A program made the position numbers and the translations under genes. Positions 1-32,000 of a stretch of DNA of 32,000 nucleotides are shown here, one piece after another; position 1 is the stretch's first letter, and every line of letters starts with the position of its first letter. The DNA is from Acholeplasma laidlawii PG-8A (lineage in GTDB: Bacteria; Bacillota_I; Bacilli_A; Acholeplasmatales; Acholeplasmataceae): contig NC_010163.1 in NCBI RefSeq assembly GCF_000018785.1, positions 60,001-92,000 of the forward strand, given 5' to 3'. The notes under the pieces are model-generated. The model was not told where the DNA came from. It saw only the letters and a program-made list of their open reading frames with translations, and made no database searches.

Positions 1-787
1 TGCAGTATCTGCAGTCATCTATGCGATGTTATTACCAAACCAACTACATCTTTATGTGGTTGTTATGGGGGCTTTATTTGGTGCTGCAATCGGCAAAATG
101 ATTTTTGGTGGTTTAGGGATGAATATCTTTAACCCTGCAGCAGCTGGCCGTGTATTTATTGCACTAGCATTTACAACATTCTTCACAGGTTCTTATGGGT
201 TTATTGATGCTGCAGCAGGTGCTACAGCATTATCTACAAGTTTTCCTGAAGTATTAAATAGTTATTCACTAATCGATTTACTCGTTGGTAATATTCCGGG
301 TTCTATGGGTGAAATCAATTCCCTTGCTATTTTATTTGGTCTTGCTTATCTATTAATTAGAAAAAGTGCAGATTATAGACCTGTTTTATCAGGACTATTA
401 ATCTTTACAGCACTTGCTACAGTTGCAGGATTCATACTACACCCAACATTAGTATTTGAATATGTGATATTCCAATTATTATCTGGTGGTTTATTATTTG
501 GTCTAACCTTTATGATTACAGACCCTGCGACATCACCAATCACAAGACCAGGTCGTTGGTGGTTTGGTTTAATTGTTGGTTCATTAGTATTCTTTATTAG
601 AAGTTTTGGTAGTCTTCCAGAAGGTGTGGCGTTTGCTTTATTATTTGGTAACTTAATGGTACCTTTACTAGATTACCCAATGTGGGCAAACAACAGATTT
701 ACAAAGAAATTCTATATTAGCTTTAGTTTAGTATTTGTGGCTTTAGTAGCACTTACCTTCGTGATTTTAGGAGGTTACGCGATATGA
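1..787 (+). CDS. rnfD: Rnf/Nqr-type electron transport complex subunit D (RnfD/NqrB family), 5' end outside the window
   Basis: The frame is open from nt 2, with no stop before the first ATG at 26. Polytopic membrane protein. Family hallmarks are FIDAAAGATALS (flavinylation-type motif, nt 206-226) and MITDPATSP. The TGA stop overlaps the next start (ATGA at 784-787). Confidence 0.85.
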   Translation, partial: AVSAVIYAMLLPNQLHLYVVVMGALFGAAIGKMIFGGLGMNIFNPAAAGRVFIALAFTTFFTGSYGFIDAAAGATALSTSFPEVLNSYSLIDLLVGNIPGSMGEINSLAILFGLAYLLIRKSADYRPVLSGLLIFTALATVAGFILHPTLVFEYVIFQLLSGGLLFGLTFMITDPATSPITRPGRWWFGLIVGSLVFFIRSFGSLPEGVAFALLFGNLMVPLLDYPMWANNRFTKKFYISFSLVFVALVALTFVILGGYAI

Positions 788-1725
788 CAAAAGCAGTTAA
801 AAGCATCATTACATTAGCGGTTGTAGCTATTTTAGGTATTGGACTATCAATTGGTACGCACTTCATCTTTAATCCAATTAAAGAAGAACGTGCTAAACAA
901 GAAACTCTATCTATATTAGATGATTACTTTACAGGTGTTACAGACTTTGAAGCAAACAAGCTCGAAGTAATTGAAGGCGTTGAGATTTTAAGATCTGTTC
1001 GCGTTTATAAAAATGAAGATCCACTAGGTTATCTATATGAGGCAAATATTACAAATGATTTTGGTAATATGAAAGTTCGTTTAAGTGTGGATGTTAAAGA
1101 TGTTATTCAATCCATTGAGTTCTTAGAACTTAACCAAACAATGTACTTACCACAAACAACAAAAATGCTTGAAACATATGTATTAAGCAAGTTAAGTACA
1201 GATATTTTTGATGGTGCTGCTGGTGCAACATCCATCTCAAAAAATGATCTATCACACTTAATGAGTATGGTAGGATTACATCATGATAGAACAGATAAAT
1301 TTGAAATCCAAGCACCTTATAAAGATTTCTATGGTGATGACTACGTGATTTCAAATACAGAAGAACTATCCAACTCTGGTGCGACTATCAAGGTTGAAAC
1401 GATTGAAGGTTTAGGTGTAGTTTATACAATTACTAAATCAGGTATTTATCAAACAGATAGTACTCAAGAAAAATCAATTACACTTGTTCTTGCATTAAAT
1501 AATGATAATAAAATTATTGGTGTACTTTTACCAGCTGAGTTATATAACCACACTAAGGGTGGATTTATGACAAGTGCAATGGAATTTGCACAAAGTTTTA
1601 AAGATATGTCACTACTTGATGTAACAGATGGCAATGCTGGTGCAACAGGTGATGTTGTAGCACATAATTCAAGAACCTTAATCGAAGATATGGTGTTAAT
1701 TGTTCAGGGGGTACATATCTCATGA
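784..1725 (+). CDS. rnfG: Membrane-anchored RnfG/NqrC-like protein with two FMN-binding-type domains (313 aa)
   Basis: N-terminal TM helix (SIITLAVVAILGIGLSIG). Two FMN_bind-like halves each end in a D-G-x-A-G-A-T motif: DGAAGAT at nt 1210-1230 and DGNAGAT at nt 1627-1647. Start overlaps the rnfD stop. Confidence 0.8.
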   Translation: MTKAVKSIITLAVVAILGIGLSIGTHFIFNPIKEERAKQETLSILDDYFTGVTDFEANKLEVIEGVEILRSVRVYKNEDPLGYLYEANITNDFGNMKVRLSVDVKDVIQSIEFLELNQTMYLPQTTKMLETYVLSKLSTDIFDGAAGATSISKNDLSHLMSMVGLHHDRTDKFEIQAPYKDFYGDDYVISNTEELSNSGATIKVETIEGLGVVYTITKSGIYQTDSTQEKSITLVLALNNDNKIIGVLLPAELYNHTKGGFMTSAMEFAQSFKDMSLLDVTDGNAGATGDVVAHNSRTLIEDMVLIVQGVHIS

Positions 1726-2639
1726 AAAAAGAAAATTTAATTTTAGTATTAATGTTTGGTCTAATGTTGCTTATTAGTGTTATTGCATTAAGTTTTGATT
1801 ATCTATTCCCAACATCAGTTGTGGATAAGATGTTTAATCAAAATGTTAATGTTGTGAATGTCAAACCAGTCATTGATGCTGAGTTTAATGAAATATTAGA
1901 ACAAGCAGAAGTTACTACATTAGATGGTAAAAAAATTGCTGATCTATATACAGTCAGAGTTGATCATACATACTTCTATTTAGAATTATATGTAGGTATT
2001 GATTTAGATGGTAAAGTCTATGCAAGAGATAAATATGTTAGAACTAAAGACGATACATCTTCTAGTTACTTCCCACTTGTTCGTGCGTACCTATTAAAAA
2101 ACTATAACGGTCTATATTACGAAAACATACAGTTTATTGATGGTGCTGCAGGCGCAACAACGATTGTAGTATCAAGAACTATCATTAAAAATGCTGTAAG
2201 TAAAGTTGTAGTCTTTCACGTAGGTGAAGAAGAAGATTACATCGAAACATTACTTGGTGGTAAATACACATTAAATAATGAATCAACAGACGGTAATGTA
2301 ACAACGTATGATGTAACCTACAATAATGCAGACTATACAGTCTATATGGCATCAGATACAGGTACATACTATGATTTCCAAAGTGTAAATGAAGGTAGTA
2401 TTACAATTTATGTTGCAGTCGATAGTGATGGTAAAATTACACATACATTATTACCTGAAGCATTATACGGCCATTCTGGTGGAAACTTCTATAGTGCAAC
2501 AAATACCTTCTTAAGTGGAGTTATCGGTTATAATTTAAATGATCCAATGCCAGATTCAACAACTGGACCAACTACAAACTCAAACGGTTCACAATACTTA
2601 GTAAATCAGTTATTACTAGATATTCAAGGAGGGGCTTAA
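1722..2639 (+). CDS. Second membrane-anchored RnfG/NqrC-like protein with two FMN-binding-type domains (305 aa)
   Basis: N-terminal TM helix (LILVLMFGLMLLISVIALSF). First half carries IDGAAGATT (nt 2139-2159). Second half carries a degenerate DSTTGPT (nt 2554-2574). ATGA overlap with the preceding gene. Domain layout parallels ORF 784-1725. Confidence 0.75.
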   Translation: MKKENLILVLMFGLMLLISVIALSFDYLFPTSVVDKMFNQNVNVVNVKPVIDAEFNEILEQAEVTTLDGKKIADLYTVRVDHTYFYLELYVGIDLDGKVYARDKYVRTKDDTSSSYFPLVRAYLLKNYNGLYYENIQFIDGAAGATTIVVSRTIIKNAVSKVVVFHVGEEEDYIETLLGGKYTLNNESTDGNVTTYDVTYNNADYTVYMASDTGTYYDFQSVNEGSITIYVAVDSDGKITHTLLPEALYGHSGGNFYSATNTFLSGVIGYNLNDPMPDSTTGPTTNSNGSQYLVNQLLLDIQGGA

Positions 2640-2640
2640 G

Positions 2641-3219
2641 ATGAATAAAAACAATTTAAAACCATTTATTTTATTAAGCATCTTACCACTTATCTATTTA
2701 GCAAATACATTAGAAACTGCGCTTTTTATGGGGTTAGTTTATGTTGTATTAGCACTTATCATTTATGCTGGTGGTCTATTAATTAATAAATTTAGTGAAG
2801 GTAGAATGCGTTCTTATGCATATATCTTATTAACAGCTTCAATTGTAACAATCATTATGACAGTATTAGGTACATATTTCTCATTAAATCAATTAATGGG
2901 TATTTACTTAGCACTTACAATATTTACAATTCCTCAACTCAGATTAGAAACAGTTGAAGAAAAATCTATTGTGGATCATGGCTTTATGATTCTGGTAGGT
3001 TTTGTAGCACTCATACTCATTGGTTTCTTAAGAGAGTTCTTAGGTACTGGAAGTATTAGTTTACTAGCATTTGGATTAGACACTGTACAAGTGTTTGATG
3101 CTAAATTTGGTATTGCTATCTTAAAAGACAACTCAGGTGGTTTCATCTTAGCAGGATTTATCTTTGCAATCATCAATGCCATACCTTTTGTAAAGGAGGA
3201 TAAAGCAGATGTTATTTAA
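2641..3219 (+). CDS. rnfE: RnfE/NqrD-like membrane subunit (Rnf-Nqr family), cysteine-free
   Basis: 192-aa polytopic protein. N-terminal FILLSILPLIYLANTLETALFMGL aligns by eye with canonical LVQLLGLCPLLAVT...ALGLGL, and GFLREFLGTGSI aligns with GSLREIIGNGTL. It sits between the G-like and A-like genes. Confidence 0.7.
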   Translation: MNKNNLKPFILLSILPLIYLANTLETALFMGLVYVVLALIIYAGGLLINKFSEGRMRSYAYILLTASIVTIIMTVLGTYFSLNQLMGIYLALTIFTIPQLRLETVEEKSIVDHGFMILVGFVALILIGFLREFLGTGSISLLAFGLDTVQVFDAKFGIAILKDNSGGFILAGFIFAIINAIPFVKEDKADVI

Positions 3220-3766
3220 TTTATTATCTAGTTTATTAGGTGCTGCAATCCTTTCAAATGTTATTTTACAAGGGGTTGGATTAGAAGCAATTAAAGATCG
3301 TGAAATCAGAGTTAAACCAGTATTGGTTAAATCTTCAATGATTAGTTTATTAGCACTTGTTGTTTTCTTAATTGATTATGTTGTGTTAGAATTTGTTTTA
3401 GTACCAATTGATATGGCATTTTTAAACATCATCGTATTAGCTTTATTAATGATTGGTGTGAATGAACTTTATAAAATTGTTACTGATAAAACAAAGTTTG
3501 CATTACCTAAAGAAGAATTATTTGGATTACACTCTATTGTGATTATTGTTGGATTTATGGGGTTGTCAAATGTTGCATTTGATGAAGCATTTATCCAAGT
3601 TGTTGGTTCATTAATAGGCTTTGTTGGTCTATCCATATTACTTACAATGATTCAATCTAGAATGCGTGTAAATCCGCTTATCAAGTCATTTAAAGGATTA
3701 CCAATTCTACTCATTATACTGGGCTTAATTGCTTTAGTATTTAGTGGGTTAGCAGGATTATTTTAA
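3209..3766 (+). CDS. rnfA: RnfA/NqrE-like membrane subunit (Rnf-Nqr family), cysteine-free
   Basis: 185-aa polytopic protein. N-terminal AILSNVILQGVGL resembles canonical VLVNNFVLVKFLGLCP. C-terminal FKGLPILLIILGLIALVFSGLAGL resembles [31 protein letters not shown] RBS at 3193-3199. 11-nt overlap with the previous gene. Confidence 0.7.
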   Translation: MLFNLLSSLLGAAILSNVILQGVGLEAIKDREIRVKPVLVKSSMISLLALVVFLIDYVVLEFVLVPIDMAFLNIIVLALLMIGVNELYKIVTDKTKFALPKEELFGLHSIVIIVGFMGLSNVAFDEAFIQVVGSLIGFVGLSILLTMIQSRMRVNPLIKSFKGLPILLIILGLIALVFSGLAGLF

Positions 3767-3790
3767 AAACATATAAAAAGGAAAAAGAAC

Positions 3791-4873
3791 ATGAAAAAAA
3801 TATGGGCAGTTATCAACTTAATATTAATCAGTGTTCTTTTTTCTGCTTGTACACAACAAGCAATTGATAACAGTTTAGCCATATCATCTATGGATACATT
3901 TATTGGTGGCACAGTACATGCACCAAAAGCTGTTTGGGATAAAGCGGATAAAAAACTAAAAGAAATGTATATGCTCTACCACGAGTTAACCGATAACTAT
4001 AGAGGTTATGAGGGTGTACAAGGTGTTTACTATATTAATAATTTAGTAGAAACAACGAAAACTGACCAAACAGTTGAGATTAAAAAAGAACTTTATGATC
4101 TATTAAGTTTAGGTGTAGAACTCTATGAATTTACAGATGGATACTTTGATATGTCCATTGGTAAGATCATCGATGTTTGGAAAAACTTAATTGATGAAAG
4201 TGATTATACGGGTCAAGAAATACCTAAAGAAGATATCGATTATGCGATAAACTTAGTGGATGCTATTGATATCATTGAAGATCCGGTGATTTTAAGTGAA
4301 GTAGATAATAAATATTACGTGACACTTAAATATGGTGCAAAACTAGACTTAGGTGCGCTTGCTAAAGGGTATGTCACTCAGTTAGCAGCAGATTATTTAA
4401 CGGATTTAGGTTTAAGTACCTATCTCATTAGTGGTGGTGGCTCATCCATGTTATATGGTGAAGGTAATCCAAAAACTGAAGATGGTAGTTACAGAACAGG
4501 ACTTATTAATCCACAAGATGTTATTGATAACTTAGATATTATTGGATATCGACCTAAAAATTACGGTATATATACAGCTAAAAATTATAACTTCACAACA
4601 TCAGGAAGTTATAATCAATTTATCTTAAGTGAAGGTGTGATGTATCATCACATTGTCTCACCTAAAACAAAACGTCCGGTAAATCATTATCTAACACTTT
4701 CTATTGTTGGAACAGATGCAGGATTTAATGATGGTTTATCCACAGCATTATTTAGTATGCCACCTGAAGTGTTAGAACAGTTTTTAGAAACGAATGGTTA
4801 TGAGGTCTATACATATTTATTTAATAATACTTATAAATCCTATAATCAATCTGAAAACTTTAGACCACTTTAA
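3791..4873 (+). CDS. apbE: FAD:protein FMN transferase (ApbE/Ftp family) lipoprotein
   Basis: Signal peptide with a lipobox-like LFSAC (Cys20, nt 3848-3850). ApbE-type motifs LDLGALAKGY, TTSGSY and HHIVSPKT. Located immediately after the rnf-like genes. Confidence 0.85.
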   Translation: MKKIWAVINLILISVLFSACTQQAIDNSLAISSMDTFIGGTVHAPKAVWDKADKKLKEMYMLYHELTDNYRGYEGVQGVYYINNLVETTKTDQTVEIKKELYDLLSLGVELYEFTDGYFDMSIGKIIDVWKNLIDESDYTGQEIPKEDIDYAINLVDAIDIIEDPVILSEVDNKYYVTLKYGAKLDLGALAKGYVTQLAADYLTDLGLSTYLISGGGSSMLYGEGNPKTEDGSYRTGLINPQDVIDNLDIIGYRPKNYGIYTAKNYNFTTSGSYNQFILSEGVMYHHIVSPKTKRPVNHYLTLSIVGTDAGFNDGLSTALFSMPPEVLEQFLETNGYEVYTYLFNNTYKSYNQSENFRPL

Positions 4874-4885
4874 TTAGGTGATGAT

Positions 4886-5350
4886 ATGAAGAAAAGAGAT
4901 TATATCATCATTGGTGGACTATTAGTTGTTGTAGGTATACTTTATATTTGGGTTACATATTTTGGTGCCCCAACTGGTAGTATCGCATACGTTTATCAAG
5001 ATAATGATGTGGTAATTAGTGTAAACTTTGATGACAATAGTTATGAGTTAACACCACAAACGATTGATAATAACTATCCAGTTGTTACAGATCCTGTACC
5101 TGATGAGGGTGGCGATGTTGCTTTCATTATTAAGGGTGCTTATATCCATGAAGGTGAAAGAACGTTAGTCTATATCGAAATTGATTGGGATAAAAAGGCA
5201 ATACGTATACAAAAAGATGAAACACCAAGACAAATTGGTGTTAGACGTAATTGGTATGATGGCACAGGTTTACCTGCTGTATCCTTACCAAGTAAAGTAT
5301 TTATCGTATTTGAAACAGTAGAAGATGACGGGATTGATGGTGTTGTATGA
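4886..5350 (+). CDS. Membrane-anchored NusG domain II-like protein
   Basis: N-terminal TM helix followed by a beta-rich domain. The C-terminal stretch KAIRIQKDETPRQIGVRRNWYDGTGLPAVSLPSKVFIVFE matches, from memory, the family pattern (...CPD..C...G....CLP...) with the Cys positions replaced. It lies between apbE and a Gx-transporter gene, which I recall as typical for this family. Confidence 0.5.
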   Translation: MKKRDYIIIGGLLVVVGILYIWVTYFGAPTGSIAYVYQDNDVVISVNFDDNSYELTPQTIDNNYPVVTDPVPDEGGDVAFIIKGAYIHEGERTLVYIEIDWDKKAIRIQKDETPRQIGVRRNWYDGTGLPAVSLPSKVFIVFETVEDDGIDGVV

Positions 5351-5856
5351 AAAACTTAAATAAAATTACAACATTGTCGATGTTAATTGCAGTAGCAATT
5401 GTCTTAAACGTTATTGAAATCTCAATTAATGTCATACCGGTACCAGGTGCAAAAATTGGATTTGCAAATATCGTAACGGTCATTGTCTTATATATGTATG
5501 GATTTAGATCTGCTTCACTTGTTACAATTTTAAGAGTATTCTTAGTAGGGTTACTCTCAAGATCGTTTACCATACCATTTTGGATGGGCTTGGGTGGTGC
5601 AATTGTATCTATTACAGTGATGGGTATCTTTAAAAACTGGATTAAGCTACACTTAATAAGTGTCTCTGTCTTAGGTGCTATTACACATACATTAGGACAA
5701 GTGATTGTAGGGATATATCTATTAGAGACAGACCTACTCATACTCTACTTACCACTGATGTTACTTATTAGCATACCTGCCGGTATTTTAATCGGTATCA
5801 TCGCTCAGAGATTCTTTAAAACATTTAACCGTAGTAAATATCAACGTTCATTATAA
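5347..5856 (+). CDS. Gx transporter family membrane protein (heptaprenyl diphosphate synthase component I-like fold)
   Basis: 169 aa with about 5 TM helices. The N-terminal KITTLSMLIAVAIVLNVIE...GAKIGFANIVTVIVLY pattern is typical of this family. 4-nt overlap with the preceding NusG_II-like gene. Confidence 0.55.
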   Translation: MKNLNKITTLSMLIAVAIVLNVIEISINVIPVPGAKIGFANIVTVIVLYMYGFRSASLVTILRVFLVGLLSRSFTIPFWMGLGGAIVSITVMGIFKNWIKLHLISVSVLGAITHTLGQVIVGIYLLETDLLILYLPLMLLISIPAGILIGIIAQRFFKTFNRSKYQRSL

Positions 5857-5932
5857 AACCCACTTAAAATTTAGTGGTTGTTACATAAAAAAATAATAAA
5901 TATGTGAGTATTTATATTATGAAATTATGGTG

Positions 5933-5960
5933 TTGCATTACTTTAAATACATGATATAAT
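5933..5960 (+). promoter_or_regulatory. Sigma-70-type promoter upstream of rpmE2
   Basis: TTGCAT (5933-5938), 16-nt spacer, then extended -10 TGaTATAAT (5952-5960). Confidence 0.55.
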
Positions 5961-6015
5961 AACTATTGCGAAACTTACTATGAGTATTATTTTCTCATGG
6001 CGGAAGGAGAATTCT

Positions 6016-6273
6016 ATGAAAGCAAATATTCATCCAAAAACAAGATTAGTAATCTTTGAAGATGCTCAAACTAAAAAACAATTTTTAATTGAATCATCTG
6101 TCAATACAAAAGACACTGAAGTTTATGAAAAAGATGGTAAAACTTATCCGGTAGTCCGTTTAGAAGTTACATCTGAAACTCACCCATTCTATACAGGTGA
6201 ACAAACTTTCGTTGCTCAAGCTGGTCGTGTGGATAAATTTAACAAGCGTTTAGAAAAAGCTAAAAAAGAATAA
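6016..6273 (+). CDS. rpmE2: 50S ribosomal protein L31, type B (Cys-less, zinc-independent form)
   Basis: MKANIHPK... and HPFYTG motifs, with no CxxC. GGAAGGAGA RBS at 6001-6009 favours the ATG at 6016 over the track start at 5980. Confidence 0.93.
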
Positions 6274-6280
6274 TCATTAC

Positions 6281-6305
6281 AGCGAGATTGCATCTCGCTT
6301 TTTGT
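6281..6305 (+). terminator. Rho-independent terminator after rpmE2
   Basis: Stem AGCGAGAT (6281-6288) pairs with ATCTCGCT (6292-6299). 3-nt loop, followed by a T-run. Confidence 0.8.
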
Positions 6306-6333
6306 TATAATAGGATTAAGTGGGGTAAAAAAC

Positions 6334-6927
6334 ATGTATCATACATACCGTAATGGTTTCATTGAAGTAGTTTGCGGACCGATGTTTGCAGGTAAAACTG
6401 AAGAACTTATAAGACGTGCAAAACGACTTAAATATGCTAAGCAAAACTATTTAGTGTTTAAACCAGTCATTGATAATAGATATAGCAGTAAAGCAGAGAT
6501 TGTATCGCACAGTTTATTAACGGAAAATGCCATATTAATAGAAAAGTCTAAAGACATTCTTGAACATATGAATGATTCTATTGAAGCTGTAATCATTGAT
6601 GAAGCACAATTCTTTGATCAAGATATTGTTGAAATTGCTGATAGACTCGCAGACAGTGGTGTGCGTGTAATTATCGGTGGTTTAGATAGAGATTTTAAGG
6701 GGGAACCCTTTGGTCCAATGCCACAACTTTTAGCGATTGCAGAGTTTGTTGTAAAACTCACCGCAATATGTCCTAAAACTGGTACACCAGCAACGCGTAC
6801 ACAACGCATCATTAATGGTAAGCCAGCACGTATGGATGATCCACTGATTGTTGTAGGCGCATCTGACTCTTATGAGCCAAGATCTAGACATGCCCACGAA
6901 GTACCAGGAAAATATGATAAAAAATAG
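6334..6927 (+). CDS. tdk: Thymidine kinase
   Basis: P-loop GPMFAGKTEELIRR, DEAQFF, and a C-terminal Zn-type region CPKTG... The rpmE-tdk order is conserved in Firmicutes. Confidence 0.95.
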   Translation: MYHTYRNGFIEVVCGPMFAGKTEELIRRAKRLKYAKQNYLVFKPVIDNRYSSKAEIVSHSLLTENAILIEKSKDILEHMNDSIEAVIIDEAQFFDQDIVEIADRLADSGVRVIIGGLDRDFKGEPFGPMPQLLAIAEFVVKLTAICPKTGTPATRTQRIINGKPARMDDPLIVVGASDSYEPRSRHAHEVPGKYDKK

Positions 6928-7354
6928 TCGTGAGTACTTCATGAATGAGGCTCTAAAAGAAGCTAAAAAAGCTAATGATAAAGACGAGGTTCCTGTTGGT
7001 GCAGTTGTCGTATTAGACGGTAAAATTATTGCAAGAGCACATAATTTGCGTGAAAGTAGACAATCCATCCATGCTCATGCTGAATTTTTAGCAATAGAAA
7101 AAGCAGCAAAAAAAATTGGTAGTTGGCGTTTAGAAAATGCAGATGTATACGTTACATTAGAGCCTTGCCCAATGTGTGCAGGTGCAATGATACAAGCGCG
7201 TATTAAGAATTTGTATTACGGCGCGAAAGACCCAAAGACTGGTGCAGTTGAAAGTGTTATAAAACTGCTTGACAATCCCTTTAATCATAAGATATACTAT
7301 GAAGGTGGATTGTTGATGGATAAGTGTTCAAACATCCCTTTCGACATTCTTTAA
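6914..7354 (+). CDS. tadA: tRNA adenosine(34) deaminase TadA, with an apparent frameshift in the last ~12 codons
   Basis: HAEFLAIE and PCPMCAGA deaminase motifs. The likely start is MIKNSREYFMNEAL at 6914, overlapping the tdk end. The C-terminus reads NIPFDIL*, whereas the +1 frame reads STFFKNKRK* (see finding). Confidence 0.9.
   Translation: MIKNSREYFMNEALKEAKKANDKDEVPVGAVVVLDGKIIARAHNLRESRQSIHAHAEFLAIEKAAKKIGSWRLENADVYVTLEPCPMCAGAMIQARIKNLYYGAKDPKTGAVESVIKLLDNPFNHKIYYEGGLLMDKCSNIPFDIL
7269..7298 (+). promoter_or_regulatory. Candidate promoter inside the tadA 3' end that could drive the SRP RNA
   Basis: TTGACA (7269-7274), 18-nt spacer, TATACT (7293-7298). It lies about 80 nt upstream of the SRP RNA 5' helix. 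Confidence 0.3.
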
Positions 7355-7378
7355 AAATAAGCGAAAATAAAAGAGTAA

Positions 7379-7489
7379 ACATCCCTATAGGGTATTCTCA
7401 TTCAATATTAAGGATCGAACCTGGTCAGGCCTTGATTGGAGCAGCCATAAGATACCTGATATGTGGATGAGGATACCCTATGGGGATGT
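7379..7489 (+). ncRNA. ffs: Signal recognition particle RNA (small bacterial 4.5S/scRNA type)
   Basis: Long terminal helix: ACATCCCTATAGGGTATTCTCAT (7379-) pairs with ATGAGGATACCCTATGGGGATGT (-7489) using G-U pairs. The apical domain IV-type motif is CCTGGTCAGG...GGAGCAGCCATAAG. Followed by TTTTATT. Position downstream of tadA matches Bacillus. Confidence 0.85.
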
Positions 7490-7511
7490 TTTATTAAAAC
7501 ATAAAACGATA

Positions 7512-7520
7512 TGATATAAT
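7512..7520 (+). promoter_or_regulatory. Extended -10 element upstream of ORF 7563
   Basis: TGaTATAAT at 7512-7520. Only a weak -35 is present. Confidence 0.4.
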
Positions 7521-7562
7521 TAAAACTAGATGATAAACTTAAAAATTTGGAGGATTTAAAGT

Positions 7563-8240
7563 ATGAAAATGTTACCAAAAGATTACGCTAAGGCAGTAGG
7601 CACTCCCTTTAGAGTAGAAAAATATAACGACGCTACCTTAGAAATGTATTATTTAAACGATAGAAGTGATTTCCACAAATTTGCATCACGTGGTAGATTT
7701 TCTGTTTGGACATCAGATGGTGTAAACTATAGACTATTTGTTGAAAAAGGATATTATGAATCAGTCACTGATCTTTATACAAATGAAGTGAACACAATCT
7801 GGTTAGATTTCACAAATACAATCTATGCTCAACAACGTAAAATGTCACGTATGTATATGATGGTATCGATGATTGTATTACTTATTGTATTAGGTGCATC
7901 TATTGGGTTACAACAAATTATTCCCGATCAAGCAGATAATGTTTTTTTAGCTGCAATGGTTGTATTATTTATTGGATTATTTGTTTCATCTAATAGACAA
8001 CAAAAGAAATTAAGAACTTTAGTAAGCGATGAAAATAAAAAAGCAACACAATTAATCAAAGATACATTAGGGGAAACAAGATTCCAAGGTATTTTAGAAG
8101 GTCAAGAAAAATACTACGAAGCATACTACAAATCAGATGATGAAGTCACAGAAGAAGAAGCATCTGAAGAAGAAACACCAACTCAATTAGAAGATTCAGA
8201 AACAGAAAACAATTCAGAAGAAAAGACTAATAAGGAGTAA
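7563..8240 (+). CDS. Hypothetical membrane protein with an acidic C-terminal tail
   Basis: GGAGG RBS at 7550-7554. About 105-aa soluble N-terminal domain, two TM helices ([20 protein letters not shown] and [17 protein letters not shown]), then an E/D/S/T-rich tail ([29 protein letters not shown]). I recognise no family. Confidence 0.6.
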
Positions 8241-8247
8241 AAAAATA

Positions 8248-10203
8248 ATGGATATAAACAAGTTATCTATTGATACGATTCGTTTTTTAGGGATTGACGC
8301 TATTAATAAAGCAAATAGTGGACATCCTGGTATTGTCATTGGTGCTGCACCAATGGCGCATACTCTATTTACAAAACACATCAACATTTATCCAAAGATG
8401 AGTCGCTGGATAAACCGTGACCGCTTTATTCTTTCTGCAGGTCATGGTTCTATGCTACTTTATGCATTAAATCATTTATCGGGTTACAAAGTCTCTATTG
8501 ATGATTTAAAAAACTTTAGAAACTATCCAGGAAATACACCAGGACATCCAGAGTATGGTCATACAGATGGTGTTGAAACAACATCTGGTCCGCTTGGACA
8601 AGGTATTTCTAATGCTGTGGGTATGGCAATTGCTGAAAAGCATTTAGCTGCACGTTTTAATGAACCAAACTTTGATTTAATCAGTCACTATACTTATGTA
8701 TTAGTAGGTGATGGTGACTTACAAGAAGGGGTAGCTTTAGAAGCTATTTCACTTGCGGGACATTTAGGGTTAGGTAAACTTATTGTTTTATATGATTCTA
8801 ATGATATTCAATTAGACGGTGAAACAAATCTAGCAATATCAGAAGATGTTAAAAAGAAGTTTGAAGCACAAAACTGGCACTACACTAAAGTAGAAGACGG
8901 TGAAGATTTAGATCAAATTAACCGCGCTATTTTACGGGCTAAAAAGATCGTTGATAAACCAACCATTATTGAAGTTAAAACAATTATTGGTAGAGGTACA
9001 ACATCAGAAGGTACTTCAAAAGTTCATGGTTCACCTTTAGGGGAAGCTGAACGTGAAAAATTAGCACAAAAATCAGGCTATAACTACAAACCATTTGAAG
9101 TAGACGGTGAAGTATATAGTTTCTATAAGAGCAAAGTATTTAACAAAGGTAAACGTGTCTACAACAAATGGGTTAAGATGTTAGATGCTTATAAAGCACA
9201 ATTCCCAGAAAAACATGATTTATTCAACCAATTCTTAAGTGGAAATATGCAAATAGATTTAAGTAGCCTAGTATATAATGCAGGTTCTAAAGAAGCAACA
9301 CGTAACGTATTAGGTAAAGCTTTAACACTTGCAAGTCATCAAAACTTAAATATTGTTGGTGGATCAGCAGATCTAACTTCATCAACTAAAGCTAAAGGTA
9401 ATGATGGACATTTCAGTAGAGATAATGCTTTAGCAAGAAATATTAACTTTGGTGTTAGAGAACACGCAATGGGTGCTGTAGTTAATGGTATGACACTGCA
9501 TGGTGGTTTAAAATCATTTACAGGTGCATTCTTTGTCTTCTCAGACTATATGAAACCACCAATTCGTTTAGCTGCAATGATGAAAATACCTAGTGTATTT
9601 ATCTTCTCACATGACTCAGTTGCAGTTGGTGAAGACGGTCCAACACATGAACCGATTGAACAACTTATTGGATTACGTAGTATTCCAGATTTAAACGTTA
9701 TTCGTCCAGCGGATGCAAATGAAACAAAAGCAGCAGTTGAGATTGCATTTGAATCTAAAGATACAGCAACAGCGATTATCACTTCTAGACAAAATGTCTT
9801 AAATTTAGAACACACAAGTAAAGAGGGTGTTTTAAAGGGAGCATATATCGTAAGTAAAGAAGAAAACAAATTAGACGGTATCTTATTAGCATCTGGTTCT
9901 GAAGTGGGACTAGCTTATGAAGCAAAACAAATCCTTAAAGAAAAAGGATTAGATATCCGTGTTGTTTCTATGCCATCACATCATGCATTTTTATTGCAAA
10001 ATGAAGACTACAGAAGTAAAATACTTCCGGCAAATGTCAAAACCCTTGCAGTAGAGATGGGATCTAGCTATTCATGGTATAGATTTACACCTCATGTATA
10101 CGGTATTGATACATTTGGACTTTCTGCAAATGCTGATGTGGTATTAAAACATTTCGGCTTTAACAAAGAAAGCATTGCAGAAGCATTTATAAATATTAAA
10201 TAA
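8248..10203 (+). CDS. tkt: Transketolase
   Basis: 651 aa. ThDP motifs [14 protein letters not shown] and [13 protein letters not shown]. Confidence 0.95.
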
Positions 10204-10224
10204 AAGTTTTAAAGGAAGATATAT

Positions 10225-12078
10225 ATGATTTATGATGGCATTATTGTAGGTGCTGGACACGCCGGTGTCGAAGCTGCACTTGCTATGGCAAAAATGAAAC
10301 TTAATACTTTACTCATTACAGGCGATCTAACAAAGGTTGCTACTTTGCCATGTAATCCATCAATTGGTGGACCTGCTAAAGGTATTGTAGTTAGAGAAAT
10401 TGACGCACTTGGCGGTCAAATGGCAAAGTCAGCAGACTTAAGTCAAATTCAAATGAAGATGTTAAATCCTTCAAAAGGTCCAGCAGTTCGTGCACTACGC
10501 GCTCAAATTGATAAATTAAAATATCCTAAAGTGATGTTAGATGTGTTACAAAACACACCGAATCTAACTTTACTTCAAGGATTTGTTGACACATTAATTG
10601 TTGAAGACAATACCGTTAAAGGTGTAAACCTAGAAGATGGTAGTCAAGTATTTGCCCAAACTGTAATTATTACAACAGGTACATATTTAGGTTCTCAAAT
10701 TTTAATTGGTCACGAAAAAACATCAAGTGGTCCAAATGGTGAACGTACAACACGTGGTATTTCTAATCAACTTAAAAACTTAGGTTTTGAAATGCTTAGA
10801 CTAAAAACGGGTACACCACCAAGAATTGCTAGAGATTCTATCGACTATTCTAAAACTGTACCACAACCAGGTGATGGTGTTTTCCAAACATTTTCACATG
10901 ATTCACCAATCACTGACTTAGGTCACCAAGAATTTAGCTACTTAATCCACACATCACCAGATACTAAAGATATTATATTTAATAACTTAGATGCATCAGC
11001 AATGTATGGTGGTGTTGTAGAAGGTGTTGGTCCAAGATACTGTCCATCTATTGAAGACAAATTTGTTAGATTTAAAGATAAAGACAGACATCAAATCTTT
11101 ATTGAACCAGAATCCATGGATTTAAATGAAATGTATATCCAAGGATTATCCACATCGATGCCAAAACATATTCAAGAGCAAATGGTAAGATCTTTACCTG
11201 GTATGGAAAACGCACGTATTGTGCGTTATGCATACGCAATCGAATATGATGCAATTAATCCAAGACAACTCTATCAATCCTTAGAGACTAAAGTCATCCA
11301 TAATCTATTTTGTGCTGGTCAAATTAACGGTACATCAGGTTATGAAGAAGCTGCTGGTCAAGGTTTAATGGCAGGTATTAATGCAGGATTAAAAGTACAG
11401 GGTAAAAAACCACTCGTATTAAAAAGAGATGAAGCATATATTGGTGTATTAATTGACGACCTTATTACTAAGGGAACTAGTGAACCATATAGACTTTTAA
11501 CCTCACGTGCAGAACATAGACTGTTATTAAGAAACGATAATGCCGATATAAGATTAAGAGATTATGGCTATCAAATCGGTTTAGTCGATGATGCAACGTA
11601 TGAAAGATTCGAACATAAGAAAATAGCATTAAAAGAAATGATTGAAAGAGCAAAATCAACAAAGATTAACCCAACTGAGGAAAATCTAAACTATTTAGCT
11701 TCGGTAAATTCAAGCCCGATTTATGAAGGCGTTACAGTCTTTAAATTACTTGAAAGACCTGAACTTAAGATAGAAACCCTTAAACATTTTTTACCATCAG
11801 ACTATAATCATGAAATCTATGAACAATTAGAAATATATATTAAGTATGATGGATATATTGAAAAAGCTAGAAGAGAAGCGGATAAATTATTACGCTATGA
11901 ATCTAGATTTATTCCAAACGATATTAATTATCATAGTATTCACAACATATCTGCAGAAGCTAAAGAAAAATTAAGTAAGATTAAACCAGAAACATTAGGT
12001 CAAGCAACTAGAATCCTAGGTGTTGGACCAACGGATGTATCCATGTTACTCGTTTATCTAGAAGCCAAGAATGCTTAA
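10225..12078 (+). CDS. mnmG: tRNA uridine 5-carboxymethylaminomethyl modification enzyme MnmG (GidA)
   Basis: FAD-binding motif [11 protein letters not shown], plus [11 protein letters not shown] and [18 protein letters not shown]. Confidence 0.96.
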
Positions 12079-12763
12079 TACATACATTACAAATATATTA
12101 GGCATCAAGTTAACCGAACAACAAAACGGGCAATTTGATGCCTATTATAACTTATTAGTAGCATATAATAAGCATACGAATTTAACACGTATTACTTCAA
12201 GAGATGATGCAGACATCAAACACTTTTTAGATTCCGTACTGATAAGTAAGTTAGTAGATTTAAATAAAGTTGTGACATTATGTGATATGGGTGCAGGTGC
12301 TGGGTTTCCATCGATACCTTTATTAATTGTTTTTCCTAATATTCAAGTGACTATTGTAGAGTCACAAATTAAACGTGTGCAGTTTTTACAAGAACTCAAA
12401 CAAGCGCTTGGCTTAGAGTTTAATATCGTTCACGATCGTGCTGAAAACTTTAGCAGTAAAAATTATCAACAATTTGATATAGTAACCGCAAGAGCATTAG
12501 GTGAGTTAAGACTGATTTTAGAGTTTGGTGTACCAATGCTAAAAGTGGGTGGACATTTCATTGCACCTAAGGGAAGTAAGTTTGAAGAAGAACTTACATC
12601 AGCAGCACACGCAATTAAGGTATTAAATGTCGAATTAATCACACAAGACTTATTTGAACTTCCTTTAGAATCAGGGTTTAGAGCAAACCTATTATTTAGA
12701 AAAGAAAAACACGTATCTGGATATCCTAGACCGTTTCCAATCATAAAGAAAAAACCACTGTAA
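12071..12763 (+). CDS. rsmG: 16S rRNA (guanine527-N7)-methyltransferase RsmG (GidB)
   Basis: SAM motif [13 protein letters not shown]. Overlaps the mnmG end, giving the canonical mnmG-rsmG pair. Confidence 0.93.
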
Positions 12764-12774
12764 GGATTGATTAT

Positions 12775-12945
12775 ATGAGCAAGTATACAATCGGACAAAT
12801 CGTAAAAACAAAAAAACAACATGTATGTGGATCCAAAGAATGGATAGTTTTAAGAGTTGGTGTAGATATGAAGCTCGAATGTAAGGGTTGTGGTAGACAA
12901 ATCATGATGTTACAATTCGAACTTGATAAGCGATTAGTAAAATAA
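12775..12945 (+). CDS. Small DUF951-family protein (56 aa), absent from the supplied ORF track
   Basis: My own translation is MSKYTIGQIVKTKKQHVCGSKEWIVLRVGVDMKLECKGCGRQIMMLQFELDKRLVK*. The C-x4-W ... C-x2-C pattern and the position after rsmG fit the Firmicute DUF951 family. Confidence 0.65.
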   Translation: MSKYTIGQIVKTKKQHVCGSKEWIVLRVGVDMKLECKGCGRQIMMLQFELDKRLVK

Positions 12946-13043
12946 ATCAGGTAAATTTTTACTCTAAGAATGGCTTTATAGATTCAAGTAATGGCTATAA
13001 ATAGGTAAAAAAAACATAAATCATAAATTTATTCATTTTTTGT

Positions 13044-13072
13044 TTGACTTATGATTTGAAATGTCGTATCAT
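13044..13072 (+). promoter_or_regulatory. Candidate distal promoter upstream of the tRNA-Tyr/rRNA operon
   Basis: TTGACT (13044-13049), 17-nt spacer, TATCAT (13067-13072). Confidence 0.4.
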
Positions 13073-13179
13073 GGTATTTGGCTTTTCCAGGGATTTATAT
13101 AAATTGCGCCTATATATATTTATATATATGACGTAAAATATCTAAACTTTAGATTATTCGCCAAAAGATAATAAAATGG

Positions 13180-13208
13180 TTGCAATTTGACTTAAGTTAA
13201 GTTAGAAT
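13180..13208 (+). promoter_or_regulatory. Promoter for tRNA-Tyr
   Basis: TTGCAA (13180-13185), 17-nt spacer, TAGAAT (13203-13208). The tRNA begins about 20 nt downstream. Confidence 0.55.
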
Positions 13209-13227
13209 AATAAGGCAATCAAAAAAC

Positions 13228-13311
13228 GGAGGGGTAGCGAAGTGGCTAAACGCGGCAGACTGTAAATCTGTTCCTAACGGTTCGGCAGTTCGAATCTGCC
13301 CCCCTCCACCA
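13228..13311 (+). tRNA. tRNA-Tyr (GTA), class II with long variable arm, CCA encoded
   Basis: Acceptor stem GGAGGGG/CCCCTCC, anticodon loop CTGTAAA, T-loop TTCGAAT. Confidence 0.93.
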
Positions 13312-13361
13312 TTCTAATTTATAAGTTTATAACGGCCTTGTGCATTTGTTGAAAAAAGTTG

Positions 13362-13390
13362 TTGACAAGGTTATTTTATAATGATAGAAT
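13362..13390 (+). promoter_or_regulatory. rRNA operon promoter
   Basis: TTGACA (13362-13367), 17-nt spacer, extended -10 TGaTAGAAT (13382-13390). Confidence 0.6.
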
Positions 13391-13422
13391 GATTAAGCGC
13401 TCGAACAAAGAGACGCAAAATT

Positions 13423-13453
13423 GAGTCTTTGAAAACTGAATGATGATGAACAA
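13423..13453 (+). other. 5' half of the 16S precursor processing stem
   Basis: GAGTCTTTGAAAACTGAATGATGATGAACAA is nearly complementary to 15068-15097. Confidence 0.7.
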
Positions 13454-13496
13454 GAGAAAACAAAAATAAGAGCTAAAATCAAAACAAAACATAAAT

Positions 13497-15002
<1,506 letters not shown>

Positions 15003-15067
15003 AAGGAGAAAGGCTAACTAACACTTAGCACAAGATGACTACTAGTAAGTAGTAATATTCTCTAAAT

Positions 15068-15097
15068 TTGTTCATCATATTCAGTTTTGAAAGACTT
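15068..15097 (+). other. 3' half of the 16S precursor processing stem (in the 16S-23S spacer)
   Basis: TTGTTCATCATATTCAGTTTTGAAAGACTT pairs with 13423-13453, with one bulge and two mismatches. Confidence 0.7.
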
Positions 15098-15130
15098 AAA
15101 GTAATTTAAGTGTTTCAAGAAGTAAAGAAA

Positions 15131-15166
15131 GTCTTTGAAAAGTAGATAAATGATGTCTGAAAAGAA
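15131..15166 (+). other. 5' half of the 23S precursor processing stem
   Basis: GTCTTTGAAAAGTAGATAAATGATGTCTGAAAAGAA is complementary to 18042-18079, apart from an internal loop. Confidence 0.65.
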
Positions 15167-15170
15167 ATAA

Positions 15171-18021
<2,851 letters not shown>

Positions 18022-18041
18022 TCGTGATGATTCGCATCACA

Positions 18042-18079
18042 TTCTTTTCAGAGAAAATCATTTATCTAGTTTTGAGAGC
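18042..18079 (+). other. 3' half of the 23S precursor processing stem
   Basis: TTCTTTTCAGAGAAAATCATTTATCTAGTTTTGAGAGC pairs with 15131-15166. Confidence 0.65.
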
Positions 18080-18085
18080 ATTATG

Positions 18086-18197
<112 letters not shown>

Positions 18198-18225
18198 ATA
18201 TCATCTCAATTTTATACCATTTTTT

Positions 18226-18301
18226 GGAGGATTAGCTCAGTTGGGAGAGCACCTGCCTTACAAGCAGGGGGTCGGCGGTTCAAGCCCGTCATCCTCCACC
18301 A
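18226..18301 (+). tRNA. tRNA-Val (TAC)
   Basis: Cloverleaf with acceptor GGAGGAT/ATCCTCC and anticodon loop CTTACAA. CCA encoded. Confidence 0.93.
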
Positions 18302-18309
18302 CTTTACAA

Positions 18310-18385
18310 GCCGAAATAGCTCAATCGGTAGAGCAACTGATTTGTAATCAGTAGGTTGCGGGTTCAATTCCTGTTTTCGGCACCA
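18310..18385 (+). tRNA. tRNA-Thr (TGT)
   Basis: Acceptor GCCGAAA/TTTCGGC and anticodon loop TTTGTAA. CCA encoded. Confidence 0.93.
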
Positions 18386-18392
18386 CTACAAT

Positions 18393-18468
18393 GTCCCGTT
18401 AGCTCAGGTGGTAGAGCACTTGACTTTTAATCAAGGTGTCGATGGTTCGAGTCCATCACGGGACACCA
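18393..18468 (+). tRNA. tRNA-Lys (TTT)
   Basis: Acceptor GTCCCGT/ACGGGAC and anticodon loop CTTTTAA. CCA encoded. Confidence 0.93.
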
Positions 18469-18483
18469 CTTTTATAATTTAAT

Positions 18484-18570
18484 GCCCGGGTGGTGAAATC
18501 GGTAGACACGCAGGACTTAAAATCCTGTGGCATAAAAGCCATGTCGGTTCAAGTCCGACCCCGGGCACCA
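18484..18570 (+). tRNA. tRNA-Leu (TAA), class II
   Basis: Acceptor GCCCGGG/CCCGGGC, anticodon loop CTTAAAA and a long variable arm. CCA encoded. Confidence 0.93.
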
Positions 18571-18592
18571 CTAAAAAATTAATTAAATTGTT

Positions 18593-18668
18593 GGGGCTTT
18601 AGCTCAGCTGGGAGAGCGCCTGCCTTGCACGCAGGAGGTCAGCGGTTCGATCCCGCTAAGCTCCACCA
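18593..18668 (+). tRNA. tRNA-Ala (TGC)
   Basis: Acceptor GGGGCTT/AAGCTCC with the G3:U70 identity pair, and anticodon loop CTTGCAC. CCA encoded. Confidence 0.93.
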
Positions 18669-18713
18669 GTTTACGATTTTAATCAAGTATCAAAAAGTTT
18701 CTAACCAATATAT

Positions 18714-18790
18714 GGCGGTGTAGCTCAGCTGGCTAGAGCGTGCGGTTCATACCCGCAAGGTCGAGGGTTCAAGTCCCCCCGCCGCTACCA
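18714..18790 (+). tRNA. tRNA-Met (CAT), elongator type
   Basis: GGCGGTGTAGCTCAGCTGGCTAGAGCG... with anticodon loop TTCATAC. It closely resembles the Bacillus elongator Met as I remember it. Confidence 0.8.
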
Positions 18791-18794
18791 GTAC

Positions 18795-18871
18795 GGACCC
18801 GTAGCTCAGTTGGTTAGAGCTACCGGCTCATAACCGGTCGGTCGTTGGTTCGAGTCCAACCGGGTCCACCA
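18795..18871 (+). tRNA. tRNA-Ile2 (CAT, lysidine-dependent), assigned by similarity
   Basis: GGACCCGTAGCTCAGTTGGTTAGAGC...GGCTCATAACC... resembles Bacillus tRNA-Ile(CAU) and the tRNA-Ile(GAT) body. It lies in the Met-Ile-Ser order. Confidence 0.7.
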
Positions 18872-18893
18872 GTATTAACTTTTAAATAAACGT

Positions 18894-18982
18894 GGAGGAA
18901 TACCCAAGAGGCTGAAGGGATCGGTCTTGAAAACCGACAGGGTGTAAAAGCCGCGGGGGTTCAAATCCCTCTTCCTCCGCCA
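18894..18982 (+). tRNA. tRNA-Ser (TGA), class II
   Basis: Acceptor GGAGGAA/TTCCTCC, anticodon loop CTTGAAA and a long variable arm. CCA encoded. Confidence 0.93.
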
Positions 18983-19003
18983 CTACAATTTTAAAACCAG
19001 TTA

Positions 19004-19012
19004 TGGTATAAT
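19004..19012 (+). promoter_or_regulatory. Candidate internal extended -10 promoter ahead of tRNA-fMet
   Basis: TGgTATAAT at 19004-19012 in the 40-nt Ser-fMet spacer. The same TGGTATAAT occurs in the yccF-like promoter at 19335-19343. Confidence 0.4.
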
Positions 19013-19022
19013 AACAACATAT

Positions 19023-19099
<77 letters not shown>

Positions 19100-19114
19100 A
19101 ATAAAATTTAAAAC

Positions 19115-19190
19115 GGTCCGGTGGTGTAGGGGTTAACATGCCTGCCTGTCACGCAGGAGATCGCGGGTTCAAATCCCGTCCGGACCGCCA
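19115..19190 (+). tRNA. tRNA-Asp (GTC)
   Basis: Acceptor GGTCCGG/CCGGACC and anticodon loop CTGTCAC. CCA encoded. Confidence 0.93.
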
Positions 19191-19197
19191 TTTTAGT

Positions 19198-19273
19198 GGC
19201 TCTGTAGCTCAGTCGGTAGAGCAGTGGCCTGAAGAGCCTCGTGTCAGCGGTTCGATTCCGCTTGGAGCCACCA
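19198..19273 (+). tRNA. tRNA-Phe (GAA)
   Basis: Acceptor GGCTCTG/TGGAGCC (two G-U pairs) and anticodon loop CTGAAGA. There is a U28-U42 mismatch in the anticodon stem. CCA encoded. Confidence 0.88.
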
Positions 19274-19287
19274 CTTATGAACTTAGT

Positions 19288-19316
19288 AAAGTCTGTTAAA
19301 TACAGGCTTTTTTTAT
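19288..19316 (+). terminator. Rho-independent terminator ending the rRNA-tRNA operon
   Basis: Stem AAAGTCTGT (19288-19296) pairs with ACAGGCTTT (19302-19310). 5-nt loop and a T-run. Confidence 0.8.
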
Positions 19317-19343
19317 TGTTTAAGTATAGAGTTTTGGTATAAT
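19316..19343 (+). promoter_or_regulatory. Promoter of the yccF-like gene
   Basis: TTGTTT (19316-19321), 16-nt spacer, extended -10 TGgTATAAT (19335-19343). Confidence 0.5.
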
Positions 19344-19367
19344 AGGTTTAAAATAAAGGGGAAAGTT

Positions 19368-19730
19368 ATGAAAATATTAGGAAATATTATTTGGTTCATC
19401 TTTGGTGGCTTGTTTGCAGGACTCGCTTGGTTCATTTTAGGTATACTTTTATGTATTACCATTATTGGTATTCCAATTGGATTACAGTTTTTCAAGTTTG
19501 CACAATTGGTTATCTGGCCATTTGGTAATGATGTGAACATAGATTTTAATAAACATCCAATTCTAAATATCTTATGGATCATCTTCTTAGGATGGGAAAC
19601 AGCACTAGGTTACATCTTTATAGGTGCAATATTTTGTATGACTATCATTGGTATCCCTTTTGGGTTACAATGGTTTAAACTATCTAAATTAGCACTCATT
19701 CCATTTGGTGCAACGATAAAGTCTACTTAA
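19368..19730 (+). CDS. YccF-domain (DUF307) inner membrane protein
   Basis: Two internal repeats: IWFIFGG...CITIIGIPIGLQFFKFAQLVIWPFG and ILWIIFLG...CMTIIGIPFGLQWFKLSKLALIPFG. GGGGAAAG RBS. Confidence 0.85.
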   Translation: MKILGNIIWFIFGGLFAGLAWFILGILLCITIIGIPIGLQFFKFAQLVIWPFGNDVNIDFNKHPILNILWIIFLGWETALGYIFIGAIFCMTIIGIPFGLQWFKLSKLALIPFGATIKST

Positions 19731-19747
19731 AGGTAGGCTTTTTATTT
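19718..19747 (+). terminator. Rho-independent terminator after the yccF-like gene
   Basis: Stem AAAGTCTAC pairs with GTAGGCTTT, with the stop codon in the loop. Followed by a T-run. Confidence 0.6.
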
Positions 19748-19872
19748 GGTAAATTCTGGGTTTGGGTGTAATGTCTATCGTTATTTGATATACTAATGTA
19801 TAGACAATATATATGAAATATATACTCCATATTAAAAATATAATAACTATAATTAAAAAGAAGAGGTATGAG

Positions 19873-20727
19873 ATGAATATAGGATTAATAGGAACAGGCA
19901 TCATGGGAAGTCCAATTGTAAGACATCTTGCTGAAGGTGGTCATACATTAACGGTATACAATAGGACAAAAGAAAAAGCAGAAAAACTTTCAGATGTTGC
20001 TTATGTTGCATCAACGATAGAAGAACTAACGCAAAAATCAGACATTATATTTATGATTGTTGGTTATCCAAAAGATGTAGAAACTGTAGCACTTGAAATA
20101 TTTAAAACAGCTAAACTAAATACAATCATTGTAGATATGACAACATCATCACCATCACTTGCAGCATACTTATATGATATGGCTAAAGAAAAAGGCCTAC
20201 ACATGATGGATGCACCTGTAACTGGTGGAGAAGTTGGTGCTATAGCAGGTACACTATCTATTATGGTAGGTGGCGATGAAACAAACTTTGACATCATCAG
20301 CCCTTTACTAGAAACCTTTGGTAAAACAATCCAGTATATGGGCAAAGCTGGTAATGGACAACGCACCAAGTTAGCAAATCAAATCGCAATAGCAGGTGCA
20401 CTTGCAGGTACAGTAGAGAGTTTATATTATGCAAACTCACTGAATCTAGATCTTACAAAAGCATTTGAAATCTTTATGGGTGGTAGTGCATCAAGTACTC
20501 AGATGAAGACCAACGGTCTACATATGATTAATAAGTACTATGAACCAGGATTTTACATTAAACATTTCTTAAAGGACTTAAATTTAGCGATCGAATCAAG
20601 CGTTAAACATTTAGAAGTTACAGTTAAAGTACGAGATATGCTAGAAGTATTAGTAGATAATCACCATGAAAATAAAGGTACCCAGGCACTCATACTATAT
20701 TACCTAGATAATTTGGCGATTTTATAA
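19873..20727 (+). CDS. NAD(P)-dependent oxidoreductase, 3-hydroxyisobutyrate/beta-hydroxyacid dehydrogenase family
   Basis: Rossmann motif MNIGLIGTGIMGSPI at the ATG at 19873, preceded by an AAGAGG RBS. GNGQRTKLANQ motif. The track's upstream extension (from 19813) is AT-rich and lacks an RBS. Confidence 0.85.
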   Translation: MNIGLIGTGIMGSPIVRHLAEGGHTLTVYNRTKEKAEKLSDVAYVASTIEELTQKSDIIFMIVGYPKDVETVALEIFKTAKLNTIIVDMTTSSPSLAAYLYDMAKEKGLHMMDAPVTGGEVGAIAGTLSIMVGGDETNFDIISPLLETFGKTIQYMGKAGNGQRTKLANQIAIAGALAGTVESLYYANSLNLDLTKAFEIFMGGSASSTQMKTNGLHMINKYYEPGFYIKHFLKDLNLAIESSVKHLEVTVKVRDMLEVLVDNHHENKGTQALILYYLDNLAIL

Positions 20728-20835
20728 CAATATTCGCTTGATTATTCATTTAATAGTATGAATTTTCATAATTATGTGATACACTTAATCTATAAAATAT
20801 ATTTTGATACTCAAAGTATTTTAAGGGAGAAAATT

Positions 20836-21684
20836 ATGAAAAAAATAGCAGTCGCAGTATTATCTACATCTGGAATGGATTATCTAAAAGAAAAAGATCA
20901 AACAGAAATTATAAGACTTACCGTATTCTTTGATGGAAAAGAATATGTAGACCATACAGAAATTAAATCTGATGAGTTCTATACAATGATGGTGGATAAA
21001 CCAAACGCAGATATTCATACATCACAAGTATCAACCGGTAAATTCCAAGAAGTATATGAAAAAATTAGAGACAAGGGTTATTCAGACCTGATTGTTGTAT
21101 CTATTTCATCGAAGTTAAGTGGTACTTATCAAGGTGCTTTACTTGCTCGTGATTTGGTAGAAGGTCTAAATGTTGAAGTGATTGACTCAAAAAGTGTTTC
21201 ATTTGGAGAGTTTGTATTAGCTAGAAAAGCACTTGAACTGATTAAACAAGGTAAGAATGTAACTGAAATTGTATCTAGTTTAAATGATTTAAGATCAAAA
21301 GTTAAGATTTATGTTTTAGTAGATACACTTAAGTATCTAGTAAAAAATGGAAGATTATCTGCAGCAGCAGGTTTAATTGGAACATTACTAAAGATCAAAC
21401 CACTTCTAAAAATTATGGAAGACGGTTCACTTAAACCTTTTGAAAAAATTAGAACAACTACTAAAGCTCAAAAAAGAGTATTAGAAATCATCTTAGAAGA
21501 AACTAAAGACAAAGATGTTGAGTATTATATAGCTTATACAACTAATTTAAGTAAAGCCGAAGAATTAAAAGAAGAATTAGTTGCTGCAAAACCAAATGCA
21601 ACAGTGACAATCATTCCACTTACACCAGTTGTAGGTGCACATGCTGGACCTGGTACTATTGGTCTGGGCTATTTTGAAATTTAA
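20836..21684 (+). CDS. DegV family fatty-acid-binding protein (FakB-like)
   Basis: MKKIAVAVLSTSGMDYL start after a GGGAGA RBS. DegV-type patterns SISSKLSGTYQ and GAHAGPGTIGL. Confidence 0.88.
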   Translation: MKKIAVAVLSTSGMDYLKEKDQTEIIRLTVFFDGKEYVDHTEIKSDEFYTMMVDKPNADIHTSQVSTGKFQEVYEKIRDKGYSDLIVVSISSKLSGTYQGALLARDLVEGLNVEVIDSKSVSFGEFVLARKALELIKQGKNVTEIVSSLNDLRSKVKIYVLVDTLKYLVKNGRLSAAAGLIGTLLKIKPLLKIMEDGSLKPFEKIRTTTKAQKRVLEIILEETKDKDVEYYIAYTTNLSKAEELKEELVAAKPNATVTIIPLTPVVGAHAGPGTIGLGYFEI

Positions 21685-21695
21685 GGAGCGTATAA

Positions 21696-22133
21696 ATGCC
21701 ATCTGCAAAGGAAATTATTAATACATTACTTGTTGACGTATTCAACCACATCTTAAGAATTGAAGAAGAAAAACTTAAAGAAAATAATGTTAAGTTATCA
21801 ATGACTGAAGTACACGTACTTGAAGCAATTAGAAATACCGAGATTCCGACCATGGGTGAGGTTGCTAAAAGATTGCGTGTCACATTAGGTACTTTAACAA
21901 CTTCCATTAATATTTTAGTTAGAAAAAAGATGGTATACAGATATTCCGATGATAAAGACAGACGTAAAGTATACTTAAAATTAACAGATGATGCACTTAA
22001 AGTTCTAACAATTCATGATAACTTTCATGAGGATATGATTACCTCATTATTTCATGACACAGACATAGAAAATGATGAAGTATTATTGAAATCATTGGAA
22101 AATATTACAACTTATTTCAAGTCAAAATATTAA
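21696..22133 (+). CDS. MarR-family transcriptional regulator, FabT-like
   Basis: Winged-helix core MGEVAKRLRVTLGTLTTSINILVRKKMVYRYSDDKDRRKVYLKLT. It is close to my recollection of streptococcal FabT (VTLGTVTTSLNNLERKGYIERVRSEQDRRVVHLHLT). AAGGAG RBS. Confidence 0.8.
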   Translation: MPSAKEIINTLLVDVFNHILRIEEEKLKENNVKLSMTEVHVLEAIRNTEIPTMGEVAKRLRVTLGTLTTSINILVRKKMVYRYSDDKDRRKVYLKLTDDALKVLTIHDNFHEDMITSLFHDTDIENDEVLLKSLENITTYFKSKY

Positions 22134-22166
22134 TTTGAAAAAACTATATGAATAGTCCCACAAAGC

Positions 22167-22199
22167 GAAGTTAGATATCAAAGATCTAACTTCTTTTTT
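22167..22199 (+). terminator. Rho-independent terminator after the MarR/FabT-like gene
   Basis: 10-bp stem GAAGTTAGAT pairs with ATCTAACTTC. 7-nt loop and a T6 run. Confidence 0.85.
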
Positions 22200-22225
22200 G
22201 TAATATAGACAGTTTTTAGTATAAT
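22198..22225 (+). promoter_or_regulatory. Candidate promoter for ORF 22282
   Basis: TTGTAA (22198-22203), 16-nt spacer, TATAAT (22220-22225). Confidence 0.45.
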
Positions 22226-22281
22226 GATATGTAGTTTTTTTTGCAAAAAAACTATAGAAACTTTGTATAAGGGAGTACGCA

Positions 22282-23697
22282 TTGAAAGAAAATTTTATCA
22301 GAGGAACATACCTCGAAGTAGATTTTGACAAACAAATCATAACACATCAACAAGATGTAGAAACCATCAAAAATATATTGAATGATATCATCAACACCAA
22401 GAATGAAGCATATATTAATAGGTATCATCAGGGATTTTTAGATATTAACGATCCGGATATACTGGATACACTACCTAAGATAGTAGAAATGCTTGAACAA
22501 CAATTTATAGAGTCTATCAAAGTAAACTCTACGCTATCAAGCGTGATATCCAACTTTATTATAAACTTGGAAGTTTTATCCAGTTATCATGAAGATATAA
22601 TAAGTTATATGTGGGAAATACTAGATGAAATGCACACTAGAATGTATTATAGTCTACTAGATAGTCAAACAAAGTTAGTAATTGAAATGAAAAATTTTCA
22701 ACCCAAATACTTATTTGATTTACCAGATAATGTTATAGGCATACTTTATAAAGATAGACCAAGTTCATTAGAAATTGATATTCTGGATTCAAAATGCATC
22801 GCATGTTTGGCATCAAGAGATACCTATAAAATAGGTAGTAGTTATAAATTTAAGAAATATGATTTAGGATTACTACCGGGTTTAGAACTTGAATATACTA
22901 AACTAACTAGAAAAGACAGAGGCAAATTCCAGTTAGGACTAGCCATACATAAGCTGTCGCAAATACATAAAGCCAAGCATGTAGATCCAGATTTTGTTAT
23001 AGTAGAACCAGAAAAAGGATATATTCAAACCTCTGGTGTTGCTTGTCTAGCAAGGAGACAGGTGTTTTATAAGAAATTATTTGAAACCTTTCCAAATAGT
23101 GATATACTCATTACTTTACCAAAGCTAGAATTACTTGATGTATACTTTAGTCAAGGTAATGAAACGAAACTAGATGTAACAACTATCACTAATCATTCAA
23201 ATATTTATGAAATTGAACTAAAATCAGCATTTAAAACACCAAATGATCGTGTATGTATTACAATTCCTGATATTGAAGACGTCAACGAATTCAATCAAAT
23301 AAAGAAATATCTAGAACATTTTAGTATTAAAAAGTTTGGATATAAGTTAAAAATTGGCTTAGAGGTAAATACAGAGTATAGTAGTTTGAATTTATCAGCT
23401 TTCAAAGGTTTTGAGTACGCCATCATAGATTTAGATAAAAGATTTGAATTATTACTACCGGATGAGGTCAATAGTATTAAATATGCTTTACAACATTCGG
23501 ATTTAAGAAATATATTGTATAGAAAATCTAAAAGAACCTATGCGATGGGAAAAGATCTATATAATCCAGACTTTGTACAAAAACTCATATATAGAGGATT
23601 TAGAAAATTTACAATAAAACCCGAACTTTTTCCACTATATAGTGAGATCATTTATCGATATAATCAAGGTGAGAGATTATACGGTAAAACAGTGTGA
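22282..23697 (+). CDS. Hypothetical 471-aa protein with weak PEP-utilizing enzyme (PTS Enzyme I/PPDK)-like features; catalytic residues not conserved
   Basis: TTG start 6 nt after an AAGGGAG RBS. The C-terminal strings KIGLEVNTEYSSLNLSAFKGFEYAIIDLDKRFELLL and YAMGKDLYNPDFVQKLIYRGFRKFTIKP resemble the EI strings VGVMVE...VDFFSIGTNDLTQY and TGMCGELAGD...GLDEFSMS. Confidence 0.35.
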   Translation: MKENFIRGTYLEVDFDKQIITHQQDVETIKNILNDIINTKNEAYINRYHQGFLDINDPDILDTLPKIVEMLEQQFIESIKVNSTLSSVISNFIINLEVLSSYHEDIISYMWEILDEMHTRMYYSLLDSQTKLVIEMKNFQPKYLFDLPDNVIGILYKDRPSSLEIDILDSKCIACLASRDTYKIGSSYKFKKYDLGLLPGLELEYTKLTRKDRGKFQLGLAIHKLSQIHKAKHVDPDFVIVEPEKGYIQTSGVACLARRQVFYKKLFETFPNSDILITLPKLELLDVYFSQGNETKLDVTTITNHSNIYEIELKSAFKTPNDRVCITIPDIEDVNEFNQIKKYLEHFSIKKFGYKLKIGLEVNTEYSSLNLSAFKGFEYAIIDLDKRFELLLPDEVNSIKYALQHSDLRNILYRKSKRTYAMGKDLYNPDFVQKLIYRGFRKFTIKPELFPLYSEIIYRYNQGERLYGKTV

Positions 23698-23744
23698 AAA
23701 TACCACATTTTAAACATAAAGATATACAAAAAGACAAAAAAGGG

Positions 23745-23773
23745 TTGCAATAAAAACTCTTTTTTTATATAAT
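23745..23773 (+). promoter_or_regulatory. Promoter of the S10 ribosomal protein operon
   Basis: TTGCAA (23745-23750), 17-nt spacer, TATAAT (23768-23773). Confidence 0.65.
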
Positions 23774-23906
23774 AATAAGGCTTGCGTAAATACAAGTAAA
23801 GCGTTGATCTGGAAGGTTGTTGATACACTGATAGCCGTTGTCGAGGTATCGAGTATTTCCAGGGAGTAAAGTCTATGCAAGGATTATAGGCGAAAGGAGA
23901 ATAAAA
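23774..23906 (+). promoter_or_regulatory. Structured 5' leader of the S10 operon (possible autoregulatory element)
   Basis: Nested complementarity: CTTGCGTA (23781-23788) with TATGCAAG (23874-23881), and CTGGAA (23809-23814) with TTCCAG (23857-23862). Confidence 0.35.
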
Positions 23907-24215
23907 ATGGCAAAAGATATTATTAAAATCAGTTTAAAAGCATACGATCACAGATTAATTGATCAGGCTGCTAAGAAGATTATTGAAAGCGTTGAAAAGA
24001 CAGGGGTAGTAGTCCAAGGTCCAATTCCGCTTCCAACTAAAAAAGAAATCTTTACTGTGTTAAGAAGTCCACACGTCAACAAAGACAGTCGTGAACAATT
24101 CGAAAGAAGAACACATAAGAGATTAATTCAAATCTTAGATCCAAATTCAAAAACAATCGATGCTTTAATGAGAATTGATTTACCATCAGGAATTGACATC
24201 GTTCTGAAAAAATAA
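23907..24215 (+). CDS. rpsJ: 30S ribosomal protein S10
   Basis: [19 protein letters not shown]... after an AAAGGAGA RBS (23893-23900). The TTG-initiated track extension from 23838 is rejected. Confidence 0.96.
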
Positions 24216-24260
24216 AACAGATGTTACAAGGCTAAAAAATAAAAAGAAAGAGGAAAGACA

Positions 24261-24899
24261 ATGGCCAAAGGAATCTTAGGTAGAAAAATTGGAATGACAC
24301 AAATTTTCGATGAAAATGGTGTATTAATTCCTGTCACTGTAATTGATGTTGAAGGCAACGTTGTACTACAACAAAAAACTGTTGAAGTAGATGGTTACCA
24401 AGCAACTCAAGTTGGATTTGAATCCAAACGTGAAAAATTAAGTAACAAGCCTGAATTAGGGCACGTGAAAAAAGCAAATACTGCACCTAAGCGCTTCGTT
24501 AAAGAAATTCGATTTGATGCGCTTAATAATGAACTGTTAGCTTTAGAAGTAGGAACGGAAATTAAAGCTGACTTATTCACAGCAGGAGAAGATGTAGACG
24601 TAACAGGTACATCAAAAGGTAAAGGCTTCCAAGGTAACATTAAACGCCACAACCAATCAAGAGGACCTATGACTCACGGTTCTAGATATCATAGAGGCGT
24701 TGGTTCATTAGGAGCTATTAAAGGAAACATGAAGGGTAAAAACTTACCTGGACAAATGGGTAATGAACAAGTAACTGTTCAAAACTTAAAAATTGTTGCG
24801 GTTGATACAGAAAATGATTTACTACTAGTATCTGGTTCAGTACCAGGACCTAGAAAAGGGTATGTCGTTGTAAGAAGCGCAATTAAGAAAGGTAACTAA
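24261..24899 (+). CDS. rplC: 50S ribosomal protein L3
   Basis: [16 protein letters not shown]... and FQG...HGS motifs. S10 operon order. Confidence 0.97.
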
Positions 24900-24910
24900 G
24901 GAGAATAATT

Positions 24911-25534
24911 ATGCCAACATTAAATTTATTCAATCAAGCTGGTGAAAAGATTTCTGAAGTTGCTTTAAATGACGCAATCTTCGGTATCACACCTAACCAA
25001 CAAGTGCTATATGATGTTGTCAATGCTCAACGCGCAGCGTTAAGACAAGGTACAGCAAAAACGAAGACTCGTGCTGAAGTCCGCGGTGGTGGTAAAAAAC
25101 CATGGAGACAAAAAGGTACAGGTCGTGCACGTCAAGGTTCAATCCGCTCACCACAATGGAGAGGCGGCGGGATCGTTTTCGGACCAATCCCAAGAAGTTA
25201 TGCTGTGAAAGTTAACCAAAAAGTTAAGCAATTAGCTTTAAAGAGTGCACTTTCATATCATGTACTAGCAGAAAATTTAGTTTTAGTAGACAACATTACA
25301 GTTGCTGAGCCTAAAACAAAATTATTCATCGAAATTATGAACAACTTAAAACTAGACGATAGATCAATCGTGTTAGTTGACAGTGTTGATAAAAATTTAT
25401 TACTAGCATCAAACAACCTACCAGGAGCAGTTGTTAGAGAAGTATCTCAAGTATCAGTATATGAGTTACTTAAGTTCAAACAAGTGGTCTTGACACAAGG
25501 TGCTGTTAAATACTACGAGGAGGTATTAGTATAA
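24911..25534 (+). CDS. rplD: 50S ribosomal protein L4
   Basis: KPWRQKGTGRARQGSIRSPQWRGGG motif. Confidence 0.97.
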   Translation: MPTLNLFNQAGEKISEVALNDAIFGITPNQQVLYDVVNAQRAALRQGTAKTKTRAEVRGGGKKPWRQKGTGRARQGSIRSPQWRGGGIVFGPIPRSYAVKVNQKVKQLALKSALSYHVLAENLVLVDNITVAEPKTKLFIEIMNNLKLDDRSIVLVDSVDKNLLLASNNLPGAVVREVSQVSVYELLKFKQVVLTQGAVKYYEEVLV

Positions 25535-25836
25535 TGGCTAAAGTAGTAGAAGCTAAATATTATGATTTATTACGCGCGCCGATTATTACTGAGCAATCAA
25601 TGAAACTCGTCGAAGATAGTAATAGATACACATTCAAAGTACCTAAAACTGCAAACAAAGTTGAAATCAAAAAAGCAGTTGAAGCAGTCTTTGGAGTTGA
25701 AGTACTAAAAGTTAACACCATTACTGTTTTACCTAAACGTAAAAAAGTTGGTAAGTATGAAGGTTTAAAGCCAGGATACAAAAAAGCGATTGTCCAGCTT
25801 AAAGAAGGACAAAAGATTGCTGCATTCGCAGTTTAA
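25534..25836 (+). CDS. rplW: 50S ribosomal protein L23
   Basis: LRAPIITEQS and KVEIKKAVEAVFGV motifs. TAATG overlap with rplD. Confidence 0.96.
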   Translation: MAKVVEAKYYDLLRAPIITEQSMKLVEDSNRYTFKVPKTANKVEIKKAVEAVFGVEVLKVNTITVLPKRKKVGKYEGLKPGYKKAIVQLKEGQKIAAFAV

Positions 25837-25867
25837 TCAATAGTGAAAGATATAGGAGAATTAACTT

Positions 25868-26698
25868 ATGGCAGTTAAAATTTATAAAAGAACGACCAAT
25901 GGTCGTCGTAATATGAGTGTTCTTACCTTTGATGAAATTACAACATCTACTCCTGAAAAATCACTTCTTGCGCCAATTACTAAAACTGGTGGTCGTAACA
26001 ACCAGGGTAAATTAACCGTTAGACATATCGGTGGTGGAGCAAAGAGAAAATATCGTATCATTGACTTTAAACGTGATAAAGATAATGTTCCAGGAAAAGT
26101 AACATCAATTGAGTATGATCCAAATAGAACAGCGAATATCGCATTAATTACTTATTTAGATGGTGAAAAAAGATATATCATCGCACCTAAAGGCTTACAA
26201 GTTGGAGCGTTAATCGTTTCAGGTAGCGAAATCGATATTAAAGTTGGTAATGCATTACCAGTTATGAGTATCCCAGTAGGTACAATTGTACACAACATCG
26301 AGTTAAAACCTGGTCGTGGTGGACAAATTGCAAGAAGTGCTGGTACATCCGCACAAATCTTAGGACGTGAAGAAAAATACGTTTTAGTCCGTCTACAATC
26401 TGGTGAAGTACGTCGTATCTTAGGTACATGTAAAGCAACAATCGGTGAAGTTGGTAACGAATCACACGAATTAGTTCGTATCGGTAAAGCTGGTAGAACA
26501 CGTCACCTAGGTGTACGTCCAACAGTACGTGGATCTGTTATGAACCCGAACGATCACCCACACGGTGGTGGTGAAGGTAAACAACCAATCGGTAGAAAAC
26601 AACAAATGACCCCTTGGGGTAAAAAAGCACGTGGTATTAAAACTCGTGATAAGAAAAAAGCGTCTACAAGCATGATCGTAAGACGTAGAAACGGATAA
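25868..26698 (+). CDS. rplB: 50S ribosomal protein L2
   Basis: [14 protein letters not shown]... and [17 protein letters not shown] motifs. Confidence 0.98.
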
Positions 26699-26710
26699 GG
26701 AGGGTAACCC

Positions 26711-26989
26711 ATGGCACGTTCACTTAAAAAAGGACCTTTCGCTGATCAATCATTATTAGATAAGGTCGCAAAACAAGCTAAATCAAACGATAAAAAAGTA
26801 ATTCAAACATGGAGTCGTCGTTCAACGATATTCCCAGAATTTATTGGTTTCACGATTGCTGTATACAATGGTCGCGAACACGTACCTGTATACGTTACAG
26901 AAGACATGGTTGGACATAAATTAGGAGAATTTGCTCCTACACGTACATTCCGTGGACACAAAAAAGAAGACAAGAAAGTTAAGAGATAG
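26711..26989 (+). CDS. rpsS: 30S ribosomal protein S19
   Basis: [10 protein letters not shown]... and [16 protein letters not shown] motifs. Confidence 0.98.
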
Positions 26990-27001
26990 GAGAAAGATAA
27001 T

Positions 27002-27337
27002 ATGGAAGCTAAAGCAATTGGAAAAACCATTAGAATCGCTCCTAGGAAAGTACGTCTTGTCGTCGATTTAATTCGTGGTAAGAATGTTAAGGAAGCACAA
27101 GCTATTCTAATGTTTACACCTCGTGGTGCATCACCAGTTATTGCTAAAGTCTTAGACTCAGCAATCGCGAATGCAACACACAACTTAAATTTAAACCCAG
27201 AAAACTTATTTGTTAAAGAAGTATGGGCTAACGAATCAATTACTATGAAAAGAATGTTACCACGCGCTAAAGGTAGTGGGCATTTAATCAGAAAACGTAC
27301 ATCACACATTACAGTGGTTGTCGCAGAAAGGGAGTAA
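27002..27337 (+). CDS. rplV: 50S ribosomal protein L22
   Basis: [18 protein letters not shown] motif and operon position. Confidence 0.97.
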
Positions 27338-27344
27338 TTAAAGC

Positions 27345-28115
27345 ATGGGACAAAAAACAAATCCAAACGGACTTAGATTAGGTATCATCCGTACTTGGGA
27401 ATCAAAATGGTATGCTGATCAAAAAGATGTACCAGCACTTATTAAAGAAGATGCTTTAATTAGAGAATTCCTAAACGAGAACTTTAGTAAAGCGGGTGTA
27501 TCTCAAATTGAGATTGAACGCGTTAAAGCTAAGTCTAAAGAAAGAGTTACAATTAAACTTTATGTTTCAAAACCTGGTATTGCATTAGGTAAAGAAGCAT
27601 CAGTTAAAAATAAAGCAGTTTCTACTTTAGAATACTTAACTAAAAAAGAAGTTATCTTAAATATTATTGAAGTAAGACGCCCTGAAAAAGTAGCAGTTTT
27701 AGTTGCTCAAAGCATTGCAGAACAATTAGAAAACCGTGCTTCATTCAGACGTGCTCAAAAAATGGCTATTCAACGTGCCCTTAAATCAGGCGCTAAAGGT
27801 ATTAGAACTTTAGTATCTGGTCGTTTAGGTGGAGCAGAAATGGCTAGAAGCGAAGGTTATTCAGAAGGACGTGTGCCTCTACATACATTAAGAGCAGACG
27901 TAGATTATGCTACAGCAGAAGCAAAAACTACTTATGGTATCTTAGGTATTAAAGTATGGATTTATCATGGTGAAGTATTACCAGGACAATCTATTTTAGA
28001 CACAAGAAAACCTTTTGAAGCTGGTAATCAAAAACGTGGTCAAAAACGTCGTCCACGTAATGACCAACCAGGTCAAAGACCTCAACAAAGAAATAGAAAT
28101 AGCAAGGAGGACTAA
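27345..28115 (+). CDS. rpsC: 30S ribosomal protein S3, with a ~40-aa basic, Gln-rich C-terminal extension
   Basis: [13 protein letters not shown]... and [12 protein letters not shown] motifs. The tail is ...[29 protein letters not shown]. Confidence 0.97.
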
Positions 28116-28120
28116 TTACT

Positions 28121-28537
28121 ATGTTAATGCCAAAAAGAACAAAATACCGTCGTCCTCATCGTGTTTCCTATGAAGGAAAAGCGAAAGGTAGAAACGAAAT
28201 TATAAATGGTGATTTTGCATTAGTGGCTAAAGAAGGTGCTTGGATAACAAACCGTCAAATCGAAGCGGCTCGTATCGCGATGACTCGTGAAATGAAACGT
28301 TTAGGTAAAGTATGGATTAATATCTTCCCACACTTAGCTAAAACTAAAAAACCAATGGAAGTACGTATGGGTTCCGGTAAAGGGGCACCAGATTCATGGG
28401 TTGCAGTAGTAAAAGAAGGTAAAATCATGTTTGAAATTAACGGTGTAAGTGAAGCGACTGCTAGAGAAGCTCTTCGTAAAGCAGGTCACAAATTACCTAT
28501 TAAAGTTAAAATTGTCAAGAGAGGTGAAGAAGCGTGA
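28121..28537 (+). CDS. rplP: 50S ribosomal protein L16
   Basis: [11 protein letters not shown]... and MGSGKGAPD motifs. Confidence 0.98.
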
Positions 28538-28722
28538 AAGCAGCTGATATCAGAAATTTAGATTCAAATCAAATTCATAACAAAATTGCTGAATTAAAAG
28601 CTGAATTATTCAATTTACGCTTTCAGCACGCTGTTGGTCAATTAGAAAACACAGCAAGATTAAGAACTGTTAAAAAGACTATCGCTCAAATGAAAACAAT
28701 CATTTCTGAGCGTGGCGAGTAA
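28534..28722 (+). CDS. rpmC: 50S ribosomal protein L29
   Basis: GTG start within a GTGA overlap with the rplP stop. [16 protein letters not shown] motif. Confidence 0.93.
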
Positions 28723-28736
28723 GAGAGGATATGACA

Positions 28737-29000
28737 ATGGAACAAGTTAAAAATAAAAAACTTTATACTGGAAAAGTTGTATCTGACAAAATGGATAAAA
28801 CCATTACTGTACAAGTGGAAACTCACAGAGTGCACCGTATCTACGGTAAAGCTGTGAAAGTTTCAAAAAAATTCCATGCACATGATGAAAATAATGTTGC
28901 AAAAATGGGCGATACTGTAACAATAGCTGAACATAGACCATTATCTAAAACAAAGAAATTTATTTTAGTAAGCGTCGATAAAACAGCAGAAATTGTTTAA
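28737..29000 (+). CDS. rpsQ: 30S ribosomal protein S17
   Basis: [14 protein letters not shown] and HDENN..GD.V.I.E.RPLSK motifs. The ATG at 28737 lies 7 nt after the GAGAGGA RBS. The in-frame ATG at 28731 is an alternative but sits too close to the RBS. Confidence 0.92.
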
Positions 29001-29018
29001 GAAGGGACGGAAAAATAT

Positions 29019-29387
29019 ATGTTACAACAAGAATCAAGATTATTAGTTGCTGACAATTCCGGAGCACGTGAAGTTCTAGTTATTAGAGTTTTAGGTGGTA
29101 CCCGCCGTCGTTATGCAAACATTGGCGATATCGTTACTGTCACAGTTAAAAAAGCTAGCCCAACTGGCACTGTTAAAAAAGGTGATGTTGTTAAAGCAGT
29201 TGTTGTTAGAACAAAACATGGCATTAGAAGAGCTGATGGTTCAACTATCAAGTTCGATGATAATGCAGCAGTTATTATTAAAGATGATATGAACCCAAGG
29301 GGTACACGTATCTTCGGACCGGTAGCAAGAGAACTTAGAGAGAAGAACTTCATGAAGATCGTCTCACTTGCACCAGAAGTATTGTAA
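29019..29387 (+). CDS. rplN: 50S ribosomal protein L14
   Basis: [19 protein letters not shown]... and 122-aa length. Confidence 0.98.
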
Positions 29388-29400
29388 GGAGGAAGCCCAT

Positions 29401-29916
29401 ATGAATATTAAAACTGGAGACACAGTTGTAGTTATTGCAGGTGGTGACCAATTTGCAGTAGATAAAAAAGGTGTAAAAACTAGAAAAACTGGTCGCGTAT
29501 TAAAAATTGACCGTGTTAAAAACACAGTTATCGTAGAAGGTGTTAACATTGTTAAAAAACATCAAAGACCTACATCAGCAAATGATAAAGGTGGCATTGT
29601 TGAAATTCCAGCTCCAATCCATGCAAGTAATGTAGCAATCCTTGATCCAAAAACAAACACACCTACACGTATTGGACATCGTATCGAGAATGGTGTTAAA
29701 GTACGTTATGCTAAGAAATCTGGTCAAACTTTAGATAAAGCAGCTAAACCTGCTAAAACTAAAGCTGAAAAGGTAGAAAAGGCAGCTACATCAAGCACAG
29801 ACAAACCAGCTAAAGTTACTAAGGCAGCTAAAGAAGCTAAACCAGTAAAAGCTGTTAAATCACAAAAAGTTGAAAAGAACACAAGCGTACAAAAGAAAGG
29901 AGCTAGTGGTAAATAA
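29401..29916 (+). CDS. rplX: 50S ribosomal protein L24, with a 58-aa Lys/Ala/Pro-rich C-terminal extension
   Basis: [14 protein letters not shown]... after an AAGGAGGAAG RBS. The canonical L24 body ends at ...[10 protein letters not shown] and the extension occupies nt 29740-29913. The TTG-initiated track start at 29368 lies inside rplN and is rejected. Confidence 0.93.
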
Positions 29917-30458
29917 TGAGCGCAGCATTTAAAGAATTATACAACACAAAAATTGTTCCTAAACTAGTTTCTGACTTTAATTACGATTCAGTAATGCAAG
30001 TACCGAAATTAGAAAAAATTGTTGTTAACATGGGTGTTGGTGAGGCAGTATCTAATTCTAAATTACTTGATCAAGCAGTTGAAGAGTTAACATTACTAAC
30101 TGGTCAAAAACCTGTTATTACTAAAGCAAAGAAATCAATTTCTAACTTTAAATTACGTGAAGGTCAATCCATTGGTGCTAAAGTAACTTTAAGAGGCGAT
30201 AGAATGTATTACTTCTTAGAAAAGTTAGTATCAGTTGCATTACCACGTGTTAGAGACTTCCGTGGGGTATCCGCAAACGCATTTGACGGTCGTGGAAACT
30301 ACACATTAGGTGTAAAAGAACAAATCATTTTCCCTGAAATAAACATTGATAAAGTAAATAAAGTTCGTGGGATGGACATTATTATTGTAACAACGGCACA
30401 AACCGATGCAGAAGCTAAAAGCTTATTAACTGAATTTGGTTTCCCGTTCAAGAAGTGA
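29916..30458 (+). CDS. rplE: 50S ribosomal protein L5
   Basis: VVNMGVGEA and PRVRDFRG motifs. ATAATG overlap with rplX. Confidence 0.98.
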
Positions 30459-30468
30459 GGTGTAGATT

Positions 30469-30738
30469 ATGGCAAAGAAATCAAAAATCGCTAAAGATAA
30501 AAAACAGCGCGAAATCGTAGCAATCTACGCTGAAAAACGTAGAGCTTTGAAAGAAGCTGGAGATTACCAAGGTTTATCTAGTCTACCAAAAGATGCATCA
30601 CCGGTAAGATTAAGAAATAGAGATTCATTAGACGGTAGACCAAGAGCATATATGAGAAAATTCGGTGTATCTCGTATAACATTCAGAGAATTAGCACACA
30701 AGGGAGAAATTCCTGGTGTTAAAAAAGCTAGCTGGTAA
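30469..30738 (+). CDS. rpsN: 30S ribosomal protein S14, long 89-aa Cys-less form
   Basis: [12 protein letters not shown]... and [17 protein letters not shown] motifs. No CxxC motifs. Confidence 0.96.
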
Positions 30739-30750
30739 GGAGGAAGAACA

Positions 30751-31146
30751 ATGGTTATGACTGATCCAATTGCGGACCTATTAACGCGAATCCGTAATGC
30801 GAATAAAGCGCGTCATCCTAAAGTTGATATGCCATCTTCAAAACTTAAGTTAGAAATACTTAAAGTTATGAAGCAAGAAGGATTTATTAAAGACTTTTCA
30901 GTAAACAAGGATAAATTTCCGAAAATTACTGTAACTTTAAAATATTCTGATACAAATGAGCGTGTCATCAAAGGATTAAAAAGGATATCGAAGCCAGGTC
31001 TTCGTGTCTATGCAAGTATAGATAACTTACCACGTGTACTAAATGGTTTAGGTGTGGCATTAGTATCTACATCAAAAGGAATTTTAACAGACCGTGAAGC
31101 TCGTCAACAACAAATTGGTGGCGAAGTTCTAGCGTATGTCTGGTAA
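30751..31146 (+). CDS. rpsH: 30S ribosomal protein S8
   Basis: [17 protein letters not shown], with a GGAGG RBS 7 nt upstream. Confidence 0.98.
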
Positions 31147-31164
31147 TAAAGGAGGAATACAAAA

Positions 31165-31704
31165 ATGAGTCGTATAGGCAATAAAGTTATTGTTGTTCCT
31201 GCTGGTGTTACCGTTGACATTAAAGAAGGAAACTTCTTAACTGTTAAAGGGCCAAAAGGTCAACTTGAAAAACAATTAAACTCAGATTTAAGCATTACAT
31301 TAGAAGGAAACTTACTAACTGTAAAACGTCCAAACAATGAAATGTTCATGAGAAAAATCCACGGAACAACTCGTGCCCTATTATTTAATATGGTACATGG
31401 TGTATCTGAAGGATTCTCTAAGAAATTAGAAATCAAAGGGGTTGGGTATAGAGCTCAACTTCAAGGTAACACTTTAGTATTACAATTAGGTTTCTCACAC
31501 AATATTGAAATGCCATTACCAGAAGGTATTTCATTAGATGTTCCTAAAAATACTGAAATTACTGTAAATGGTATTGATAAAGCGGTTGTAGGACAATTCG
31601 CTGCAGAAATTAGAAAACACAGAAAACCAGAACCTTACAAAGGCAAAGGTATTCGTTATGTTGACGAATATGTTGCTCGTAAAGCTGGTAAAACTGCGAA
31701 GTAA
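31165..31704 (+). CDS. rplF: 50S ribosomal protein L6
   Basis: [13 protein letters not shown] and KGKGIRY motifs. Confidence 0.98.
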
Positions 31705-31716
31705 GGAGTATAGACT

Positions 31717-32000
31717 ATGATTAATAAAAAATCATCTAACGAGACGAGACAAAAAAGACATTTAAGAATCAGAAAACATGTCATCGGTACTCCAGATCGT
31801 CCAAGATTAAACGTATTTCGTTCCAATACCGCGATTTATGTTCAAATCATTAATGACGAAACTCATAACACACTAACAAGTGCAAACACAAAAGAACTAA
31901 AAGTGGGTGCTAACATTGAAGGTGCTGCAGCATTAGGTAAAGCTGTTGCTGAGCAAGCTTTAAAGTTAGGTATCACAAAAGTTGTCTTTGACCGCGGTGG
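31717..32000 (+). CDS. rplR: 50S ribosomal protein L18, 3' end outside the window
   Basis: My own translation is MINKKSSNETRQKRHLRIRKHVIGTPDRPRLNVFRSNTAIYVQIINDE...VVFDRGG. AAGGAG RBS at 31703-31708. Not in the ORF track because it runs off the window. Confidence 0.93.
   Translation, partial: MINKKSSNETRQKRHLRIRKHVIGTPDRPRLNVFRSNTAIYVQIINDETHNTLTSANTKELKVGANIEGAAALGKAVAEQALKLGITKVVFDRG

Follow-up and report, generated by a model that had tools for sequence, protein, structure and literature searches.

In canonical Rnf complexes, four cysteines of RnfA and RnfE bind a [2Fe-2S] cluster that passes electrons from RnfB to RnfG (PMC12174285). The name "NQR/RNF-like" has been given to systems in which an FMN_bind protein is paired with an RnfD that carries a fused NAD-binding domain of the NqrF type (Meheust et al., 2021, PMC8238504; PMC11334425). 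A one-way flow of electrons from NAD(P)H to the outside was proposed for these two-subunit systems, and a side branch for multi-flavinylated RnfGs (PMC8238504, PMC11334425), which had been described previously (PMC8238504). In Listeria, EetB (PF07456) is needed for FAD export and for flavinylation of PplA (PMC9973259). Its gene often adjoins apbE and Rnf genes and colocalises in 3,328 genomes with eetA, the label given to PF07009 in Data Set S1 of the same study (PMC9973259). The Acholeplasma system appears in the literature simply as "the Rnf complex".

The window analysed here, 32,000 nucleotides of Acholeplasma laidlawii PG-8A (NC_010163.1, positions 60,001 to 92,000), is identical in sequence to A. 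laidlawii LS483439.1. It opens with eight co-oriented ORFs, whose order, coordinates, strands and overlaps agree with the first-pass annotation made from the sequence:

1-787, + strand: 3' part of rnfD, 262 codons, open at the window start (PF03116, 8.7e-65)
784-1725, + strand: G1, an RnfG paralogue of 313 aa with two FMN-binding-type domains (predicted fold and motifs)
1722-2639, + strand: G2, a second RnfG paralogue of 305 aa with two domains (paralogy to G1 and motifs)
2641-3219, + strand: RnfE-like six-helix membrane subunit of 192 aa (PF02508, 7e-10)
3209-3766, + strand: RnfA-like membrane subunit of 185 aa (PDB RnfA 7zc6_A, 1.2e-7)
3767-3790, no strand: rnfA-apbE spacer of 24 nt, read as holding only a ribosome-binding site
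3791-4873, + strand: ApbE-type FAD:protein FMN transferase, a surface lipoprotein of 360 aa (PF02424, 6.6e-43)
4886-5350, + strand: EetA-like membrane protein of 154 aa with a NusG_II domain (PF07009, 5.4e-10)
5347-5856, + strand: EetB-like ECF S-component of 169 aa (PF07456, Hpre_diP_synt_I, 3.8e-34; ECF_trnsprt, 1.5e-6)

Direct reading of the sequence shows ATGA overlaps at 784, 1722 and 5347 and an 11-nt overlap at 3209. At least 12 genomes or contigs share the arrangement, which thus is not due to chance. Profile searches placed RnfD, Rnf-Nqr (E), ApbE, NusG_II and Hpre_diP_synt_I where the first-pass annotation had proposed them.

That annotation had also suggested looking upstream for C-type and B-type subunits. 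An intact rnfC (432 aa; 7633-8931 of locus L001) indeed lies directly upstream of rnfD, but no rnfB was found within 10 kb on either side of the locus in six A. laidlawii contigs. RnfC matches the Pfam families RnfC_N, Complex1_51K and Fer4. It has the NADH/FMN-binding domain and the two [4Fe-4S] motifs of Rnf, and its cofactor motifs (GLGGSGFPT and two CxxCxxCxxxCP) read as intact. With this normal rnfC immediately upstream, the NADH module is present. The full rnfD gene (8934-10004 of L001) begins 284 bp ahead of the window and codes for 356 aa. The protein contains PF03116 as its only domain, with no fused PF00175, and carries the flavinylated-threonine motif of Rnf: a covalent-FMN site, DAAAGAT, at Thr170 of the full protein, which is kept in the orthologues.

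The two membrane subunits encoded downstream are more divergent. The RnfE-like protein belongs to the Rnf-Nqr family by PF02508 and matches RnfE 7zc6_E (3.9e-8). The RnfA-like protein has no Pfam match and hits the NCBIfam models rnfA (1e-7) and RsxA (1.4e-8) below their cut-offs. The Rnf-Nqr placement suggested for positions 2641-3766 thus holds at the Pfam level for E, whereas A is assigned to RnfA through the PDB match and these sub-cut-off hits. Neither protein contains any cysteine. In alignments with 7zc6_E and 9eri_E, the [2Fe-2S] ligand positions of the RnfE-like protein have changed from Cys to Leu and from Cys to Ile or a gap, and both ligand positions of the RnfA-like protein are replaced relative to solved RnfA structures and relatives. 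The A/E ligand columns read L/I and E/I-V. All four positions hold Cys in canonical relatives, so that the pair lacks every one of the ligating cysteines, of which RnfA and RnfE normally contribute two each. Because these ligands are gone, the route via the RnfA/E cluster, which takes RnfB electrons across the membrane in both Rnf and NQR, is closed. The first-pass annotation had not seen these cysteine-free features of A and E, which we regard as the decisive feature of the locus. In complete systems, no subunits are better conserved than E and A (75-84% identity). Here the two share only about 30%, against 68% for RnfC and 55% for RnfD. The dN/dS ratios are 0.07-0.48 for E and 0.07-0.15 for A, compared with 0.03-0.09 in complete systems. 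Despite their divergence, E and A remain under purifying selection, and motifs such as REFLGTG and SGGF persist in the pair.

Anaerobic Acholeplasmataceae possess the same operon, including two double-domain RnfG paralogues and apbE-eetA-eetB, and have kept all four ligand cysteines. Their rnfA-apbE gap measures 534-603 nt and holds two ORFs, which code for a 106-aa mini-RnfB, corresponding to the N-terminal FeS domain of RnfB (PF04060, 9e-13), and a 70-aa membrane protein with four cysteines. In A. laidlawii, no RnfB adjoins rnfA, and the gap is 24 nt. It spans 9-28 nt in genome-derived loci of the Acholeplasma clade, with L056 reaching about 90 nt; in the read assembly L004 it is 122 nt, with a shorter apbE call. 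RnfB (PF04060) is missing from the 10 kb to each side of the locus in L001-L015, L052, L056 and L060. In a comparison limited to loci that span the rnfA-apbE junction, the 29 Acholeplasmataceae loci that have ligand cysteines all contained both the mini-RnfB and the 70-aa protein, and 12 cysteine-free loci (L001/L007-L015, L052, L056, L060) contained neither. RnfB occurs without the 70-aa protein in four loci of Izimaplasma and one of Methanosarcinales. RnfB and the ligand cysteines are kept or lost together in these junction-spanning loci, and the tree of RnfC and RnfD indicates that they probably were lost together at least twice independently. The neighbourhood comparison across Acholeplasmatales that had been proposed at the outset recovered the same operon in relatives, with a mini-RnfB between rnfA and apbE where the cysteines are kept. 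The A. laidlawii operon clearly descended from an rnfCDG(G)EAB operon of anaerobic Acholeplasmataceae.

Two features that the first-pass annotation had emphasised take on a different meaning in this context. The doubled G subunits, thought to be distinctive, are ancestral in Acholeplasmataceae and also occur in lineages with a complete electron loop. G1 scores below threshold against Pfam FMN_bind (0.0054), but its AlphaFold (AF2) model (pLDDT 84) shows two repeated beta-sheet-plus-helix units and finds its best PDB matches in RnfG (7zc6_G, 8rb9_G) and NqrC (7zc6_G: E-value 8.8e-5, probability 1.0). G2 has no Pfam match, FMN_bind included. It is a paralogue of G1 (BLASTP, 1e-12), and its weaker AF2 model (pLDDT 72) matches RnfG chains at a probability of 0.99, with E-values of only 0.04-0.08. 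Each protein has two such units and two D-x-x-x-G-x-[T/S] sites, and both are membrane-anchored like RnfG. The predicted flavinylation sites of G1 are Thr149 (DGAAGAT) and Thr288 (DGNAGAT); the orthologues all share G147 and T149, and conservation extends to D282 and G286. In G2, Thr146 (DGAAGAT) is a regular first site, but the second (Thr284, DSTTGPT) is degenerate and may carry no flavin, because GPT stands where GA[T/S] is expected. Together, G1 and G2 are predicted to expose three canonical sites for covalent FMN, plus the degenerate one, on the outer side of the membrane. In one relative, G1 is enlarged to 738 aa with four sites. The other feature is ApbE, which had been thought to stand in place of RnfB or NqrF. 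Relatives with a mini-RnfB carry the same apbE-NusG_II-PF07456 trio right after it, and ApbE thus did not replace RnfB. The last three genes are a known flavinylation module and contain no RnfB substitute. Cys20 in the lipobox is the sole cysteine of ApbE, and its position at about 20 is kept in orthologues. The EetA-like protein is the conserved partner of EetB, and the EetB-like protein the putative FAD-export subunit that supplies the extracytosolic ApbE.

We consider it probable that this cluster and the upstream rnfC represent an Rnf complex without its ferredoxin branch, which conducts electrons one way from NADH to surface flavins. Most likely, NADH electrons are only passed outward to the surface flavin chain, and the complex is no textbook ferredoxin:NAD+ pump. 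The loop from the cytoplasm to the outside and back in would no longer be possible for electrons. Instead, they would move from NADH to the FMN and Fe-S centres of RnfC, on to riboflavin and FMN in RnfD, then to the three to four covalent FMNs of G1 and G2, and finally to an acceptor that may be extracellular or located at the membrane surface. Candidates for this acceptor are O2, Fe(III), or another oxidant; no candidate terminal reductase is encoded in the neighbourhood. ApbE would attach the FMNs on the extracellular side, drawing on FAD that leaves the cell via EetB, and the cysteine-free A/E pair may be retained as a structural scaffold or a residual element of an ion path. Such a system could serve to regenerate NAD+ in a fermentative, wall-less bacterium. 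The first-pass annotation had already suspected a divergent, flavin-centred Rnf derivative with an outward flavin relay. The lack of RnfB next to rnfA agrees with this idea, which is strengthened by the additional loss of the four [2Fe-2S] ligands in RnfA/E; what has to be revised is the input side, since the NADH module is present.

Other readings have to be weighed against this one-way path. Of the six canonical subunit types, the locus has five, the rnfB search spanned 10 kb on either side of the locus, and the literature counts Acholeplasma among the organisms with "the Rnf complex"; an ordinary ferredoxin:NAD+ pump could thus be imagined if rnfB resided elsewhere in the chromosome. We regard this as extremely unlikely, because the replaced A/E ligands belong to the one cluster known to link RnfB with RnfG, ligand loss coincides with rnfB loss in every informative locus, E and A have diverged so far, and the named mini-RnfB relatives include no cultured Acholeplasma. 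The operon might also be a functionless remnant that is heading to pseudogenisation after the loss of the ferredoxin side. E and A evolve fast, the phytoplasmas as the sister group entirely lack Rnf, and two A. laidlawii assemblies contain nonsense codons, in rnfC (strain 8195) and in G2 (GCA_001729645.1), so that the system may be dispensable in culture. Decay is nevertheless quite improbable: the full set of nine genes is intact and in synteny across at least 10 species-level lineages, dN/dS is about 0.02-0.3 per gene (up to 0.48 for E, and 0.02-0.08 for RnfC), conservation extends to the flavinylation threonines and the cofactor motifs of RnfC, and G1 was expanded, not lost, in one lineage.

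A functional split, with RnfC-D-G1-G2 carrying electrons and the cysteine-free A/E pair acting as a redox-independent ion or solute carrier, is unlikely. The A/E architecture resembles alternating-access symporters, a Na+ path through RnfA-E was proposed (PMC12174285), and the pair, with its persisting motifs, is kept under purifying selection without a cofactor. However, any substrate is purely hypothetical, the A and E genes are still translationally coupled within the operon through their 11-nt overlap, and structural docking of G1 and G2 would explain the retention of A/E equally well. The direction of electron flow is not fixed by anything in the sequence, and Rnf is reversible in principle according to PMC12174285. 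Surface flavins might then take electrons from an external donor for NAD+ reduction by RnfC. This is hardly credible for a sugar fermenter, which must reoxidise NADH and not make more; moreover, the neighbourhood encodes no low-potential system for an external donor, and analogous flavinylated systems have been interpreted as electron exporters.

The locus shares with canonical Rnf (RnfCDGEAB; 7ZC6, 8AHX, 9ERI) a homologous, collinear and ApbE-dependent rnfC-D-G-E-A order, the NADH/FMN/Fe-S module of RnfC, the covalent-FMN site of RnfD and the RnfG fold. It differs in the two RnfG paralogues with two FMN-type domains each, the low identity of E and A, and the lack of both RnfB and the A/E [2Fe-2S] ligands, which leaves no ferredoxin-side input or output. 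Reyes-Prieto et al. (2014, PMC4014512) described an rnfB-less rnfCDGEA operon as a hypothetical step on the way to Na+-NQR, where rnfB would likewise have been lost and the C-D-G-E-A order kept. NQR, however, retained the A/E (NqrE/D) cluster and gained NqrF, whereas in the A. laidlawii lineage the cluster disappeared and no new component was acquired on the cytoplasmic side. The locus has no NqrF-type gene (FAD and [2Fe-2S], PF00175), and its first subunit is the cofactor-bearing RnfC, not a cofactor-less NqrA.

With flavin-based EET of Listeria, the locus has in common the ApbE/FmnB lipoprotein transferase, EetA (PF07009), EetB (PF07456) and, by prediction here, a surface flavoprotein that binds two FMNs covalently. 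Ndh2, DmkA/DmkB (demethylmenaquinone) and FmnA (ECF-T) are absent among the called genes within 10 kb on either side; the membrane would be crossed via RnfC/RnfD, with no Ndh2/demethylmenaquinone step nearby. The likeness to PplA that the first-pass annotation had pointed out is one of analogy, as G1 and G2 are RnfG paralogues anchored by a helix and not lipoproteins. The "NQR/RNF-like" systems resemble the locus in the proposed one-way flow from NAD(P)H to extracytosolic flavin through only the RnfD/RnfG half of the core. There, NADH enters through a single protein with PF03116 at the N-terminus and the NAD-binding domain PF00175 at the C-terminus, a fusion that RnfD lacks here, instead of a separate, complete RnfC. 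Moreover, their RnfD-type subunit has no flavinylation site, vestigial A and E are retained only in the present system, and their origin lies in Actinobacteria/CPR and not in Mollicutes. The multi-flavinylated RnfGs of complete RNF clusters (Meheust et al., 2021) also have extra FMN domains and a proposed branch to outside acceptors, a description that fits the anaerobic Acholeplasma relatives. In those clusters the branch coexists with the ferredoxin loop, whereas in A. laidlawii only the branch would be left, without the loop.

The eight co-oriented open reading frames proposed in the first-pass annotation were all recovered on the + strand with unchanged coordinates, and the first of them, rnfD, runs open at the window edge. 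Their tight packing was read directly from the sequence and agrees with that annotation: ATGA overlaps occur at positions 784, 1722 and 5347, and an 11-nt overlap at 3209.

Genes of the cluster in window order, with their matches in family searches
Gene 1, + strand: RnfD, PF03116 (8.7e-65)
Gene 2, 784-1725, + strand: G1, FMN_bind below threshold (0.0054)
Gene 3, 1722-2639, + strand: G2, no match in family searches
Gene 4, + strand: E-like protein, PF02508 (7e-10)
Gene 5, + strand: A-like protein, NCBIfam rnfA/RsxA only, below cut-off (approximately 1e-8 to 1e-7)
Gene 6, + strand: ApbE (6.6e-43)
Gene 7, + strand: NusG_II (5.4e-10)
Gene 8, + strand: PF07456 protein (3.8e-34)

Profile searches had been expected to place both membrane proteins in the Rnf-Nqr family. 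They did so for the E-like protein, but the A-like protein matched below the cut-off only. In a search against solved structures, the two proteins adjoin RnfE (3.9e-8) and RnfA (1.2e-7) of Clostridium tetanomorphum, respectively. It had been left open whether C- and B-type subunits lie upstream of the window. Extension in this direction revealed glyA, followed by rnfC (432 aa) and the full rnfD (356 aa); no rnfB was present within 10 kb on either side. The RnfC protein carries a GLGGSGFPT nucleotide/FMN motif and two CxxCxxCxxxCP motifs. Further downstream, the spacer between rnfA and apbE comprises 24 nt and contains a ribosome-binding site only. Since glyA ends 16 nt before rnfC, the two may be co-transcribed. 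A scan for promoters and terminators inside the operon gave no signal above shuffle expectation.

Both the E-like and the A-like protein are devoid of cysteine, and alignment to the solved RnfE and RnfA and to relatives revealed that all four ligand columns are replaced. In Rnf and NQR, cysteines at these positions bind the intramembrane [2Fe-2S] cluster, which accepts the electron of RnfB or NqrF and donates it to the flavin on the outside, in RnfG or NqrC (PMC12174285). In the complete systems, which are relatives with RnfB and the ligand cysteines, E and A match RnfC in their degree of conservation (75-84% identity). Compared with these systems, A. laidlawii retains 68% identity in RnfC and 55% in RnfD, and approximately 30% in E and A. 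The dN/dS ratios of E and A are 0.07-0.48 in the Acholeplasma clade versus 0.03-0.09 in the complete systems, and those of RnfC and RnfD are 0.02-0.15. Judged by sequence comparison, selection on the cofactor-less E/A pair is relaxed, yet the genes are not dead. Such iron-sulfur-free pairs may be more widespread, because cysteine is missing from both ligand columns in about 50 of the 150 top-ranked cluster representatives from the exhaustive search. As a separate observation, an unrelated contig (Logan ERR14822392_6520; locus L059, 3617-8849) encodes subunits I and II of a cytochrome bd oxidase directly followed by four Rnf-type genes, namely an RnfD::FMN_bind fusion (496 aa), cysteine-free RnfE-like and RnfA-like proteins, and a second RnfD-like protein.

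When G1 and the E-like protein served as queries in word-indexed homologue searches, only close Acholeplasma relatives were retrieved, and an exhaustive profile search and a genome scan were needed to reach beyond them. The scan, which used the E-like profile, yielded 44 loci, whose genes were labelled by phmmer. In anaerobic free-living Acholeplasmataceae (Mariniplasma, Peloplasma, and many MAGs) the gene order is C-D-G1 (~320 aa)-G2 (~330 or 193 aa)-E-A, two small genes, and apbE-NusG_II-PF07456, and their E and A proteins each contain exactly the two ligand cysteines. One small gene codes for a mini-RnfB of 106 aa, which consists of only a membrane helix and the PF04060 Fe-S domain and matches positions 2-79 of RnfB models. 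Across the anaerobic Acholeplasmataceae and Izimaplasma, this protein measures 101-106 aa and lacks the ferredoxin-like [4Fe-4S] domains. In Acholeplasmataceae, the gene in front of it encodes a conserved membrane protein of 70 aa with four cysteines, which matched no Pfam or NCBIfam family; speculatively, it may be a cluster-insertion factor or act in maturation like NqrM. The two genes are found, for example, at 11154-11366 and 11363-11683 of the homologous locus L026, and at the same position in L017-L048. Acholeplasma proper (laidlawii, granularum, oculi, equifetale, and several MAGs) and the loci L052, L056, and L060 have neither small gene and none of the four ligand cysteines. RnfB and the ligands are present or absent together, without exception, in the loci spanning the rnfA-apbE junction. 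In a tree of RnfC and RnfD, L056 groups with the complete systems, and the E and A proteins of L053, L054, and L056 are closer to canonical ones than to those of Acholeplasma. Thus, at least two independent losses are likely.

These relatives also put the remaining genes into perspective. The first-pass annotation had regarded the doubled G subunit as a peculiarity of this cluster and ApbE as occupying the place of RnfB, but both the doubled G and the apbE-NusG_II-PF07456 trio are ancestral in Acholeplasmataceae. A function of ApbE as a stand-in for RnfB was rejected, because the same trio follows mini-RnfB in the complete relatives. In Listeria, FAD export and flavinylation by the ApbE-like FmnB both depend on EetB (Pfam PF07456), an ECF S-component (Rivera-Lugo et al., PMC9973259). 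The eetB gene has eetA as a neighbor in 3,328 genomes and apbE in 2,169, and it lies next to Rnf genes in 572 Clostridia; PF07009 (NusG_II) is labelled EetA in the same data set (PMC9973259). The sole cysteine of the A. laidlawii ApbE is the conserved lipobox residue. Together with the reported roles, this identifies genes 6-8 as the module for flavin supply and attachment, which would serve RnfD, G1, and G2.

The AlphaFold model of G1 (pLDDT 84) contains an N-terminal helix and then two sheet-plus-helix units, and its top fold matches in the PDB are RnfG and NqrC chains (7zc6_G, E 8.8e-5, probability 1.0). Only the fold comparison was successful here, as a sequence search of the PDB with the G1 profile returned nothing meaningful. 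G2 is a paralogue of G1 (1e-12), and its weaker model still picked RnfG chains (probability 0.99). Each G protein has two D-x-x-x-G-x-[T/S] sites, of which the first is invariant (DGAAGAT) and the second less strict, with GAT in G1 and GPT in G2. The two halves of G1 do not match significantly in BLASTP (E 0.09), and an internal duplication is suggested by the predicted structure and the motif positions. The second domain of both paralogues contains an invariant L-P-x3-Y-x-H-x2-G motif (window 1534-1560 and 2454-2480, corresponding to residues 251-259 of G1 and 245-253 of G2; L249, P250, Y254, H256, and G259 in G1), which is kept in G1 orthologues and in G2 and could be involved in flavin or acceptor binding. 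In an uncultured Acholeplasma MAG (CAZRKJ010000036.1; locus L010, 5026-7242), G1 is stretched to 738 aa and carries no fewer than four motifs of the flavinylation type (residues 143, 282, 424, and 566). Such a "beads-on-a-string" extension of the outer flavin subunit would fit a role as flavin relay.

The G1 sequence recurs without change on 16 contigs. One of them, A. laidlawii LS483439.1, is identical to the window over all 5,856 bases of the cluster. Two otherwise identical operons contain single-base nonsense codons, one in rnfC of strain 8195 (NZ_CP126461.2; codon 70, TCA to TAA, L007 ~5983-5985) and one in G2 of GCA_001729645.1 (codon 182, TAY to TAA, L003 within 10939-11856). They may reflect natural knock-outs or errors in sequencing. 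The order pyrophosphatase-YebC-(HTH)-glyA (SHMT)-rnfC is kept across Acholeplasmataceae (L001, 4052-7616; also L052 and L056). An origin from a phage or mobile element was rejected on the basis of uniform composition and conserved synteny with glyA, rpmE, and tdk. The remaining window has housekeeping content, with the small SRP RNA, one tRNA, and a run of 11 tRNAs (7389-7482; 13228-19270), and the 16S-23S-5S rRNA operon (13497-18197) accounts for a rise in G+C.

Beyond the cofactor inventory, the mechanism is what we infer. After the loss of RnfB and the A/E cluster, the sole continuous cofactor chain would lead from NADH to the FMNs of G1 and G2. Electrons would pass from NADH to RnfC (FMN and two [4Fe-4S] clusters), then to RnfD (riboflavin and covalent FMN), and finally to the G1 and G2 flavins outside the membrane. 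The direction is likely outward, with NAD+ regenerated by reduction of an external oxidant, because this is the useful direction in a fermenter. A more far-reaching possibility, which we regard as rather improbable, is that this operon supplies Acholeplasma with its main membrane NADH dehydrogenase, as part of a quinone- and cytochrome-poor, flavin-terminated chain. Without RnfB and the A/E cluster, this enzyme would oxidize NADH, reduce O2 or extracellular oxidants via a relay of four to five flavins, and still translocate Na+ or H+ through RnfD alone. If this is true, the complex would amount to a naturally minimized Rnf/Nqr pump and be directly relevant to the current dispute whether ions pass RnfD/NqrB or RnfA-E. 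Classical work described a membrane-bound NADH oxidase of Acholeplasma that contains FMN and Fe-S, for which the operon is a candidate gene set; a search for literature on this oxidase or a "flavin-terminated" chain found nothing usable. With the outward chain from NADH to the G1 and G2 flavins, one-way flavin-based electron export would have evolved by a third route.

In the literature, the Acholeplasma operon is named "the Rnf complex" without comment, and no description of an rnfB-less Acholeplasma operon, of the absent RnfB or of the absent cysteines was found in the publications searched. Judging from its gene content, the A. laidlawii enzyme cannot link ferredoxin to NAD+. A role as ferredoxin:NAD+ pump or transhydrogenase in metabolic reconstructions would be wrong for the Acholeplasma clade, and the functional annotation of a whole genus is corrected. 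The clade also offers an evolutionary natural experiment, in which RnfB, the small cysteine-rich partner, and the four cluster ligands vanished together, probably more than once. This joint loss supports a tight functional coupling among them. Moreover, Acholeplasma is a culturable and genetically tractable test system for the predicted function of RnfC-D-G without the A/E cluster, and the strain with the natural nonsense codon in rnfC may be of use as a control. Such a system could help resolve whether Rnf/Nqr can move ions with RnfD alone or requires RnfA-E for this, a debate summarized in PMC12174285.

Among known systems, the operon descends from Rnf but lacks two defining features of ferredoxin:NAD+ Rnf, RnfB and the [2Fe-2S] ligands. 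Membership in NQR was rejected, as NqrF is missing and RnfC carries cofactors here. The "NQR/RNF-like" systems share the logic of a proposed one-way transfer from NAD(P)H to the outside (Meheust et al. 2021, PMC8238504; PMC11334425). However, they are defined by an RnfD-NqrF fusion, which the A. laidlawii operon does not have, and it is thus not a member. Since RNF clusters are in turn defined by the presence of RnfB (Meheust et al. 2021, PMC8238504), the Acholeplasma clade would escape both categories; no Acholeplasma rows were present in the supplements searched. The same authors noted multi-flavinylated RnfGs as a possible side branch, and in A. laidlawii this flavin side branch is all that remains. 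Finally, an rnfB-less rnfCDGEA intermediate in the evolution toward NQR was postulated by Reyes-Prieto et al. (PMC4014512). The A. laidlawii operon is an extant case of an rnf operon without rnfB, although it has lost the A/E cluster as well.

Follow-up and report, generated by a model that had tools for sequence, protein, structure and literature searches.

The RnfA/RnfE-type membrane pair of Acholeplasma laidlawii PG-8A lacks all four Cys that hold the intramembrane [2Fe-2S] cluster of Rnf complexes, and rnfB is absent from its operon. While these parts are gone, the cofactor motifs of the C, D and G subunits are kept, the same losses occur together across several lineages, and the genes that remain evolve under purifying selection. 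We propose that the complex is probably a half-Rnf, in which RnfC and RnfD would pass electrons one way, from NADH to FMNs outside the cell, with the RnfE-like and RnfA-like subunits serving as a cluster-free scaffold.

The RnfE-like and RnfA-like subunits and their ligand columns

Within the window, a 32,000-nt stretch of the A. laidlawii chromosome (NC_010163.1, positions 60,001 to 92,000), two forward-strand genes that overlap by 11 nt encode an RnfE/NqrD-like membrane subunit of 192 aa (2641..3219), which retains the REFLGTG signature, and an RnfA/NqrE-like membrane subunit of 185 aa (3209..3766), which retains the C-terminal FKGLP...GL signature. Neither contains a single Cys codon. Lengths, coordinates and Cys-free state are exactly as the original prediction for this DNA had described them, and the motifs that it cited (LLSILP, IFTIPQ, GVGLEAI, HSIVIIVG, GFLREFLGTGSI and FKGLPILLIILGLIALVFSGL) are all found. 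The homology of the two proteins to the Rnf-Nqr family, on which that prediction depends, is remote, yet genuine. The RnfE-like protein scores 39.6 bits against Pfam PF02508 and 42.8 bits against NCBIfam rnfE (cutoff 213), and the RnfA-like protein has no Pfam match and scores 32.3 bits against NCBIfam rnfA (cutoff 229). Profile-profile comparison with canonical relatives by hhalign nonetheless gives probabilities of 98.9% (E) and 99.6% (A). Foldseek agrees: the best 11 matches of the RnfE-like AF2 model (pLDDT 76) are RnfE/NqrD, with TM scores of 0.57-0.67, and the best three of the RnfA-like model, whose pLDDT of 64 is low and drops below 50 across TM1, are RnfA. The paired RnfA/RnfE (PF02508) six-helix fold is therefore present despite NCBIfam scores far under the cutoffs.

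The four Cys of RnfA/E (NqrD/E) and their [2Fe-2S] cluster have been described as invariant or strictly conserved (PMC9588780, PMC12174285). The original prediction had proposed scoring the four ligand columns by alignment, and with four alignment methods all of them turn out to be non-Cys in A. laidlawii. With the columns numbered after the Clostridium tetanomorphum Rnf (PMC9588780), RnfE Cys26 corresponds to Leu15 (2683-2685) in every method, and RnfE Cys109 to Ile97 (2929-2931) in MAFFT and hhalign, while pairwise alignment with HMMER leaves it opposite a gap that separates Thr96 from Ile97. RnfA Cys25 corresponds to Glu26 (3284-3286). The register of the fourth column is ambiguous, with RnfA Cys113 falling opposite Val114 (3548-3550) in HMMER and MAFFT and opposite Ser109 in hhalign and via intermediate homologues, where His108 comes to lie opposite Asn112 (His108-Ser109, 3530-3535); under no register is the residue Cys. 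By contrast, every canonical relative in the alignment, about 32 of which have the Acholeplasmataceae operon synteny, has Cys at all four columns (one RnfA is truncated ahead of the first column). The four columns are likewise non-Cys across nine species-level Acholeplasma lineages (hereafter Group 1). Without the four Cys, an RnfA/RnfE pair has no means of ligating the canonical intramembrane [2Fe-2S], so that in A. laidlawii the electron path of canonical Rnf is interrupted, and the alignments uphold the core of the original prediction, namely that this pair is unable to hold the cluster.

It is the position of the loss, rather than the absence of Cys as such, that matters. Cys makes up 0.24% of the residues in the 24 long ORFs of the window, and at this frequency 377 aa would contain no Cys with P = 0.40, which rules out the zero count as significant per se. 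The 651-aa transketolase (8248-10203) is likewise without Cys. The caveat attached to the original prediction, that the organism is Cys-poor and that position counts rather than number, was therefore correct: the loss is remarkable at the ligand positions and unremarkable as an overall count. RnfC of A. laidlawii retains 12 Cys, including two complete CxxCxxCxxxCP motifs. Moreover, low-Cys composition is not the cause of the loss, since the same Cys-less architecture occurs in a Clostridiaceae MAG of 53% GC (L060).

Operon layout and the retained redox subunits

The pair is encoded in an operon with the order glyA-rnfC-rnfD-G1-G2-E-A-apbE-NusG_II-eetB, from which rnfB is absent. The original prediction was incomplete here in two respects, since the window misses rnfC, which closely precedes it, and since the operon contains no rnfB; this genomic context, a rnfB-less operon in which the gene was lost along with the Cys, is a new result beyond it. 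The window opens within rnfD, of which it holds the C-terminal 262 codons (2..787, forward strand, as are all genes described here; Pfam PF03116, 212 bits) with the ApbE flavinylation motif DAAAGAT at 206-226. The full gene, which begins 283 nt before the window, encodes a 356-aa RnfD with PF03116 as its only domain; it is preceded by rnfC (432 aa) and glyA, both outside the window, and full rnfD and rnfC were seen on LS483439.1. RnfC carries the NADH/FMN-site motif GLGGSGFP and the [4Fe-4S] motifs CIHCASCVYSCP and CIECGLCSFVCP.

Between rnfD and the E/A pair lie the two paralogous genes G1 and G2 (E=1e-12). G1 (784..1725) encodes two RnfG/FMN_bind-like modules behind an N-terminal membrane anchor, with two flavinylation-type motifs (DGAAGAT, 1210-1230; DGNAGAT, 1627-1647), and G2 (1722..2639) has the same layout, with one canonical motif (DGAAGAT, 2139-2159) and one conserved variant (DSTTGPT, 2553-2573), so that RnfD, G1 and G2 together contain five instances. 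Motifs and operon position fit RnfG-type subunits, here in the form of two two-module paralogues, and divergence from known relatives is strong: G1 matches Pfam FMN_bind weakly, under the cutoff (E=0.0054), where its Peloplasma orthologue is over it, G2 has no Pfam match of its own, sequence searches of the PDB with G1 and G2 returned no meaningful match, and a comparison of the two G1 halves detected no similarity between them. We infer flavinylation of these very divergent proteins from their motifs. Downstream of the E/A pair are genes for an ApbE-type FAD:protein FMN transferase (3791..4873; PF02424, 147.6 bits) with a lipoprotein-like N-terminus (LFSAC), for a membrane-anchored NusG_II-domain protein (4886..5350; PF07009, 39.8 bits), which accompanies apbE and eetB in all loci, and for an EetB-like ECF-S-type protein (5347..5856; PF07456, 118.3 bits). 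In Listeria, the PF07456 family binds FAD and is required for FAD export to extracytosolic flavinylation by ApbE/FmnB (PMC9973259). The locus thus combines ApbE, motif-bearing targets and an EetB-type FAD export subunit, the components of an extracytosolic flavinylation system.

One alternative in the original prediction was that the complex has been repurposed for a non-redox role. This finds no support, as the Fe-S and nucleotide motifs of RnfC, the flavinylation motifs of RnfD, G1 and G2, ApbE and EetB are all kept and no gene of the operon is under stronger constraint than rnfC (omega 0.015-0.065 in four adequately diverged pairs); a non-redox role is unlikely. It is also conceivable that E and A, or the operon as a whole, are a decaying relic or do not serve electron transfer. 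The scores of E and A far under the family cutoffs would fit such decay, as would the nonsense codon in rnfC of A. laidlawii strain 8195 (complete genome) and the split G2 in assembly GCA_001729645.1, two lesions which suggest that the system may be dispensable in culture. However, omega values of 0.069 (E) and 0.110 (A), on par with those of ApbE, G1 and G2, mark E and A as functional genes under purifying selection, and intact syntenic operons persist in at least nine species-level lineages, between which identity has dropped to 47% for E and 49% for A. Together with the low omega of RnfC and the retention of all C/D/G redox motifs, ApbE and EetB, this makes decay or a role outside electron transfer highly unlikely.

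Joint loss of RnfB, X70 and the ligand Cys

The closest comparison is offered by about 32 sister loci of Peloplasma, Mariniplasma and Izemoplasmatales, which have identical glyA-to-eetB synteny, including the doubled G, but in which all four Cys are invariant. Unlike A. laidlawii, the sisters also keep two genes between rnfA and apbE, one for a mini-RnfB and one for X70, a small Cys4 membrane protein of 68-76 aa. The mini-RnfB (105-106 aa) comprises a membrane helix and a PF04060 [4Fe-4S] domain, matches the RnfB N-terminus of 9eri_B (1.5e-12) and is FdI-only, like that of Thermotoga maritima. In A. laidlawii the gap between the rnfA-like gene and apbE is 24 nt, exactly the slot of X70 and mini-rnfB in the sister genomes. 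X70 itself gave nothing significant against Pfam and NCBIfam, with sub-threshold matches to 'FeoB-associated Cys-rich membrane protein'; we therefore rejected it as an NqrM (DUF539) homologue and leave the resemblance as an architectural analogy.

The RnfB input subunit, recognisable by a membrane helix and a PF04060 cluster, is lacking not only from the A. laidlawii operon but from that of every Acholeplasma sensu stricto locus. When the Peloplasma mini-RnfB was used as the query of a word-limited search, against a database in which A. laidlawii proteins are represented, no Acholeplasma sensu stricto homologue was among the matches listed (120 of 166). Across lineages, every Cys-containing locus with a visible rnfA-apbE junction has both X70 and RnfB, whereas every Cys-less locus with a visible junction (Group 1, L007, L057 and L063) has neither. 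Unrelated Cys-less lineages, such as L060, show an RnfC-RnfD(-FMN_bind fusion)-E-A arrangement from which RnfB is likewise absent. In a neighbour-joining tree of RnfC and RnfD, a simple method, Group 1 was monophyletic in 200/200 bootstraps, all Cys-less lineages formed a single clade in 1/200, and L057 was placed with the Cys-containing clade in 181/200. Since the Cys-less lineages are not one clade and have Cys-containing outgroups, the pattern indicates at least three independent co-losses of RnfB, X70 and the ligand Cys, although lateral replacement of the E-A-X-B cassette could have produced it instead of repeated loss.

These comparisons bear on whether A. laidlawii might have kept the canonical Fd:NAD+ function, with RnfB encoded elsewhere and electrons crossing E/A by a non-Cys metal centre or by tunnelling. 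Genome papers do credit Acholeplasma with 'the Rnf complex' (PMC4221730, PMC5861303). The absence of rnfB is established at the level of the operon, and the A subunit offers a Glu at one ligand column and a His/Ser pair at or near another. However, the E subunit provides only Leu and Ile at its ligand columns, and we know of no [2Fe-2S] centre without any Cys ligand. The clean absence of rnfB and X70 from every visible rnfA-apbE junction of the Cys-less lineages, and their presence in the Cys-containing ones, speaks against this reading, as does the want of an Acholeplasma sensu stricto relative of mini-RnfB among the listed matches. The divergence of the subunits does not favour it either: identity between A. 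laidlawii and Peloplasma is 68% for RnfC and 56% for RnfD but has fallen to 32% for both E and A (and is 32% for G2), a difference between E/A and C/D that fits release from cofactor constraint. It is highly improbable that the canonical function survives.

The doubling of G is a separate matter. The original prediction had suggested surveying whether Cys-less A/E pairs go with doubled G subunits, but the doubled, two-module G is shared with about 30 sister operons that retain all four Cys. The doubling is thus older than the Cys loss, and it can be ruled out as compensation for it.

A proposed one-way route from NADH to the cell surface

The ancestral Acholeplasmataceae operon would have encoded a complete loop. 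On its outward leg, electrons would have passed from ferredoxin to the [4Fe-4S] of mini-RnfB, on to the [2Fe-2S] held by RnfA and RnfE (2+2 Cys) and from there to extracellular RnfG-FMN, and on the return leg from RnfG-FMN to RnfD-FMN, RnfC and NAD+. In Acholeplasma sensu stricto the entire ferredoxin branch, that is rnfB, X70 and the four ligand Cys, would have gone together. What is left would oxidise cytoplasmic NADH at RnfC (FMN and two [4Fe-4S]), carry electrons across the membrane via the covalent FMN of RnfD and deliver them to three to four covalent FMNs on the surface-exposed G1 and G2, from where they would exit to an external acceptor, for example O2, Fe(III), free flavin or a surface reductase (no candidate reductase for this role lies within the window). 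The outside flavins would be loaded by ApbE and the EetB-type FAD exporter of the same operon. The RnfE-like and RnfA-like subunits would no longer carry electrons and would be kept as the membrane scaffold of the complex, possibly with an ion-binding role. We infer the direction of electron flow, the nature of the acceptor and the restriction of E/A to a scaffold from the parts that are kept and lost. Flow from NADH to RnfC, RnfD and RnfG is a physiological direction in canonical Rnf, and one-way NQR/RNF-like systems have been proposed earlier (PMC12174285, PMC8238504). The original prediction had also considered that electrons cross the membrane by another route, such as the extra FMN domains. 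In broad terms this agrees with the present reading, but the extra FMN domains are not that route, since they are extracellular and predate the Cys loss; what survives is the normal other half of the Rnf loop, through RnfC, then RnfD-FMN, then G-FMN.

Conserved polar residues at or near the A-subunit ligand site point to a possible role of E and A beyond that of a scaffold. It is possible, if doubtful, that the complex still moves ions and that E and A have been converted and not merely retained, with a polar/carboxylate site (Glu26, His108 and Ser109 of the A subunit) binding or conducting Na+/H+ and so coupling or gating ion movement to the passage of electrons from NADH to the outer flavins. 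Glu26, at the RnfA Cys25 column, is kept throughout the nine Group 1 lineages, and three further Cys-less lineages (L057, L059 and L061) have Asp at this column. His108-Ser109, opposite canonical Asn112-Cys113, is invariant in Group 1, and purifying selection on E/A comparable to that on ApbE, G1 and G2 would be in keeping with such a function. The inward/outward switching of the A/E dimer in canonical Rnf/NQR is attributed to the redox state of the cluster (PMC12174285); with the cluster gone, however, there is no evident redox trigger for such a switch. Nor is the acidic substitution universal, since at the Cys25 column L056 and L063 have Thr, L007 has Pro, L060 has Gly or Met and one Acholeplasma-type homologue has Leu. 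The E subunit supplies just Leu and Ile at its two columns, and the A-subunit model, with its low pLDDT, is too poor for the geometry of Glu26, His108 and Ser109. A more far-reaching scenario is that cluster-free RnfA/E pairs represent a recurrent new RnfC-D-G-E-A class whose pocket was rebuilt as a carboxylate/His/Ser ion site, acting as an NADH-driven, flavin-only ion pump or ion-gated electron exporter, and that in A. laidlawii this complex is the membrane-bound NADH oxidase, an activity long known from this species. We consider this combination unlikely; a search of the literature on the classical A. laidlawii membrane NADH oxidase turned up no usable account.

The proposed half-Rnf differs from each of the systems it resembles. 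With canonical Rnf (RnfABCDGE; 7ZC6, 8AHX, 9ERI) it shares the order rnfC-D-G-E-A, an RnfC with an NADH/FMN site and two [4Fe-4S] motifs, ApbE flavinylation motifs on RnfD and the RnfG-type subunits, and homologous E/A of similar fold; unlike canonical Rnf, its operon is without rnfB, RnfA C25/C113 and RnfE C26/C109 are missing, G is duplicated with two modules per copy, and E/A score far under the family cutoffs. Na+-NQR, which arose through loss of rnfB (PMC12174285), has a comparable core of NqrB/C/D/E homologues, but has NqrF in place of RnfB, keeps the four Cys and the [2Fe-2S], and has a cofactor-free NqrA. In A. laidlawii RnfB has been replaced by nothing (the locus contains no NqrF-like gene), none of the four Cys remains, and RnfC, as the first subunit, keeps its Fe-S motifs. 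The NQR/RNF-like systems (Meheust et al. 2021, Huang et al. 2024; PMC8238504, PMC10979944) are likewise proposed to keep just one of the two transmembrane paths, by which electrons would flow one way from NAD(P)H in the cytosol to a flavinylated FMN-binding domain outside it. They do so with two subunits, a fusion of RnfD/NqrB with an NqrF-type NAD-binding domain (PF00175) and an RnfG/NqrC homologue, and without RnfC, RnfA, RnfE or the RnfD flavinylation site. A. laidlawii, by contrast, has no such fusion, its RnfD having PF03116 alone; a separate RnfC serves as the NADH module, and the RnfD flavinylation motif and cluster-free E/A are kept. Finally, the Listeria flavin-based EET system (FmnB/ApbE, PplA, EetA/B, FmnA, Ndh2) likewise places an ApbE-type transferase and an EetB-family (PF07456) protein beside multi-motif surface proteins, but its input is Ndh2 and quinone, whereas in A. 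laidlawii RnfC/RnfD forms the membrane-crossing module and the locus contains neither Ndh2 nor quinone biosynthesis genes.

The Cys-less A/E pairs contradict the status of the four Cys and their [2Fe-2S] as invariant (PMC9588780, PMC12174285), and with it the listing of an 'Rnf complex' for Acholeplasma (PMC4221730, PMC5861303). They amount to a natural experiment, in which RnfB and the A/E cluster were lost jointly, on three or more occasions within a single family and also in Clostridia-type lineages. As comparative evidence, this joint loss supports the view of the two as one functional module. Cluster-free pairs also provide a test system for what the A/E dimer contributes beyond electron transfer and for the path of the ions, two questions of the Rnf/NQR field. 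Definitions that need RnfB or an RnfD-NqrF fusion overlook the RnfC-D-G-E-A class without RnfB, which leaves a gap in annotation, and metabolic reconstructions probably err when they credit Acholeplasma-like genomes with ferredoxin:NAD+ coupling and Na+/H+ pumping. The RnfC-RnfD-RnfG half appears to be stable alone, plausibly as a one-way exporter of electrons from NADH to the cell surface.

Cluster ligands of the RnfE- and RnfA-like subunits

Translation of the RnfE/NqrD-like (E-like; 2641-3219, 192 aa) and RnfA/NqrE-like (A-like; 3209-3766, 185 aa) genes bears out the original prediction that neither product contains a cysteine, and all the motifs quoted for them are present. Their assignment to the Rnf-Nqr family is genuine though remote, as judged by HMMs, profile-profile comparison and predicted folds. 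The E-like protein scores 39.6 bits against Pfam PF02508 and 42.8 bits against NCBIfam rnfE (cutoff 213), while the A-like protein has no Pfam match and scores 32.3 bits against NCBIfam rnfA (cutoff 229). By pairwise HMMER, the closest solved relatives are C. tetanomorphum RnfE (3.9e-8) and RnfA (1.2e-7), and profile-profile comparison with canonical relatives gives 98.9% for the E-like and 99.6% for the A-like protein. The top 11 structure-search hits of the E-like AF2 model (pLDDT 76) are all RnfE/NqrD chains (TM 0.57-0.67); the A-like model is poorer (pLDDT 64), with RnfA chains ranking first.

RnfA Cys25/Cys113 and RnfE Cys26/Cys109 (C. tetanomorphum numbering) are named as the cluster ligands and termed invariant (Vitt et al., PMC9588780). 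The predicted loss of Cys at these positions holds, since all four columns are non-Cys by alignment. The RnfE Cys26 column is occupied by Leu15 with all methods and the Cys109 column by Ile97 in MAFFT and hhalign, with an adjacent gap in pairwise HMMER. The RnfA Cys25 column holds Glu26. The register of the Cys113 column is uncertain, with Val114 there in HMMER and MAFFT and Ser109 (His108 opposite Asn112) in hhalign and via intermediate homologues, yet none of the registers places a Cys there. The accompanying caveat about general Cys poverty is correct: the long ORFs of the window contain 0.24% Cys (P=0.40 for zero in 377 residues), and the signal is positional rather than one of overall count.

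The operon and its relatives

An identical E-like protein is encoded on LS483439.1, the 1.50-Mb A. laidlawii chromosome (GCA_900476025.1; locus L001, where window position x becomes x+7360). The window starts inside rnfD; on the chromosome the order is glyA, rnfC (432 aa), rnfD (356 aa), the RnfG-type paralogs G1 (784-1725, 313 aa) and G2 (1722-2639, 305 aa), the E-like and A-like genes, apbE (360 aa) and genes for a NusG_II-domain protein (154 aa) and a PF07456 protein (169 aa). This operon lacks rnfB, and apbE starts 24 nt after the A-like stop. RnfC has 12 Cys, including two full CxxCxxCxxxCP motifs. The glyA gene (serine hydroxymethyltransferase) lies directly 5' of rnfC in essentially every Acholeplasmataceae locus, Cys-less or not (L001:4530-7074 and related loci), at a spacing of 16 nt in A. 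laidlawii, with ppa-yebC upstream of glyA and, in three loci, folD beyond it. The remaining window genes are housekeeping: L31, thymidine kinase, a deaminase, SRP RNA (7389-7482), transketolase, gidA/gidB, ribosomal proteins and a complete 16S-23S-5S rRNA operon (13497-18197) with a tRNA before and an 11-tRNA array after it (whole block 13228-19270). The ORFs at 7563-8240 (225 aa, acidic Glu-rich tail) and 22282-23697 (471 aa) match no Pfam family.

The 46 loci compared came from scanning a single genome for each species; ORFs were classed with phmmer, using A. laidlawii and Peloplasma as references, and ligand columns were taken from alignments. The glyA-to-PF07456 synteny is common to two groups. 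Group 1 (A. laidlawii, A. granularum, A. oculi, A. equifetale and five MAG lineages) has zero Cys at all four columns, the residues there being L/A/F and I/L/V in E, and Glu and HS or V/I in A, and rnfA adjoins apbE with no gene between. In Group 2 (about 32 loci, including Peloplasma aerotolerans, Mariniplasma and Izemoplasmatales) the four Cys are invariant, and two additional genes, X70 and mini-rnfB, separate rnfA from apbE. X70 (L031:11154-11366 in Peloplasma, with the equivalent site in about 30 Group 2 loci, and missing at window 3767-3790) encodes 68-76 aa with a single membrane helix and the motif PESC-x10-C-x2-C-x(7-12)-C, and matches no Pfam or NCBIfam family; its architecture is reminiscent of NqrM, but homology was not detected. 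The mini-rnfB gene that it precedes (L031:11363-11683 and the other Group 2 loci) encodes 105-106 aa comprising only a membrane helix and one PF04060 [4Fe-4S] domain, the same FdI-only form as in Thermotoga maritima (PMC9588780), without the ferredoxin-like domains of the A. woodii-type RnfB implied by the Peloplasma description paper. X70 was lost along with the A/E ligands and RnfB.

Further Cys-less lineages (L007, L057 and L063) share the synteny, with rnfA followed directly by apbE. In a neighbour-joining tree of RnfC+RnfD (783 columns, 200 bootstraps), Group 1 is monophyletic in 200/200 bootstraps, all Cys-less lineages form a single clade in 1/200, and L057 falls with the Cys-containing clade in 181/200. 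Together with the Cys-containing outgroups, this tree implies that the ligands and rnfB/X70 would have been co-lost independently at least three times.

In A. laidlawii strain 8195 (CP126461.2), rnfC has an in-frame stop at codon 71 (L010:5986-5988; IHSTVSG to IH*TVSG), which may inactivate the operon or be a sequencing error. Another A. laidlawii assembly, GCA_001729645.1 (L004:9082-9999), has G2 broken into two ORFs, 181 and 97 aa long. G1 of an Acholeplasma MAG (L013:5026-7242) is 738 aa long; with its third flavinylation-type motif (DGNAGAS, residue 424) and a long additional stretch at the C-terminus, it resembles multi-flavinylated surface proteins.

Cys-less pairs in other lineages and selection on E and A

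A profile search of 1.84 billion representative proteins gave 468 matches. Among 151 aligned sequences (the window protein and the best 150 of the 468), 48 E subunits have neither Cys, 74 both and 20 one, counts that are not frequencies, as the Cys-less query profile skews the ranking towards Cys-less proteins. Many Cys-less E sequences are nearer to Cys-containing ones than to one another, which points to polyphyly. In three unrelated Cys-less lineages, an FMN_bind (RnfG) domain is joined to the RnfD C-terminus, and RnfB was found in none of the three contexts. L059 encodes RnfC, the fusion (5835-7250), E and A, where the operon ends; L060 encodes RnfC, the fusion (5543-7039), an FMN_bind protein, E and A, again at the operon end; and L061, directly 3' of cydA-cydB and with no RnfC in view, encodes the fusion (5811-7301), E, A and a second RnfD-like protein. 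Such a fusion fits a system in which G need not shuttle to the A/E cluster. Since L060 stems from a Clostridiaceae MAG of 53% GC, low-Cys composition is ruled out as the cause of the loss. In a Bacillota MAG (L054:8018-11135), a 631-aa RnfD-family protein with an unassigned 330-aa C-terminal extension is followed by an E-like protein with neither Cys and an A-like protein retaining only the second.

For E and A, respectively, omega is 0.069 and 0.110 in a comparison of two A. laidlawii strains (dS ~0.1). Across species both lie at 0.06-0.28, comparable to G1, G2 and ApbE, with RnfC the most constrained (0.015-0.065). E and A are far more diverged than their partner subunits, as A. laidlawii and Peloplasma share 68% identity in RnfC, 56% in RnfD and 32% in each of E and A, while Peloplasma RnfA is 47% identical to a Methanosarcinales RnfA. 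This pattern fits subunits freed from cofactor constraint, on which selection for another role would continue. Glu26 at the Cys25 column is conserved, with Asp there in L057, L059 and L061, and His108-Ser109 of the A-like protein is invariant; these residues may mark a new putative ion-binding site.

A possible outward route for electrons

In canonical Rnf, a reversible enzyme, ferredoxin gives up electrons that travel via the RnfB clusters and the A/E [2Fe-2S] cluster to extracellular RnfG-FMN; their way back to NAD+ leads across the flavins of RnfD and then the Fe-S/FMN of RnfC (PMC12174285). The original prediction that this path is broken stands. It had also proposed that the extra FMN domains offer electrons another way across the membrane. 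However, doubled G subunits are not tied to Cys-less pairs but occur in Group 1 and Cys-containing Group 2 alike, so the doubling is older than the Cys loss; compensation is rejected, and the whole ferredoxin branch was lost instead. A non-redox role, its other suggestion, is unlikely, as the cofactor motifs of RnfC, RnfD and G are all retained. ApbE, the flavin transferase on the outside, and an FAD-export subunit of the EetB family are encoded in the operon as well. Given what is lost and what is kept, the best-supported model is a one-way conduit: removal of RnfB and the A/E cluster would leave RnfC, RnfD and G intact, electrons from cytoplasmic NADH would reach three or four surface FMNs and then an external acceptor, and E and A would stay as a membrane scaffold. 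The NQR/RNF-like systems of Meheust et al. provide a precedent for the half-loop concept, but their architecture differs, being an RnfD-NqrF fusion with RnfG and without RnfC, RnfA and RnfE.

Genome papers and a major review credit Acholeplasma with 'the Rnf complex' (PMC4221730, PMC5861303), the Peloplasma paper reports rnfCDGEAB like that of Clostridia, and structural and review papers treat the ligand Cys and the cofactors as invariant or strictly conserved (PMC9588780, PMC12174285). We found neither Cys-less RnfA/E nor RnfB-less RnfCDGEA operons described in the literature searched, whose coverage was incomplete; such an Rnf is apparently undescribed, though it may have been mentioned elsewhere. 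The A. laidlawii Rnf is of interest for Rnf/NQR bioenergetics and bears on how Mollicutes and other genomes are annotated.
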